A stretch of DNA of 43,569 nt, taken from contig CAYOZI010000006.1 of assembly GCA_964408425.1 (NCBI GenBank), forward strand, positions 1 through 43,569. The letters are read 5' to 3'. Both the position numbers and the translations under genes were made by a program. How positions within the stretch are numbered: the stretch's first letter is position 1; each line of letters opens with the position of its first letter. The stretch is from Candidatus Micrarchaeota archaeon (lineage in GTDB: Archaea > Micrarchaeota > Micrarchaeia > Norongarragalinales > Norongarragalinaceae). Shown here one piece after another: positions 1 through 43,569 of the stretch. The notes beneath the pieces are model-generated. The model worked only from the letters and a program-made list of their open reading frames with translations. It had not been told where the DNA came from and did no database searches.

Positions 1-234
1 CAATGAACGAAATGATTATAAAGGGCTTGAAGGTCTAATATTTACCTTTCCGAATTTTGCAAAGAGTGGTTGCGAGAAGACCTGGCGACAATTCGTCTTC
101 TGGGATTGCCTCCTTGGGGTTGCCTGCGTCTCTCGAACCACAGTCTCTAACCTTAGCCTATTCTATTCGATACGCTTCAAGCTAGGGGTTTTGTTCGCAC
201 TCAGAAAAGTTCGCGTGCAAATGCGGGTCAGCGG

Positions 235-255
235 TTTTTTCCGTTTCGGAAAAAA
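235..255. terminator. Perfect 9-bp inverted repeat TTTTTTCCG-TTT-CGGAAAAAA with T/A tracts; possible bidirectional terminator
   Basis: Read directly; followed by a T-run on + strand; lies just downstream of a short minus-strand ORF. Confidence 0.4.
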
Positions 256-276
256 GTTTTTTTCGCTTTCATTCCC

Positions 277-411
277 TCAAGAGCTTTCCTTGAAGCGCTT
301 GACCTTCATGTTGAAAGGCATCAAGTTTGCTCTAGAGTAGCCCAGACAATAGGCAATAACAGTCCAGATTCTTCCGAATCCTTTTTGAAAGTCGAATTCG
401 TCCGAGCTCAT
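277..411 (-). CDS. Possible 44-aa hypothetical protein (MSSDEFDFQKGFGRIWTVIAYCLG...)
   Basis: Hand-translated ATG..TGA, co-directional with upstream minus-strand genes, ends before the hairpin at 235-255; no recognisable homology. Confidence 0.3.
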   Translation of the reverse strand: MSSDEFDFQKGFGRIWTVIAYCLGYSRANLMPFNMKVKRFKESS

Positions 412-468
412 TTGATGGGTTTACCCTTTATTCTCGAAAAAGACGTTACGCGACGGCGGTTAAAAAAA

Positions 469-780
469 CTATTGTTTTACCGGTGAATAGAAGGAAAAGC
501 GGCTTTTCACGAATCCTTTCCTCTTCGCATCCTCAAGCCTAGCGTGCAAATACTCCAGTTTCTTTTTCTCTTCGTCGACGACGATCGCCTGCTTCAAAAA
601 CTCTTTGCTCAACGAATTCACTTCAACCTTTTTTCCCTTCAAAAAACCGTCCAAACGGCTTCGCAATTTACCCCTCAGCTTCTCCAGTTTTTTCTTATCC
701 AGATCCAGCTTCTTCTCCTTCTTTTCCTTCTCGTGGACGATGAAATGCAAAACGTGGGAAGCGTGGGACAACGAAGACAC
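469..780 (-). CDS. Lys/Glu-rich coiled-coil hypothetical protein
   Basis: 103-aa ORF directly downstream of rfcS on the same strand; charged helical composition. Confidence 0.65.
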   Translation of the reverse strand: MSSLSHASHVLHFIVHEKEKKEKKLDLDKKKLEKLRGKLRSRLDGFLKGKKVEVNSLSKEFLKQAIVVDEEKKKLEYLHARLEDAKRKGFVKSRFSFYSPVKQ

Positions 781-816
781 TAGAACACCTTACGCATTAT
801 AACCAAAAGAAGGTTT

Positions 817-1785
817 TTAGGCTTTCTTACTTCCCACCAGCATTATCTGGGCTAACAACGCTTCCAGCTGGATTCTCTCGTCCGCCCCTTCGCTCAACCG
901 GAAATCGTACTCCCCGACCCTATCCACCAGCTGCACTTTCACTTCATCCGAAACGCCCAAAGCTATAACCTCTCGGTAAACCTGCTGCAAAACATCTTCC
1001 CCGCTCATCGCGTACTTCACCATCACCGTATTCAGTTTATTTCTGGCTTCAATGAACTTTCCCTTCAACGCCAGTTCAACCATTTCCGCAATTTCCTTCG
1101 GCCTCGCACGGCTTGAAACTTCGAACACTTTTTCCTCGGTGATTTTTCCTTTCTCTGCAGAACCCTGCAAACAATTTATAGCCTTTCTCGCGTCCCCTTC
1201 CGAAATGTAGGCGATCGCGTCCAGCGCCTTGTCATCCACATCCAGCCCTTCCTTCTTCGCTATATCCTGGACTATTTTCTTCAAATCCCCATCTTCAAGG
1301 CTCCTGAACCTGAAAACCGCGCAACGCGATTGGATGGGCTCGATTATCCTCGAAGAGTAATTGCAGCTCAAGATGAAACGGCAGTTTCGAGCGTAAGCTT
1401 CCATGGTCCTTCTCAACGCCTGTTGCGCGTCTGAGGTTAGCGAATCGGCTTCGTCCAAAAGAATAAGCTTGAAATCCACTCCCGACAAGGGCAGGGTTCT
1501 CGCGAAATCCTTTATCTTTCCCCTGACGACGTCTATCCCCCTTTCATCGCTGGCGTTCAATTCGATGAAACTCTGTTGGCGGTCTTCCCCGTACAGCTCG
1601 TCTGCCAAAGCCAACGCTGCGGTAGTCTTGCCAACTCCGGCTCTCCCGGCGAAAAGAAGGTTGGGAAGGTTTTTTGTTTTAGCGAAATTCTCGAGCCTTT
1701 CGAAAACGTGCTTGTTGCCCGCTATGTCCTTTATCTTCCTGGGACGGTATTTTTCAACCCAAGGCTCGAAAACGCCTTTAACCAA
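817..1785 (-). CDS. rfcS: Replication factor C small subunit
   Basis: PWVEKYRP, Walker A GRAGVGKT, ELNASDERGIDVVR, Walker B LDEAD, QSRC; start set at TTG 1785 (ORF track extends to 1851). Confidence 0.97.
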   Translation of the reverse strand: MVKGVFEPWVEKYRPRKIKDIAGNKHVFERLENFAKTKNLPNLLFAGRAGVGKTTAALALADELYGEDRQQSFIELNASDERGIDVVRGKIKDFARTLPLSGVDFKLILLDEADSLTSDAQQALRRTMEAYARNCRFILSCNYSSRIIEPIQSRCAVFRFRSLEDGDLKKIVQDIAKKEGLDVDDKALDAIAYISEGDARKAINCLQGSAEKGKITEEKVFEVSSRARPKEIAEMVELALKGKFIEARNKLNTVMVKYAMSGEDVLQQVYREVIALGVSDEVKVQLVDRVGEYDFRLSEGADERIQLEALLAQIMLVGSKKA

Positions 1786-1805
1786 AACAACCCACTTCCC
1801 GAGTC

Positions 1806-2006
1806 TTACAAGCTTTTGAACTTCCTGCGCTTGTGCAAGTCGCCCCAGCAATCCCTGCAGATTATAGTGTGCAGGAGTTTAGAGTGGGTCGCAGCGCTCT
1901 TTTCGCACGCCCTGCAGATTTTGCGAGAGCAGTAATCGCACGGTTCCAAGAACGGAGTTTCCTTCTTGCAACGGTCGCAAATGTAAGGCTTAGCCGCTTT
2001 AACCAT
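1806..2006 (-). CDS. Small zinc-finger protein (4 x CxxC)
   Basis: CDRC, CDYC, CRAC, CRDC in 66 aa; immediately upstream of rfcS. Confidence 0.8.
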   Translation of the reverse strand: MVKAAKPYICDRCKKETPFLEPCDYCSRKICRACEKSAATHSKLLHTIICRDCWGDLHKRRKFKSL

Positions 2007-2144
2007 ATTTCATCAGTCCACCATCAACGTTAAACTTCCCATCCTCGCGAAAAACAAGGTTTCCCGGCGAAAACGAGGGATAACCTTTTGAGAAAAAGAG
2101 TTTTTAATCGTTTTCTTGCCGAGTTAATAGAGCGTGCGGGAAAA

Positions 2145-3410
2145 ATGAAGGTTTACATAAAGACTTACGGGTGCACTTTCAACCAAGCGGACTCCGACAG
2201 GATGGAAATGGAGTTGAAAGAGCATAAGCACGAGATAACGGAGAGCGAAAGCCAGGCGGACGTCATTCTATTGAATACGTGCAGCGTCAAGGACGCCACA
2301 CAGCAGAAAATCCTTTGGAAAGTTACGCACACGCCCAAGCCGCTCGTCGTAGCCGGTTGCCTGGCCCAAACCACGCCTTCGCTCGTGCAAAAAGCCAACT
2401 CCAAAGCTTCGCTCGTAGGCACGTTCAGCCAGGATAGCGTTGTTGAAGCGGTGGAAAACGCTTTCGCGGGAAAAAAAACCGTTTTCACTAAAAACAACGG
2501 CTTCCCGAAACTAAATCCGGTTACGGACGGGGTTATAGCCCGAATCCAGATCAACTCCGGCTGCGCTTCCTCCTGCACTTTCTGCTCCACGAAACTAGCC
2601 AGGGGAGGAGTGAAAAGCTACCGCCCGAGGGAAATCCTGGACGCGATAGAAAAAACGGTTTTGCAGGGTGGGGCTAAGGAAATACAGTTGACTTCCCAAG
2701 ACACTGGAGCCTACGGATTGGATTGCGGCGTTACCCTCCCCGGGCTTTTGGGGAGGATAAGCGAAATCAACGGCGATTTCAAGGTGAGGGTGGGAATGCT
2801 CAACCCCCAGCATTTTTTGCGTTTGGAGGAAAAACTCCTGAAAGCTTTTGAAAACGAAAAAATCTACAAGTTCTTCCACATTCCCGTCCAAAGCGGCAGC
2901 GACAGCGTATTGAAGGACATGAAAAGAGGCTATACGATTCAAGAAGCGGCGTCGTGCTTTGAAAAAATAAACGGGAAGTTTCCGAACGCGGTTTTGGCTA
3001 CGGATATAATCGTAGGCTATCCGACTGAATCGAAAGAAGATTTTGAAGAGACGCTCGGGTTTTTGAGGAAAGCGGAATGCGACATGGTCAATATTTCGAA
3101 ATTCTCCTCCCGCCCCAAAACGCCTGCTTTCAAGTTAAAACAGCTGGAAAACGACGAAGTGAAAAAAAGAAGCGAAATGGCAAGCGCCCTGGCGAGAAGT
3201 GTAAGCCTGGGCAAAAACAAGAAGTTCGTCGGGCAAAACGCCAGAATCCTGATAACCGAGAAAGCCAAAACCGGTTTTTCCGGAAGAACGCAGGAGTACA
3301 GGCAGGTGGTCGTGAGCAAAGCGAGGATAGGCGGGGTTTTGGACGTGAAAATGCACAAAGCCCGAATAGGCTGCCTGCTCGGAAGAAAAGCGTCGGGAAA
3401 AGCATTTTAA
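2145..3410 (+). CDS. tRNA methylthiotransferase, MiaB/MtaB family (archaeal ms2t6A type), radical SAM
   Basis: UPF0004 motifs TYGC-FN-ADS, NTCSV, AGCL; CxxxCxxC (CASSCTFC); HIPVQSGSD; DIIVGYPTE; C-terminal TRAM-like region. Confidence 0.93.
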   Translation: MKVYIKTYGCTFNQADSDRMEMELKEHKHEITESESQADVILLNTCSVKDATQQKILWKVTHTPKPLVVAGCLAQTTPSLVQKANSKASLVGTFSQDSVVEAVENAFAGKKTVFTKNNGFPKLNPVTDGVIARIQINSGCASSCTFCSTKLARGGVKSYRPREILDAIEKTVLQGGAKEIQLTSQDTGAYGLDCGVTLPGLLGRISEINGDFKVRVGMLNPQHFLRLEEKLLKAFENEKIYKFFHIPVQSGSDSVLKDMKRGYTIQEAASCFEKINGKFPNAVLATDIIVGYPTESKEDFEETLGFLRKAECDMVNISKFSSRPKTPAFKLKQLENDEVKKRSEMASALARSVSLGKNKKFVGQNARILITEKAKTGFSGRTQEYRQVVVSKARIGGVLDVKMHKARIGCLLGRKASGKAF

Positions 3411-3448
3411 TAAAGTTAGAAGGTTTAATGACAAGCGAGGGAAAAAAC

Positions 3449-4180
3449 ATGGGGGGTTTCGGGGTATTGCTGAATCACGCTATAGACGCATACCAACGCA
3501 ATTTGAAGCTCATCTCCGCATTCAGCATCCCGTTTTTGATTGCATTCCCGCTATCCCTGCTTTTGCCGAATTTCGTCGCCTTGAGCGCGACATTCCTGAG
3601 AATCGGAAGCATCAAGACGGACCTGAGCACTCTCGACTCCATGCTCATAATCGCAGCCATAGTGTTCGCAATAGTCTTCTTTTCGTTCGCCATAGCCGCG
3701 ATCAACGTAGTAGTGAAAAGCCAGCGGACGCTCAACCGGCTCACGTCGAGGGACATTGGGCTGATCGAAAGCTCGACGCTCAACCTGTTTTTCATCTACA
3801 TAACCGCTTTTGCCGTCATCGTCGCGTTCAACCTCCTGGCATTCGAATACGCGTGGAACCCGGCGCTCGGAATGCTCTTCGGGCTGGTAGTATCGCTGTT
3901 GGTTTTGTTCGCGCCCCAAGCCGTCGTGATAGAAGAACAGGGCCTGAGCCACGCGATTTCAAGAAGCATTACTTTGATAGAAAAGAAGTTTTCGTACGTA
4001 ATCCTCTTCCTCATTACAGCCGCGATACTGCTTTTGGTAAACACGTGGTTTTTCCTGGAACTCGGGAAGGCATTGTGGTTCTCGCGCTTCATCGCGCTCA
4101 TAATCCAGTCGATGTTCATACTCCCGTTCCTGGAAGTCTTGAAAACCCAGATTTACCTCAGCAAATACGCGTTGCTTTGA
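3449..4180 (+). CDS. Multi-pass membrane protein, unknown function
   Basis: About 6 hydrophobic segments; ATG 3449 after TTTTAATA box (the upstream part of ORF 3077 overlaps the methylthiotransferase and is probably not real). Confidence 0.8.
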   Translation: MGGFGVLLNHAIDAYQRNLKLISAFSIPFLIAFPLSLLLPNFVALSATFLRIGSIKTDLSTLDSMLIIAAIVFAIVFFSFAIAAINVVVKSQRTLNRLTSRDIGLIESSTLNLFFIYITAFAVIVAFNLLAFEYAWNPALGMLFGLVVSLLVLFAPQAVVIEEQGLSHAISRSITLIEKKFSYVILFLITAAILLLVNTWFFLELGKALWFSRFIALIIQSMFILPFLEVLKTQIYLSKYALL

Positions 4181-4251
4181 ATTCTCTTTCGTTTCAACCG
4201 CGTTAAACGGCACACGGGTTTTATATACAAGTAATGGCGAAACTTGACTTT

Positions 4252-6300
4252 ATGCGATTGATCATTGCGGAAAAGCCGACGGTAGCCGAGAAAATAGCCG
4301 CGGCTTTGGGAAAAAACACCAGGAAAGCCGTCGGTGGAGTGGCATACTACGAGGTTCCCGGGAAAAACGCGGTTGTCGCGCCAGCGGTCGGCCACTTGTT
4401 TTCCCTCCACCAAAAAACGCCAGGCAGCGGCTACCCCGTTTTCGAAATAGAGTGGGTTCCGGGCTTCGAAGCGGACAAGAAAAGCGATTACTCCAAAAAA
4501 TATTATACTCTGTTGAAAAAACTCGCGAAAGAAGCCGACGAAGTGGTCAACGCCTGCGACTGGGACGTCGAAGGGTCCACCATTGGCGGGAATATAATCG
4601 AATTCCTGGCGAAAGGAAAGAAAGCCGAGAGAATGTTTTTCTCCACGCTTACGAAGGAAGATTTGACTGAAGCCTACGAAAATTTGAAGCCGCTTGATAT
4701 ACCGTTCCTCCGTTCCGGCCAGACCAGGCATACTCTCGACTGGCTTTGGGGAATCAACGTTTCGAGGGCGTTAATGGGCGCCATCCGCAAGGCAGGCGTA
4801 TTCCGGATAATGAGCATGGGAAGGGTGCAAGGGCCGGCGCTCGCTTTGTTGAGCGAAAAGGAATTGAAGATAAAGAGTTTCGTTTCCACGCCTTACTGGC
4901 AGGTTTTCGCTTACGCCCAAGGGGTCGAATTCCTGCACAAGCAAAACCGGTTTTTGGACGAGAAGCAAGCGGAAAAAGCGCTGGAAAACAGCGACAAGAA
5001 CGCTTCGGTAAAAAGCGTTGAAAAGCAAAAGTTCAAGCAACTGCCGCCTTTTCCCTTCGATTTAACAAGCCTGCAGATAGAAGCTTACGCCGCCATAGGA
5101 TTCACGCCCACTAAAACCCTCGAATTGGCGCAAGAATTGTACGAAGCGGCGGCAATAAGCTACCCCCGCACCTCGTCGCAAAAACTCCCCGCCAAATTAA
5201 ACCACGAGAAAATAATCAAGCAGCTTGAAGAACAAAAAGAACTGGCAGTTTTTTCCAAAAAACTCCAGGAGCAAAAGCGCTTTGTCCCTCACGAAGGGCC
5301 GAAAGACGATCCCGCACACCCGGCCATTTACCCGACGGGCGTATACCCGAAAGCAAGCAAAGACGCTTCGAGATTATACCAGTTGATCGCAAGGCGCTAT
5401 TTGTCTACTTTCGCCAAGCCCGCACTCAGGGAAAAACAAAAAGTGATTTTGCAAAGCGGGAGCGAAGAGTACGCGACCGACGGCGTCACTACAAGCGAGA
5501 AAGGCTGGTTCGAGTTTTACGAGCCCTTTCTCCGCTTGAAGGAAAAACAACTGCCGGAATTCAACGAAGGCGGGAAAATCAAGGTCGACAAGATCGAGAT
5601 CGTTGAAAAGCAAACCCAGCCTCCGCAGCGTTATACTGAAGCTTCGATAATCAAAGCTCTCGAGGAAGAAAACCTCGGAACCAAGGCGACTCGCGCGGAA
5701 ATAATTAAAACCCTTTACGACCGGGAATACGTTTCCGGAAAGTCGATCGAAGTGACGCCTTTGGGGCTGAGCGTTTTCCAGGCGATGGAAAAGCACGTTC
5801 CGGAAATCATTTCCCCGGACTTGACTCGCCAGTTCGAAGGCGAAATGGAGGAAATCCAGGCGGAAAAGAAGACGAGCGAACAGGTTTTGGAAAAAGGAAA
5901 GGCGATTTTGAAAAAGCTCCTGACCAGCTTCAAGAAAGACGAGGGCGAGATAGGGGGAGAGCTGTTGGAAGCCGTCAACCAAACGCAAAAGCAATCGAGC
6001 GAACTCGGCGAGTGCACCAAGTGCGGAAAAGGAAAAATCGTCATCAAGAGAAGCCGCTTCGGGGTTTTCGCCGCGTGCGACCAATACCCCGACTGCAAAA
6101 CCACGTTTCCCCTCCCCAAAAACTCCCTGCCCAAGCCTACGGGCAAAGCCTGCGAGTTCTGCAAAGCACCGGTCATCACGGTAATCAGGCGCGGGAGAAG
6201 GCCGTTCAACATGTGCCTCACGCCCAACTGCGAAAGCAAGAAAGACTGGGGGCAAAAATGGGTCAAGAAAGCCCCGGAAAAAAAGGCTGAAGAAAAATGA
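4252..6300 (+). CDS. topA: Type IA DNA topoisomerase with C-terminal zinc ribbons
   Basis: TOPRIM IAEKP and DWDVEG, GRVQ, catalytic ISYPRT, LGTKATRA, C4 zinc ribbons. Confidence 0.97.
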   Translation: MRLIIAEKPTVAEKIAAALGKNTRKAVGGVAYYEVPGKNAVVAPAVGHLFSLHQKTPGSGYPVFEIEWVPGFEADKKSDYSKKYYTLLKKLAKEADEVVNACDWDVEGSTIGGNIIEFLAKGKKAERMFFSTLTKEDLTEAYENLKPLDIPFLRSGQTRHTLDWLWGINVSRALMGAIRKAGVFRIMSMGRVQGPALALLSEKELKIKSFVSTPYWQVFAYAQGVEFLHKQNRFLDEKQAEKALENSDKNASVKSVEKQKFKQLPPFPFDLTSLQIEAYAAIGFTPTKTLELAQELYEAAAISYPRTSSQKLPAKLNHEKIIKQLEEQKELAVFSKKLQEQKRFVPHEGPKDDPAHPAIYPTGVYPKASKDASRLYQLIARRYLSTFAKPALREKQKVILQSGSEEYATDGVTTSEKGWFEFYEPFLRLKEKQLPEFNEGGKIKVDKIEIVEKQTQPPQRYTEASIIKALEEENLGTKATRAEIIKTLYDREYVSGKSIEVTPLGLSVFQAMEKHVPEIISPDLTRQFEGEMEEIQAEKKTSEQVLEKGKAILKKLLTSFKKDEGEIGGELLEAVNQTQKQSSELGECTKCGKGKIVIKRSRFGVFAACDQYPDCKTTFPLPKNSLPKPTGKACEFCKAPVITVIRRGRRPFNMCLTPNCESKKDWGQKWVKKAPEKKAEEK

Positions 6301-7064
6301 AAATCGCATTGGATGTAAGGAAAAGCGCGTTGGAAAACGCACGGGCGTTATTCGAAGAAGCCAAGAAATTCAGGCGGAAAAAAGAGGGGGCGGAAAAGGC
6401 GATTGAAGAAACGAAAAGGAAAATCGCCACCAAAGCCGGGGAAGAAAGGCAGGAGAAAGGGAAAGCTTCTTTCAAAATAAAGAGAAAGTGGTTTCACGAA
6501 TTCCGGTTTTTCCATACCACGAACGGGTTTTTGTGCGTCGGAGGCAAGAACGCCAAGCAAAACGACCTGCTCGTCGCCAACAACCTGAAGGAAAACGACT
6601 TGTTCTTCCACGCCGACGTGCATGGTGCAAGCGCCGTAATACTCAAGGAAGGAACCAAGGCAAAAGAGAAGGATTTGAAGGAAGCCGCCCAGTTTGCCGC
6701 CTGTTACTCGAACGCCTGGAAGCTGCAAAGCGGGGTTGCCGACGTTTACAGCGTTTCCAAAAGCCAGGTTTCCAAATACTCGAGCGGAGAATTCGTAGGG
6801 AAAGGCGCGTTCCTGATTTCCGGCGAAAGAAAGTGGTTCAAGAACGTGGAATTAATGATGACTTTTACGGGTATGGGAGATGAAATAAACTTGGAGCCGG
6901 CTGAAAAGATTACGGGAAACAAAATTGGCGGAGGATGGGGGCCGATTATCAAGCCGGGAAGGAAAACCAAGGAAGAATTGTTCAAGGAATTGAAGGGAAC
7001 GCTGAAGATAAAGAAAACCGACTTGTTTTTTTCGCTTATCCCAGGCAACAGCGAGTTGGTTTAA
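6297..7064 (+). CDS. NFACT-R (DUF814) RNA-binding protein; C-terminal half of RqcH/Rqc2
   Basis: Coiled coil ENARALFEEAKK, KWFHEFRFF, GGKNAKQND, FFHADVHGAS, KGAFLISGER; ATGA overlap with topA. Confidence 0.88.
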   Translation: MKIALDVRKSALENARALFEEAKKFRRKKEGAEKAIEETKRKIATKAGEERQEKGKASFKIKRKWFHEFRFFHTTNGFLCVGGKNAKQNDLLVANNLKENDLFFHADVHGASAVILKEGTKAKEKDLKEAAQFAACYSNAWKLQSGVADVYSVSKSQVSKYSSGEFVGKGAFLISGERKWFKNVELMMTFTGMGDEINLEPAEKITGNKIGGGWGPIIKPGRKTKEELFKELKGTLKIKKTDLFFSLIPGNSELV

Positions 7065-7100
7065 ATTAAGGCGTAGGATAAAAGAATAAGGCGAGGAAAA

Positions 7101-8321
7101 ATGGCTGAAGCGAAAAGGCTTTTGGTATTGTGCGTTGACGTGGACAACGACCTTGGCGAAAAGGCGAAAGTCAAAGGACCCATCGTCGGAAGAAAGGAAA
7201 ACCTCGAGGCGGCTGCGGCGCTGGGGATAGCAGACCCCGAAGACGCGGATGCAAACACGGTTTATGCGGCGGTAAAGCTTTACGACGAGTTGAGCAGGGA
7301 ATTCAGGCACGTGCAAATCGCAACCGTCACCGGCGACCAGAGGCACGGCTATCACGCCCACTCCCAGGTAGTCAAGCAACTCGAAAAAATCATGGACGAG
7401 TTTTCGCCAGACGCGTGCGTTTTCGTCAGCGACGGGGCGAGCGACGAACAGGTTTTGCCTCTCGTAAATTCGAGAGTGAAGGTAAACAGCGTCCGCACCG
7501 TAACCGTAAAACAAACGAAAGAACTCGAATCCACTTACTTCGCGGTTTTGGAAAAATTGAAAGAACCGCAAATCGCCAGAATCGTCTTCGGAATCCCAGG
7601 GTTGGCGTTGCTGCTATTTGCAATGGCCGAATTCCTCGGAGTACGTCTTTTGCTCGGAATACTCGGCGCTTATTTCATCATAAAAGCGCTGGGAATAGAA
7701 GAACGGCTCTTCGCCGGATTGGCGGACTTGAAAATCTCTTTCAACAACGTCAGCTTCATCTTTTATTTCGCGTCCGTCCCGTTCTTCATAGCTTCCGCGT
7801 GGATGGGCTTCGCCAAAGTCGCTTCGCTCCAAGGAACTTTCAACATAGCCAAAATCGCCGCTTGGTTCATAAAGGACTTTCTCCTGCTCCTGCCAGTGGC
7901 GGTTTTGCTGATAATCATAGGCGAGGTTCTGCAAGCGTTGCAGGAAAAGAAAAACCACTTGCTTCCCGAGTATTTGATACAAACGGCCGGAGTGCTGTTG
8001 TTCTGGCTTATTTTCACGAACGCGGCAGACTGGGTGATAGGAAGCATATCCTTCGCCGACTTCTTTTATTCTCTCATCCTCGGAACCGCAGCCATGTATC
8101 TAGTCGTGTATTTGGCGCGCGAGTTCAAGCACGACTTGTTCGCCAAAATGAGGTTGGAAGGCAAAAGCGTTTATACCGAGATAGGAAGCCCCATAGGCAC
8201 GGTCGTCGGGATAAACAAGAAGAACGAAACGTTCATCGTCAAAACGTCTTCCGGGCAGAAACTCGATCTAAGCTTGAGCAACATAGCCAGCTTGGGAGAG
8301 AGGATAATCGTAAAATACTGA
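7101..8321 (+). CDS. DUF373 family membrane protein with C-terminal PRC-barrel-like domain
   Basis: LVLCVDVDNDLG, DPEDADAN, VSDGASDE, VKQ..ELESTY; C-terminal LEGKSVYTEIGSPIGTV...IIVK. Confidence 0.85.
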   Translation: MAEAKRLLVLCVDVDNDLGEKAKVKGPIVGRKENLEAAAALGIADPEDADANTVYAAVKLYDELSREFRHVQIATVTGDQRHGYHAHSQVVKQLEKIMDEFSPDACVFVSDGASDEQVLPLVNSRVKVNSVRTVTVKQTKELESTYFAVLEKLKEPQIARIVFGIPGLALLLFAMAEFLGVRLLLGILGAYFIIKALGIEERLFAGLADLKISFNNVSFIFYFASVPFFIASAWMGFAKVASLQGTFNIAKIAAWFIKDFLLLLPVAVLLIIIGEVLQALQEKKNHLLPEYLIQTAGVLLFWLIFTNAADWVIGSISFADFFYSLILGTAAMYLVVYLAREFKHDLFAKMRLEGKSVYTEIGSPIGTVVGINKKNETFIVKTSSGQKLDLSLSNIASLGERIIVKY

Positions 8322-8330
8322 ATACGCGAA

Positions 8331-9029
8331 TCAGCGTTTTTTAGAAGCCAGCAACGAAAGCTTTTCGCTCGATTCGACCGCGTCGCTCATCTTTTCGTAA
8401 ATCAAAGACGCCTTCTCCTCGTCAAACAAAAACGATATTTTCGTGAAGGACGAAAAAACTTCGATTACGCTCACCCCGCACTCGGTAAACTGCCTGGCGA
8501 GAAACTCCAGAATCCCGAAAACATCCAACCCTGCCGAAGGATAGGAAACGGTAAGCAAAGCCAGGTTGTCCTTCCTCGCCAAAAGCGCATTCCGTCCGAC
8601 CAAACCCGCCAATTCCACGGCATACTTGCTCAAAACCACGACGGTCATTTCCTCGCTGCGCTGCAAAACGTACATCTTCTCCCCCGCAGCCCAATCAATC
8701 CTTTGCTGGAAATCCAGAATCTTCCTCGCCGACTCTTCACTCCGCTCGAAATGCAAAACGCTCAACCCCGTCCTCAACGTAAGCTTCGCGTTTTTCACTA
8801 TTTCAAACGCCTGTGGCGGGCTGTACTTCAACTCGCCAGCAGCTTTCTTCAAGGCGATGGCTATGGCATCCAGCGAAACCGTTTCCCCCAACTTCTTCTC
8901 CACTGCCGGCTTCAAAAAACGGGCTAACGCTGAAAGGTTCACCAAATCCTCTTTCAAAGGATAGTGGATGAACTGCATTTCACTCAAAATTCCCCTGACC
9001 GCTTCCGAAACGCTACTCTCGTAATCCAA
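8331..9029 (-). CDS. ACT-domain protein with N-terminal helical/HTH-like region (putative amino-acid-sensing regulator)
   Basis: LVNLSALARFL, AIAIALK, C-terminal ACT (GILEFLARQFTECGVSVIEVFSSFTKISF); start uncertain. Confidence 0.8.
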   Translation of the reverse strand: MDYESSVSEAVRGILSEMQFIHYPLKEDLVNLSALARFLKPAVEKKLGETVSLDAIAIALKKAAGELKYSPPQAFEIVKNAKLTLRTGLSVLHFERSEESARKILDFQQRIDWAAGEKMYVLQRSEEMTVVVLSKYAVELAGLVGRNALLARKDNLALLTVSYPSAGLDVFGILEFLARQFTECGVSVIEVFSSFTKISFLFDEEKASLIYEKMSDAVESSEKLSLLASKKR

Positions 9030-9238
9030 TGCAAAAACGCCCTCCGGTGGAAAAACGCCTTCGCGCAAACCCCCATCTTCCTTTCCGAATATCCCTTTCC
9101 AATGCAAAGAATGGCTTTGAAAAAAGGTTATTGAAAAGAAAAAAATATAAACCCCTTACAAAAAGCGATAAGAAGTATAATTCTATACAGTTTATAGGTA
9201 AAAGCAAAAGTATTTATTTGGTTTGTGCGTAAGCATAG

Positions 9239-9335
9239 CGGGAGGTGGAAAGAAAAACCAGAAGACGAGGAGAACGGCAAGGAGGGCTGGCATTAATTCA
9301 CGTAACCCCAAGGAGGTCCTCCTTCCCAACTCCCG
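9239..9335 (+). ncRNA. Candidate ~100-nt structured RNA or 5' leader
   Basis: 5' CGGGAG pairs with 3' CTCCCG; inner helix AAGGAGGGC(9279-9287)/GTCCTCCTT(9316-9324); starts ~25 nt after an AT-rich TATA-like box at 9211. Confidence 0.35.
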
Positions 9336-9347
9336 AAGGCGACAAAC

Positions 9348-9530
9348 ATGGCTTACGCGCAGTTGACAACGGTTCAAAGCCTGGAAGTTTACGGGTTGCT
9401 AGTAGTCTTGCTTTACTCCCTTTTCACTGCAAACCCGCTTTTGATAGCCATCATCGTAATAGTCATAGCGTTATTCTACCCTTACACCACGCCCAAAAGA
9501 GCGGCTCACGAAAGCGACTTCATCATCTGA
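9348..9530 (+). CDS. 60-aa small hydrophobic membrane protein
   Basis: SD-like GAAGGCGA, two short hydrophobic segments, converges on pelota. Confidence 0.7.
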   Translation: MAYAQLTTVQSLEVYGLLVVLLYSLFTANPLLIAIIVIVIALFYPYTTPKRAAHESDFII

Positions 9531-9539
9531 AAAAGGCAT

Positions 9540-10574
9540 TCAGGCGATTTTGAACCTCAGCAGGGCGGCTATTTTGAACGCTTCAAACTCCCTCCCCGCA
9601 TCGTCGTTGGAATCGAATATCACCAGTTCCGCCCCCTTTTCCCGAGCCTTTTCTACGAGAGAGTAAGCAGTCCGGTTTTTCCTCACGAGCTCGTCCAAAA
9701 CCGCCAGTTTTTCCACGGCGTTGTACTCAACCGCCTTTGCCACTTCTTCCAAACCATACGCCACCAGCCCGTCTTGTTTAGCCAAATGCATTTTGAATTC
9801 CTCGAACAGCGCGAATTCCATTGCAATCCGCTGGTTTTTCATTACCTTTTCCAGCACCTTGTTTTTCAAAAGCTCGTAAACCCCGCTTTGCTCTGCGTTC
9901 GAACAATGCTCGAAATACGCTTTTTCCAGCAAATCCGGCTTTTTCTGCCCCAAAAACTTTTTGAAATTCTCCCTCGCAAAACCCGGGCCTGCAATAACGA
10001 GAATCTCCTCTCCTTCCAGCGTTTTCGCCAGCTCTTGGAAAAACGCGCCTTGCAGGGAATCGAAACCCTTCGGATCACGCTTGTTCGCCCTGTTTTCTAT
10101 CTCGCCTACAAACTTCACGCCTTTAATATCCACTTTAGCCAACAGCGCCTGGTGCTCGTCCATTACAACCATCGTGATTTTCGTGCGCGCGGTTTTCTTC
10201 AACGCCTCCTGCAGATAGCTTTCCTCCAGCGAACTCAGCCTTTTTTTCAAAACGAAAGAATCGTTCAATTCTACATCTAGCGTATGGTGTTCCCCGAAAG
10301 AAACGTACTCCTCCGGACTGCCTGAAAGGATTATTCCGGTCAACCGCAGTTTGTTGACGCTTTCCGCGAACTCGACGTTTTCCACCTTTATTTCCAGCTT
10401 GACCTTCTTTTTTTCCGGAGCAACAGGCCGATTCAACCCTTCGGTCTTGAAACTTCGGAAGGAATAGCCTTCAACGACGTCGTTCACACTAACTATCTTG
10501 GTCAGGTACCACAAATCCTCGAGGAATTGCGGCGATAGTTTCAGCTTCTCGTCGTTCCGGTGGATGAGTTTCAT
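9540..10574 (-). CDS. pelA: mRNA surveillance protein pelota
   Basis: EDLWYL, KLRLTG, GEHHTL, IAGPGF, VAYGLEEV, IAALLRF. Confidence 0.95.
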   Translation of the reverse strand: MKLIHRNDEKLKLSPQFLEDLWYLTKIVSVNDVVEGYSFRSFKTEGLNRPVAPEKKKVKLEIKVENVEFAESVNKLRLTGIILSGSPEEYVSFGEHHTLDVELNDSFVLKKRLSSLEESYLQEALKKTARTKITMVVMDEHQALLAKVDIKGVKFVGEIENRANKRDPKGFDSLQGAFFQELAKTLEGEEILVIAGPGFARENFKKFLGQKKPDLLEKAYFEHCSNAEQSGVYELLKNKVLEKVMKNQRIAMEFALFEEFKMHLAKQDGLVAYGLEEVAKAVEYNAVEKLAVLDELVRKNRTAYSLVEKAREKGAELVIFDSNDDAGREFEAFKIAALLRFKIA

Positions 10575-10617
10575 GAAGAAAAAAGGGGAGGCGGGGTTAA
10601 AAGAACTTATTGAACGC

Positions 10618-11364
10618 TTAGAGAACATTCCCCCCGTCGACCACGATCTGCTGTCCGGTGACGAAATCGCTTTCATCAGAACCGAGGTAAACGCACGCCC
10701 ACGCTATATCCTCTGGCTTTCCCGCCCTCTTCCAGGGAATCGACTGCGCAATGCCCTGAATGGTTTTCTGGTCCACGCCCGTCCTCACCCCGGGCGTGTC
10801 AATCAAGCCGGGGCATACCGCATTCACGTTTATCTTCAACGGCGCCAATTCCAAAGCCAACGCCCTCGTGAAACCCAAGACTCCCGCTTTCGCAGTGCAG
10901 TAGTGGGTCAAACCCACGTATCCTTTAACCGCCGCGATGCTGGAGATGGTTATTACCTTCCCGCCGTTCCCCTGCTTTTTCATCCGATGGACCGAAGCTA
11001 GCGTGCAGTTCTTAACGCCTTCAATATCAATGGCAATCGTCTTGTGCCAACTATCCTCTTCACCCGGATCGACGAAATTGTGGAACGGATAAACGCCCGC
11101 GTTATTCACTAGAATATCAAGCTTCCCGAATTTCTTCACCGCCAACGCTACGGCTTCCTTCGCATCCGAAGCTTTCGAAACGTCGCATTTCACTGCAAAA
11201 GCGCTTTTTCCTATTGAAGAAGCGGTTTTCTTTGCCGAATCGAAATCCCAATCAGCTATGACGACTTTCGCCCCTTCCTTGGCGAATATTTTCGCTATCC
11301 CGGCGCCTATCCCCTTGCCGGCGCCCGTTACTATCGCAACTTTCCCGCTCAACCTTCCAGCCAT
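10618..11364 (-). CDS. SDR family NAD(P)-dependent oxidoreductase (FabG-like)
   Basis: TGAGKGIG, NNAG, YCTAK (YxxxK), VNAVCPG, VDGG. Confidence 0.95.
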   Translation of the reverse strand: MAGRLSGKVAIVTGAGKGIGAGIAKIFAKEGAKVVIADWDFDSAKKTASSIGKSAFAVKCDVSKASDAKEAVALAVKKFGKLDILVNNAGVYPFHNFVDPGEEDSWHKTIAIDIEGVKNCTLASVHRMKKQGNGGKVITISSIAAVKGYVGLTHYCTAKAGVLGFTRALALELAPLKINVNAVCPGLIDTPGVRTGVDQKTIQGIAQSIPWKRAGKPEDIAWACVYLGSDESDFVTGQQIVVDGGNVL

Positions 11365-11424
11365 CAACACCACCCAGTAAACCAAAAACGCAAGCGTGGT
11401 TTTAAAGCGTTTCAACCGCGCGGG

Positions 11425-11541
11425 TTAATCGTCCAACAACCGCACAACATCCTTTTTGCTCATTCCCTTCTCGCACTTTTCACAAACAGGGCTTACGCCG
11501 CAACAGTCGTAAAACACTTTCCCGCATTTCTTGCAAATCAT
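11425..11541 (-). CDS. 38-aa Cys-rich microprotein MICKKCGKVFYDCCGVSPVCEKCEKGMSKKDVVRLLDD (not in ORF track)
   Basis: SD GAGGAG; ATG 10 nt after the ccdA-like stop; CxxC..CC..CxxC. Confidence 0.8.
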   Translation of the reverse strand: MICKKCGKVFYDCCGVSPVCEKCEKGMSKKDVVRLLDD

Positions 11542-11551
11542 TTTACTCTCC

Positions 11552-12226
11552 TCACATGAAGCCGCCGTACAAAATCAACAGCCCGAAAGCAACCATCAAA
11601 ACGCCCAAAACCGTTTTGTAGGTTTTCTTGTGCTTGTGCTGGAAACGCTCTATTCCGTCGATCACCTTAGGGTTGGAGGCGAACAGCAAAACAAAAGCCA
11701 GGGGCAAAACGAACATCAAATTGTAAAGCACGAGCAAAGCCAAACCTTGCATTGCGGTGGTTTGCGCGTTCAACAAGCCCAACACCGCCACGTAAATCCC
11801 GCCAGCGCACGGAAACGCGCACAACCCCACCAACAGCCCGGCGACTAGCGCCGCGGGAAGTGTGGCTTTTTCAATGGTTTTGCTGATGTGCGGGGAAGCG
11901 AACTTCGGGATTTTAAGCGTGCTCGTCCCGGCGAAAGCGTCCTTCAAGTCAATCAAGCCCACGAGAATGACGAGGTAAGCGCCGAGCTTGGAAATAAAGT
12001 GGGGGGTGAAGAAAGTGAACACCGTCAAAATTCCCAGTCCGATGAGCAAATACGTGGCGAAAACTCCGAAAATGAACGCCGCGCCCATCAACAAGATTGC
12101 CTTCCGCTGGTGCTCTAACGAAAGCAGGAATGCTATGAAGAAAAGCAAAACCGCAAAACCGCAAGGGTGCAAGCCGTCGATTACTCCAGAAACGGCCACC
12201 AGCGGAATCAGGGTTTCGAAACTCAT
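11552..12226 (-). CDS. CcdA/DsbD-type transmembrane disulfide-reducing protein
   Basis: About 6 TM helices with two conserved PC motifs (DGLHPCG, AFPCAGGIY), LYNL.F.LPL. Confidence 0.85.
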   Translation of the reverse strand: MSFETLIPLVAVSGVIDGLHPCGFAVLLFFIAFLLSLEHQRKAILLMGAAFIFGVFATYLLIGLGILTVFTFFTPHFISKLGAYLVILVGLIDLKDAFAGTSTLKIPKFASPHISKTIEKATLPAALVAGLLVGLCAFPCAGGIYVAVLGLLNAQTTAMQGLALLVLYNLMFVLPLAFVLLFASNPKVIDGIERFQHKHKKTYKTVLGVLMVAFGLLILYGGFM

Positions 12227-12810
12227 TTTATCACGCCCGAATAAAGCAAAACCAAAACCACTAGCGCAACGCCCAGCAGAGCTAGGACTAGCGCGTTCGA
12301 ATCAAACTTCACTTTCAACACGTCCAGCCCGGCAACGCTTTTCCCCGCGTGCGAATCGCATTCGGAAATGGGCTGGCTTATCGGGCATTCCTGAATCACC
12401 CCGTCCTTCAGGTGGAAGTACGAATCTACGTCTCCCATCGAATCCTGCGTCACGACCAGGGAATCGAAATCCTGCGCTTCATCAACCAAAAACTTTTTCA
12501 TTAGTTCAAGCGGAAAATGCCCTTCGAACAAATACTTCCCGTCCACGACAGTTAGCAAGTGCCCCTGCAGTTCAACCGGAACCTTGAATTTATCCTGGAT
12601 TGACGCCACGTCCCCCCTTGCCTCTTGGTCGCTCAAAAAATCCTTGATTTCAATCTGCTTAACTCCGATCGAATCGAGCGTTTGGTAAAGGCTGGAAATG
12701 TAGGAAGTGCAGTGGCCGCAAGCCTCGTTCTTGTAAACTATCGCGCTTTGAGGCGCGTAGGCGAAAACGAGGCCGCTCAAAACCAACAATGCGAATAACA
12801 GCATCTTCAC
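12223..12810 (-). CDS. Exported thioredoxin-fold metal-binding protein (DUF411/CopG-like) with C-terminal TM anchor
   Basis: Signal peptide, VYKNEACGHC, GKYLFEGHFP; start uncertain (12804-12816). Confidence 0.7.
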   Translation of the reverse strand: MKMLLFALLVLSGLVFAYAPQSAIVYKNEACGHCTSYISSLYQTLDSIGVKQIEIKDFLSDQEARGDVASIQDKFKVPVELQGHLLTVVDGKYLFEGHFPLELMKKFLVDEAQDFDSLVVTQDSMGDVDSYFHLKDGVIQECPISQPISECDSHAGKSVAGLDVLKVKFDSNALVLALLGVALVVLVLLYSGVIK

Positions 12811-12865
12811 TGGCAAAACCAACCTTTTTTCTGAAAAAAATAGGGGGCAGGCAGACGGCATTGCG

Positions 12866-13084
12866 TCAACAGCCGCCTACCATGTCGGGCGCGCTCAAAA
12901 GTCCGGCCGGAAGTTGCTGCCCGCTTACCTGGCTTTGCTGTCCGGACGGGACCGAGTAAGACTGAGCGCCGTATGAGTTCATTCCCTGCACCCTGCCGCT
13001 CAACTCCACAAGCTGGAATGCCTGGAAGACGCTCACTAAAACTAAAATCCCTATCAACGCGGCCAAAATCGTCTGTTGTTCCAT
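12866..13084 (-). CDS. 72-aa membrane-anchored protein ending APDMVGGC
   Basis: SD GAGGTG, N-terminal TM helix, S/G/Q-rich linker. Confidence 0.85.
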   Translation of the reverse strand: MEQQTILAALIGILVLVSVFQAFQLVELSGRVQGMNSYGAQSYSVPSGQQSQVSGQQLPAGLLSAPDMVGGC

Positions 13085-13119
13085 GTTTCTCCACCTCAGT
13101 TTTATATTTTATTTCAAAT

Positions 13120-13983
13120 TCAGCATCCGCCGACCATGTCCGGCGCGTTCGCAAGCACGCCACCAGCGCTTCCTGAACTGGTGCTTTGCTGGACTCTTGC
13201 GGGGATGATTCCATGCATTTCGTAATTCATTTTCTCGTCCTCCGACCAACCGCTCGTATCGATTGAGCCTGATGATGCAGGGCTTCCGGAAGACGTCGAA
13301 ATTGCGGATGCCTTGAAATCACGGAATTTTTCCGAAGTCAAGTCTATCGTGTTGATGTTGGAATCCAACCCGGCTGAAGCGAAGGAAATCGCCTTGCTCA
13401 AAACCTGTTTCGGGAAGAACAGCGTCTTCCATTTCCCCATTTCCGCTAGAATCTGGACGTCGGTCATGTCTGGATGGTTTATCAAAAGGTACATAGCCAA
13501 CCCCCTCATAGCAGCCGAATGCTGGCAGCCGCAAGCAGGCTGGCCGTTCGGAAACACCAGGGCATTTGCACCGCAGCAGTATTCGCACGCGATCATCTGG
13601 CCCATAGCCACATAGCGCTGTTGCGCCTGGGCATTCAACTGCGAAAATTTCAGTTTCCCGCCGGGATTCAAGTCGCCGTCGAGCAGTCCGAGAACGGTCA
13701 GGCTTCCTACCGGATCATCGTAACTCACTCCAAGCTCGGTTCCGTAAACAGCCGGAACGCCGGTCGGAATTACCCGGTCGGCCAGGGCTTGAAGGTTTAT
13801 GTTTGAAGCCTGCGAGGCAACCCCGCTTCCCTGGGGTGAGGAAAGGCGGGGTGCCGAATAAAGGGAAATCTGGCTGCTCACGGTCGCGAGTTGATACTGG
13901 TTGAAAGCAAGGATCATGACAAGAACCGCAATAGCAACGTAAACCAAACTCTGCACGTTCTCGTCCTTTTCGTGTTCAGCCAT
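13120..13983 (-). CDS. Membrane-anchored Cys-rich protein (CEYCCG...ACGCQHS) ending APDMVGGC
   Basis: SD GGTGG, N-terminal TM, 5-Cys/His cluster, S/G linkers. Confidence 0.9.
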   Translation of the reverse strand: MAEHEKDENVQSLVYVAIAVLVMILAFNQYQLATVSSQISLYSAPRLSSPQGSGVASQASNINLQALADRVIPTGVPAVYGTELGVSYDDPVGSLTVLGLLDGDLNPGGKLKFSQLNAQAQQRYVAMGQMIACEYCCGANALVFPNGQPACGCQHSAAMRGLAMYLLINHPDMTDVQILAEMGKWKTLFFPKQVLSKAISFASAGLDSNINTIDLTSEKFRDFKASAISTSSGSPASSGSIDTSGWSEDEKMNYEMHGIIPARVQQSTSSGSAGGVLANAPDMVGGC

Positions 13984-14011
13984 CCAAAACCACCATCCGC
14001 TTTTTTTACAC

Positions 14012-14026
14012 TTACAGTTTTTGTAA
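14012..14026. promoter_or_regulatory. Operator TTACA-GTTTT-TGTAA
   Basis: Perfect half-sites, upstream of the leftward MVGGC operon. Confidence 0.7.
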
Positions 14027-14066
14027 AACTTACGAGATTCTCGTGTTTGAAGTGGTTAATAAACCT

Positions 14067-14081
14067 TTGCAGATGTTGTAA
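14067..14081. promoter_or_regulatory. Operator TTGCA-GATGT-TGTAA abutting the TATA box (TTTAAATA 14085-14092) of the repressor gene
   Basis: 1 mismatch to consensus; autoregulatory position. Confidence 0.65.
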
Positions 14082-14114
14082 AGCTTTAAATATTCCGGGG
14101 GGGCAGTCTTGTTT

Positions 14115-14492
14115 ATGGTAGACGTAACTGGCTTCCGCTTCGAGAAGAAGGGTTCCAAAACCAAGGGGCTGAAATCGGTTTTGAGCCCGCTTGAAAGCGA
14201 AGTTCTGGATGTATTGTGCAATTGCCACGAGGCCAAGGTTAGGGAAGTCCACAAGAAGCTGCGCGGAAAATGCGCGCTTACCAGCGTAGCGGTCATACTC
14301 GACAGGCTGCACGACAAAAAACTGGTTTCACGCAAGGCCCACTACGGCAGGGGCGGGCAGCACTACGTTTACAGCGCAAAAGCATCGAAAAAAGATTTGG
14401 AATACTCGGTTTTGGAAAACACGGTGAACAAGCTCATGGAAAGTTTTGGGTCGACTGCAGTAAGCTATTTCAACGAGCGTTTCAAGAAGTAA
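14115..14492 (+). CDS. BlaI/MecI/CopY family transcriptional repressor
   Basis: LSPLESEVLDVL, VREVH, TSVAVILDRLHDKKLVSR winged helix, C-terminal dimerisation helix. Confidence 0.9.
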   Translation: MVDVTGFRFEKKGSKTKGLKSVLSPLESEVLDVLCNCHEAKVREVHKKLRGKCALTSVAVILDRLHDKKLVSRKAHYGRGGQHYVYSAKASKKDLEYSVLENTVNKLMESFGSTAVSYFNERFKK

Positions 14493-14504
14493 TAGGGAAT
14501 AATC

Positions 14505-15257
14505 ATGTTTGAAGAGCTAATGCTTCCGCACCTTTCTAACGCCATAGGAATATTCTTGTCCAACCCGTTCAACGTAAGCATTTCCGTCGCAGCCATGGCT
14601 TTGGCATTGCTTCTGCTGACCAAGCTTACCGACAAGAGCCTTTCGCAAAAAACCAGAATTACACTGATATACGTGCACCTGGCTTTCCTATTCACTCCGC
14701 TGGTTTTGTTTGCAGTATCCCTTTCCTGCCAGTCCGTATCGCTAACCTGCGCAGTAACCCTTACCCAGCTCTTGATCTACTCGATTCCGATAGTGGTAAT
14801 GGCAGCCCTGACTGCAGGGCTAGTCCTCGTGCCTTGGTACTACGAGAAGGCCAGCTCCAAGTCGGCCAAAAGCATACAATCATTCGTCAACAATGAATCC
14901 AGGCGCATGGGTCTCGCGAAAACGCCCCAGGCATTCTCCTTCGATTCCGGAAAGCCCTTTGCGTTCTCCACTTCGTTCTTCAAACCCCGCATTTTCATCA
15001 GCGTAGGAATGCAGGAGGTCCTGACGAAAAAAGAAATGCAAGCCGTACTCCTGCACGAGCTGGCGCACGTTAAAAACTCCTCAGCATGGTTCAAGTTCTC
15101 ATCTTCAATGCTCAAGATTTTCTCGCCTTTTGCCGCGGTACGGGGTTTCGGCTTCAGCATCGATGCCGAAGAGCAAAACGCCGACGCTTACGCAATAATG
15201 CGGCAAAAAACGCTCAGGCACATAAACTCCGCAAAGAAAAAAGTCTCTATAAAGTGA
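14505..15257 (+). CDS. Membrane zinc metalloprotease, M56 (BlaR1-like)/M48 family, lacking a penicillin-binding sensor domain
   Basis: 3 TM helices, PFAF...PRIFIS, AVLLHELAH (HExxH), EEQNAD; directly downstream of the BlaI-like gene. Confidence 0.88.
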   Translation: MFEELMLPHLSNAIGIFLSNPFNVSISVAAMALALLLLTKLTDKSLSQKTRITLIYVHLAFLFTPLVLFAVSLSCQSVSLTCAVTLTQLLIYSIPIVVMAALTAGLVLVPWYYEKASSKSAKSIQSFVNNESRRMGLAKTPQAFSFDSGKPFAFSTSFFKPRIFISVGMQEVLTKKEMQAVLLHELAHVKNSSAWFKFSSSMLKIFSPFAAVRGFGFSIDAEEQNADAYAIMRQKTLRHINSAKKKVSIK

Positions 15258-15303
15258 CCGCGGCTCCACACAAAACTATTTAAATCAGGACCGGCAATTA
15301 CTT

Positions 15304-15318
15304 TTACAAAAGTTGTAA
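15304..15318. promoter_or_regulatory. Operator TTACA-AAAGT-TGTAA over the predicted TSS (TATA TTTAAATC at 15279)
   Basis: Perfect half-sites, 10 nt before the next ATG. Confidence 0.7.
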
Positions 15319-15328
15319 AGGTAAAAGC

Positions 15329-15901
15329 ATGGCGCGCGCGTTTTTGGCATTCTTTTGGAAACGGCCTTTGCTGGCCGGAATAGCCGGAGGGCTTTTCCTG
15401 CTGGCCGTATTCTTCGGGCTCATGCTTGCAACAAACCCGTGGAGCGTGGCGTTGTCGGAATTCAACCGCCTGTTTCCGTGGATCGCCGCGCTTGTAACCG
15501 GTTTTTCAATCCAAGCCTACCTTTACGCGGTGCTCAAAAAATCCATTGCCAAAAAAGCGGCTCTGGCAAAGGCAAAGGGCGGGGTTGCAGCCGCGGGAGG
15601 CATGTCAACAACCGCAATGGTCGCCTGCTGCGCGCACCATTTTACGGATTTCCTGCCCTTCATCGGGCTTGCTGCGTTCGCAACCGTCCTGGCGCAATAC
15701 CAGGAATTCTTTTTGCTCATAGGCGTGCTTTCGAACACGGTTGGAATAGTGATGATGCTAGGGGTTTTCAAGAAAATGGGAATAGACGGGAAGTGCCCGA
15801 TAGTCCGGCATCTCTCCGCTTCGCAATGGGATGTCGCGTTCAAAGCAAGCGCGGTTGCTAGTCTTGCGATAATCGCCGCTTACGCGGCCATATTCCTGTA
15901 A
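15329..15901 (+). CDS. Membrane protein with MVACCAHH motif (putative heavy-metal binding/transport)
   Basis: About 5 TM segments; vicinal CC and HH. Confidence 0.85.
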   Translation: MARAFLAFFWKRPLLAGIAGGLFLLAVFFGLMLATNPWSVALSEFNRLFPWIAALVTGFSIQAYLYAVLKKSIAKKAALAKAKGGVAAAGGMSTTAMVACCAHHFTDFLPFIGLAAFATVLAQYQEFFLLIGVLSNTVGIVMMLGVFKKMGIDGKCPIVRHLSASQWDVAFKASAVASLAIIAAYAAIFL

Positions 15902-15918
15902 AAAAAGAGGTGTGGAAC

Positions 15919-15954
15919 ATGACCGGAAAAAAAAGAAGGGGCGGATGCTGCTGA
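15919..15954 (+). CDS. 11-aa micro-ORF MTGKKRRGGCC (not in ORF track)
   Basis: SD GAGGTG at 15907-15912, 6 nt before ATG; stop overlaps next start (TGATG). Confidence 0.55.
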   Translation: MTGKKRRGGCC

Positions 15955-16268
15955 TGAAAAACGAGTATTTGGTTTACGCAATGCTTTTCGTCGGAGTGCT
16001 CCTCTTGGCTTGGAGCGCGTTCTCGACTTTCGCTAAACCGCAGCTTGACAGGGATGCGAGAGGACTGCTGTTGGAAACGCAGGCGAACGAACAGTATTTC
16101 CAACAACAAGCCCTGCAGGTAGGCAACGAGTGCGGCAACCTGAACGACGAGGCAAACGTCCAGCACCTATCCCACCATCCAAGCCAGTTTGCGGATTGCT
16201 TGAAGCAGGTTGACCCAGCGTTTTTGCAGAAAGCCACCGGAAAAACGCTCGGGCAGATAATCGGATAA
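15954..16268 (+). CDS. Membrane-anchored small protein with C...HLSHHP...C motif
   Basis: N-terminal TM helix, then ECGN...QHLSHHPSQFADC. Confidence 0.8.
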   Translation: MKNEYLVYAMLFVGVLLLAWSAFSTFAKPQLDRDARGLLLETQANEQYFQQQALQVGNECGNLNDEANVQHLSHHPSQFADCLKQVDPAFLQKATGKTLGQIIG

Positions 16269-16287
16269 AAAGCAAGGGGTAAAGCGC

Positions 16288-16503
16288 ATGGCGACATTCA
16301 GGGAACACTGGACAAAACTAAAGGAAAACCATTTCGCAATGATGGCGTTGTGCTGCATCTTGCCCGTAATCATAATCGTGGCCCTTCAGATTGCGGGGTT
16401 TGGAGGCGCTTGGCTGTACACGATCGTGATTGGCGCATGCATAGGGGGACACCTGTTCATGATGCATTCCGCCTTAAAAGGAGGGAAAAAAACATGCCAC
16501 TAG
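16288..16503 (+). CDS. Small 2-TM protein, DUF2933-like (HFAMMALCC..P / CIGGHLFMMH)
   Basis: Cys/His/Met motifs typical of copper-locus small membrane proteins. Confidence 0.75.
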   Translation: MATFREHWTKLKENHFAMMALCCILPVIIIVALQIAGFGGAWLYTIVIGACIGGHLFMMHSALKGGKKTCH

Positions 16504-16610
16504 ACTGGAGAAAGCTGACCGAAAACGCGTTCTGGATGGCGGTTTTCACTGTCGCGTTTGTCGCCATGCAGAAAGTAATGCATCCCGGATGGACTTTATT
16601 CGGATGGTAA
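16494..16610 (+). CDS. 38-aa single-TM Trp/Met-rich peptide MPLDWRK...MHPGWTLFGW
   Basis: SD AGGAGG 8-9 nt upstream; overlaps previous stop. Confidence 0.6.
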   Translation: MPLDWRKLTENAFWMAVFTVAFVAMQKVMHPGWTLFGW

Positions 16611-16642
16611 TGAAGAGGCAGAAGCTGCCCCCGTTAAAAGCG

Positions 16643-16657
16643 TTACAGTTGCAGTAA
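16643..16657. promoter_or_regulatory. Operator TTACA-GTTGC-AGTAA abutting the TATA box TTTAAATA (16661)
   Basis: Same geometry as the 14067 site; upstream of the cupredoxin-copZ-copA run. Confidence 0.6.
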
Positions 16658-16716
16658 AACTTTAAATATCGGCTTCGGTGAAAAAGACTATGAACAAAAA
16701 AGGAGGGGTTGAAAGA

Positions 16717-16968
16717 ATGGATTCAACAAAAACAGGGCTTGCGGCAGGCTCCACTTGGGGAATATTGTACGCGGTTTGCGCGGTTGCATTCACTCTCGCG
16801 CCGGACTTTACTCTCGCCTTCGGAAACTACATTTTCCACGGGATTCTGCTGAACGCCAAACCCTTGGACGCGGCAAATGCTGCGATCGGGCTTGTTTTGA
16901 GCGTGATCGCCGGGTTCGCAATCGGCGCGCTTTACGCCAAGGTTCACAATTATTTCGAAAAAGGCTGA
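16717..16968 (+). CDS. DUF5676-like 2-TM membrane protein
   Basis: LYAVCA, YIFHG, GALYAKVHN pattern; SD GGAGGGG. Confidence 0.75.
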   Translation: MDSTKTGLAAGSTWGILYAVCAVAFTLAPDFTLAFGNYIFHGILLNAKPLDAANAAIGLVLSVIAGFAIGALYAKVHNYFEKG

Positions 16969-17022
16969 AACCTGAAATGCCGGATTGGGGTAAATATAAC
17001 TGCTAAAAAGCGGTGGGTAAAA

Positions 17023-17424
17023 ATGGATAAAGGCGGTTTGGTTCTCGCGGGATTGATATTGCTCGGAATGGCGGGAGTGGGGGCGTTGTTTTTCTTCACT
17101 CCCTCGGCAAGCGCGTCAATCGCAGGAGAGGCTACGCTGGCGGTCCCCCAAGGCGGGGTGCAGATTGTCGAAGTGACCGCAATGAATTACGGCTACAACC
17201 CGGATACCGTAAGGGTGAAGAAAGGCATTCCGGTCGAATTCCGCTTCAAGGCGGACAGGAGCGCGGGGTGCAGCAGGATAATGGTCATTCCGGACTTCGG
17301 GCTTGAATTCTTTTCCAAAAGCGGGGAGACGATAACCAAAACATTCACGCCCACCCAAGCGGGGGAAATCGGCTTCCGCTGCGGAATGAACATGTTCCAA
17401 GGAAAAATAATCGTGGAAAACTGA
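17023..17424 (+). CDS. Membrane-anchored cupredoxin-domain protein (CupA-like)
   Basis: GYNPDTVRVKKGIPV, GCS, FTP..AG, FRCGMNMFQGKIIV. Confidence 0.9.
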   Translation: MDKGGLVLAGLILLGMAGVGALFFFTPSASASIAGEATLAVPQGGVQIVEVTAMNYGYNPDTVRVKKGIPVEFRFKADRSAGCSRIMVIPDFGLEFFSKSGETITKTFTPTQAGEIGFRCGMNMFQGKIIVEN

Positions 17425-17436
17425 GGTTGGAAAAAA

Positions 17437-17637
17437 ATGAAGAAAACGTTCAAGACCAAGGGAATGCACTGCAAAAGCTGCGAAATTCTTTTGAGCGACG
17501 CGATTTCTGAATTGAAAGGCGTCAAGAGCGTGAAAGCTAATTACTCTAAAAACGAGGTTGCCGTGGAATTCGAGCCTCCGGCAAACGAAGCTCAAATCAA
17601 GAAATCGATTGAAAAGGAAGGATACGAGGTAGCTTGA
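17437..17637 (+). CDS. copZ: Copper chaperone (HMA domain)
   Basis: GMHCKSC, IEKEGY; 66 aa. Confidence 0.9.
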   Translation: MKKTFKTKGMHCKSCEILLSDAISELKGVKSVKANYSKNEVAVEFEPPANEAQIKKSIEKEGYEVA

Positions 17638-18599
17638 AAATGAAGTTCGAATACTACGTGAAGAGCGTCGAATGCGATTCTTGCGAGAAAATAATCGCCA
17701 GGGCGGTTTCAAGGTTTCCCGGCGCCAGCCTAGTCGAATCCGACAGGAAGGCGGGAAAAATAACCATCGAATGCGAACCGGGAGACGAGGTGGAAATAAC
17801 CAAGGCGGTCAGGGAAAAAGGCTACGGGTTATCCACAACCCCCTTGGAAAGCAAAGCCGGGAGCGAAGGAAAAAGCTCGCTTGAAACCGCGAAAAACTTT
17901 TTTTCCAGCGTGATCAACGGAAAAAACGGCTTTGAAATAGAAAGAACGCTTTTGGAAAACACGCTCTTGTCGTTCTTTTTGATTATCGGCGCGGAAATCC
18001 TTTTCGCAGTAATTCTGACATCGTTCGGCAAAACGGTTTTGGAAACGTACAAGTGGCTTTTCCTGCTTTTGGCTGTAGGCGTAAGCGCAAACGCTTTTGC
18101 AGTATGGCATTCCATCGCATACCGCAAGGAATTCACTTGCGGAAGCGGAATGATGGTCGGCATGACGCTCGGAATGATGAGCGGATTCATGATCGGCGCG
18201 CTCGTGGCTGCATCAAACGGAATGTTCGTAGGCAGCGTCGTCGGAATTGCAGTCGGCATGCTCGTCGGAGGGTATTGCGGGTATTGCTGCGGAATAATGG
18301 GCTTGCTGGAAGGGCTCATGGCTGGAATAATGGCGGGAATAATGGGGGCTATGACCGCGATAATGCTTTTGAACGACCACATGCTGGAATTCCTCTTCAT
18401 CCTGTTCGGCGCCTGCACCATAGTCCTCGCCGGGCTCAGCTACATGATTTACAAGGAAGCGGGAGGCGAGGGAAGCAAAACAAGCCTGCCTTCAGGCCTT
18501 ACGCTCGTACTGATAAATGTCGGAATGGCGCTGTTGATAGTCTTGATAATGGTTTTAGGACCCAAAGGGCCGCTGGCTTGGGTTGGATTCGGCGGTTGA
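17634..18599 (+). CDS. HMA domain fused to a Met/Gly-rich multi-TM domain
   Basis: SVECDSC...VREKGY then [40 protein letters not shown]. Confidence 0.85.
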
Positions 18600-18606
18600 A
18601 GGAAAA

Positions 18607-20847
18607 ATGAAAAAAAGCGTTTTCGACGTTGTAGGAATGCACTGCGCTTCGTGCAGCATTTTGATAAAACGCAGGCTAGAGAAAACGCCGGGAGTGAAAA
18701 GCGCCAACGTGAATTACGGCAGCGAAAAGGCTACCGTCGAGTTCGACGAAAAGATTTGCAACGAAGGCAAGATTGTTAAAACCGTCGAGCAAACGGGCTA
18801 CAAAGCATTCCCGCGGGCGGAACCGGCAATGCGAATGAACCACGTGCAAATGCAACACGGCACGCGCATGAACCCGTCGATGGGAATGCCCGGGCACGAC
18901 CACGCCGCGATGCTGAAAGAACAGGAAATGAAGGAATTGAAGCTGAAAGTGATCGTTTCAGCCGCATTATCCCTACCAGCACTGGCGCTCGTCATGCTGA
19001 CGCCCGAATTTCAATTCAAAACGCTCATTCTCTTCATTCTCGCCACACCCGTTCAGTTCTGGGCAGGAAAACAATTCTACCAAGGAACCATCTCAGGGTT
19101 TCGGGTTTACAGCGCCAACATGGACACGCTAATTGCAATGGGCACCAGCGCCGCTTACATCTACTCCGTAGCGTCGCTTTTCGGTTTGGTGATGGAGAAT
19201 TACTTTGAAATCGGAGCAATACTCATCACGTTCGTTTTGCTCGGAAAATACCTGGAAGCGTTGGCTAAAGGCAGGGCATCGGAAGCCATCAAAAAACTCA
19301 TGGGCTTAAACCCCAAAACCGCGATCGTAATCAGAAACGGGAGGGAAAATGAAATTCCCATCGAACAAGTCGCTGTCGGGGATAAGATCAGGGTCAGACC
19401 GGGAGAAAAGATTCCGGTCGACGGAATCGTGGTTGAAGGGGATTCGAGCGTCGACGAGAGCATGTTGACGGGCGAATCCTTGCCTGTGGAAAAAACCAAA
19501 GGCTCGAAAATATACGGCGCGACCATCAATAAGCACGGTTCGCTCACGCTCAAAGCCACAAAGGTAGGCAAAGACACCGTCCTCTCGCAAATAATCAAGC
19601 TCGTAGAGGAAGCCCAAGGCTCGCAAGCGCCAATTCAAAGGTTTGCCGACGAAGTTTCAGCAGTATTCGTGCCGATAGTCATAGTAATCGCAGTGATAAC
19701 GCTCGCGGCTTGGCTTTTGCTTTCGCAACCGTTTTCCTTCGCCCTGGTCGCTGCAGTTTCAGTGTTGGTGATAGCCTGCCCCTGCGCCCTCGGACTGGCT
19801 ACGCCCACGGCAATAATGGTCGGGACCGGAATGGGCGCTGAAAAAGGCATTCTGATAAAAAACGCCGTTGCATTGGAAAGGACCGGGAAAATAAACGCCA
19901 TCGTCTGGGACAAGACCGGAACCATTACGGAAGGAAAGCCGAAAGTGACGGACGTCACGGCGTTGGACAAAAACTACTCCGAAAGGAAGATAGTCGAAAT
20001 AGCCGCTTCCCTCGAAAAGCCCAGCGAACACCCGCTCGCGGAAGCCATCGTAAACCACGCTCTTGCAAAGAAAATCAGGATAGTAAAGATTTCTTCGTTC
20101 AAAGCCGTTGCCGGAAAAGGCGTTTTCGGAAAGCTCGGAACGAGGCATTACTTCATCGGCTCCCCGAAAAACCACTCGCAAAACCTCAAGCAGGTCGAAA
20201 CCCTTGAAAACGAGGGAAAGACGGCGATGCTGCTGTTCGAAAGCGACGCTCGCAACAAAAAACTCAAGCCCGTAGGGGTCATAGCCGTAGCAGACACGAT
20301 AAAACCGAACGCGCGGGCTGCCGTGGAAAAGCTGAGGGAAATGGGAATCGAATCGATTCTGCTTACGGGCGACAACGAACGAACCGCTAAAGCGATTGCA
20401 AAGCAAGCGGGAATCGCAATGGTTTTGGCGAACGTCCTTCCCGCGGACAAGGCAGGCGAAATAAAGATATTGCAGAAAACGGGCAAAATAGTAGCCATGG
20501 TTGGAGACGGGATTAACGACGCGCCTGCACTGGCGCAGGCGGACGTGGGAATGGCAATGGCTTCTGGCACTGACATCGCGATGGAATCAGGAAGCATAGT
20601 TTTGATGAAGAACGACGTCGAGGACGCGCCCCGCGCCCTAAACCTCGGAAGGAAAACCCTCAGGAAAATAAAGCTCGGGTTATTTTGGGCAATGGTTTAC
20701 AACATCGTGGGAATCCCGATTGCAGCCGGCGTTTTCTATTACCAAACGGGATGGCTCCTGTCTCCAGCGATAGCAGGCGGGGCGATGGCGTTGAGCAGCG
20801 TCAGCGTAGTCGCCAACGCATTATCCCTTCGCCTGTCGAAAATCTGA
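18607..20847 (+). CDS. copA: Cu(I)-translocating P1B-type ATPase
   Basis: [34 protein letters not shown] and MALSS; His/Met-rich linker. Confidence 0.96.
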
Positions 20848-20886
20848 GAAAAAGCATTAAAACGATTGCAGAACTGAAGATAACTC

Positions 20887-21807
20887 ATGGTATTGTGTTT
20901 CATAGCGTTAGTCGTCTTCGGCATTCTCGGCATATTCTCGGCAAAATACCGCTCTCTGGCAAAAGAAGCGTTCCACTGCGTATTCCAGATGGTAACGCTT
21001 CGTCCATGCGAATCCAGTTTCGACGAAAAACTCAAAGCATCCATCCTAGCGAAAACCCTTTCATTCTCTCCCCGCCTCGCGATCTTCATCAACGACAATT
21101 TCAAAGCCCTGTCGTGGGTATTCACCGTATTGTTCTTCGCATCCTTAGCATATTCTGCGCTGGGGGTTTACAACTACTGGGCGTACGGGAATTGCAACGG
21201 ACCAGAATCCAGCGCCTTTTGCGCCCTGGACGCGTTATTCCGCCCGGGCGCCGAACACTCGTTCGGAACTGTTGAAACGGGAATAGGGCCGGTTTTGGGC
21301 GCGGGAAACGAAACGATAGTGGAATTCGGCTGTTTCTCCTGCCCGTTCACCAAGCAAGCGGAACCAGCGCTGAAAGAATTCCTGTTGCGCAACCCAAACG
21401 TCAAACTGGAATTCAGGGTTTTCCCCATTCCTTCCCACGCGTTCAGCCGCGAGGCGGCCGAAACGGCGTTCTGTGCGAACGAGCAAAACAAGTTCTGGGA
21501 GTACCACGACTTGCTTTTCGAAAGGCAGAAGGAATTCAACCAAGACAACTTCAAAAAGTGGACTGGAGAATTGGGGTTGAACCAAGCGCAGTTTGACGCT
21601 TGCGCCTACTCCGAGAAATACGCGTCTAAAGTGGATAGTGATTTCGAAGAGGGAAAGAAACTGGGCGTATTCGGCACTCCGACGTTCTTCTTTCCGAGCA
21701 CAGGCAGCGTGCTCGTCGGGCCTAGGCAGGCTTGGGAGTTCGAAAACGCTTTGAAACAAAAGATAATCGACAAGGGCGACAGCGGCGTATGCCCTCCGCC
21801 GGTATGA
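20887..21807 (+). CDS. Membrane-anchored DsbA/thioredoxin-fold protein with atypical CFSCPFT active site
   Basis: 2 TM helices, IVEFGCFSCPFT, FP..H, AA..A.CA.EQ.KFW.YHD.LF, GTPTFF. Confidence 0.85.
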   Translation: MVLCFIALVVFGILGIFSAKYRSLAKEAFHCVFQMVTLRPCESSFDEKLKASILAKTLSFSPRLAIFINDNFKALSWVFTVLFFASLAYSALGVYNYWAYGNCNGPESSAFCALDALFRPGAEHSFGTVETGIGPVLGAGNETIVEFGCFSCPFTKQAEPALKEFLLRNPNVKLEFRVFPIPSHAFSREAAETAFCANEQNKFWEYHDLLFERQKEFNQDNFKKWTGELGLNQAQFDACAYSEKYASKVDSDFEEGKKLGVFGTPTFFFPSTGSVLVGPRQAWEFENALKQKIIDKGDSGVCPPPV

Positions 21808-21812
21808 AAAAA

Positions 21813-23003
21813 TCAGGCTATCTTCGCTATTTTCTCAAGCGTTTCGAAAAACAATTCCGTTTCCCCTACAGTGTTGTAAGCGTGCAACGAAGCCCTTACC
21901 GAACCGTCTATTTTCAACAGCTCCCTGTGCAACGGCATCGTGCAGTGATGCCCCGAACGCAGGCAGATTTTCGAGAGCTTGTCGAACATTATCGCAACTT
22001 CGTGGTGCTTGAGCTTTCCGACGTTGAAGGCGAAAACCCCAGCCTTATCCTCCGCTTTCCTCGGGCCGTAATAATCCACTTTCGGGTATTCCGCGATCCT
22101 CATCATTTTTCCCACAAGAAGCTTTTCCTGAGATTCGATGAAAGAAAAGTTGTTCGAAATAAAATTCAAAGCCTCTCCCAATCCGATCCACCCGCCTATA
22201 TCGGGAGTTCCGGCTTCGAAACGCTCGCGGTTGTTTATGAACTTGAACGAATGCAGCTTGACTTCACTAATCGTACCCCCGCCTACGAAAGCTGGCTTTA
22301 GCTCAACGCCCTCCCGGTGATACAACGCCCCGACTCCGGTAGGCGCGAAACTCTTGTGCCCGGAAAACGCCATGAAATCGCAACCCCAGTTTTTCAAATC
22401 CACGTTCCTGTGCCCGACCGCCTGCGCCGCGTCCACCAGCGAATGCGCCCCCGCATCCCGCGCTATACGGCATATTTCCCGTACAGGCGTCTTGTTGCCC
22501 AAAACGTTCGACGTCGCCGTAAAAGCCACCAAGGCAGTGTTTTTGGAAACCGAATCCCGGAAATCCTGCAAGTCGAAAGCGCCGTCCCTCGAACCCTCGA
22601 CAATCTTTAGCTTTATTTTGCCTTCCTCCTCCAGCCTTACCCACGGCAGCAAGCAAGAATGGTGTTCTATGCTGGTAGTAACGACTTCCTTTCTCTTGGA
22701 AAAGTCGAAGCCCGACGCTACTGCATTTATGGCTTCGGTCGTGTTACGGACGTTGATGAATTCAGAAGGTTTGGCGTTGAAGAATTTTCCCGCAATATCG
22801 TAAACCCGCTCGTACTCCTCGCTCGCCCTCTCCGTCAAACGGTGCTCGCCCCGGTGGATGTTGGCGCGGTATTCGCGATAGTACTCGAGCATTTTCTCCA
22901 AAACCGGCTCGGGAGTAAGCGAAGTCGCCGCATTGTCGAAGTAAACCACTTTTTCGGTTAACGGAAAGCTCTTGCGAAATTTCCTTACGTCCATACGCTC
23001 CAA
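21813..23003 (-). CDS. Cysteine desulfurase, SufS/Csd family (PLP, class V)
   Basis: YFDNAATS, EHHS, DAAQ, FSGHK, FEAGTP, RSGHHC, RASLHAYNT. Confidence 0.93.
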   Translation of the reverse strand: MERMDVRKFRKSFPLTEKVVYFDNAATSLTPEPVLEKMLEYYREYRANIHRGEHRLTERASEEYERVYDIAGKFFNAKPSEFINVRNTTEAINAVASGFDFSKRKEVVTTSIEHHSCLLPWVRLEEEGKIKLKIVEGSRDGAFDLQDFRDSVSKNTALVAFTATSNVLGNKTPVREICRIARDAGAHSLVDAAQAVGHRNVDLKNWGCDFMAFSGHKSFAPTGVGALYHREGVELKPAFVGGGTISEVKLHSFKFINNRERFEAGTPDIGGWIGLGEALNFISNNFSFIESQEKLLVGKMMRIAEYPKVDYYGPRKAEDKAGVFAFNVGKLKHHEVAIMFDKLSKICLRSGHHCTMPLHRELLKIDGSVRASLHAYNTVGETELFFETLEKIAKIA

Positions 23004-23125
23004 CCCTCTTTTTGCTCTAAAACTGAAGAAAAGCGACGGTTTAAAAAAACCCAGATTGAAATAATTTGGCTTAGCTCGTTCTTAAAAGCATTTTTCGGAA
23101 GCTAGAATAATCGAGGTGGGGTTGC

Positions 23126-24277
23126 GTGGCGAAAATAAGCGAAAAACACTTGCAGTACGCCCTTTACGCGTTGATAGCCGTCGGCGTTCTCGCTACGGCT
23201 TACATAGTCCTGAGTTCGGGCAGGGTTGGTTCTTTGACAGCAACCCCCTCGCCTACCATTGCTCCAAACACGCCCAAAATCGAGGTCATAGCCTTGACGT
23301 TCAAAGACTGCAGGCAGTGCTTCGACGTCCAGCCGATGGCGGACGGAATCGTGAAATCGCTGGTGGGCGCGGAAGTGGAAAATAAAACTCTCGATTACAG
23401 GAACGCATCGGACTTGATAGCCAAGTACGGGGTGAAGAAAGTCCCGGCGGTCATAGTCACAGGAGAGATAGGCAAAGTTCCTTCTTTGAAGCAGGCGCTC
23501 GCTCCTTTGGCTGTAGAAAATCCTGACGGAAGCCTGGTTTTATCACGACCGTTGTACTTCGACTTGGAAAAACAAAAGTTTGTCGGGCTCCTGAAAATAA
23601 CCAGGATCGTCAATTCAACCTGTTTCGAATGCACGAAAGCATTCGACTTCCAGAAGAACATTGAACAAGGCGTTGGCATAACGTTTTCCGACGAAACAGA
23701 ATTGGAGTTAAACGACTCCCGCGCCATTTCCTTGATTCGGCAGTACAACATCACCAAAATCCCTTCGATAATCATCACTGGAGAAATAGACGAGTACAAG
23801 GGCTTGAAGGAAGAATGGCTTACGATCGGAAACGTCGAGGCGGACGGTGCATTGGTTTGGAGGACCATCCCCCCCGTTTACATTTCCCTCCCCTCGAAAC
23901 AAGTCAAGGGAAGAGTGACCATGCTGGGCTTAATCAACTCGTCCTGCAAGCAATGCTACAACGTGCAGATTCACGAAAAGGAATTGACGGCGATGGGCAT
24001 CCAGTTCGCCAACGTCACATACATCGAATCCAACCACACGTGGGCGAAAAGCCTCATCCAGAAATACGGCATAGATTTCGTTCCGACCGTGCTGTTGGAC
24101 AAAGAGCTTGAAGAGTACTACGACTACACGCAAATCAGGGACGTGTGGAGCGAAGTGGGAAGTTTCGAGGAGGACGGGTGGAAAGTATTCAGGAACCCCG
24201 AAAAGATTTCCGGCAACGTCACCATACTGAACCTCACTACAGGCAAAAACCAGAACGTGACAACTCAAAGCGGTTAA
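23126..24277 (+). CDS. Membrane-anchored protein with three tandem thioredoxin-like CxxC repeats
   Basis: CRQC, CFEC, CKQC, each followed by an LI..Y....[VI]P cis-Pro-type segment; many N-x-S/T sequons. Confidence 0.85.
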   Translation: MAKISEKHLQYALYALIAVGVLATAYIVLSSGRVGSLTATPSPTIAPNTPKIEVIALTFKDCRQCFDVQPMADGIVKSLVGAEVENKTLDYRNASDLIAKYGVKKVPAVIVTGEIGKVPSLKQALAPLAVENPDGSLVLSRPLYFDLEKQKFVGLLKITRIVNSTCFECTKAFDFQKNIEQGVGITFSDETELELNDSRAISLIRQYNITKIPSIIITGEIDEYKGLKEEWLTIGNVEADGALVWRTIPPVYISLPSKQVKGRVTMLGLINSSCKQCYNVQIHEKELTAMGIQFANVTYIESNHTWAKSLIQKYGIDFVPTVLLDKELEEYYDYTQIRDVWSEVGSFEEDGWKVFRNPEKISGNVTILNLTTGKNQNVTTQSG

Positions 24278-24340
24278 ACCAAAAAGTTTAAAGGAACGCG
24301 GTTGAAACAGGTTAAAAACACGAAAACAAGTTGAAGAAAA

Positions 24341-24712
24341 ATGAAGACGAAAACACTCTTGTTGGCTTTAGTCGCGGTAATCGCGATCGGCATAGCAGCG
24401 TATTTCCTCACCACAACCCCGTCCCAAACCCAAAACTACGCCGACGATGCTTCGCCCGTAATGTACTTCTACAGCGAATCGTGCAAATTCTGCCAGCAGC
24501 AAAAACCGATTTTGCGGGAACTGGCCGAAGAAGGGTATCGGGTTAAAATGATGAACGTCGACGGGAACCCAGAATACTGGGCTCAGTACGAGATAAGCGG
24601 AACGCCCACGTTCCTTGCGGGCAACGGTGACAGGCAAGTGGGTTTGACGCAGAAAGACGCGTTGAGGGCATGGCTCCAGGCCCACGGCGCGAAGATAGTT
24701 TCAGGCTCTTGA
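24341..24712 (+). CDS. Membrane-anchored thioredoxin
   Basis: YFYSESCKFC, GTPTF. Confidence 0.9.
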   Translation: MKTKTLLLALVAVIAIGIAAYFLTTTPSQTQNYADDASPVMYFYSESCKFCQQQKPILRELAEEGYRVKMMNVDGNPEYWAQYEISGTPTFLAGNGDRQVGLTQKDALRAWLQAHGAKIVSGS

Positions 24713-24737
24713 AAATTTTTTTAAGGTGGTTTGAAAA

Positions 24738-25487
24738 ATGACTGAAGGAAATGCGGATTACACTATTGCGATCACGATAATCGCCTCGGCATTGATCTTG
24801 TCCGGCGTAATATGGGTTGCTTCCTCAAACGTAAGCTCCAGCATTTCCGACTTGAAAAGCTCGCTTCAAACGCTAGGTTCTGGAACCGGAAGCGTTGTTG
24901 CGCCAACCGCCGTTCCCATTCAAGCGCCCGAAGGAAGGCAGACGATAAGCACCCAAGGAACCGCGGTTAAAGGAAACGCCGACGCTCCGGTCGAAATAAT
25001 CGAATTCTCCGATTTCCAATGCCCGTTCTGCAGGAGTTTTTACGTTGACACTTACAAGCAGGTCCTGAGGGATTACGTCGACACTGGAAAAGCCGTCATT
25101 TACTTCAAGCACTTTCCGCTAGACCAGATTCACCCCGGCGCAACTCCGGCTGCTGAAGCCGCAGAGTGTGCTCGAGACCAGGGCAAGTTCTGGGAATTGC
25201 ACGACAAGATTTTCGACGAACAGCAAAAGCAAGGCAGCGGAACAGTAGCTTTCACGAAAGACGACCTGAAAAACTGGGCTAAAACCGTCACTGGATTGAA
25301 CGCGCAAACGTTCAACGCCTGCCTCGACTCGGGAGAAAAGCTTTCAATAGTGCAGCAGCAACAAACGCAAGGTTTGCAGGCCGGGGTGGACGGAACGCCG
25401 ACGTTCTTCGTAAACGGCTTGAAGCTTGTCGGAGCGCAGCCTTACTCCGCATTCAAACAGCTGATAGACGCTGAATTGGCGGGTTGA
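24738..25487 (+). CDS. DsbA/BdbD family disulfide oxidoreductase
   Basis: EFSDFQCPFC, HFPL..H, QGKFWELHD, GTPTFFVNG, GAQP. Confidence 0.93.
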   Translation: MTEGNADYTIAITIIASALILSGVIWVASSNVSSSISDLKSSLQTLGSGTGSVVAPTAVPIQAPEGRQTISTQGTAVKGNADAPVEIIEFSDFQCPFCRSFYVDTYKQVLRDYVDTGKAVIYFKHFPLDQIHPGATPAAEAAECARDQGKFWELHDKIFDEQQKQGSGTVAFTKDDLKNWAKTVTGLNAQTFNACLDSGEKLSIVQQQQTQGLQAGVDGTPTFFVNGLKLVGAQPYSAFKQLIDAELAG

Positions 25488-25494
25488 TACTCCG

Positions 25495-26007
25495 TTGGCT
25501 CAAGTCCGCGGTTTTCTGCAAGCGCAAAAAACCATCCTCACGCGGAAGAAATACGCCGCCCTCTTCGTTTTTTCCACGCTGTTTTTCGCGTGGCTCTTCT
25601 TTTTCTTGACATCCATCCGGGGCCAGAGCCTCGAAAGCTGGCTTTACAGCATAAGGGACACGACCAAAATATTCACTCTAATCGCCTCGCCGCTGCTCAG
25701 CCTGATTCTCACGACGCAGGTTTTCGTGCTGAAAAACTACAAGTTCAGCTTTCACGAGGCTAAAGCCGGCGGAAGCGCCGTCGGGGCGTTCCTCACCGGC
25801 GCAATAGCGACCGCCTGCTGCTCGCCGTTCGTAGCCGGCGCACTGGCGCTCCTCGGTTTTGCAGGAGCCAACGCATTTATCCTCCAATACGAAGTCGAAG
25901 TTTCGATTGCGGCAATAGCGGTTTTGCTTGTCGCATTATACTATTCCTCCACAATCGTTTTTTGCGAAGACTGCCGCGTCAAAACCAGCGCGAAACCCAA
26001 ACACTGA
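25495..26007 (+). CDS. 4-TM membrane protein with intramembrane CC (ATACCSP) and C-terminal CxxC
   Basis: Hydrophobicity pattern; follows dsbA; FCEDC at the C-terminus. Confidence 0.8.
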   Translation: MAQVRGFLQAQKTILTRKKYAALFVFSTLFFAWLFFFLTSIRGQSLESWLYSIRDTTKIFTLIASPLLSLILTTQVFVLKNYKFSFHEAKAGGSAVGAFLTGAIATACCSPFVAGALALLGFAGANAFILQYEVEVSIAAIAVLLVALYYSSTIVFCEDCRVKTSAKPKH

Positions 26008-26011
26008 AAGT

Positions 26012-26740
26012 TTACAATCCCAACGGGTTCAAGCCCAGCGCAAAAAGCACTGCGGCAAGCAAAGGCTGGTGCAGCAGATAAACCGCCAGCGAATGCCTCC
26101 CCAAAAACGACAACGGCCCTGCTAACGGAGGAATTGCTTCAAAACGAAAAGCCCTTTTTCCGTTCGGATAAAAATTTTTTCCCGCGCAAACGCCCAAAAC
26201 AAAAACTCCGAACCAAGGCAAAAGAGGAAAATAGTCGAGCGAAAGAAAACCGTTAGGAACAAAACCAAGCCACAGCAGCCAAGGAAAATCGAAACGCAAG
26301 CCAGACAGCAAAACGCCCGAACCAATCAACGCAAACGCGAGAACCGAAAGCCTTTCAACACCAAGCCGCAACAGAGGCAAGGCGAGAATCAAGGAAAAGC
26401 CGATGGAGTGCAATATTCCGAAAACCACGAAACCGCTTTTCAGGAAAAAGGCGGTTGCAATTGTAACCAGCATTCCGCAAGCGAAAATCTTCACTCCGTG
26501 CCTCAAAAGCTGTTCCTTGTCTTTTCTGGAAAACGCCAGCCAAACGGCCACACCCGCTATGAAAACGAAGGCGAATGCGGTTGTCCTCGCGAAAAGCCAC
26601 CAGAAGCCCTGCGACGCGTCGAAATTTTCCAAAAGCCCGAAGTAATGCAGCGCGAAAAGCCAGTTGAACAAAACCATTGCTATTACGGCCAACCCCCTGG
26701 CAAAATCAACCTCCCAAAAACGCGTTTGCATGTACTCCAT
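26012..26740 (-). CDS. DUF1624/HGSNAT-like membrane acyltransferase-domain protein
   Basis: RFWEVDFARGLA, FGILHSIG, DYFPLLPW, GRHSLAVYLLHQP. Confidence 0.88.
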   Translation of the reverse strand: MEYMQTRFWEVDFARGLAVIAMVLFNWLFALHYFGLLENFDASQGFWWLFARTTAFAFVFIAGVAVWLAFSRKDKEQLLRHGVKIFACGMLVTIATAFFLKSGFVVFGILHSIGFSLILALPLLRLGVERLSVLAFALIGSGVLLSGLRFDFPWLLWLGFVPNGFLSLDYFPLLPWFGVFVLGVCAGKNFYPNGKRAFRFEAIPPLAGPLSFLGRHSLAVYLLHQPLLAAVLFALGLNPLGL

Positions 26741-26786
26741 ACCAAAACCAACGCCATTACGGTTTAAATCAAAAGCCTTTTAAGTT

Positions 26787-26801
26787 TATAACCCGGTTAT
26801 A
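26787..26801. promoter_or_regulatory. 7-1-7 palindrome TATAACC-C-GGTTATA upstream of FTR1
   Basis: Perfect inverted repeat in a divergent intergenic region. Confidence 0.5.
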
Positions 26802-26816
26802 TTTTCTTTCTGGTGT

Positions 26817-27626
26817 TTGGTATTGATTGCGGAATTCACCATCGGATTCAGGGAGGCTCTTGAAGCCGCGCTGATAATCGGCATAATATTAGGGTATTTG
26901 AAGAAAACCAACCAAACCGAGCACAATAATCGGGTTTACGTAGGAATAGCCGCGGGGGCGATTGCAAGCATTTTCACGGCCATCGCATTCAACTTTCTTT
27001 CAATCCAGTTCGAAGGCGCTGCAGAAGCCATGTTCGAAGGGGCGGTAATGGTCGTCGCAGCCGTGGTTTTGACTTGGATGATATTCTGGATGGGCAAGCA
27101 AAAACAAATCGCCCAAAACATCCAGAAAGCAGTGGACAAAAGCCTCGCAGGAGGGCTGACAGCTCTGGCATTCATAGCAGTATACCGCGAGGGTTTCGAA
27201 ACCGTCCTTTTCCTGAACGCACTCGCCTTCTCCTCGAACGCAAACCCGCTGGTCGGAGCGTTTCTGGGAATGGCAGCCGCAGTCGTGCTGGGGTTCTTCC
27301 TGTACGAAATCGGCATCCGCCTCGACATCAAAGTCTTCTTCAGGATAACCAGCGTCATGCTCATTCTCTTCGCTGCTGGTTTGGTTGCGCACGGCTTTCA
27401 CGAATTCCAAGAGGCTGGCGCCATTACCTTTTTCACGGACGAAGCTTGGAACACCAAATGGGTTTTGGACGACAAGAGCGCAGTCGGCGCTGTTGCAAGA
27501 AGCCTGCTGGGCTACAACGACAACCCGTCCTGGCTGGAAGTCTTCGCTTACGCGTTTTACCTGACGGTAATGCTTTATTTCATAGAAAAACTAGCCGAAA
27601 CCAGGCTTTCAAGAAGAATGGTTTGA
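26817..27626 (+). CDS. FTR1/EfeU-family high-affinity iron permease
   Basis: Two RExxE motifs (REALE, REGFE), HEFQEAG, LGY...P. Confidence 0.93.
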   Translation: MVLIAEFTIGFREALEAALIIGIILGYLKKTNQTEHNNRVYVGIAAGAIASIFTAIAFNFLSIQFEGAAEAMFEGAVMVVAAVVLTWMIFWMGKQKQIAQNIQKAVDKSLAGGLTALAFIAVYREGFETVLFLNALAFSSNANPLVGAFLGMAAAVVLGFFLYEIGIRLDIKVFFRITSVMLILFAAGLVAHGFHEFQEAGAITFFTDEAWNTKWVLDDKSAVGAVARSLLGYNDNPSWLEVFAYAFYLTVMLYFIEKLAETRLSRRMV

Positions 27627-27637
27627 CAAAAAACTCT

Positions 27638-27877
27638 TCAAACGCCAAGCGCGTGCTTCAAAGTCGGCTTGTCGAAACCCACGATTATTTTCCCGTCCAC
27701 GTCTATCACAGGCACTCCCATCTGCCCGCTTTTTTCGATCATTTCCGCAGCCGCATCCCTATTGCGCGCCACATCGACTTCTTCGTACTCAACGCCGTTT
27801 TCCTTGAAAAAGCGTTTTGCCAACCCGCAGTAAACGCACGTCGGCGTGGTGTAAATCTTCACGTTATGCTTAGCCAT
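27638..27877 (-). CDS. Glutaredoxin/NrdH-like redoxin
   Basis: IYTTPTCVYC, GQMGVPVI, IVGFD. Confidence 0.93.
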   Translation of the reverse strand: MAKHNVKIYTTPTCVYCGLAKRFFKENGVEYEEVDVARNRDAAAEMIEKSGQMGVPVIDVDGKIIVGFDKPTLKHALGV

Positions 27878-27926
27878 TTTCCAAACCACCGTTTTTTCAC
27901 AGAGAACGCAAAAAGAGAAAAACGGT

Positions 27927-27968
27927 TCAGCAACAGCCGTCGCCGCAACCGCAACCAGGACCTTGCAT
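27927..27968 (-). CDS. 13-aa micro-ORF MQGPGCGCGDGCC (not in ORF track)
   Basis: SD GGGTGA 6 nt upstream; first ORF after a TATA box (28006-28015); upstream of glutaredoxin. Confidence 0.6.
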   Translation of the reverse strand: MQGPGCGCGDGCC

Positions 27969-27979
27969 TAAAAATCACC

Positions 27980-27997
27980 CAGAATAACGTAATTCTG
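27980..27997. promoter_or_regulatory. Near-perfect palindrome CAGAATAACGTAATTCTG between the TATA box and SD of the 13-aa ORF
   Basis: Outer CAGAAT/ATTCTG and central ACGT symmetric. Confidence 0.45.
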
Positions 27998-28107
27998 CTT
28001 GCAAGTATTTTAAAGTGATCTTTAACGCTGCAACGCAATACGGATAATGTTTTAAAACCGCGCGTCGTTAAAGCAATTGTTCTGTTGAAAAAGAAGGTGG
28101 TGTCAGA

Positions 28108-28308
28108 ATGGAAATAAACAAATACGGCATTATCAGCCTTGTTGTTGGATTGATTTTGTTTTTCGGAACTTACTTCGCAGTTTATTCCGGCGGAAGCGTT
28201 GCCCTCGGAAGCGGCATAATCGCGGTTTTGCTCACCCTATTGTACGGAGGGCTGCTCTGGCTGGGAATATTCTTCTTCCTGATAGGGCTGTTAATGCTAG
28301 TGCTTTAA
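28108..28308 (+). CDS. 66-aa 2-TM membrane protein
   Basis: SD GGTGGTG; hydrophobic. Confidence 0.75.
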   Translation: MEINKYGIISLVVGLILFFGTYFAVYSGGSVALGSGIIAVLLTLLYGGLLWLGIFFFLIGLLMLVL

Positions 28309-28316
28309 ACAACGGC

Positions 28317-28877
28317 TCAGCTAATCAGGTTTCCGTTTACGTCGAGAGCGTAAAGCTTGCTCACTCCGCCCTTATCCCACAGCACTATCCACGAGTCCGC
28401 AGGCAAGCCGACCGCAAACGCCGCCGCTTCGGAAGGAGACAAGGAAGGGCAGTAAGCCGTTTCCTCAAACCAATTTGCGCTAGCGGGGAATGCACACCCG
28501 TAACCGTCGTCTTTTATTCCCAACAAATTCGCGGAATTGATCAACGCCTCTTCGCGATAGAAAAGCTTAGCTCTCGGATAGCAAGCGTCGATGAAAGTTG
28601 CCGGCCTGAAACTCACTGGAGGAAGAGTGTAAAGCCGCCTTTCCGCCGTCGGGCAAGACGAATGGGCGTTGGTGGTAACTAAAACCTCGAAACCCCATTG
28701 TTTCCCGTCGAAAGATGATGCCCCGATAAAACGCGATTCAGCGTTCAAAGAAGAAACGTCTTGCAGAACGAAAGCCCTGGCCTGCTCTTCAGTCAAAGGC
28801 TTGTAAAGCTGTTGCGACAGGGAGTAAAGGAAAAGAATGACGAACATCAAAGCGATTAACGCAAAGTAATTGCGCAT
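28317..28877 (-). CDS. Membrane-anchored exported hypothetical protein (4 Cys)
   Basis: N-terminal TM; end of the pilus gene run. Confidence 0.8.
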   Translation of the reverse strand: MRNYFALIALMFVILFLYSLSQQLYKPLTEEQARAFVLQDVSSLNAESRFIGASSFDGKQWGFEVLVTTNAHSSCPTAERRLYTLPPVSFRPATFIDACYPRAKLFYREEALINSANLLGIKDDGYGCAFPASANWFEETAYCPSLSPSEAAAFAVGLPADSWIVLWDKGGVSKLYALDVNGNLIS

Positions 28878-28957
28878 TTCTTACACCACTCCACCATTCA
28901 AAAAACGATTAAGGAACGTGAGATTAAAGAACTTGCGGTTTTGCTTTCAAAACCAGC

Positions 28958-29491
28958 CTAGCAGGATAAGGAAAAGTCCGGAGTCTCGCCGTCGATTCTC
29001 ATGGAAAAGCCGGTGACAACCCCGCCTCCGGATGTTTGGGTTATTACTACGTTCTTGGAGAAAATCCAAGACTCGTTTTTAGAAAAGAAGTTCGCACCCC
29101 CAAGAGAAAAAGACGCAAGAGACGCGGTTCCGGAAACGGCGTCTGCCGCACACTCAAGAGGCAACGGGGATAAAATCCAATAAACCCGCACTATGGAATC
29201 GTTCAGCACGACGCCCGCAGGCCTATATGAGGCAAAACGCGAGTCGAAACCGGCGGTGCCGCAAAAGTCTGGCGAAAGGTTGCAACCTACGGTTGAAGCC
29301 GAATCCAAAATCGCGTCGTTCAGCGTGGCGTTCAGGAAATCCTTGGAATCGGCCGCCTTTTCAGCCACCAGCCTCGAGTGGAGTGCCGCGTTTTCGAAGC
29401 CGCTTTGCCTCACTTGCAAAGACGATGCTAGGAAAACCAACGCCAAAACCACCAGCCCCGCGAAAGCCGCTGAAGCGAACCCCTTTTTCAT
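28958..29491 (-). CDS. Minor pilin-like protein (class III signal peptide KKG/FASAAF)
   Basis: Basic leader plus hydrophobic helix; in pilin run. Confidence 0.7.
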   Translation of the reverse strand: MKKGFASAAFAGLVVLALVFLASSLQVRQSGFENAALHSRLVAEKAADSKDFLNATLNDAILDSASTVGCNLSPDFCGTAGFDSRFASYRPAGVVLNDSIVRVYWILSPLPLECAADAVSGTASLASFSLGGANFFSKNESWIFSKNVVITQTSGGGVVTGFSMRIDGETPDFSLSC

Positions 29492-29493
29492 GG

Positions 29494-29826
29494 TCAAGGC
29501 GTCACCGTAACGTTGAAAACCCCGAAATCATCCTGCTGCGAAAAACAGTCCGGGGGGGCAGGATTAACGCAAAAACGATAGGCGGTCACGGAAGAAGAAA
29601 CGTTCGCCAAAGGCGTTTTCGAGGAATTGAAGCCCGTAAGCGAAGCGAAATCTGGAGAAAGCCCCTGCTGGTACGTCAAAACCAAAAAATCCCTTCCCAA
29701 CTGGTGCATTTCCAACAACCCCGCTGTCGAAGGCGTCGAAGAAACTACGACCGCGTAAGACAAGAGCATCACTAAAGTCAACGCCAGCAGCGCGTCAATA
29801 GTAAGGAAAAACGCCTTCAAGGACAA
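29494..29826 (-). CDS. Minor pilin-like protein (KA/FFLTIDALLAL)
   Basis: Class III signal-like N-terminus, D+6. Confidence 0.75.
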   Translation of the reverse strand: MSLKAFFLTIDALLALTLVMLLSYAVVVSSTPSTAGLLEMHQLGRDFLVLTYQQGLSPDFASLTGFNSSKTPLANVSSSVTAYRFCVNPAPPDCFSQQDDFGVFNVTVTP

Positions 29827-30149
29827 ACACCCACCCTCAACAACTTCGCGCCCTGGTATGAAACCAGCCGCCTGGTGAAAACCTTTTCACTCCCGCCAAC
29901 GCAAGCGTCGCAAACGATTTCGCTTCCCGATACGGAGCACCCCAAAGAAACGGGGTCGGTTCCGGAATAAATCTGGTTGAAGTAATCCGACGCGATTGCA
30001 AAGGAAGAAGCGTTTCCCACGGTTTCAAACGAATTCCGCTGGATTGCCGAAAAAGAATTGAGCCACAACCCCAACACCAGAGTCAACACTCCCACCGCGA
30101 TCAGGAAATCCACGCTGAAAAGCTGCCCGCGCTTTAGCAAATCAAGCAC
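29817..30149 (-). CDS. Minor pilin-like protein (KRG/QLFSVDF)
   Basis: Class III signal peptide. Confidence 0.8.
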   Translation of the reverse strand: MLDLLKRGQLFSVDFLIAVGVLTLVLGLWLNSFSAIQRNSFETVGNASSFAIASDYFNQIYSGTDPVSLGCSVSGSEIVCDACVGGSEKVFTRRLVSYQGAKLLRVGVCP

Positions 30150-30576
30150 CCTTCAAAACCAAAACCTTGCTTTCGCTTCCAACGAACTTTATCGAACCCG
30201 CGTTTTCACCCGAACAATCGAACCTGAACACCCTATCCGAACCCCCGAGCCCTAACTCAAAAGGAACGGTTACGCTCTTGTCTTCCGACGGGACGAGAGT
30301 CCGCACCGTAATCGTCCTGTCGTCGGGAATGTCAACCCAAAACGGAATTCGCTCCCCCTTCAGGCTAAAGCAAGGCAAGGCGAAAACGACCGTTTCCTGG
30401 GAAGCGAACGACTCGCCGGCCAAAAACGCCAGTTGATGCGCCAGCGAATTCTGCTGGGCGTAAAGCAAGTCGGATGAACTGAATTGCTGGTAGTAATTGT
30501 TCAGCCAAAACAAGGTTATGGCGAACAACCCCAAAACCAAGAACAATTCCAGCGAAAGCTGCCCGCGCAATTTCAT
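30142..30576 (-). CDS. Minor pilin-like protein (RG/QLSLE)
   Basis: QxSxE class III motif. Confidence 0.85.
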   Translation of the reverse strand: MKLRGQLSLELFLVLGLFAITLFWLNNYYQQFSSSDLLYAQQNSLAHQLAFLAGESFASQETVVFALPCFSLKGERIPFWVDIPDDRTITVRTLVPSEDKSVTVPFELGLGGSDRVFRFDCSGENAGSIKFVGSESKVLVLKGA

Positions 30577-30625
30577 GAAAACCATTACCGCGCCATAGTT
30601 TTAAAACGCAATCCGAACGGCTTAT

Positions 30626-31780
30626 TCAAAACAGCGCTATTCCGAAGAAAAAACACAACGACGGGATAATCAAACAGCCCATCAGGCTGCTTTTGTTCAC
30701 TCCGATAATCCCGCAAGCCAAACCCAAAGCCGACGCAGTAGCCAGAACCGCCAGCCCCGCGCCCCCGCCCAAAACGAAAGACGCTATTGAAACGAAGGCG
30801 GCGATTGAAACGAAGAAAAGTTTTCCTGGCCTTATTCCCGAAAGCAGCCTGGAAAAAACCGAAACCACCGCCAAAGCCGCGAACAAGGCGATCGAAGCGG
30901 CTATCAACGCAGCCAACAGGTTTGGAAAAACGGATAATTCTTCCGAAGCGAACGCCACGGCTCCGGACCTGGCCTTCCCGATGAGGAAAAACGAGGCGAA
31001 ATCGAAAAAGTTTTTCGAGACCACTACAGCCGCGCTCGCCTCCAGGAAAGTTTTTTCCTTCTCAGTGGAATCGAAAACCAAAAACAACATGGAAATGAGG
31101 AAAGCCGGAGTCAGCGCAGGAAGAACGCCTGAAAACGCGCCGAGCAAAACCCCGGCGAAAACCGTTTTCAAGCCTATTTTTACCGCTCCCGCTTCGGCTT
31201 GGGCTTTCGGAAGGGAAGCGTTGAAGGCGAAAAACAACGCTGGAATGCCGAACAAGCCCGACAGCAATGGAAACAACGGTTCCGCAACCAACGGTTTAGT
31301 CAAAACCACCAGCCCCACAAGCCCGCTCGCGGAAAAAACCAGGACGGTTTCAAACAACCGTTCTTTCGAAGCCAACGACAACAAGACTATCAAAGCCAGC
31401 GCGAAGCCCGCTACGGGCTTGACCAGGCTGAATGCAAACGGAAGGGAAAGGAAAACCAGCGGAAGGGAAAGAATGGAGAAAACCATTGCGAAAAACATCG
31501 AGTGGATCAAGATTTTCAAGGCGAAAAACCCTTTTCCCTCGAGAAAAAGCTTTTGGGAAGGCAGCAGCGCCGCCCCGAAGGAAGCGGACGGGACGATGAA
31601 AAAAACCGTGGGGATTGTTTCGAAAACGGTTTTGGAAAACGTCAACGCCGAGGCGAAAACCGCCTTGGAAAAACCCGCGGGGAAAAAAGGCTGGAATACC
31701 TGCAAAAGAAAATTGACGTGCAGGAAAGCGAACAAGCCTGTGAACCCCGCAGCGAAGCCCGCCAGCAATTCCTCAAACAA
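30626..31780 (-). CDS. TctA/DUF112-family polytopic membrane protein (archaeal type)
   Basis: FTGL...LHVN, IPTVF..VP, ALLPSQKLFLEGKG, PLLSGLFGIP, GKARSG, MG.LIIP; start TTG 31780. Confidence 0.85.
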   Translation of the reverse strand: MFEELLAGFAAGFTGLFAFLHVNFLLQVFQPFFPAGFSKAVFASALTFSKTVFETIPTVFFIVPSASFGAALLPSQKLFLEGKGFFALKILIHSMFFAMVFSILSLPLVFLSLPFAFSLVKPVAGFALALIVLLSLASKERLFETVLVFSASGLVGLVVLTKPLVAEPLFPLLSGLFGIPALFFAFNASLPKAQAEAGAVKIGLKTVFAGVLLGAFSGVLPALTPAFLISMLFLVFDSTEKEKTFLEASAAVVVSKNFFDFASFFLIGKARSGAVAFASEELSVFPNLLAALIAASIALFAALAVVSVFSRLLSGIRPGKLFFVSIAAFVSIASFVLGGGAGLAVLATASALGLACGIIGVNKSSLMGCLIIPSLCFFFGIALF

Positions 31781-31793
31781 CCGAACACCAGTT

Positions 31794-32147
31794 TTACGAA
31801 GACAGCACTTCAACCGAACCAGCGATTATTTCCAACTCGCCGTTATACTCCTTCACGCTACCCTCGACCGCAACCCGCCACCCTTGCCTGACCGAAAAGG
31901 CTTTTTTGAAATCCATTATTTTCACGCAGTTGGAATAACAAAGGTCGAAAGAATTGAACGAAGAGCCCTGGAAAACGCTTGAAACCATCCCTTTAACCAA
32001 AACGATTTTCCCCACGTCTTCGCCGGACAATCCGTTCAAGCTTTTTTCAACCGGCTTTAGGGATAAGGAGAGGAAGAACAGCGCCATTACTCCCAAAACG
32101 GCGAAGAAAAGGCAGAACGCCAGAAGTTGAGAGTCTTCCAAAAACAA
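31794..32147 (-). CDS. Membrane-anchored OB-fold nucleic-acid-binding-like protein
   Basis: N-terminal TM; DVGKIVLVKGMVSSV...VAVEGSVKEYNGELEIIA. Confidence 0.8.
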   Translation of the reverse strand: MFLEDSQLLAFCLFFAVLGVMALFFLSLSLKPVEKSLNGLSGEDVGKIVLVKGMVSSVFQGSSFNSFDLCYSNCVKIMDFKKAFSVRQGWRVAVEGSVKEYNGELEIIAGSVEVLSS

Positions 32148-32156
32148 CTACCCGCA

Positions 32157-32516
32157 TTACGATTGGAAAGAAAAACAGTATTCCTTCGAAGCCCGGAAAC
32201 AATTATCCCGGATTTCGGAATTAGGGGAAGTGACGTTTTTCGCCCCTTCCACGATCTTCTCACGCCAATCTACAGGAACGGACGGGACGGAAGGGAAAAA
32301 AACAGGGTTTACGGAAACGGAATTGCCGTTCACGGAATAATCCAGCTTCTGCAAAACCACGCCGTTCTCCAAAGCGATTTTCTCCCCCGCGGTCCTGGCG
32401 GCGGTCAAAACCACGTTCAACTCCATCTCGCGAAAGGCGGTTGCGATTGCAAAAACGGCTAGGGCCATCACCATGGAAAGAATGAAAACGAATTCCACTC
32501 CAGCCTGGGCTTTCAA
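32157..32516 (-). CDS. Minor pilin-like protein (KA/QAGVEF)
   Basis: Class III signal, E+5. Confidence 0.85.
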   Translation of the reverse strand: MKAQAGVEFVFILSMVMALAVFAIATAFREMELNVVLTAARTAGEKIALENGVVLQKLDYSVNGNSVSVNPVFFPSVPSVPVDWREKIVEGAKNVTSPNSEIRDNCFRASKEYCFSFQS

Positions 32517-32529
32517 AAATCATGCACCT

Positions 32530-32991
32530 TCAAGGTTGAACGCACGAAACCGAAATTCCGGCGCCAGTGTTTTCGATTGAAACAACAGCCCACCCAGCCG
32601 GAACGGGCGAACAGCCGGACAAAACGATTCTGGAAGGCGGGGTGACGAGCGTCAGACCCAAAACCCGTTCTTTGCCGCCAGTAATTTCTTGCAAAAACTC
32701 CGAAGAAACAGTGCAGTAGAATTTGCGTTCAACACCATCAAGGTAAAAACAGTTCGAATTGGGAGAAACGAAGATTTCCCTGCTCAAAACGCTTCCCTCT
32801 CCGCTCAAGAAAACGAAATCCACAGCCTGGGAAAGCGCGTCCACGCCCGATTTCGAAACAACCGCGTCGTTCAACACGCGCGTCTTCCCTATTTCCCCGG
32901 AAGCGGAGCCGTACAAGATTACGATGAAAGCCACGACTACGCTTAAAACCAGGAAAAACTCCACGCCGATTTGCGATTTTTTCCACTTCAA
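32530..32991 (-). CDS. Minor pilin-like protein (KKS/QIGVEF)
   Basis: Class III signal, E+5; TTG start overlapping the peptidase stop. Confidence 0.8.
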   Translation of the reverse strand: MKWKKSQIGVEFFLVLSVVVAFIVILYGSASGEIGKTRVLNDAVVSKSGVDALSQAVDFVFLSGEGSVLSREIFVSPNSNCFYLDGVERKFYCTVSSEFLQEITGGKERVLGLTLVTPPSRIVLSGCSPVPAGWAVVSIENTGAGISVSCVQP

Positions 32992-33623
32992 ACGAAAAAC
33001 ACCGTTATTGCGAATCCAACGCCCAAAAACGGCGCGAAAACCCACGGTTCGCGCGTCAACAACCATTTCACTCCCAGCTTTTTTAAGCGTATTATTTCCC
33101 TTGCATCCAAACCCCTCGCCAAGCGCGCGTCAGCAACGACGTTTTTTCCCTTCAACGAAAAATAATGAGGAAACCCTATTTTCACGGACTTACCTTCCAC
33201 AACTACTACCGACTCCGCAGGAATCAAACCCTCCCTCAATTTTGAAACAAGCGTGTTCCTAACGCCGCTCCCCCAAGCCAAGTAAAACAACGCCAACAAA
33301 GCAACTGACGAAACAAACCACGCACCCAAGGCAAGCGGGCTGGTTTTCCCGAGCAACGGGAAGAACGCGGATAAAGAGGCGAAAAACTTGGCGTCCCCTC
33401 CCGCCCAAACGCCGAGCTTGAACAAAACCACTGCGAAGGCGAACGAAACCAAGGCTAAAACCAGCGATTGGGAGAAAACGCCTTGAAGCCACGCCAAGAC
33501 AAGAGCTAAAAGAAAGAAAAATGCGTTAAGCCAATCCGGAATCCGTTTTTCTTTCAAGTCGAAAAAACCGGAGGAAAGAATGAAGGCTAAAACTGAAATC
33601 CAAACGAAAACCGGAGAAGGCAC
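32988..33623 (-). CDS. Prepilin peptidase, A24 family (EppA/FlaK-like)
   Basis: DLKEKRIPD, GVWAGGDAK, PWVFAPF. Confidence 0.9.
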   Translation of the reverse strand: MPSPVFVWISVLAFILSSGFFDLKEKRIPDWLNAFFFLLALVLAWLQGVFSQSLVLALVSFAFAVVLFKLGVWAGGDAKFFASLSAFFPLLGKTSPLALGAWFVSSVALLALFYLAWGSGVRNTLVSKLREGLIPAESVVVVEGKSVKIGFPHYFSLKGKNVVADARLARGLDAREIIRLKKLGVKWLLTREPWVFAPFLGVGFAITVFFV

Positions 33624-33637
33624 TGGAAACCCGTTTT

Positions 33638-33805
33638 TCAGCTTATGAGCATTGCAATAGCCTGGTTTCTCGTCTGCTCGACTCCCGCGAGAATGCTGGA
33701 TGCGAAACTATTAACGTAAAAAGCGAGGGTGAAGCCTACGACGATTATAAAAAGACCCAAGGCCACCAGGAGGATGTACTCCACGGCGGCCTGAGCTTTC
33801 TTCAC
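33638..33805 (-). CDS. 55-aa micro-pilin MKKA/QAAVEYILLVALG... (not in ORF track)
   Basis: GTG start with SD GAGTGA, E+5/Y+6, hydrophobic helix. Confidence 0.85.
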   Translation of the reverse strand: MKKAQAAVEYILLVALGLFIIVVGFTLAFYVNSFASSILAGVEQTRNQAIAMLIS

Positions 33806-33834
33806 GAAAAATCACTCGACATTATATATATAGT

Positions 33835-34161
33835 TCAAGCCGGCTTGTCGCCGCACAAGGCAGTGCCATCAGGTTCTGACGCACCGCCGTTGTCGTGGTT
33901 TCCTCCACCCGCAGTCAGAGCGACATCACAGTCAGCGCTAACGCTTACTGATCCGCTGGACAACCAACTTCCGTCAGTATCGTAGCAAGCCCCACTTCTC
34001 GTCAAGACCGCCAAGCAACCTTGATAAGCCGTCTCGGTGGAAGCGCTTTGGAAAATTCCTCCCCTGAGCAGAACTATGGCCAAAACCACGATCAGCAGTA
34101 TTCCCGCCAAAAGCAGGATGTACTCAAACATTCCCTGTCCTTTCTTCTCCACTACAACCAC
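33835..34161 (-). CDS. Probable major pilin (KKG/QGMFEY), 4-Cys C-terminal domain
   Basis: Class III signal; own TATA-like box at ~34201-34209. Confidence 0.85.
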   Translation of the reverse strand: MVVVEKKGQGMFEYILLLAGILLIVVLAIVLLRGGIFQSASTETAYQGCLAVLTRSGACYDTDGSWLSSGSVSVSADCDVALTAGGGNHDNGGASEPDGTALCGDKPA

Positions 34162-34219
34162 CCCTTAAATCAAAACGACGTTTTCCATTACTCGTGAAGA
34201 GTATAAAAACTATTAACCT

Positions 34220-34396
34220 TCAACCGCCTCGAATGGTGGCGGTCAGGTTTTTGAGCGTGTCTGCAGACTGGCCTATGTCCTGTTGAGCCGGGTTGAAAAT
34301 CCCGCCGCGAATCAAGACTGTTATCAACACGACTAGCACTAGAATCCCTGCTATCAAAAACAGGTACTCGGTCGTAGTCTGCCCCTTGCGTTTCAC
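34220..34396 (-). CDS. 58-aa micro-pilin MKRKG/QTTTEYLFLIAG... (not in ORF track)
   Basis: GTGA overlap with upstream pilin; shares the AGIL...RGGIF segment with the 33835 pilin. Confidence 0.85.
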   Translation of the reverse strand: MKRKGQTTTEYLFLIAGILVLVVLITVLIRGGIFNPAQQDIGQSADTLKNLTATIRGG

Positions 34397-34521
34397 GCCA
34401 AAACCCTCGTCTTGATGAAATAGCCTATAGCCGTTATCAAAGCGACGACGAAAGCTATCAACAACGCGTACTCTATGGTGGTCTGCCCCCTCTCCCTATT
34501 TCCGCCCTTTCTCTTCAGCAT
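34393..34521 (-). CDS. 42-aa micro-pilin ...RG/QTTIEYALLIA (30 aa mature)
   Basis: ATG overlapping the end of the TadC-like gene; Flp-like EY motif. Confidence 0.8.
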   Translation of the reverse strand: MLKRKGGNRERGQTTIEYALLIAFVVALITAIGYFIKTRVLA

Positions 34522-35444
34522 ACCAAACCAACTCCTCCGACGATCGCGTTGCTCGCCCACTTTGCCGCTTCGAAAATCAACAGCGTCACCAGTACAACAA
34601 CCGGCACATACAATATATACTTTCCAGCCCTCCCGTTCCGGACAATTCCGATTGCGGCAGCCGCAATCAGCGCCTGGACAATCAGGAAAACCGTGAAAGT
34701 ATTGTTCAAAGAGCAAGAGTCGATCGGCTTGGCGTTTGGCAAGGCGCGAATCATGTTCTCGGCAATGAACTGGATGACGCTCAACGCAAAACCGAAAATG
34801 AACGGGGCGATCACCATGCTTGCTGCAACAAGGAAAATCACGTGCATAGTCGTCCTTGAAATCCTCTCGCGCTGGATGTGCAGAATGTCCTTGGCATCGT
34901 CTGCAATAGCGAACATCACATCGGCCAAACCAGCGCCCGCCCTCTTGGCATCGGCAATTATGGACACCGTCCGCTTAAACAAAATCGAACCGCTCTCTTC
35001 GGCAGTATCAAGGAAAACGACGTCGAAAGTCTGCCCCCGGCGAAGCCTCGATAACGCCCCCTTCAAATCCGCCCCCAAAGGCCCGTAACCCTCGCTGTCC
35101 GCCACTTCATCCAGCGCGTTCTCCACCGTCCCCCCCGCCTTCAAAACCAGCGCCATGTGCTTTAATGCGTCCGGCAAGTGCATTTCCACCGAAGCAATGC
35201 GGTTTTGCCTCATCGTCAAAGGAATGCTCACGGCAAAACTTAAAATCGCCAAAAACGAAATCGACGATTCCAGCAAACTCAGCTTCAACGCCGACAGCAA
35301 AAGGAAAACGCCCAACCCCAACGCCGCAAACCCGATTACGAAAGTTTCAAACGAAAACCCGAATCCCGTAGCCGCATAGTACACCCTCAAATTATCGTAA
35401 TTCTCCCCGAACCACTCTTGAATTGCATTGAAGTTGAAATCCAT
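34515..35444 (-). CDS. Type IV pilus platform protein (T2SS-F/TadC-like)
   Basis: LPDALKHMA..LKAG, YGPLG, GAGLADV; TM helices. Confidence 0.9.
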   Translation of the reverse strand: MDFNFNAIQEWFGENYDNLRVYYAATGFGFSFETFVIGFAALGLGVFLLLSALKLSLLESSISFLAILSFAVSIPLTMRQNRIASVEMHLPDALKHMALVLKAGGTVENALDEVADSEGYGPLGADLKGALSRLRRGQTFDVVFLDTAEESGSILFKRTVSIIADAKRAGAGLADVMFAIADDAKDILHIQRERISRTTMHVIFLVAASMVIAPFIFGFALSVIQFIAENMIRALPNAKPIDSCSLNNTFTVFLIVQALIAAAAIGIVRNGRAGKYILYVPVVVLVTLLIFEAAKWASNAIVGGVGLVC

Positions 35445-35455
35445 TTTTACCACTG

Positions 35456-36502
35456 CTACCAAGCTGCCGGCTCCATTTTCTTCGTCACGTACAAAATCAC
35501 GAGCATTAACGTCACGCTCAACCCGAAACCCGCGAAAACGAACCACGAGGGAATCGTGCCGGCAAACAACGGAATTTGAAGGATGGCTGCGAGAATCGCT
35601 ATTGCAACGGGCATCACCACGCCCACCATGATGTAGAGAATGTTCACGAAATTCAGTTTTTCAGTGAAATCGCGGATTTGCTGGCGCGTTTCGAAAGAAA
35701 CATCGTCCGCGATTTCCGAAATGATTACGGACAAGTTGCCGCCAGAACGCATTGCACGGATTATCTGCAAAATGGCTTTCCTTAAACCAACCGATTTGTT
35801 CCTCCTCTCCAAAGCCCTCAACGCCTCTTCCGTGCTCAAACCCGAATCCAAATCCCTGGCCACTTTCCCCAATTCTGTGCTGAGCAACCCGTACTCCGCC
35901 TTTTCCAAAGAACCGAGCGACTTGTAAAAACTCAAGCCCGCCTTCAACTGCGTGGACAACTGCCTCAACGCGAACGGAAGGGAGCGGTCTATCTGCGCTG
36001 CCCTGTCGTTCGCCTTCATCACGGGATAAAGCAAAACCAAAACCGCCGAAAGAATGAACACTATAACGGCGATTACCGGGCTTACCAAAAGCGAAAGCGC
36101 GTTGTTCAGGGAAACTGAAGAAACGGCCAGGATGATGAAAGTAAAAACGCCCAGAAACAACGACAACGCGGAAGCGAAAATCAAGTAGGTTTCAGCGCTG
36201 AATTTCAAACCACCCGCTTCCAAATTCTTTTCCAACTCCTTAACCAACGGAAAGTTCGACAGGAACTTCGCAATGCTTTCAACCGGGCCCGTAAAAGAAG
36301 AGTAAAAACGCCCCACAGCGGCAAACAAGCCCGTTTCCTCCCCGAACTCGACGTTCTTGAAATCGAGCTTCATCTTCGCTCCTTCAGGAACCTCGTCTTT
36401 CGGCTTGAACTTGGAAATGATTTTCTCCAAAAGCTTGCCCTGCTTTTCCTCGTTGCGCACTATGTCGCTCAAACGCTTTATTTTCTCCTTGCCGAAAGCC
36501 AT
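35456..36502 (-). CDS. Type IV pilus platform protein (T2SS-F/TadB-C-like)
   Basis: IDRSLPFALRQLSTQLKAG, YGLLS.E, RSGGNLS. Confidence 0.9.
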   Translation of the reverse strand: MAFGKEKIKRLSDIVRNEEKQGKLLEKIISKFKPKDEVPEGAKMKLDFKNVEFGEETGLFAAVGRFYSSFTGPVESIAKFLSNFPLVKELEKNLEAGGLKFSAETYLIFASALSLFLGVFTFIILAVSSVSLNNALSLLVSPVIAVIVFILSAVLVLLYPVMKANDRAAQIDRSLPFALRQLSTQLKAGLSFYKSLGSLEKAEYGLLSTELGKVARDLDSGLSTEEALRALERRNKSVGLRKAILQIIRAMRSGGNLSVIISEIADDVSFETRQQIRDFTEKLNFVNILYIMVGVVMPVAIAILAAILQIPLFAGTIPSWFVFAGFGLSVTLMLVILYVTKKMEPAAW

Positions 36503-36540
36503 AATCCGTTTTACCTTTTGTCCTTTTTAACCAAAACAAA

Positions 36541-38079
36541 TCAGATCGACAGTTTCTTGCGCATTATGTAGCTTTGAGTCACGCTGCAGATTTCCTTCGT
36601 CCCGCGTATTCCATTCTGGCTCAACTGCCTCAACAAATTCTCCCGCTCCTTCAACTCCGCCAGAATACCGTCGTTGCTCAACCCGGTATACTTCCTCAAC
36701 AGCTGGAAGAAAATCGAATCCACTCCCGTAGTCGACATCTTGTCCTTCACCGGATCCCAAGAGTGCGTCACTTGAATCTCCGGCTTGCCAACATCCAACG
36801 TCACGACTTCAGCAATCTCCGTAACCCGCCTCAGCGTTCCCAGCCTCCTGTCGTGAATGCGGTTTTGCATGACTATCAAATTCAAAGCGGAAATCATTAC
36901 GGAAGGGACGTTGATGGGCGGAGAGGCGATGCGAACGAGCGTTTCCTGCGCCGAATTCGCGTGCACAGTCCCCATCACACCCCTGTGCCCCGTGTTCATC
37001 GCCGCAAACATCGTGTAACCCTCTTCACCGCGAATTTCACCGACGATTATCCGGTCAGGACGCATGCGAATGCTGTTTTTCACCAGGTCGTTCATCGTTA
37101 TTTCCCCCGTTCCTTCCAGCGAAGGCGGGCGCACTTCCATACGCAGCCAGTGCTCGAGCGGCAAGCTTAATTCAGCCGTGTCTTCAATCGTAACAATCCT
37201 CTCGCTGTTCGGAACGAACGAGCATAAAACGTTCAGCGTCGTCGTCTTTCCCGAAGCCGTTCCTCCGGCAATCAAAACGTTCGCCGGATACGCGCCCAAG
37301 CCGTCAGTCGCAACCCACAACAACGCCGCCGTCTCGAAATCCAGAGTCCCGTAGTTTATGAGGTCAATAACGCTCAACGGGTCTTTCCTGAATTTCCTGA
37401 GGGTAAGCGTAGACCCGTCGATGCTGGCAGGAGGGAAAGTCGCATTTACACGAGTTCCGTCCGGCAGACGCGCATCAAGCATCGGAACCTGCACGTCAAT
37501 CCTTCGCCCAACAGCCCGCCCTATCCTTTCCACGAGATTCCGGATGTCCGAATCCTCGTAAAAAATTATGTTCGTCTTCATCATTTCGTACTTTCGGTGG
37601 AAAACGTAAACCGGCTTTCCCGGCCCTACAATCATGATTTCCTCAAGCTGGTCGTCACCAACCAAAGCGTCTATCAAACTGTAACCCACCATTTCCCGCA
37701 CTACGGCTTCAGCGTAAAAATTGCGGGAATGGATTGGAACGCTCAGCTCGGGGCTTTTCTCGATTATTTCCATTATCTTGTCGAAATACCTTTTCCGTTT
37801 TTCCTCTTGAGTCAACGCCCCGGAATCCGCAGGCAAGACGCTTATCGCAATTTGCAGCAAAGCGTCTATCAACTGCTTCTCCCCACCCTTGTAATGGGGG
37901 ACGGGCACTTCGTAAACCAAAACCGCCTCGCGTGAATCCTTATAGATCTTAACGTCCCCGTAAGAATCAACCAAAACCTTTCCTTCATCCGCTCCAGCCG
38001 GCTTTTCCTGCAGATCCATGGGCCTTTCCAGCGGTGCTACGGACTTGGCTTTTTTCGCGAGATTTTCGAAGTAAGACAT
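36541..38079 (-). CDS. Pilus assembly ATPase (CpaF/VirB11 family)
   Basis: DARLPDGTRVNA, GGTASGKTT, TIEDTAEL, RMRPDRIIVGEIRG, MNTGH. Confidence 0.95.
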   Translation of the reverse strand: MSYFENLAKKAKSVAPLERPMDLQEKPAGADEGKVLVDSYGDVKIYKDSREAVLVYEVPVPHYKGGEKQLIDALLQIAISVLPADSGALTQEEKRKRYFDKIMEIIEKSPELSVPIHSRNFYAEAVVREMVGYSLIDALVGDDQLEEIMIVGPGKPVYVFHRKYEMMKTNIIFYEDSDIRNLVERIGRAVGRRIDVQVPMLDARLPDGTRVNATFPPASIDGSTLTLRKFRKDPLSVIDLINYGTLDFETAALLWVATDGLGAYPANVLIAGGTASGKTTTLNVLCSFVPNSERIVTIEDTAELSLPLEHWLRMEVRPPSLEGTGEITMNDLVKNSIRMRPDRIIVGEIRGEEGYTMFAAMNTGHRGVMGTVHANSAQETLVRIASPPINVPSVMISALNLIVMQNRIHDRRLGTLRRVTEIAEVVTLDVGKPEIQVTHSWDPVKDKMSTTGVDSIFFQLLRKYTGLSNDGILAELKERENLLRQLSQNGIRGTKEICSVTQSYIMRKKLSI

Positions 38080-38133
38080 ACCAAACAAGAAACGCAACCG
38101 CGTTTAAAAAAACGATTGAAAGCGAAAAGAAAA

Positions 38134-39522
38134 TCAGCGCTTCAACCTTTTCTGCAATTCCGCAGGGTCCACTCGCAAACGATGCTCTTTCATCAATTCC
38201 CCGAAGCCCTTCCCGCTTTTCACCAATGCATCCAGTTCCCTTTCCGAAAGCTTGCGCAAGCCCTTCCCTCCGGTTATTTTCTCGGCGCCATTTCCCGAAG
38301 GCAATTCCCTCAAAATTTCCGGAATCGCCGCTTTCACGATTACGCCTTTTGCGTATAGGGAAAACAATTCCTTCAACTGCAGTTCTGTTATCTTATCCGT
38401 TTTCACTCCTTCTCGCCTCAAGCTTACAATCGTCTCCAACAGCGTAGACGCGACCGCAGTTGCATCTGCCTTGGTTTCCCTCACGATGCGCTCGAACAAG
38501 CCGGAATCTTTCGAAGACGCCATCCTCTGCGCCATCTGCTCGTTCAGCCCTATTTTCCTCAAACCCGCGGTTTGCTCTTCCGCGCTTTCCCCGACAACCG
38601 CTTCATCCAACATGCGTTTTTCTATACCCACGTGCGGAACGTCCGTCTCCGGGTAAATCCTCGCCGCTCCAGGCAAAGGACGCATGTACTCGCTCTCCAA
38701 TCCGATTATCCTCCTAGTCTCCCCACCTTCCCTCACGCTTTCTCTCCTCTGGCGGGCTATTTCCACGTCAATGATTTTCGGCAACAGCTTCAAATCCTGA
38801 ACTCCCTTCAACTCTGTCCTCTCCCCGCCGTCCACGCTGACGTTCAAATCCTGGCGAATGCTTCCCAACCCCCTCTGCACCCGTCCCGACGCTCTGAGAA
38901 TTCCGCCCAATTTTTCGGCAGTCTCCTTAGCATGCTCGCCGTCCTTTACGTCCGGCGCGGTGGCGATCTCCACCAACGGAATCCCGAGCCTATCCAAACG
39001 ATAAACGAATTTCCCTTCCGTTTTCTCCACGATTCCCGCGCTCTCCTCCTCCAACGCAACGGACTGGACGCCCACTTTTCCTTTCGAGGTTTCAACAAAA
39101 CCCCCTGTTGCAATCAGCATCGTCCGTTGAAAGCCGGAAACGGCCGAACCGTCGGCAATAGTCTTCCTCATCACGTGCGCTTCATCCACTACCTTCGAAT
39201 GCAACGCTTTCGCTATTCCCAACGCTATCATTAACGCGTCGTTGTTCAACGGGCAAGGAGGCTGTTCGTCGCTCTCGACCGAACATGAAAAACGGGAATC
39301 AATTAAGTATTCAAAAACGATTTTCTTTCCAGCTTCGTACGCTGCGGCGACGTCTATTTCCCCCAATTCCCCGCCAACCGCCTTCAGCCGCCGATGCAAA
39401 ACCTCGTCAACATGAAACTCGCTTTTCTCGGCAGAAGGATAAGCGTAGCAAACGCAGTGCAATTTCCACGAGTCCAGCCGCTGGTGGATTTCCAAACCGA
39501 TTTTAACGCCCAATCCAGCCAC
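38134..39522 (-). CDS. gatE: Glu-tRNA(Gln) amidotransferase subunit E, short form
   Basis: GLEIHQRL, MRK..DGSAVSGFQRT, LDRLGIPLVEIAT, RGLGSIRQDLNVS, RPLPGAARIYPETD; start GTG 39522 or ATG 39552. Confidence 0.93.
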   Translation of the reverse strand: MAGLGVKIGLEIHQRLDSWKLHCVCYAYPSAEKSEFHVDEVLHRRLKAVGGELGEIDVAAAYEAGKKIVFEYLIDSRFSCSVESDEQPPCPLNNDALMIALGIAKALHSKVVDEAHVMRKTIADGSAVSGFQRTMLIATGGFVETSKGKVGVQSVALEEESAGIVEKTEGKFVYRLDRLGIPLVEIATAPDVKDGEHAKETAEKLGGILRASGRVQRGLGSIRQDLNVSVDGGERTELKGVQDLKLLPKIIDVEIARQRRESVREGGETRRIIGLESEYMRPLPGAARIYPETDVPHVGIEKRMLDEAVVGESAEEQTAGLRKIGLNEQMAQRMASSKDSGLFERIVRETKADATAVASTLLETIVSLRREGVKTDKITELQLKELFSLYAKGVIVKAAIPEILRELPSGNGAEKITGGKGLRKLSERELDALVKSGKGFGELMKEHRLRVDPAELQKRLKR

Positions 39523-39526
39523 CCAC

Positions 39527-40846
39527 TCAATCCAATTTTTTGAACTGCGCATCCCTCAACCGCGGGTTGAACTCGCCCCGAAAGTTTTCCAGCATTTTAT
39601 CCTTCGCAACCCAGTTCTTGTGCCCCAGCACCCAGCCGAGCTTCACGAACATCGTTTCCGGCAAGCCATCCTCCAGAAAAACCGCTCCAGCATCGCTCAA
39701 TTTTCTCAAGTTCGAGTAAACGAACGGGCTGACTTTTCCGAAGAGCGTTTGGGTAGTAATGCCCACAAAAACACCCGTATCCACCGCTTTCTTCACGTGA
39801 GGAATCCAGGACTTCGCTGAATTCGTTGGCACGTGCCCCAATCCCATCGCTTCGATTATGATGCCCCTGTTCTTTTCAGCCAGGAAATCCAAAATCGAAG
39901 GGTCCGAGTTCGGGTAGGCTTTCACCAGCGCCGTTTTCTCTTCAAAAACTGCGTCGAGCTTTTCCTCCACCGTTTTTTCGGAAAAGGTTTTGTCCTCTAT
40001 CCGCCCGTCCGCGTAAATCTTCGCCAGCGGGGAATCGTTGATGGATTGGAATGCATCGCGCCTTGAAGAATGCATCTTCCTTACCTTCGTTCCCTTGTGG
40101 GCATAGCAAAAGTCGTCGCTGGAAGAGCCGTGCATTACGACGCTCACTCCCGGATAATGCGCCTTGCCGACAAAATGCGCGGCGCAAACCAGATTCAAAG
40201 CCCCGTCAAAACTCCCCCGGTCGGGGCTTCGTTGCGCGCCTACGAGAGCGACAGTTTTGTTAGTGGAAAGCATGAAACTCAACGCAGCCGCGCTGAAACC
40301 CAACGCGTCCGTACCATGGGTAATAATCACTCCGTCGCTGTCCTTCAACTGCCATTCCGTTTCCTTTGCCAGCGCAACCCATTCTTTCGCGGTAATGTCT
40401 TCGCTCATCAGGGTGAAAGGGGACGAAATGCGGTGCAGATCACACGCCTCCAGCAAATCCGGAAATTGCGAAACCAAATCCTTCGGTTTCGTCAATGCCA
40501 CCACTCCGCCAGTGTTGTAATCAACTTTCGAAACGATTGTCCCCCCGGTTGCGACTAGGGTTATTTTCGGAAGACCTTTCCTTTTCTCCAAGGGCTCTTT
40601 CGCTTCATTCCTCAAAACTCCTTCATGCTGTTTTGCTGGCAGTTTTTCCAAAACCGTTTTGTCCGAAATTGAAAGACCGGCGTTGTAGCCGCTGTCCAGT
40701 TTTATTACCAGCAAATCCTCGTCTCCGGCGGCCCTGGGCATCAAAAGCCCTTCGTAAACCACGCCGCCCTTGTCTACGCGGATCCTATCCCCTTCGGCAA
40801 TGCCTTTCGACTTCAAAAAATCAAGCATTTTCTTTGAGTAAGCCAC
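39527..40846 (-). CDS. gatD: Glu-tRNA(Gln) amidotransferase subunit D
   Basis: IKLDSGYN, TGGTIVSKVDY.TG, HGTD, GAQRS.DR, RKMHSSRRDAF. Confidence 0.96.
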   Translation of the reverse strand: MAYSKKMLDFLKSKGIAEGDRIRVDKGGVVYEGLLMPRAAGDEDLLVIKLDSGYNAGLSISDKTVLEKLPAKQHEGVLRNEAKEPLEKRKGLPKITLVATGGTIVSKVDYNTGGVVALTKPKDLVSQFPDLLEACDLHRISSPFTLMSEDITAKEWVALAKETEWQLKDSDGVIITHGTDALGFSAAALSFMLSTNKTVALVGAQRSPDRGSFDGALNLVCAAHFVGKAHYPGVSVVMHGSSSDDFCYAHKGTKVRKMHSSRRDAFQSINDSPLAKIYADGRIEDKTFSEKTVEEKLDAVFEEKTALVKAYPNSDPSILDFLAEKNRGIIIEAMGLGHVPTNSAKSWIPHVKKAVDTGVFVGITTQTLFGKVSPFVYSNLRKLSDAGAVFLEDGLPETMFVKLGWVLGHKNWVAKDKMLENFRGEFNPRLRDAQFKKLD

Positions 40847-40882
40847 TTCGAAACACCAGCCTACAAATTAACTGCGAGGACT

Positions 40883-42424
40883 TTAAAACGCCTTAACCAT
40901 ATAAGGCGAACGCAATTCATAGCCTTGCTTTTTGTAATACTCGCGCACTCCCACTCCGCTCGTCACCTTCAAGCTTTTTGCGTCAAACTCTTCCTTCGCT
41001 ATTCTTTCCGCTTCTGCCAAAAGCGTTTTTCCGAAGCTCTTGTGCTGCAATGCATTCTCATTCTTCTCCCCGATAGCAACCTGTTCTCCGTACACGCGCA
41101 ATTCCCTCACTCCGCAATTCAATCCCCCTTCCTTTTCTAAAGCCCTCAGCCGCAAAAACCCTATTAGGTAATCCTCGGCAGTATCGAAAGAAAGGAATAT
41201 TTCCTTCCCTCCGCTCGCCTCGTAATCCAAACGATGCATTTCCACGCTATCGAAATCCACTTGCTTGAACCGCGACGCCAAACCTGCTTCCCTGCAGCGA
41301 ATGCACTTGCAGTTGAAACCCATTTTCCGAACTTCCGCTTTCACGAGTTCCCTCAAATTCGTCTTCTTCACCCCATCGGCTATCTTGAAAGACGGAATGT
41401 CCCTATCCACACGCATAATTCTGCAATAGCGGGATACGAATTTCTTTCCTTGCGCGATCACGCTAGCCGCTATCTCCTCGCGGTACGGTTCGAACTCCCC
41501 CTTCTCCCACAAAGCGTGCAATTCCGTGCCTGGAATGACGAGCGTTGGATAGATTTTCAGCATGTCCGGCTTGAAATCCGGATTGGAAAACACTTCTTCA
41601 AACATCTTCACGTCTTTTTCCGGCGTAGAGTAAAGCCCCGGCATCAAGTGATAGCCCACTTTCAAAAAAGCGTTTTTCACGTTTTTCGTTGCTTCAACGC
41701 TTTCTTTTACTCCATGCCCCCTCTTCACTTTTTTCAAAGCCTCGTCGTCCAAACTCTGAACTCCCAATTCTATGCGCGTGGCTCCGAAATCCAAAAGCCT
41801 ACACACTTCTCCCTCGCCCGCCCAGTCGGGGCGCGTTTCAAAAGTCAAGCCAATAATCCTATGTGGAGCCGTCTCGTTCGCTTCAATCGCCTTTTCAAGG
41901 GAATCGCTTGCAAAACCGTTGAACGCATCATACGCCCCTTTAACGAATTTTTCCTGATAATCCAACGGCTCGGCGTTGAACGTTCCTCCCATCACTATCA
42001 ACTCGCACTTTTGAGGAACATGCCCGATGGCATAAAACTGTTTTAAGCGCGAATCCACTTGCTTGAAAGAATCGAAATTATTGCGTCTGGCCCTCAACGA
42101 GGCCGGCTCGAAGCCCGTATAGCTTTTCGCCGCCAATTCGCTAGTCGGGCAGTAAGCGCAACGGTAAGGACAAGAGATGGGCTTGAGCATTATCGCGATT
42201 ACGCTCACCCCGCTCAAACTCCTGACCCCCCTCGTTTTCAGCAAAAACAAGTACTTGCTTTTCTCGATTTCAGGCAAAGCCGCTAACACATCCGCGTTTC
42301 GCACGAAATCCTTCAAACCGTATTTTTCCGAAACCCGTCTCTTCAAAGAATCCAGTTCCCTCTTGGAGTTGACGCTAGGCAATTGGACGGCAACTTCCCC
42401 AGCAGCAACGCTCACATTAGACAA
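40883..42424 (-). CDS. elp3: Elp3 tRNA U34 carboxymethylation enzyme (radical SAM + GNAT)
   Basis: SGVSVIA, CPYRCAYCP, KSYTGFEPA, ETRPD, ELGVQ, KIYPTLV, CIRCRE, VREL, QHKSFG, SGVGVREYY. Confidence 0.95.
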   Translation of the reverse strand: MSNVSVAAGEVAVQLPSVNSKRELDSLKRRVSEKYGLKDFVRNADVLAALPEIEKSKYLFLLKTRGVRSLSGVSVIAIMLKPISCPYRCAYCPTSELAAKSYTGFEPASLRARRNNFDSFKQVDSRLKQFYAIGHVPQKCELIVMGGTFNAEPLDYQEKFVKGAYDAFNGFASDSLEKAIEANETAPHRIIGLTFETRPDWAGEGEVCRLLDFGATRIELGVQSLDDEALKKVKRGHGVKESVEATKNVKNAFLKVGYHLMPGLYSTPEKDVKMFEEVFSNPDFKPDMLKIYPTLVIPGTELHALWEKGEFEPYREEIAASVIAQGKKFVSRYCRIMRVDRDIPSFKIADGVKKTNLRELVKAEVRKMGFNCKCIRCREAGLASRFKQVDFDSVEMHRLDYEASGGKEIFLSFDTAEDYLIGFLRLRALEKEGGLNCGVRELRVYGEQVAIGEKNENALQHKSFGKTLLAEAERIAKEEFDAKSLKVTSGVGVREYYKKQGYELRSPYMVKAF

Positions 42425-42480
42425 GAAAAACCCACCTGGAAAACCAAGACGATAAATACTGAAAAAACGAGTTAAAAAAC

Positions 42481-43569
42481 TCAACCGAAAAACGACTTTG
42501 CCTCTCCCTTGGCCGTTTCAACTTTCACTTCAACCGCTTTGCCTAATTCCTTTCCGGAAAAAGCGTGGGTTATTTTCAAAACCTCTCCTTTCTTGACGTT
42601 TTCAAAAACCCATTCCAACAAATCGCCCGTAACCGTCTGCTTGGTTTTTGGTTTTAAAGAAAATTCAGAAGCACTTCCTTCAGGAACCAATTCTAAAATT
42701 CGAACGCTCTTCAAGTCGCCAAGGCGATTTTTGATTGAAATCTCGATTTTGCTGTCTTTCAAAACTCGTTTTACCTTAATCGTTCGGTAGAAAAATTTGT
42801 GCCACACCAATACCGCTAGAATAAGCAATAAAATCAATGCCCCCAAAACAGGGTTGAGGTTGAGGGAAGCCAAGCCGGTTATTGAAGAAGGCTGGAAAAC
42901 GGCTTTAGAGGGCAAGGGTTTTTGTAATTTCACCACGCGGATTTCTTTGGTTTTGTTGCCGAATGCCACTCTCCATCGGCCTTCCCGGTCGAAAACAAAT
43001 TTAACCAACCCGCTTTGCAATTCCCTCGAGAAAACGTTGCCTTGAGGATCATAAACCTTCAACAAACCGCTTGCTGGAACTCCGTTTATGAAAACGCCGA
43101 TAGTCTGTTCTCCCACTTCAACCTCGTCTGGCACCCGAATGTCCACTTCCCCGCCCAAATTGGTTTCATTCGCGTGGGCAGTGGCACTTGGAGATGGCGT
43201 TGAACTTACAGACGGGCTTGGCGAAGGAGAGGCTGTGGGCGTTGCAGCCCCGCCCGCATCTGGAGTAGGAGTCGGGGTTGAAGAACTTTCGGAAGCAGTT
43301 TCGTTTCTTTGCGCGTCTATCGTCTCGTTCTTTTCCTCGCCAGTATTAAGCGCCAGGTAGGAAAACGACGTTTGGTTGCAGGCAAAGTTCGGGTAGCACT
43401 CGTAATTGCCGCTTACGGAAGAATAATTTTCCAAACTCGGGTTTTTCACGCTTTGAATTGAAACCAAATGGAAATCCGTCAAGTTAACCCAACCGTAATT
43501 CGTGAAAACCACGGCCGGAGTAGTGTAGTTTATGGCGTAATCGTTTTCGAGGTTGCAATTCCAGGAGAC
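42481..43569 (-). CDS. 3' part of a large surface glycoprotein with S/T/P-rich linker, TM helix and cytoplasmic C-terminal domain (5' end off window)
   Basis: Frame open to the window edge; many N-x-S/T sequons; TPTPTP...SPSPSPS linker. Confidence 0.85.
   Translation of the reverse strand, partial: VSWNCNLENDYAINYTTPAVVFTNYGWVNLTDFHLVSIQSVKNPSLENYSSVSGNYECYPNFACNQTSFSYLALNTGEEKNETIDAQRNETASESSSTPTPTPDAGGAATPTASPSPSPSVSSTPSPSATAHANETNLGGEVDIRVPDEVEVGEQTIGVFINGVPASGLLKVYDPQGNVFSRELQSGLVKFVFDREGRWRVAFGNKTKEIRVVKLQKPLPSKAVFQPSSITGLASLNLNPVLGALILLLILAVLVWHKFFYRTIKVKRVLKDSKIEISIKNRLGDLKSVRILELVPEGSASEFSLKPKTKQTVTGDLLEWVFENVKKGEVLKITHAFSGKELGKAVEVKVETAKGEAKSFFG

Follow-up and report, generated by a model that had tools for sequence, protein, structure and literature searches.

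A BlaI-family repressor and an adjacent membrane protease in this archaeal locus are predicted to form a proteolytic switch of the BlaI/BlaR1 kind, in a PetR/PetP-type version adapted to archaeal promoter architecture; we give this reading about even weight. The repressor gene, the neighboring gene for a 250-aa sensor-less M48/M56 zinc protease with a HELAH motif, and four TTACA-N5-TGTAA operators all lie within positions 11425–20847 of the 43.6-kb stretch of DNA that we analyzed (the window). Every sequence feature listed in the original prediction was found there, and three of its labels need to be softened.

The repressor (positions 14115–14492, forward strand) is a 125-aa winged-helix protein of the BlaI/MecI/CopY family. 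It matches the Pfam Penicillinase_R model PF03965 at 53.9 bits (cut-off 22.6), and its relatives in the PDB are M. tuberculosis BlaI (2g9w), BlaI (1sd4) and MecI (1okr). Its open reading frame (14109–14492) opens at a TTG at 14109, and the ATG at 14115 is the likely true start, judging by the N-termini of orthologs and the spacing from the TATA box. As had been proposed, the repressor differs from CopY in having no CopY-type Cys tail: it ends in SYFNERFKK, and a CxC tail is absent.

The protease gene (14505–15257, forward strand) starts after a gap of 13 nt. Its product has three transmembrane (TM) helices and a cytoplasmic HExxH...E domain, and matches both Peptidase_M56 (40 bits, cut-off 31) and Peptidase_M48 (36.1 bits, cut-off 20.3). 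The closest PDB folds to its AF2 model (pLDDT 86) in Foldseek are the S. aureus BlaR1 chains 8exp, 8exq and 8exr (E = 1.4e-4 to 3.8e-4, TM 0.53–0.55), which rank ahead of Ste24. The protease is BlaR1-like in fold and, as originally predicted, has no penicillin-binding sensor domain; the protein ends at residue 250, and the fourth TM helix and C-terminal domain are absent. All 150 best family representatives are similarly short (270 aa or less). The HELAH zinc-binding and catalytic motif (residues 184–188, positions 15054–15068, forward strand), with H184, E185, H188 and the third ligand E223, is invariant in sets of 22 and of 150 sequences.

Gene order indicates that the pair is a DPANN-wide module and a conserved functional unit. 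From a total of 59 DPANN loci, all 52 with upstream DNA have BlaI immediately before M56; at the other 7 the protease is at a contig end, so they were left out of the count. In two loci (L051 and L076) the genes overlap or abut. A predicted complex weakly supports the switch: it scored 0.55, compared to 0.01 for the best of three controls, in a score band where predictions are more often wrong than right unless they were likely beforehand. Contact agreement between runs was at least 98%, and partner pLDDT was at least 76. When the score was benchmarked, 58 of 80 solved complexes came out at this level or above, as did 2 of 110 mismatched pairs, and values of 0.60 or less were seen in just 7 of those 80 complexes and in both of the mismatched pairs that passed.

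The proposed extracytoplasmic sensor is the loop between TM2 and TM3 (residues 74–83, positions 14724–14753, forward strand), which contains Cys75 and Cys82 in a C-x6-C arrangement. The AF2 model agrees with the earlier placement of SCQSVSLTC (residues 74–82) between these helices, which span residues 48–73 and 84–116. Both cysteines are invariant across 22 sequences down to 29% identity, as are H184, E185, H188 and E223, and there are two or more Cys in the loop in 56 of 56 orthologs and 138 of 142 family representatives. Residues between the two cysteines are depleted in Lys (0.9% vs. 7.1% overall) and Arg (1.3% vs. 4.3%), which fits an outside location. Met is more frequent there than overall (6.8% vs. 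2.5%), and some proteases have Met-rich loops–for example, CMMPMMNCMPMM in locus L063. The spacing of the loop cysteines ranges from 1 to 19 residues (C-x6-C in 85 of 138), a range equally compatible with a disulfide staple and with a metal site.

The claim that four promoters share an operator was borne out. O1 (TTACAGTTTTTGTAA, 14012–14026) lies within the leftward operon's promoter, ahead of a 287-aa MVGGC gene, and its position is kept in relatives. O2 (TTGCAGATGTTGTAA, 14067–14081) abuts the blaI TATA box TTTAAATA; O3 (TTACAAAAGTTGTAA, 15304–15318), which is conserved in the same genus, follows a TTTAAAT box and precedes the start of a gene for a 190-aa membrane protein; and O4 (TTACAGTTGCAGTAA, 16643–16657) abuts the TATA box TTTAAATAT ahead of a DUF5676 gene. 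When TTACA-N5-TGTAA was searched for with at most one mismatch, these four intergenic sites were the only matches in the window, compared to 0.66 expected by chance, and none of 100 shuffles had four or more. Genome-wide (894 kb, from an 89%-complete genome) there are 12 sites, vs. 15 for a reversed-pattern control; the genome's only two perfect sites are in this locus, and 4 of the 12 lie here within 2.7 kb. The organism is a tiny groundwater archaeon of the Micrarchaeota (DPANN). Among DPANN loci, 37 of 51 have an operator no more than 200 nt ahead of blaI, and 25 of 37 have one equally close upstream of the large MVGGC gene (background about 0.03 for a stretch of this size).

From this pattern of conservation, the core target of the switch is predicted to be the MVGGC/thiol-redox operon rather than copA, and its best-conserved target to be a Cys-rich membrane protein that lacks annotation and ends in LPxMVGGC. 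This 287-aa protein (13120–13983, reverse strand, as are all genes of the leftward operon) consists of an acidic, His-containing N-terminus, a TM helix, a Cys-rich domain (CEYCC...CGCQH) and an ...APDMVGGC tail. It is the most conserved neighbor of the BlaI-M56 pair, with homologs in 36 of the 59 DPANN loci, above any copper gene. C133, C136, C137, C151, C153, H155 and the terminal VGGC-COOH are invariant in 30 sequences, and we found no annotated family for it in Pfam or NCBIfam. Next is a 72-aa protein (12866–13084), again without a Pfam or NCBIfam family, in which an N-terminal TM helix and a linker lead to the same ...APDMVGGC tail. It is followed by a membrane-anchored protein with a thioredoxin-type CxxC, CGHC (12223–12861), whose earlier label of DUF411-like reflects a weak similarity below threshold (16.8 bits, cut-off 27). 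Conserved beside it is a six-TM protein resembling the DsbD/CcdA superfamily (11552–12226), with two Pro-Cys motifs and with orthologs of 42–86% identity in the loci of relatives. It had been called CcdA, and it does match Pfam SfLAP (PF11139, 43.8 bits), but that name is unconfirmed because the DsbD/CcdA model is not matched. The last gene of the operon (11425–11541) codes for a zinc-ribbon-like peptide of 38 aa with six Cys; it has no family above cut-off, and by TBLASTN it is conserved within the genus as well as in L077.

On the forward strand, the protease gene is followed by genes for the 190-aa polytopic membrane protein (15329–15901; CCAHH motif), a 118-aa protein with an N-terminal TM helix and Cys/His motifs (15912–16268), a 71-aa two-TM protein with a CC motif (16288–16503), and the two-TM DUF5676 protein (16678–16968, start possibly ATG 16690; PF18926, 49.3 bits). 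The first three are unannotated. The 190-aa protein is conserved in the module of relatives, has no family, and has only 'hypothetical protein' clusters as Atlas neighbors; the 118-aa protein has homologs in 9 of the 59 DPANN loci. The rightward copper run described originally is confirmed: a membrane-anchored cupredoxin-like protein (17023–17424; PF13473, 52 bits), a CopZ-type HMA metallochaperone (17437–17637; PF00403, 58.6 bits), a fusion of HMA (27.3 bits) to a Met/Gly-rich polytopic membrane domain of an unannotated family (17634–18599), and CopA, a Cu(I)-type P1B ATPase with HMA and a CPC motif (18583–20847; E1-E2_ATPase, 213.6 bits, with Hydrolase and HMA also matched). Next comes a protein with a DsbA-like thioredoxin fold (20887–21807; PF01323, 64.8 bits), whose N-terminal membrane domain contains Cys.

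Comparison of gene neighborhoods indicates that the copper link of the pair is real, and looser than originally stated. Of the 15 genomes of the same order with the pair, 9 have CopA no more than 10 kb away from it. Copper-related genes are found in 20 of the 59 DPANN loci, in differing arrangements across several DPANN phyla and inside the blaI-M56 operon in several: L076 has the contiguous order blaI-M56-cupredoxin-copZ-HMA membrane gene, and in L070, L075, L081 and L092 a homolog of the HMA/Met-rich membrane gene directly follows M56, together with a cupredoxin. At 39 of the 59 loci, no copper gene was detected with the queries used. The further claim, that the pair runs a copper regulon, fared less well. 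No TTACA-N5-TGTAA site with at most one mismatch stands directly before cupredoxin or copA in the window, where a TAAATATA box about 20 nt ahead of the cupredoxin start may act as a separate promoter, and an operator is directly upstream of CopA in only 2 of 15 cases. CopA occurs without a protease ortholog in 15 of 41 related genomes, and in two genomes whose contigs are long enough (G015 and G020) it is on a different contig from the pair. In a genome of the same genus (G004) CopA is 89–90% identical, and the whole 5.5-kb cassette and all the operators are absent; the order there is Pelota-SDR-168aa ORF-cupredoxin-CopZ-HMA membrane-CopA-DsbA. It follows that the cop operon functions in the absence of the switch, and the segment from the Cys6 peptide to DUF5676 is a single block, present or absent between SDR and cupredoxin within one genus.

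In the mechanism that we favor, a dimeric winged-helix repressor would bind the four operators, abutting the TATA/BRE elements of the MVGGC operon, blaI and DUF5676 and overlapping the start site of the 190-aa gene. The sensor of the three-TM protease, whose active site would be cytoplasmic, would be the invariant Cys pair of its short extracytoplasmic loop, which most likely binds Cu(I) or undergoes copper-dependent oxidation. This event would activate the protease, and the repressor would be cleaved or degraded. Derepression would raise the module itself, several small membrane proteins, and an extracytoplasmic thiol/copper set made up of the LPxMVGGC proteins, the CGHC thioredoxin-like protein and the DsbD/CcdA-like electron conduit; read-through from the DUF5676 promoter could raise the cupredoxin, CopZ, HMA membrane protein and CopA too. 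The precedent is in Synechocystis, where PetR is described as a BlaI/CopY-type factor that the sensor-less BlaR-type protease PetP degrades only with copper, and the PetP TM2-TM3 loop is proposed as the copper site with a Met pair as ligand (bioRxiv 10.1101/2020.07.31.226407). The archaeal pair resembles this system in its BlaI-type repressor, its sensor-less protease and the position of the proposed sensor loop, and is marked by an invariant Cys pair in that loop.

The same switch could instead respond to another signal, a possibility that we consider appreciable but clearly weaker: the Cys pair would sense extracytoplasmic oxidative or disulfide stress, copper would be involved at most indirectly, and the DsbD/CcdA-like, CGHC and MVGGC proteins would restore reduced surface thiols and re-reduce the loop in a negative feedback. 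Support comes from the Cys-rich nature of the best-conserved operator-controlled target and its operon partners, from the many loci with no detected copper gene, and from the variable Cys spacing, which suits a disulfide between helix ends. No cytochrome c assembly gene (PF01578) was found in the 89%-complete genome, so the thiol pathway would serve something else. The only fold lead for the MVGGC domain is also a thiol oxidoreductase, CcmH (2hl7; VIA Z 6.1, rmsd 3.0, 79 residues aligned), but this match is weak (Atlas TM 0.39, Foldseek E = 2.7) and the CcmH model PF03918 has no match in the genome. Against a thiol sensor, Met enrichment between the cysteines and the Cys/Met-rich loops of some lineages suggest a soft-metal site, genes for a copper chaperone, cupredoxin and Met-rich HMA membrane protein recur within the blaI-M56 operon, and the PetP precedent is copper-specific.

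We think it unlikely that the module governs a DPANN-specific surface or membrane system (the LPxMVGGC proteins and their maturation) in response to something unrelated to copper, for instance the state of the envelope, contact with a host or a different thiophilic metal, with copA adjacent in this genus through cassette insertion rather than shared regulation. Gain or loss of the cassette as one block, the greater frequency of MVGGC genes than of any copper gene, and the lack of annotated families for the MVGGC, 190-aa, 118-aa and 71-aa proteins are in its favor, as are other candidate regulators of CopA (an ArsR-like gene between M56 and CopA in L082, and another in L051). However, copper genes lie about 10 kb or less away in 20 of 59 loci, whereas we estimate roughly 2% for a gene present once per genome of about 1 Mb. 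Their varied arrangements across phyla, including inside the blaI operon, also argue against this reading, and the His-rich N-termini and invariant Cys/His motifs of the large MVGGC proteins are typical of metal handling.

Least probable is direct sensing of metal or redox state by the repressor, as in CopY-family proteins, which bind copper directly according to the same source (bioRxiv 10.1101/2020.07.31.226407), with the peptidase acting in HtpX-like quality control or only clearing released repressor: the peptidase is closer in sequence to HtpX (3cqb, E = 9e-12) than to BlaR1 (E = 2.5e-3) and the repressor in the window contains a CNCH motif plus one other Cys, but these residues are not kept even within the order, no Cys/His/Met site is conserved across 30 or more orthologs, the CopY_TcrY model scores 22.6 bits (far under its cut-off of 121.95), HtpX equivalog models score 18–34 bits (cut-offs 245–422), and the strict pairing, together with a separate HtpX-like 296-aa ORF elsewhere in the genome, points to a dedicated partner.

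The original prediction described the circuit as one not known from archaea; a mechanism of the same kind, PetR/PetP, is already known from cyanobacteria. The locus would be an archaeal variant of this known protease switch, near copper-export and thiol-redox genes.

The source genome (894 kb in 47 contigs, 89% complete) has Candidatus Micrarchaeota / Norongarragalinales MAGs as its nearest named relatives, in agreement with the original prediction of a DPANN archaeon, and the features first read from the sequence were borne out: the repressor, the protease, the operators and the copper genes are all present as described. The genes lie in a leftward operon and a rightward run. The leftward operon (- strand) comprises two membrane proteins with the C-terminus ...APDMVGGC, one of 287 aa (13120-13983) and one of 72 aa (12866-13084), which we call the MVGGC proteins; a membrane-anchored protein of 212 aa that carries a CGHC motif; a DsbD/CcdA-like protein with six TM helices (11552-12226); and, as its last gene, a 38-aa peptide with six cysteines in the arrangement CxxC...CC...CxxC (11425-11541). 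This peptide is zinc-ribbon-like in appearance and is kept in the genus and in locus L077. The rightward run begins with the BlaI-family repressor (14109-14492) and, 13 nt after it, the gene for a 250-aa peptidase (14505-15257), followed by three small unannotated membrane proteins, a DUF5676 protein, a cupredoxin, CopZ, a membrane protein with an HMA domain and a Met-rich part, CopA and a DsbA-like protein.

CopA (18583-20847) has the HMA, E1-E2 ATPase and HAD domains by Pfam and a CPC motif in its translation, as expected of a P1B-type ATPase; we take the CPC motif to signify Cu(I) specificity. The gene preceding it (17634-18599, + strand) encodes a fusion of an HMA domain with a polytopic, Met/Gly-rich membrane domain, of an unannotated family, which recurs together with cupredoxin and lies directly downstream of the protease gene in four loci; it is a candidate for a new copper-handling membrane protein. 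The DsbA-like domain downstream of copA (20887-21807, + strand; CFSC motif) has a membrane domain that contains several cysteines fused N-terminally to it. Its gene comes after copA both here and in a genome of the same genus (G004) that lacks the genes from the Cys6 peptide to DUF5676, and in several relatives it adjoins a NifS-like gene. A membrane protein of 190 aa that carries a CCAHH motif (15329-15901, + strand) has its own operator, and the Atlas clusters closest to it are unannotated Woesearchaeota and Chloroflexota proteins. The two MVGGC proteins, the 190-aa protein and a 118-aa protein had no match in Pfam or NCBIfam even with E-values up to 10, and an Atlas search of the unannotated regulon members gave 'hypothetical protein' clusters alone.

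The repressor matches PF03965 with 53.9 bits (cut-off 22.6) over profile positions 1-95 of 115, and the best match of its profile in the PDB is M. tuberculosis BlaI (2g9w, E = 2.3e-7), followed by BlaI 1sd4 (E = 3.7e-7) and MecI 1okr (E = 2e-6). Against the CopY/TcrY equivalog model TIGR02698 it scored 22.6 bits, where the cut-off is 121.95; there is no CxC-x4-5-CxC site, and the protein ends in SYFNERFKK without a Cys tail. We found no conserved Cys, His or Met across the repressor orthologues, and a CNCH motif in the window's own repressor was discarded as a metal site because it is not conserved among them. The orthologues share an invariant C-terminal segment at residues 113-122, FG..A..YF(N), near which cleavage may take place and which we take to lie near the place where BlaI and MecI are cut, an extrapolation past the region aligned with the PDB relatives. 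The ORF opens at a TTG codon (14109), orthologues begin MV(D/K)V..., and a TATA box stands about 25 nt before an ATG at 14115, from which blaI is probably read as a leaderless gene.

The protease scores above the cut-off in both the M56 and the M48 models (40 bits for PF05569, cut-off 31) and has the motif HELAH at residues 184-188. Its AF2 model (pLDDT 86) has long helices at residues 21-40, 48-73 and 84-116, then the protease domain, and the best fold matches in the PDB are the S. aureus BlaR1 structures 8exp, 8exq and 8exr (TM 0.53-0.55), ahead of Ste24. By sequence profile, an HtpX fragment (E = 9e-12) is closer than BlaR1 (E = 2.5e-3). Scores were far below the cut-offs for the HtpX equivalog models (18-34 bits, cut-offs 245-422) and for blaR1_generic (23 bits, cut-off 400), and a separate HtpX-like ORF of 296 aa is present elsewhere in the genome (contig C7). 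The chain stops at residue 250, behind the protease domain, with no fourth TM helix or penicillin-binding sensor domain. In a profile search of 1.84 billion representatives, 161 proteins matched with E-values no higher than 1e-30, and every one of the best 150 of these 161 is 140-270 aa long, so that the family as a whole is without a sensor domain.

What is conserved, besides the catalytic residues, is a pair of cysteines in the loop joining TM helices 2 and 3. In the window's protein this loop reads SCQSVSLTC (residues 74-82), and an alignment of 22 orthologues, with identities as low as 29%, has H184, E185, H188, E223, C75 and C82 among its invariant columns. Two or more cysteines lie in the loop of every one of the 56 DPANN orthologues covering it. 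Among the 142 loop-covering sequences of the best 150 representatives, at least two loop cysteines are present in 138, one in three, and none in one. Spacing varies: C-x6-C accounts for 85 of the 138, C-x11-C for 25 and C-x5-C for 11, and relatives have loops such as CMMPMMNCMPMM and CGAMCMSC. Lys and Arg are nearly missing between the cysteines, consistent with an extracytoplasmic loop, and Met makes up 6.8% of the residues there compared to 2.5% overall. The loop has a pLDDT of about 57 in the AF2 model. A complex prediction for protease, repressor and Zn scored 0.55, as against 0.01 for the best of three controls, with at least 98% of contacts shared between runs and a partner pLDDT of 76 or more. 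Of 80 solved complexes 58 reach the mark for this score, as do 2 of 110 mismatched pairs, and scores of 0.60 or lower are seen in only 7 of those 80 solved complexes and in both of the passing mismatches. It is only because the pairing was already likely beforehand that we count the predicted complex as slightly favourable.

The predicted operator is a palindrome with TACA/TGTA half-sites, found in the promoter of the repressor gene itself and in those of its putative targets (four sites here). With at most one mismatch, TTACA-N5-TGTAA occurs four times in the 43.6-kb window (O1-O4, at 14012, 14067, 15304 and 16643), always at this locus, where 0.66 sites are expected; none of 100 shuffled sequences reached four. 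The only two perfect sites of the genome are at this locus, as are 4 of its 12 sites, within 2.7 kb, which argues for a local regulon. A genome-wide regulon was rejected, since the 12 sites compare with 15 for a reversed-pattern control and those beyond the locus are all imperfect. O2 and O4 end 3-4 nt before TATA boxes of the type TTTAAATA, which in turn lie about 25 nt before ATG 14115 of blaI and ATG 16690 of DUF5676, a distance that suggests leaderless transcripts for both genes. For DUF5676 the start codon may be this ATG rather than GTG 16678. O1 abuts an A-rich box before the gene for the 287-aa protein, and O3 is situated between a TTTAAAT box and the gene for the 190-aa protein. As read from the sequence, these positions would suit an archaeal repressor that blocks TFB/TBP or polymerase. 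Across the DPANN loci, the 200 nt upstream of blaI contain an operator in 37 of 51 cases, those upstream of the large MVGGC gene in 25 of 37, and those upstream of CopA in 2 of 15 (background about 0.03 per window). A search for RNA data on expression returned none, the 15 datasets being DNA, from groundwater and soil metagenomes.

The pair is widespread among DPANN archaea. Of 41 genomes belonging to the same order, 15 contain a protease orthologue (E < 1e-25), and a scan of one genome per species yielded 59 loci with a full orthologue. These are labelled Micr-, Aenigmat-, Woese-, Nano- and Iainarchaeota, apart from five contigs of Methanosarcinales MAGs and one of a Binatia bacterium MAG. 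BlaI is directly upstream of the protease in 52 of the 59 loci; in the other seven the protease is at the end of a contig, so the association holds for 52 of 52 loci with upstream DNA. The Binatia-labelled contig and the five Methanosarcinales-labelled ones (L068, L060, L065, L070, L074 and L075) carry the complete module of MVGGC pair, blaI and protease gene, in versions that resemble those of Woesearchaeota; they are either mis-binned DPANN contigs or cases of gene transfer. The same-genus genome G004 (L117, contig C54) has at the equivalent locus none of the roughly 5.5 kb that run from the Cys6 peptide to DUF5676 (11425-16968 in the window), blaI and the protease gene included; in their place a 168-aa membrane ORF stands between SDR and cupredoxin. 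The module behaves as a cassette.

The most frequent neighbour of the pair is the large MVGGC gene, found in 36 of the 59 loci. In 35 of 58 loci there are ORFs with a [VIL]GGC end, for the most part one large and one small together, and the consensus of their tails is LPxMVGGC. In 30 large proteins, residues C133, C136, C137, C151, C153 and H155 and the VGGC end are invariant, and His-rich N-termini are frequent. LPxMVGGC-COOH is a conserved octapeptide at the extreme C-terminus (L023-L094, and in the window at 12866-13084 and 13120-13983, - strand), carried in each of the 35 loci by one large Cys-rich protein (about 220-330 aa) and one or two small ones (about 60-120 aa), with a single pass through the membrane. 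It could be a metal-binding tail or a processing or sorting tag. Foldseek found nothing at E = 0.001 or better for the model of the large protein. A VIA-wide search gave a single lead, the thiol oxidoreductase CcmH (2hl7), at a Z of 6.1 that is below the distinctive level, its other rows matching the N-terminal helix only; the Pfam CcmH model had no match in the genome. A literature search for 'MVGGC' gave nothing relevant by title or abstract. The LPxMVGGC proteins and the cassette-like presence and absence of the module are the most unexpected side results of the analysis.

By gene neighbourhood the pair is also associated with copper genes. Of the 15 genomes of its order that have the pair, nine carry CopA within 10 kb of it, two carry CopA on another contig although the contig with the pair is long enough, and four give no placement. 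Of the 59 DPANN loci, 20 have a copper-related gene (CopA, CopZ, HMA membrane protein or cupredoxin) and 12 the body of CopA; for a gene present once in about 1 Mb of genome, we estimate the chance level at about 2%. In one locus (L076) the contiguous genes are blaI, protease, cupredoxin, copZ and HMA membrane protein; in four (L070, L075, L081 and L092) the protease gene is followed by the HMA/Met-rich membrane gene and cupredoxin; and in L061 copZ is divergent from blaI. CopA also occurs without the protease in 15 related genomes, and in G004 the order is Pelota-SDR-(168-aa ORF)-cupredoxin-CopZ-HMA membrane-CopA-DsbA, with neither cassette nor operator. Within the window no operator lies directly before cupredoxin or copA, and the one route by which copA could come under control is read-through from the DUF5676 promoter. 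Before cupredoxin stands a TAAATATA box that may be its own promoter; a comparison of four same-genus genomes found no conserved promoter between DUF5676 and cupredoxin, a region that is itself not conserved. In two loci with blaI and the protease gene, CopA is adjoined by ArsR/SmtB-like HTH genes (L082, 448-771; L051, 2640-2966), which suggests, from gene order, a second, independent copA regulator in these lineages. In one related genome the CopA copy near the pair (G030:C1:709781-712101) matches in two pieces, one of which has four in-frame stops (one TGA, one TAG and two TAA), and an intact CopA is 155 kb away; the copy adjoining the pair may be decaying.

Several bacterial systems resemble parts of this module. 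BlaI/BlaR1 and MecI/MecR1 of staphylococci and Bacillus, which serve to sense beta-lactams, share its repressor family, protease fold, gene adjacency and autoregulation, and the core of the BlaI/MecI operator is likewise a TACA/TGTA-type palindrome. They differ in that the DPANN protease has no fourth TM helix or penicillin-binding domain, in that the signal cannot be beta-lactam acylation, and in that the repressor gene here comes first and the protease gene second. CopY/TcrY of Firmicutes belong to the same Pfam family and are associated with copZ and copA, and the CopY cop box (TACA...TGTA) resembles the operator here, but the C-terminal CxC...CxC Cu/Zn site is absent from our repressor, whose partner is a protease instead of direct release by metal. 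M. tuberculosis BlaI (Rv1846c), the closest PDB match by sequence though from a bacterial system, has a sensor-less M56 BlaR partner and a palindrome with a 5-nt spacer; we know of no tie between this system and copper genes.

The closest likeness is to PetR/PetP (PetRP) of Synechocystis sp. PCC 6803. As set out in the available part of the preprint of Garcia-Canas et al. (bioRxiv 10.1101/2020.07.31.226407), PetR is a BlaI/CopY-family factor and PetP a BlaR-type membrane protease without a sensor domain; degradation of PetR depends on PetP as well as on copper; GAC-N5-GTC is the PetR site; and two conserved methionines in the TM2-TM3 loop of PetP, the same loop that touches the sensor domain in BlaR/MecR, are proposed as ligands. 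A commentary and a review (PMC10141476) give the same account in the parts available, and the review adds that PetRP drives no copper-homeostasis response. Both systems consist of a BlaI/CopY-family factor without the CopY copper site and an adjoining M48/M56 protease without the BlaR1 sensor domain, with the TM2-TM3 loop as candidate sensor, a small, local regulon and an inverted-repeat operator with a 5-nt spacer. By architecture, which is the basis of the likeness rather than a comparison with PetP and PetR sequences, the DPANN module is of PetRP type. What differs from PetRP is the domain of life, the promoter type (TATA/BRE), the invariant Cys pair in place of two Met, and the targets: thiol-redox and unannotated membrane proteins and probably copper export, as opposed to the plastocyanin/cytochrome c6 swap. 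There is also no sign here of an activator role. The original interpretation thus stands in respect of the pair, the loop cysteines and the cop-gene neighbourhood, but a proteolytic metal circuit is not of an unfamiliar kind, PetRP being such a mechanism already (bioRxiv 10.1101/2020.07.31.226407, available part), and no operator directly precedes copA. In archaea, our literature searches found no such circuit, leaving aside the phylogenomic tables of the PetRP paper, which may include archaeal homologues; the accessible portions of two DPANN/Micrarchaeota papers, searched by term, contain nothing on it.

We favour a PetRP-like switch in which protease-mediated derepression follows when the extracytoplasmic loop, through its Cys pair, senses Cu(I) or copper-driven thiol oxidation, and consider that this reading has about an even chance of being right. 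The main rival, which we regard as unlikely, is a pure thiol/disulfide signal. In the leftward operon, the six-TM protein (11552-12226) matches only SfLAP in Pfam (43.8 bits), and reading its sequence we found two Pro-Cys motifs in TM helices, presumably a typical feature of CcdA. The genome, 89% complete, yielded no cytochrome c assembly gene, so the DsbD/CcdA-like, CGHC and Cys-rich set probably has some other extracytoplasmic thiol role. DsbD/ScsB-type reductive pathways contribute to copper tolerance in Proteobacteria, and the operon similarly pairs a DsbD/CcdA-like protein with CGHC and Cys-rich extracytoplasmic proteins near copper export genes; it differs in that no Scs or DsbD family model matches here, and we know of no counterpart to the Cys-rich LPxMVGGC proteins. 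A more improbable reading makes the module a closed thiol relay instead of a simple metal sensor, with the LPxMVGGC-COOH membrane proteins as tethered co-sensors. Their C-terminal Met/Cys tail would pass Cu(I) to the two invariant loop cysteines of the protease, or join them in a mixed disulfide, and the induced DsbD/CcdA-like and CGHC proteins would reset the loop afterwards. If so, what the protease reads would be how heavily a dedicated surface thiol system is loaded, and LPxMVGGC would be a new, DPANN-specific class of C-terminal metal-binding or processing tag.

As to how sensor-less PetP-type proteases detect copper, the PetRP authors propose two loop methionines (bioRxiv 10.1101/2020.07.31.226407, available part). 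The archaeal family offers a sharper handle on sensing, with a Cys pair in 138 of 142 representatives and a protein of 250 aa that is presumably easy to express; because the conserved cysteines are in a short loop of a small protein, point mutants could settle whether the loop is the sensor. The unannotated, co-regulated LPxMVGGC Cys-rich, CCAHH and HMA/Met-rich membrane proteins are candidate extracytoplasmic copper/thiol players. If the PetRP-like switch is correct, regulated proteolysis of a BlaI-type repressor would extend from bacteria to archaea, acting on TATA/BRE promoters, and the DPANN archaea, in which few regulators are known, would gain a defined local regulon with a conserved operator.

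Follow-up and report, generated by a model that had tools for sequence, protein, structure and literature searches.

An 11-codon open reading frame upstream of a membrane protein gene in a copper-related cluster of a Micrarchaeota archaeon, probably a lineage-specific by-product of a remodelled ribosome-binding region

The window analysed here, a stretch of 43,569 nucleotides, belongs to a genome of 0.89 Mb in 47 contigs, whose protein relatives are named Candidatus Micrarchaeota and Norongarragalinales by their sources. It carries a copper/heavy-metal gene cluster, the main features of which are listed in Table 1. In addition to the genes given there, the cluster holds small membrane proteins (one of them with DUF5676), a cupredoxin-like protein, and two HMA-domain proteins. 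No Pfam or NCBIfam family was found for the 190-aa membrane protein whose stop codon opens the intergenic gap considered in this work, and its C-terminal coding DNA aligns with the DNA of relatives.

Table 1. Positions of genes and sequence features around the intergenic gap (numbering of the window).
Feature	Position	Strand	Basis or remark
TACA-N5-TGTA palindrome	14013-14025		5' of the repressor gene
Penicillinase_R-type repressor	14109-14492		Pfam Penicillinase_R, 53.9 bits
BlaR1/M56-like peptidase	14505-15257		Gene directly after the repressor gene
TACA-N5-TGTA palindrome	15305..15317	+	Just 5' of the gene at 15329
190-aa membrane protein	15329..15901	+	Stop TAA 15899-15901 opens the gap; no family assignment
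Shine-Dalgarno (SD) sequence GAGGTG	15907..15912	+	6 nt 5' of ATG 15919; 8 nt from the GAGG core
Micro-ORF MTGKKRRGGCC	15919..15954	+	11 codons and stop TGA (15952-15954); read from the sequence
A8 run inside the micro-ORF	15927..15934	+	Sequence and phase; A AAA AAA at 15927-15933 in the micro-ORF frame
Degenerate SD-like GAAGGGG	15935..15941	+	Alignment counterpart of the SD GGAGATGG in same-genus relatives
In-frame alternative ATG of the main gene (MLLMKNEY...)	15945..15947	+	Public gene calls
Main gene, 104-aa N-terminally anchored membrane protein	15954..16268	+	33 homologues; no family assignment
P-type ATPase of the cluster	18583-20847		

With regard to the control of the cluster, two TACA-N5-TGTA palindromes occur in the window, against 0.08 expected, which makes operator control plausible. 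Both are likely to be operators of the BlaI/CopY-like repressor and would then define two regulated units; the one at 15305..15317 is a probable operator and likely stands at the head of the transcription unit with the micro-ORF. The repressor itself is BlaI-type and is partnered with the BlaR1/M56-like peptidase. It scores 22.6 bits against the CopY/TcrY model TIGR02698 (cut-off 121.95), and its C-terminal tail is devoid of Cys. Thus, the suggestion in an earlier, sequence-only reading of the locus, that a Cys-containing peptide from the gap substitutes in trans for a missing CopY Cys tail, loses its ground, as with this repressor no Cys tail is missing.

The gene downstream of the gap (the main gene) encodes a protein with the invariant pattern C-G...V-Q-H-L-x-H-H-P...C, here referred to as the HLSHHP protein. 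Its homologues are 98-125 aa in length, most of them have their start, MK or MG, where ATG 15954 lies, and a Lys-rich N-terminal extension was detected in none of the 33. No match to the protein was found in Pfam, NCBIfam, or the PDB sequences. The family of about 100 aa and with a membrane anchor appears to be undescribed; it was observed in 31 of the 401 genomes sampled from the class, usually with its gene after that for the 190-aa membrane protein.

The main frame is open from 15873 and includes the potential starts GTG 15912 and ATG 15945, besides ATG 15954. In public gene calls, the 107-aa form, which begins at ATG 15945, is found on seven contigs, and the 104-aa form, which begins at ATG 15954, on 11 contigs plus one contig with a one-residue variant. 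A 90% protein cluster comprises these three forms on 19 contig records, and none of them reaches ATG 15919. GTG 15912 had been put forward, together with ATG 15945, as a start from which the main gene might initiate independently. Position 15914, in the spacer between GAGGTG and ATG 15919, is G in the window and T in the contigs from each of the four other sequencing runs compared, and the GTG start is thereby lost; an independent start at ATG 15945 or ATG 15954 stands as a candidate.

The gap contains a single canonical SD, GAGGTG, and it serves ATG 15919, a start codon 35 nt 5' of that of the main gene and in another frame. The ORF opened by this ATG reads ATG ACC GGA AAA AAA AGA AGG GGC GGA TGC TGC TGA. 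Its stop and the main-gene ATG at 15954-15956 (MKNEY...) have one A in common, giving TGATG at 15952-15956. The anatomy described from the letters alone, with the SD pointing at ATG 15919 and the stop overlapping the main ATG, is therefore borne out. As in coupled gene pairs, the two ORFs run in the same direction and overlap by 1 nt, and the upstream one possesses its own initiation signal. However, the overlap is less telling than it may seem: because the main gene begins with ATGA, the micro-ORF frame holds a second TGA at 15955-15957, and any ORF in this frame must end at the main start. Likewise, the two Cys codons TGC TGC of the micro-ORF are, one base off, the Leu codons CTG CTG of the main frame.

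The GAGGTG sequence is very probably a real ribosome-binding site, because it is fully complementary to the 3' end of the 16S rRNA of the same genome (...GATCACCTCCA), and because 21 of 29 comparable sites open ORFs of at least 50 aa. These 29 are the sites with an ATG 3-10 nt downstream among 121 genomic copies of GAGGTG (both strands); six others open ORFs of 21-49 aa, and two, including the micro-ORF, open ORFs of at most 20 aa. No Rfam family matched the segment 15200-16400 at E values up to 1.

The origin of the GAGGTG segment was also considered. Tandem duplication is a conceivable source of the two modules of A-run, SD, and ATG; Tandem Repeats Finder detected no repeat in 15850-16000, and an alignment of the modules by hand was weak. 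With at most 6 mismatches allowed for the 28-mer taken from it, and at most 4 for the first 20 nt of this 28-mer, the genome contains no second copy, and the idea that the segment was copied from another ribosome-binding site was discarded.

Since the micro-ORF contains a run of eight A, its frame relation to the main gene could in principle be the product of a homopolymer miscount, in which case the true gene would start at 15919; a ninth A would indeed bring ATG 15919 into the main frame. Logan contigs from four runs (four samples, four studies) cover 15896-16030 at a low depth of 3.6-6.3, show no insertion or deletion, and have the A8 run intact, although some of the runs may themselves have yielded the window or stem from a single campaign, so that they are not fully independent. 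It follows that the arrangement is not an error of one assembly, and an assembly error was rejected on this basis. The frame relation between the micro-ORF and the main gene is real in the DNA, and a miscount, which also finds no support among the public protein forms, none of them being extended, is the least probable of all the explanations discussed here. The other assemblies are nearly identical to the window, with one SNP, that at 15914, in 135 bases, and are uninformative on selection. Among the runs listed for 15400-16500, none was an RNA run.

The upstream regions of orthologous main genes were also compared. Loci were drawn from related genomes (61 at first, then 401) as well as metagenome contigs, 58 in total and 57 with a profile hit; three were dropped, one being too close to a contig end and two having a partial N-terminal alignment, and exact duplicates were collapsed. 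The resulting set comprises 39 distinct upstream regions including that of the window, some of which form near-identical pairs and hence are not independent. In 33 of the other 38, the best SD match lies 4-11 nt (counted from the GGAGG core) before the in-frame main start, with a distance of 7-9 nt in 30 of the 33. One further locus (L002) has the same layout by eye (GGAGATGG, 6 nt, ATG), and four (L012, L018, L035, and L049) have no clear SD. The 8-nt spacing of ATG 15919 from its SD falls inside the 7-9 nt range.

None of the other 38 orthologous upstream regions contains an SD that leads solely to an out-of-frame short ORF, the MTGKKRRGGCC micro-ORF, or any upstream micro-ORF with at least two Cys that ends at the main start. 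The three same-genus loci (L002-L004) are no exception: they share an A-run, GGAGATGG, six bases, and ATG GAA AT[A/G] AAA, with the SD directly before the main gene. A conserved small protein or leader peptide would be expected as an ORF kept at the orthologous place, and none is kept here. The sequence-only reading, which had named lack of conservation in relatives as evidence against its own proposals, had offered three functions for the peptide, namely a minimal Cu-binding peptide, a stand-in for the CopY Cys tail, and a metal-responsive leader ORF; with the ORF absent from all 38, these proposals fail.

In a MAFFT alignment, the A-run, GGAGATGG, and ATG of the relatives are placed against A8, GAAGGGG, GGATGCTGCTG, and ATGAAA of the window, and about 20 extra bases (GAGGTG...ACCGG) occur in the gap of the window. 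GAAGGGG matches the anti-SD less well than GAGGTG does, and its distance is 3-5 nt to ATG 15945 and 12-14 nt to ATG 15954. Two loci of another family (L016 and L030) contain an A-run, GAGGTG, a spacer, and an ATG much like the first module of the window, but in frame with the main gene. The nearest relatives are at about 69-74% protein identity.

Another short ORF was noticed in one of these loci. In L020, a metagenome contig with a 72%-identical orthologue and an SD 11 nt from the main ATG, a Lys/Arg-rich 7-codon ORF (MKKRKRR) lies about 40 nt before that ATG. This ORF, whose ATG overlaps the stop of the upstream gene (ATGA), lacks its own SD, and its position is unrelated to that of the micro-ORF in the window. 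Its occurrence in a purine-rich gap indicates that such leaders readily yield K/R-rich mini-ORFs.

Taken together, the comparison suggests, with a probability of roughly 55%, that the ribosome-binding region was remodelled in this lineage, and that the micro-ORF is probably translated and relays ribosomes to ATG 15954 by termination-reinitiation, the peptide itself having no role. In the relatives a strong SD would act directly on the main ATG; here, with about 20 extra bases in the gap, the site orthologous to their SD appears to have decayed to GAAGGGG, and the perfect SD would serve the out-of-frame ATG 15919. The spacings of GAAGGGG fall outside the usual range while both complementarity and spacing of GAGGTG are good, which counts in favour of remodelling. 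Either an insertion in this lineage or a loss in the relatives may have produced the difference. Ribosomes would load at GAGGTG and initiate at ATG 15919, translate 11 codons, stop at the UGA at 15952-15954, and reinitiate either at AUG 15954 within the overlap or, after moving back seven bases, at AUG 15945. Initiation at ATG 15919 is most likely, because the only strong SD has the usual spacing there and the spacing of GAAGGGG is unusual. The micro-ORF would thus be at most a relay that keeps the HLSHHP gene translated. It looks like a lineage-specific by-product and a sequence accident rather than a conserved peptide gene. As to the composition of the peptide, the K/R-rich part results from the purine-rich leader and Cys-Cys from the overlapping CTGCTG codons.

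Termination-reinitiation at ATGA/TGATG overlaps has been documented in an archaeon: the parts of the study by Huber et al. (2019, PMC6728339) that bear on this point report strict coupling for 13 of 14 tested gene pairs, nine of the 14 being from Haloferax volcanii. The two ORFs of the window resemble those pairs in their common direction, the one-base UGAUG overlap, and the SD before the upstream ORF. They differ from the pairs described there in that the upstream partner has 11 codons, is not conserved, is absent from the relatives examined, and is known here from its sequence. Accordingly, of the proposed translational coupling, the anatomy (SD and TGATG) is well founded and the coupling itself is plausible.

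A serious rival to the relay is that the main gene starts by itself at ATG 15954 or ATG 15945 through the weak GAAGGGG, with the micro-ORF being neutral or mildly competing. The alignment of GAAGGGG with the functional SD of the relatives speaks for such a start, as do the next gene (16288), which has AAGGGGT 7-8 nt before its ATG, the 11-nt spacing tolerated in L020, and the public gene calls, which begin at 15954 on 12 contigs or at 15945 on seven. It is nevertheless considered unlikely, though well worth keeping in view, because GAAGGGG pairs less well with the anti-SD than GAGGTG, because its spacings of 3-5 or 12-14 nt compare poorly with the 7-9 nt of 30 of the 33 orthologous loci, and because a ribosome that finishes at UGAUG sits exactly on the main start. 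A different use of the two frames would be a -1 slip, made either by the ribosome on A AAA AAA or in transcription of the A8 run, which would join ATG 15919 to the main frame and yield an HLSHHP protein with a 12-residue Lys-rich N-terminal extension beside the 11-aa peptide. The heptamer is phased as X XXY YYZ requires, and the shifted frame continues without a stop into the main gene; a positive N-terminus before the membrane helix would also be plausible. The -1 slip is improbable, however: a heptamer of this kind without a stimulator is expected to shift rarely, and programmed shifting would call for a nearby stimulatory structure and an arrangement kept in relatives. The fold of 15895-15990 gives a z score of 0.12, with 102 of 200 shuffles folding at least as well, the two-frame arrangement occurs in none of the 38 relatives and the Lys-rich extension in none of the homologues, and the A8 run is not special in a genome with 91 runs of this length or longer, many of them just 5' of starts. 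As to precedents, Escherichia coli ribosomes have been reported to slide along A-runs (PMC4363877), and a programmed -1 frameshift on A-AAA-AAT has been described for fucA1 of Sulfolobus solfataricus (Cobucci-Ponzano et al. 2006, PMC1616953). The window shares with fucA1, as presented in the relevant portions of that article, a phase-correct A-rich heptamer that links two overlapping frames by -1 in an archaeon. On the other hand, fucA1 is described there as uniting two long conserved enzyme halves, with flanking rare codons and a putative stem-loop, whereas in the window the site follows only five codons, folding revealed no structure, and the arrangement recurs in no relative.

The remaining explanations assign a role to copper. 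The 11-aa peptide or its nascent chain might bind Cu via Cys-Cys or make reinitiation Cu-dependent, as could be suspected from the setting in a copper/heavy-metal cluster with cupredoxin-like and HMA-domain proteins and a P-type ATPase, from the two terminal Cys and the strong SD, and from the existence of Cu-sensing upstream ORFs in bacteria such as CruR (PMC9426467). There is nothing in favour of the copper-peptide idea beyond location and two Cys, and it must be regarded as very improbable, in view of the lack of conservation in all 38 other orthologous upstream regions, the account of the Cys codons by the overlapping main frame, the absence of CXXC and of a CruR-like arrest motif, and the absence of any other such SD-led intergenic micro-ORF among the 14 checked of 15 listed cases in the genome. 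CruR (DUF2946) of Bordetella pertussis is a copper-responsive upstream ORF proposed to set downstream expression; according to those sections of Roy et al. (2022, PMC9426467) that describe it, it belongs to a widespread family in which CXXC is conserved, carries the arrest motif RAPP at the C-terminus, and works by Rho-dependent termination. Like CruR, the micro-ORF is a Cys-containing ORF that heads a copper-related operon or lies within one. Unlike the CruR described there, it is archaeal, not conserved, and 11 residues long, which is too short for a Pfam scan, and it contains CC in place of CXXC, without RAPP.

The C-terminus of CopY carries a CxC...CxC Cys motif. The window resembles the CopY situation in having Cys near a copper-regulated operon under a winged-helix repressor of the Penicillinase_R family, and differs from it in the two adjacent Cys of the micro-ORF and in a repressor that has a BlaR1/M56 partner and lies far below the CopY/TcrY cut-off. 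It might also be imagined that the species possesses a young regulatory device of its own, in which copper on the nascent Cys-Cys would set the balance between reinitiation at UGAUG after peptide release, a -1 slip to the Lys-rich extended HLSHHP protein, and a hold at the stop. A young function restricted to this species may be compatible with the lack of conservation, given the distance of the nearest relatives, and this device is rated as more doubtful still than the copper peptide.

A copper-sensing leader or a minimal metallopeptide in a DPANN archaeon, if real, would amount to metal regulation of a new kind. The evidence favours the ordinary outcome, that is, a region remodelled by an indel, in which a perfect SD came to stand on an out-of-frame ATG and a stop-start overlap probably rescues the real gene. 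A short upstream ORF with a stop-start overlap is a kind of feature already known, and the present one is an unremarkable example. It nevertheless carries a caution for annotation, namely that an SD need not mark a gene start, and offers a small natural test case of termination-reinitiation after a very short ORF in archaea.

The recurrence of the architecture in the genome was examined in a scan for an SD followed by a short ORF and a nearby long ORF, which returned 15 cases; 14 were checked and one (C6:14436, the end of the repressor gene) was left out. Apart from the micro-ORF, each checked case falls within a long open frame, precedes a main gene equipped with an SD (C4:37122), or is followed by a long ORF that seems spurious, so that no recurrent architecture emerged. 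A crude count on raw ORFs rather than gene calls gave 39 ATGA, 6 TGATG, and 4 TAATG stop-start overlaps after ORFs of at least 100 aa.

Several minor observations were made in the course of this survey. GAGGTG is rare in the genome, with the 121 copies on both strands comparing with about 436 expected, and runs of at least eight A are frequent, with 91 against about 20 expected (both expectations being hand estimates under uniform composition). At C18:5864 on the + strand, GAGGTG is followed after 8 nt by an ATG that opens a 12-codon ORF resembling the start of a signal peptide (MKNFVLFSILLL), with nothing coding after its stop; a decayed gene may have left it behind. In the window, a 38-codon ORF at 16494-16610, preceded by the SD GGAGG and a 9-nt spacer, encodes a hydrophobic peptide (MPLDWRKL...) and overlaps the 3' end of the 71-aa gene at 16288-16503 by 10 nt; the peptide may represent a further small membrane protein of the cluster that has escaped annotation.

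Follow-up and report, generated by a model that had tools for sequence, protein, structure and literature searches.

The window, by which we mean the whole 43,569-nucleotide stretch of DNA that was analysed, is contig C6 of G000, a genome of 894 kb in 47 contigs with 50% G+C. Its gene content is archaeal, with genes for RFC, eRF1, GatD/GatE, ELP3 and a class-III signal peptidase. From approximately 14.1 to 27.9 kb, Pfam- and NCBIfam-type profile matches delimit an island of copper and thiol-disulfide genes, encoding a BlaI/CopY-like repressor, an M56 peptidase, a cupredoxin, an FTR1 permease, two HMA proteins, a CopA-type P-type ATPase, two DsbA-like proteins, thioredoxins, a cysteine desulfurase and a glutaredoxin-like redoxin. 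Immediately ahead of the glutaredoxin-like gene, on the minus strand, lies a 13-codon open reading frame (the micro-ORF) with the following surroundings:

28025-28020, minus strand: TTAAAG promoter element
28014-28005, minus strand: TATA-like sequence TTTAAAATAC, putative promoter function
27997-27980: imperfect palindrome of 18 nt, 8/9 pairs, between the TATA box and the Shine-Dalgarno site
27980-27974, minus strand: Shine-Dalgarno site GGGTGAT, 5 nt before the ATG, of which GGTGAT matches the 16S 3' end
27968-27927, minus strand: micro-ORF MQGPGCGCGDGCC plus TGA (ATG at 27968, TGA at 27929-27927)
27952-27922, minus strand: predicted RNA hairpin of 13 pairs with one bulge, spanning codons 7-13 and the stop codon
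27922-27918 and 27914-27910, minus strand: two T5 runs between the micro-ORF and the glutaredoxin gene, a putative U-tract of the archaeal terminator type
27890-27638, minus strand: glutaredoxin-like gene including its Shine-Dalgarno site, YruB family with a CVYC motif (PF00462, TIGR02196)
15919-15954, plus strand: second micro-ORF, MTGKKRRGGCC, with GAGGTG 6 nt upstream

The micro-ORF reads ATG CAA GGT CCT GGT TGC GGT TGC GGC GAC GGC TGT TGC TGA. It encodes five glycines and four cysteines, the latter at positions 6, 8, 12 and 13 with one adjacent pair, and its Cys/Gly run is a degenerate GGN-TGY hexamer repeat. The TGA is followed by ACCG, T5, CTC and T5, a pyrimidine tract. The glutaredoxin-like gene has its own Shine-Dalgarno site (GGTGGT, 27890-27885), begins with an ATG at 27877 and ends with a stop codon at 27638; its product of 79 residues matches Pfam PF00462 (E = 3.9e-19) and NCBIfam TIGR02196 (93.9 bits, cut-off 88.55). 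A previous sequence-only reading of this DNA had described the minus-strand order of TATA box, palindrome, GGGTGAT, ATG, 13 codons with four Cys and five Gly, TGA, pyrimidine tract and glutaredoxin, and this order was confirmed in the sequence. The 18-bp palindrome that it reported does lie at 27997-27980, but one of its nine pairs is mismatched. The palindrome is single-copy in the genome and its sequence is not kept in the sister species; 18-mer palindromes of this quality (8/9 pairs) number 135 genome-wide, such that about 0.02 would be expected per 150 nt. It could be an operator, or merely the region of transcription start.

Quality and frequency of the start signals

GGTGAT is a proper Shine-Dalgarno site, being complementary to the end of the 16S rRNA, GATCACCTCC, and only 173 of the 17,419 ATGs in the genome (about 1%) have a 6-mer placed in this way. 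Cysteine-rich ORFs are also scarce: only nine ORFs of 6-45 codons with at least four Cys and at least 20% Cys occur in the 894-kb genome. Three of 163 Shine-Dalgarno-led ATG ORFs of 5-40 codons, counted anywhere in G000, end in Cys-Cys (the micro-ORF, MTGKKRRGGCC and MKKKAKSALNKGNHKTHGCSCC on contig C19), against 0.26 expected from the 83 Cys-Cys-stops found among 51,887 stops, a count that was made post hoc. The G-C-C-stop ending itself is found five times when all six frames are read, close to the number expected from composition (a rough estimate of ~5); others of these endings lie within long ORFs on contigs C22 and C12 or, on contig C33, lack a start codon. Contigs from runs X1, X5 and X7, belonging to three studies, span positions 27927-27968 with 0 differences. 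Identical DNA in contigs of three studies rules out an assembly artefact, and the identity of the three covering contigs leaves no variation from which selection could be read.

Promoter and leader among related species

Comparison with four other species of the same genus (G001-G004) placed the micro-ORF behind a pre-existing promoter. Both TTAAAG and TTAAAATAC are invariant in all five genomes of the genus (alignment A1), and a divergent 66-codon membrane gene is kept at the locus in all four sister species. The glutaredoxin ATG stands 36 nt from the TATA box in G003 and G002 and 39 nt from it in G001. In G000 the first ATG after the TATA box, at +37 nt, is that of the micro-ORF, and the glutaredoxin ATG follows at +128. 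The leader of G004 carries a different insert of 45 nt with a hairpin and a T-run, no ATG before +83 and no ORF. A leader ORF is absent from G001, G002 and G003, and the micro-ORF is thus found in none of the four same-genus genomes; with three leader lengths among five species, this leader is fast-evolving.

Since the promoter is conserved and the micro-ORF's ATG sits at the spacing of the glutaredoxin ATG in sister species, the promoter is the redoxin's, and the micro-ORF takes the promoter-proximal start within approximately 90 species-specific bases. We infer that the two cistrons share it in G000. The earlier proposal of a promoter belonging to the micro-ORF itself therefore has to be abandoned, as the invariant TTAAAG and TTAAAATAC serve glutaredoxin in the genus. 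An origin of the insert from a repeat or mobile element was rejected, given that a blastn search of the ~90 extra bases against the G000 genome returned only themselves and that both insert and palindrome are unique there.

The association with glutaredoxin is likewise restricted to G000. Glutaredoxin orthologues were present in 49 of 61 related genomes, and a comparable intergenic Cys-rich ORF at glutaredoxin was found in 0/29 other relatives and 0/80 metagenome loci (0/109 in total). Together with the result for the genus (0/4), this absence of the reading frame and its Cys codons upstream of orthologues means, by the criterion that the sequence-only reading had set, that the micro-ORF is not a conserved redoxin partner. 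A relaxed form of the peptide end, CGCGxGCC-stop, was present in G000 itself and in none of the 400 other genomes sampled from the phylum (1/401). A look-alike, LENFRCCCCGGC-stop, lies upstream of a metagenome glutaredoxin (locus L060) and was set aside as it has no start codon. The L060 stretch is also open and protein-like in another frame, as read by eye.

Predicted structure of the leader RNA

The hairpin at 27952-27922 has a predicted free energy of -17.6 kcal/mol, and controls seldom reached this stability: 5 out of 1000 shuffled sequences did so, as did 6 out of 2000 versions recoded synonymously for the peptide. It recurs when the whole leader is folded and was flagged by a terminator scan. 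Because such stability is rare even among synonymous recodings, the nucleotide sequence holds structure beyond what the peptide needs, and RNA structure may be the selected feature. In the minimum-free-energy fold the glutaredoxin Shine-Dalgarno site GGUGGU is largely unpaired and the glutaredoxin AUG region lies in a weak A/U stem. No Rfam family matched between positions 27000 and 29000 at E values up to 1.

U-tracts are reported to terminate transcription in archaea, and internal operon terminators to lower downstream cistrons in Methanococcus maripaludis (PMC10450193). The present leader resembles the cases described in that paper in that its two cistrons are separated by a U-tract, which would reduce expression of the second. 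It differs in that those were shown in a methanogen, whereas here the terminator is predicted from the DNA and comes with an additional hairpin that archaeal terminators do not need.

The peptide end in other proteins

The last eight residues of the micro-ORF product recur at the ends of bacterial proteins. Scanning one genome per species for CGCGDGCC followed by T[AG][AG] in 185,579 bacterial and archaeal species (GTDB) returned 21 loci, 16 with a true stop and five reading TGG; the pattern was derived from the window ORF itself, which makes the match partly post hoc. Fourteen of the 16 true-stop loci are C-terminal ends of proteins: four ArsD, two proteins that exceed the NCBIfam cut-off for arsenite methyltransferase, another methyltransferase (L123) sharing their Pfam domains, one FKBP-type isomerase, one rhodanese, one 4Fe-4S ferredoxin, two small Cys/Gly-rich proteins without a family, and two that were left out of the family scan (L125 and L127). 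Another, L115 from a Gaiellaceae bacterium, is a free ORF of 16 codons, MRGCCDDECGCGDGCC, behind GGAAGGAGG and divergent from an ArsR-family gene. The remaining locus, L112, has the motif within a 348-codon ORF but in a different frame, and is the sole true-stop match of the scan that is of the chance type. Two matches in the viral collection IMG/VR were discarded, both being stop-to-stop frames without a start codon.

Codons vary freely among the motif loci while the peptide is constant. The flanks of the 16 true-stop loci resemble the window no more than chance would give, with 6-17 matches in 45 nt upstream and 9-19 in 60 nt downstream, and recent transfer of a bacterial gene end was rejected on this ground. 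When the 120 best relatives of a clostridial ArsD were compared, CGCGDGCC was also the most frequent tail (24/120, with a CC end in 104/120), in a sample biased towards the query. To judge from these comparisons, CGCGDGCC-stop is a recurrent C-terminal module, conserved at the protein level, of ArsD, ArsM, FKBP-type, rhodanese and ferredoxin proteins. We found no literature record of the string.

Work by Li, Chen and Rosen (2001), as cited in PMC4562236, connects two C-terminal vicinal pairs (Cys112-113 and Cys119-120) in ArsD of Escherichia coli plasmid R773 with the sensing of metalloids. If made, the micro-ORF product would consist of five residues plus an ArsD-type cysteine arm; its last eight residues are identical to that most frequent tail, but it has neither an ArsD domain nor the N-terminal Cys12-Cys13-Cys18 site. 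ArsD and ArsM were absent from the G000 genome (89% complete) in a profile search, with no PF06953 match anywhere.

Free-standing micro-genes linked to ArsR

The free ORF at L115 belongs to a larger set. Searches of 31 genomes around the L115 genome yielded 20 loci that were read, with start codons assigned by eye. Where ArsR was at least 68% identical, all nine actinobacterial loci had a divergent, Shine-Dalgarno-led, Cys-rich ORF of 14-18 codons ending in CC-stop; at more distant ArsR paralogues no such ORF was present (0/11 loci). This regularity indicates that free-standing CC-stop relatives of the micro-ORF are real genes elsewhere. Literature searches on ArsR combined with short ORFs or micropeptides, and on archaeal metallothioneins or small Cys-rich proteins, retrieved nothing relevant.

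The micro-ORF agrees with this class, which is modelled on the smtB-smtA metallothionein divergon, in size, cysteine content and Shine-Dalgarno site, the bounds being about 20-30 codons at most and 30% Cys or more: it has 13 codons, four Cys, a GCC-stop and GGTGAT 5 nt upstream, compared with 14-18 codons, about one third Cys, a strong Shine-Dalgarno site and a CC-stop, one member even ending in CGCGDGCC. It departs from the class in its setting and its history. The actinobacterial ORFs are divergent from ArsR at 9/9 orthologous loci, whereas the window ORF is a sensor-less archaeal singleton ahead of a redoxin (0/4 same-genus genomes, 1/401 genomes of the phylum), with no adjacent ArsR/SmtB-type repressor or shared operator region. 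Neither ArsR nor any other sensor lies beside it, and the window ORFs that were scanned gave no HTH_5/ArsR family match; the five HTH_5 (ArsR-type) matches of G000 are all on other contigs (C9, C2, C3, C46 and C17).

Interpretation of the locus

The explanation that best accommodates these results, to which we assign a probability of roughly 0.4, is that the micro-ORF is a young, lineage-specific first cistron encoding a peptide for soft metals or metalloids, or for thiol chemistry, and followed by a leaky internal terminator before glutaredoxin. Approximately 90 bases would have entered the stretch that separates the ribosome-binding site of glutaredoxin from its conserved promoter, and they would make up a full mini-gene, from Shine-Dalgarno site and ATG through the 13 codons and their stop to the hairpin and U-tract. 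Transcription directed by the conserved TATA box would start a few bases ahead of GGGTGAT, and ribosomes would produce the peptide, whose four thiols, including the C-terminal vicinal pair, could bind a soft metal or metalloid. Copper(I) would be the favoured ligand given the surrounding island; in ArsD, this tail has arsenite as its ligand. Leaky termination would be brought about by the hairpin and U-tract, with short micro-ORF transcripts outnumbering read-through transcripts; the latter would in addition contain the coding sequence of the glutaredoxin-like protein, by which the peptide could be held in its reduced form. As the micro-ORF is not conserved and no sensor gene adjoins it, transcription, translation, metal binding, termination and any link with the redoxin are all read from the arrangement of the DNA. 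The idea of a metal chelator, already put forward in the sequence-only reading, gains indirect support from the CGCGDGCC-stop tails, the ArsR-linked micro-genes and the copper/thiol island.

As a kind, such a peptide would stand between metallothioneins, ArsD-type cysteine arms and the ArsR-linked micro-genes, being archaeal, sensor-less, 13 residues long and encoded ahead of a redoxin. With metallothioneins (bacterial SmtA/BmtA and the fungal copper type) it shares C-G-C and C-C motifs, a Cys content of approximately 30% and a metal-homeostasis neighbourhood, but it has only 13 residues and four thiols, and no metal-responsive regulator adjoins its gene. The shortest accepted metallothioneins, fungal copper proteins such as that of Neurospora, have about 25 residues, and the peptide is half that size. 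It shows no apparent homology to any family, at a length below the 20-30-residue minima of profile and structure tools.

A less generous view of the same facts is that the ~90 bases are a recent insertion without function, neutral or slightly deleterious and possibly a captured fragment, in which the ORF, the Shine-Dalgarno site and the motif are coincidences or relics. The insert is a singleton, absent from all four same-genus genomes and the 400 other sampled genomes of the phylum; its leader evolves fast enough for three lengths to occur in five species; the G-C-C-stop count is close to the compositional estimate; and the Cys/Gly run is built of a degenerate hexamer repeat. We nevertheless consider this view somewhat unlikely. 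It would have to produce four features jointly by chance, namely a correctly spaced 6-mer Shine-Dalgarno site, a canonical distance from TATA box to ATG, eight residues exactly as in the most frequent ArsD tail, and a U-tract behind a hairpin of significant stability, and such a joint occurrence is unlikely. Among 185,579 species genomes the only true-stop motif match of the chance type was L112, the insert is not a repeat element (unique in blastn), and beyond the motif its nucleotides do not resemble those of the bacterial tails. Two counterweights to the chance argument are that the motif pattern was drawn from the same ORF and that the Cys/Gly run is a degenerate GGN-TGY repeat.

The hairpin invites another reading, in which the ORF is translated as a sensor only: the position of the ribosome on the Cys codons or the stop codon would set termination or access to the glutaredoxin start, tying redoxin output to the supply of Cys-tRNA or to translation-transcription coupling, and the peptide itself would be irrelevant. 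The structure over codons 7-13 and the stop, with two T5 runs within a few bases and a stability that beats 995 of 1000 shuffles and 1994 of 2000 recodings, speaks for such a cis-regulatory leader. G004 has a different hairpin and T-run in the same leader, and the second micro-ORF overlaps the next ATG (TGATG), a coupling arrangement. Precedent comes from mycobacteria, where polycysteine short ORFs are described as cysteine-responsive attenuators (Canestrari et al., 10.1101/834739). Like them, the micro-ORF is a short Cys-rich first cistron with RNA structure downstream. The ORFs of that mycobacterial 'Cys ribulon', as portrayed in the same source, are leaderless, carry consecutive Cys runs, precede cysteine-metabolism genes and unmask the next ribosome-binding site, a stalled ribosome opening the RNA duplex that hides it (10.1101/834739), whereas the window ORF is Shine-Dalgarno-led, alternates Cys with Gly and has a terminator-like structure.

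Several observations make a pure sensor unlikely. It would not need a peptide identical to an ArsD-type tail, the Cys codons include just one consecutive pair, the gene that follows encodes a redoxin and not an enzyme of cysteine biosynthesis, and the leader is not conserved in the genus. The predicted fold leaves the glutaredoxin Shine-Dalgarno site largely unpaired and pairs the AUG by a weak A/U stem only. To our knowledge, leader-peptide attenuation has not been shown in archaea. The promoter, stable hairpin and U-tract would also bound a short unit, and a small non-coding RNA of ~75 nt, running from promoter to U-tract and acting through its hairpin with the ORF incidental, could be envisaged. 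We regard this as very improbable, because the placement of the Shine-Dalgarno site and ATG and the peptide motif would be left unexplained; the region has no Rfam match and there are no relatives in which covariation could be sought.

If the first cistron that we favour is indeed translated, the minimum length of gene-encoded peptides that bind metals or thiols would fall to 13 residues, and the cysteine arm of arsenic and metal chaperones would work as a free module, in an archaeon of minimal genome. Together with the ArsR-linked micro-genes, the locus points to a gene class that is always missed by annotation pipelines, and it may offer a clean example of micro-gene birth through insertion behind an existing promoter. 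If the peptide is not made, the locus would be a useful warning that, where a leader evolves this fast, a well-formed start may occur by coincidence together with a motif that looks meaningful and with suitable neighbours.

Other Cys-Cys micro-ORFs of this archaeon

A wider reading can be built on further micro-ORFs of the genome: that ultra-small archaea without glutathione synthesis encode ribosomal thiol peptides of 11-30 residues ending in Cys-Cys-stop, one of them conserved in the genus and two recently arisen in the copper/thiol island by promoter capture. The 13-residue peptide would then be the smallest free metallothionein-like gene product known, a stand-alone ArsD-type metal(loid)-binding arm recycled by the co-transcribed glutaredoxin-like protein. 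Taken as a whole, we find this proposal quite improbable. In the G000 genome, which is 89% complete, a profile search did not find a GCS2-type glutamate-cysteine ligase and gave only a sub-threshold match to glutathione synthetase.

The second G-C-C-stop micro-ORF claimed for the island does exist (15919-15954, plus strand), but it may equally be the frameshifted N-terminus of the next gene. The ATG that its TGA overlaps is that of a 104-aa membrane gene conserved in the order, which in the sister species begins directly after the homologous Shine-Dalgarno site. MTGKKRRGGCC is thus also an insert specific to G000. With one more A in its A8 run (15927-15934), its frame would continue into the membrane gene and provide a normal basic N-terminus there, which makes a frameshift or sequencing error an equal rival.

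A third CC-stop micro-gene, MKKKAKSALNKGNHKTHGCSCC on contig C19, is preceded by a TATA box and a Shine-Dalgarno site and is T-rich at its end. Syntenic counterparts of MKKKAKSALNKGNHKTHGCSCC end in ..MKKHGCSCC in G004 and ..DCNCNCGCC in G001, such that the micro-gene was present in three of the four genomes read at this site (G000, G001, G003 and G004); G003 is without it. When these three polybasic micro-proteins were made into a profile, a search of 68 genomes of the order gave matches in G004 and G001 alone, the G000 copy at a contig end being overlooked; the three sequences were absent from a collection of 15 billion proteins. At least one CC-stop micro-gene is, by this comparison, conserved in the genus. 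Between G000 and G004, the last six codons of the MKKKAKSALNKGNHKTHGCSCC gene show synonymous differences only.

Glutaredoxin leader and a second CC-stop micro-ORF

The glutaredoxin leader of sister species G004 (locus L005) carries its own species-specific insert, which differs from the G000 insert in the same leader. It consists of a hairpin, ACTTCCGC-TACC-GTGGAAGT (-10.6 kcal/mol), and then T-rich sequence, with no upstream ATG.

Cysteine-pair features in the window
15919-15954, + strand: micro-ORF MTGKKRRGGCC, 11 codons, with a strong Shine-Dalgarno site (GAGGTG)
25495-26007, + strand: membrane protein of 170 residues, vicinal CC inside a predicted helix (..GAIATACCSPF..)

The 11-codon ORF ends in a TGA that shares bases with the ATG of a conserved membrane gene of 104 codons, and the approximately 33 extra bases at this ORF are specific to G000. 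With a single A added to the A8 run within it (15927-15934), the reading frame would run on as one uninterrupted basic N-terminus, so the ORF may result from a frameshift or sequencing error. The 170-residue protein, whose gene has a DsbA-like gene on one side and an HGSNAT-family gene on the other, had no match in Pfam or NCBIfam.

Cysteine-rich tails in other loci

Oscillospiraceae proteins with the C-terminus CGCGDGCC
L119, 1569-1715, - strand: 48 residues
L129, 2998-3243, - strand: 81 residues

Both proteins, without a Pfam family, combine a Cys-lined hydrophobic segment with long C/G/N repeats ahead of this terminus.

Elements of G000 contig C19 (locus L139) and counterparts
C19, 64-132, + strand: unannotated polybasic micro-gene with Cys tail, stop and T-rich end, behind a TATA box and Shine-Dalgarno site of its own
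L141, 1363-1431, and L142, 1292-1390: counterparts by synteny
C19, about 230-400, also in L141, L142 and L143: conserved tiny element downstream, with TATA box, Shine-Dalgarno site, short ORF and hairpin

The polybasic micro-gene, ending ..HGCSCC or ..CNCNCGCC before the stop, is syntenic in three of the four genus genomes in which the site was read (G000, G001, G003 and G004), the one without it being G003. Its product is absent from a collection of 15 billion proteins. The downstream element (73-79% DNA identity in three sister species) comprises the TATA box GTTTAAATACG, the Shine-Dalgarno site GGGGTGA, an ORF of 8-9 codons, (M/V/L)AK(K)RRRR(K), and after it the hairpin GGGGTTTTT..AAAAACCCC; its product may be either a micro-protein or a small RNA.

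ArsR-linked micro-ORFs

A divergent Cys-rich ORF of 14-18 codons, ending CC-stop and preceded by GGAAGGAGG- or GAAAGGAGG-type sites, was found at all nine orthologous ArsR loci (L150-L158) in relatives of the Gaiellaceae L115 genome. These ORFs likely represent an ArsR-controlled family of mini metal(loid)-binding peptides, one overlooked by gene callers.
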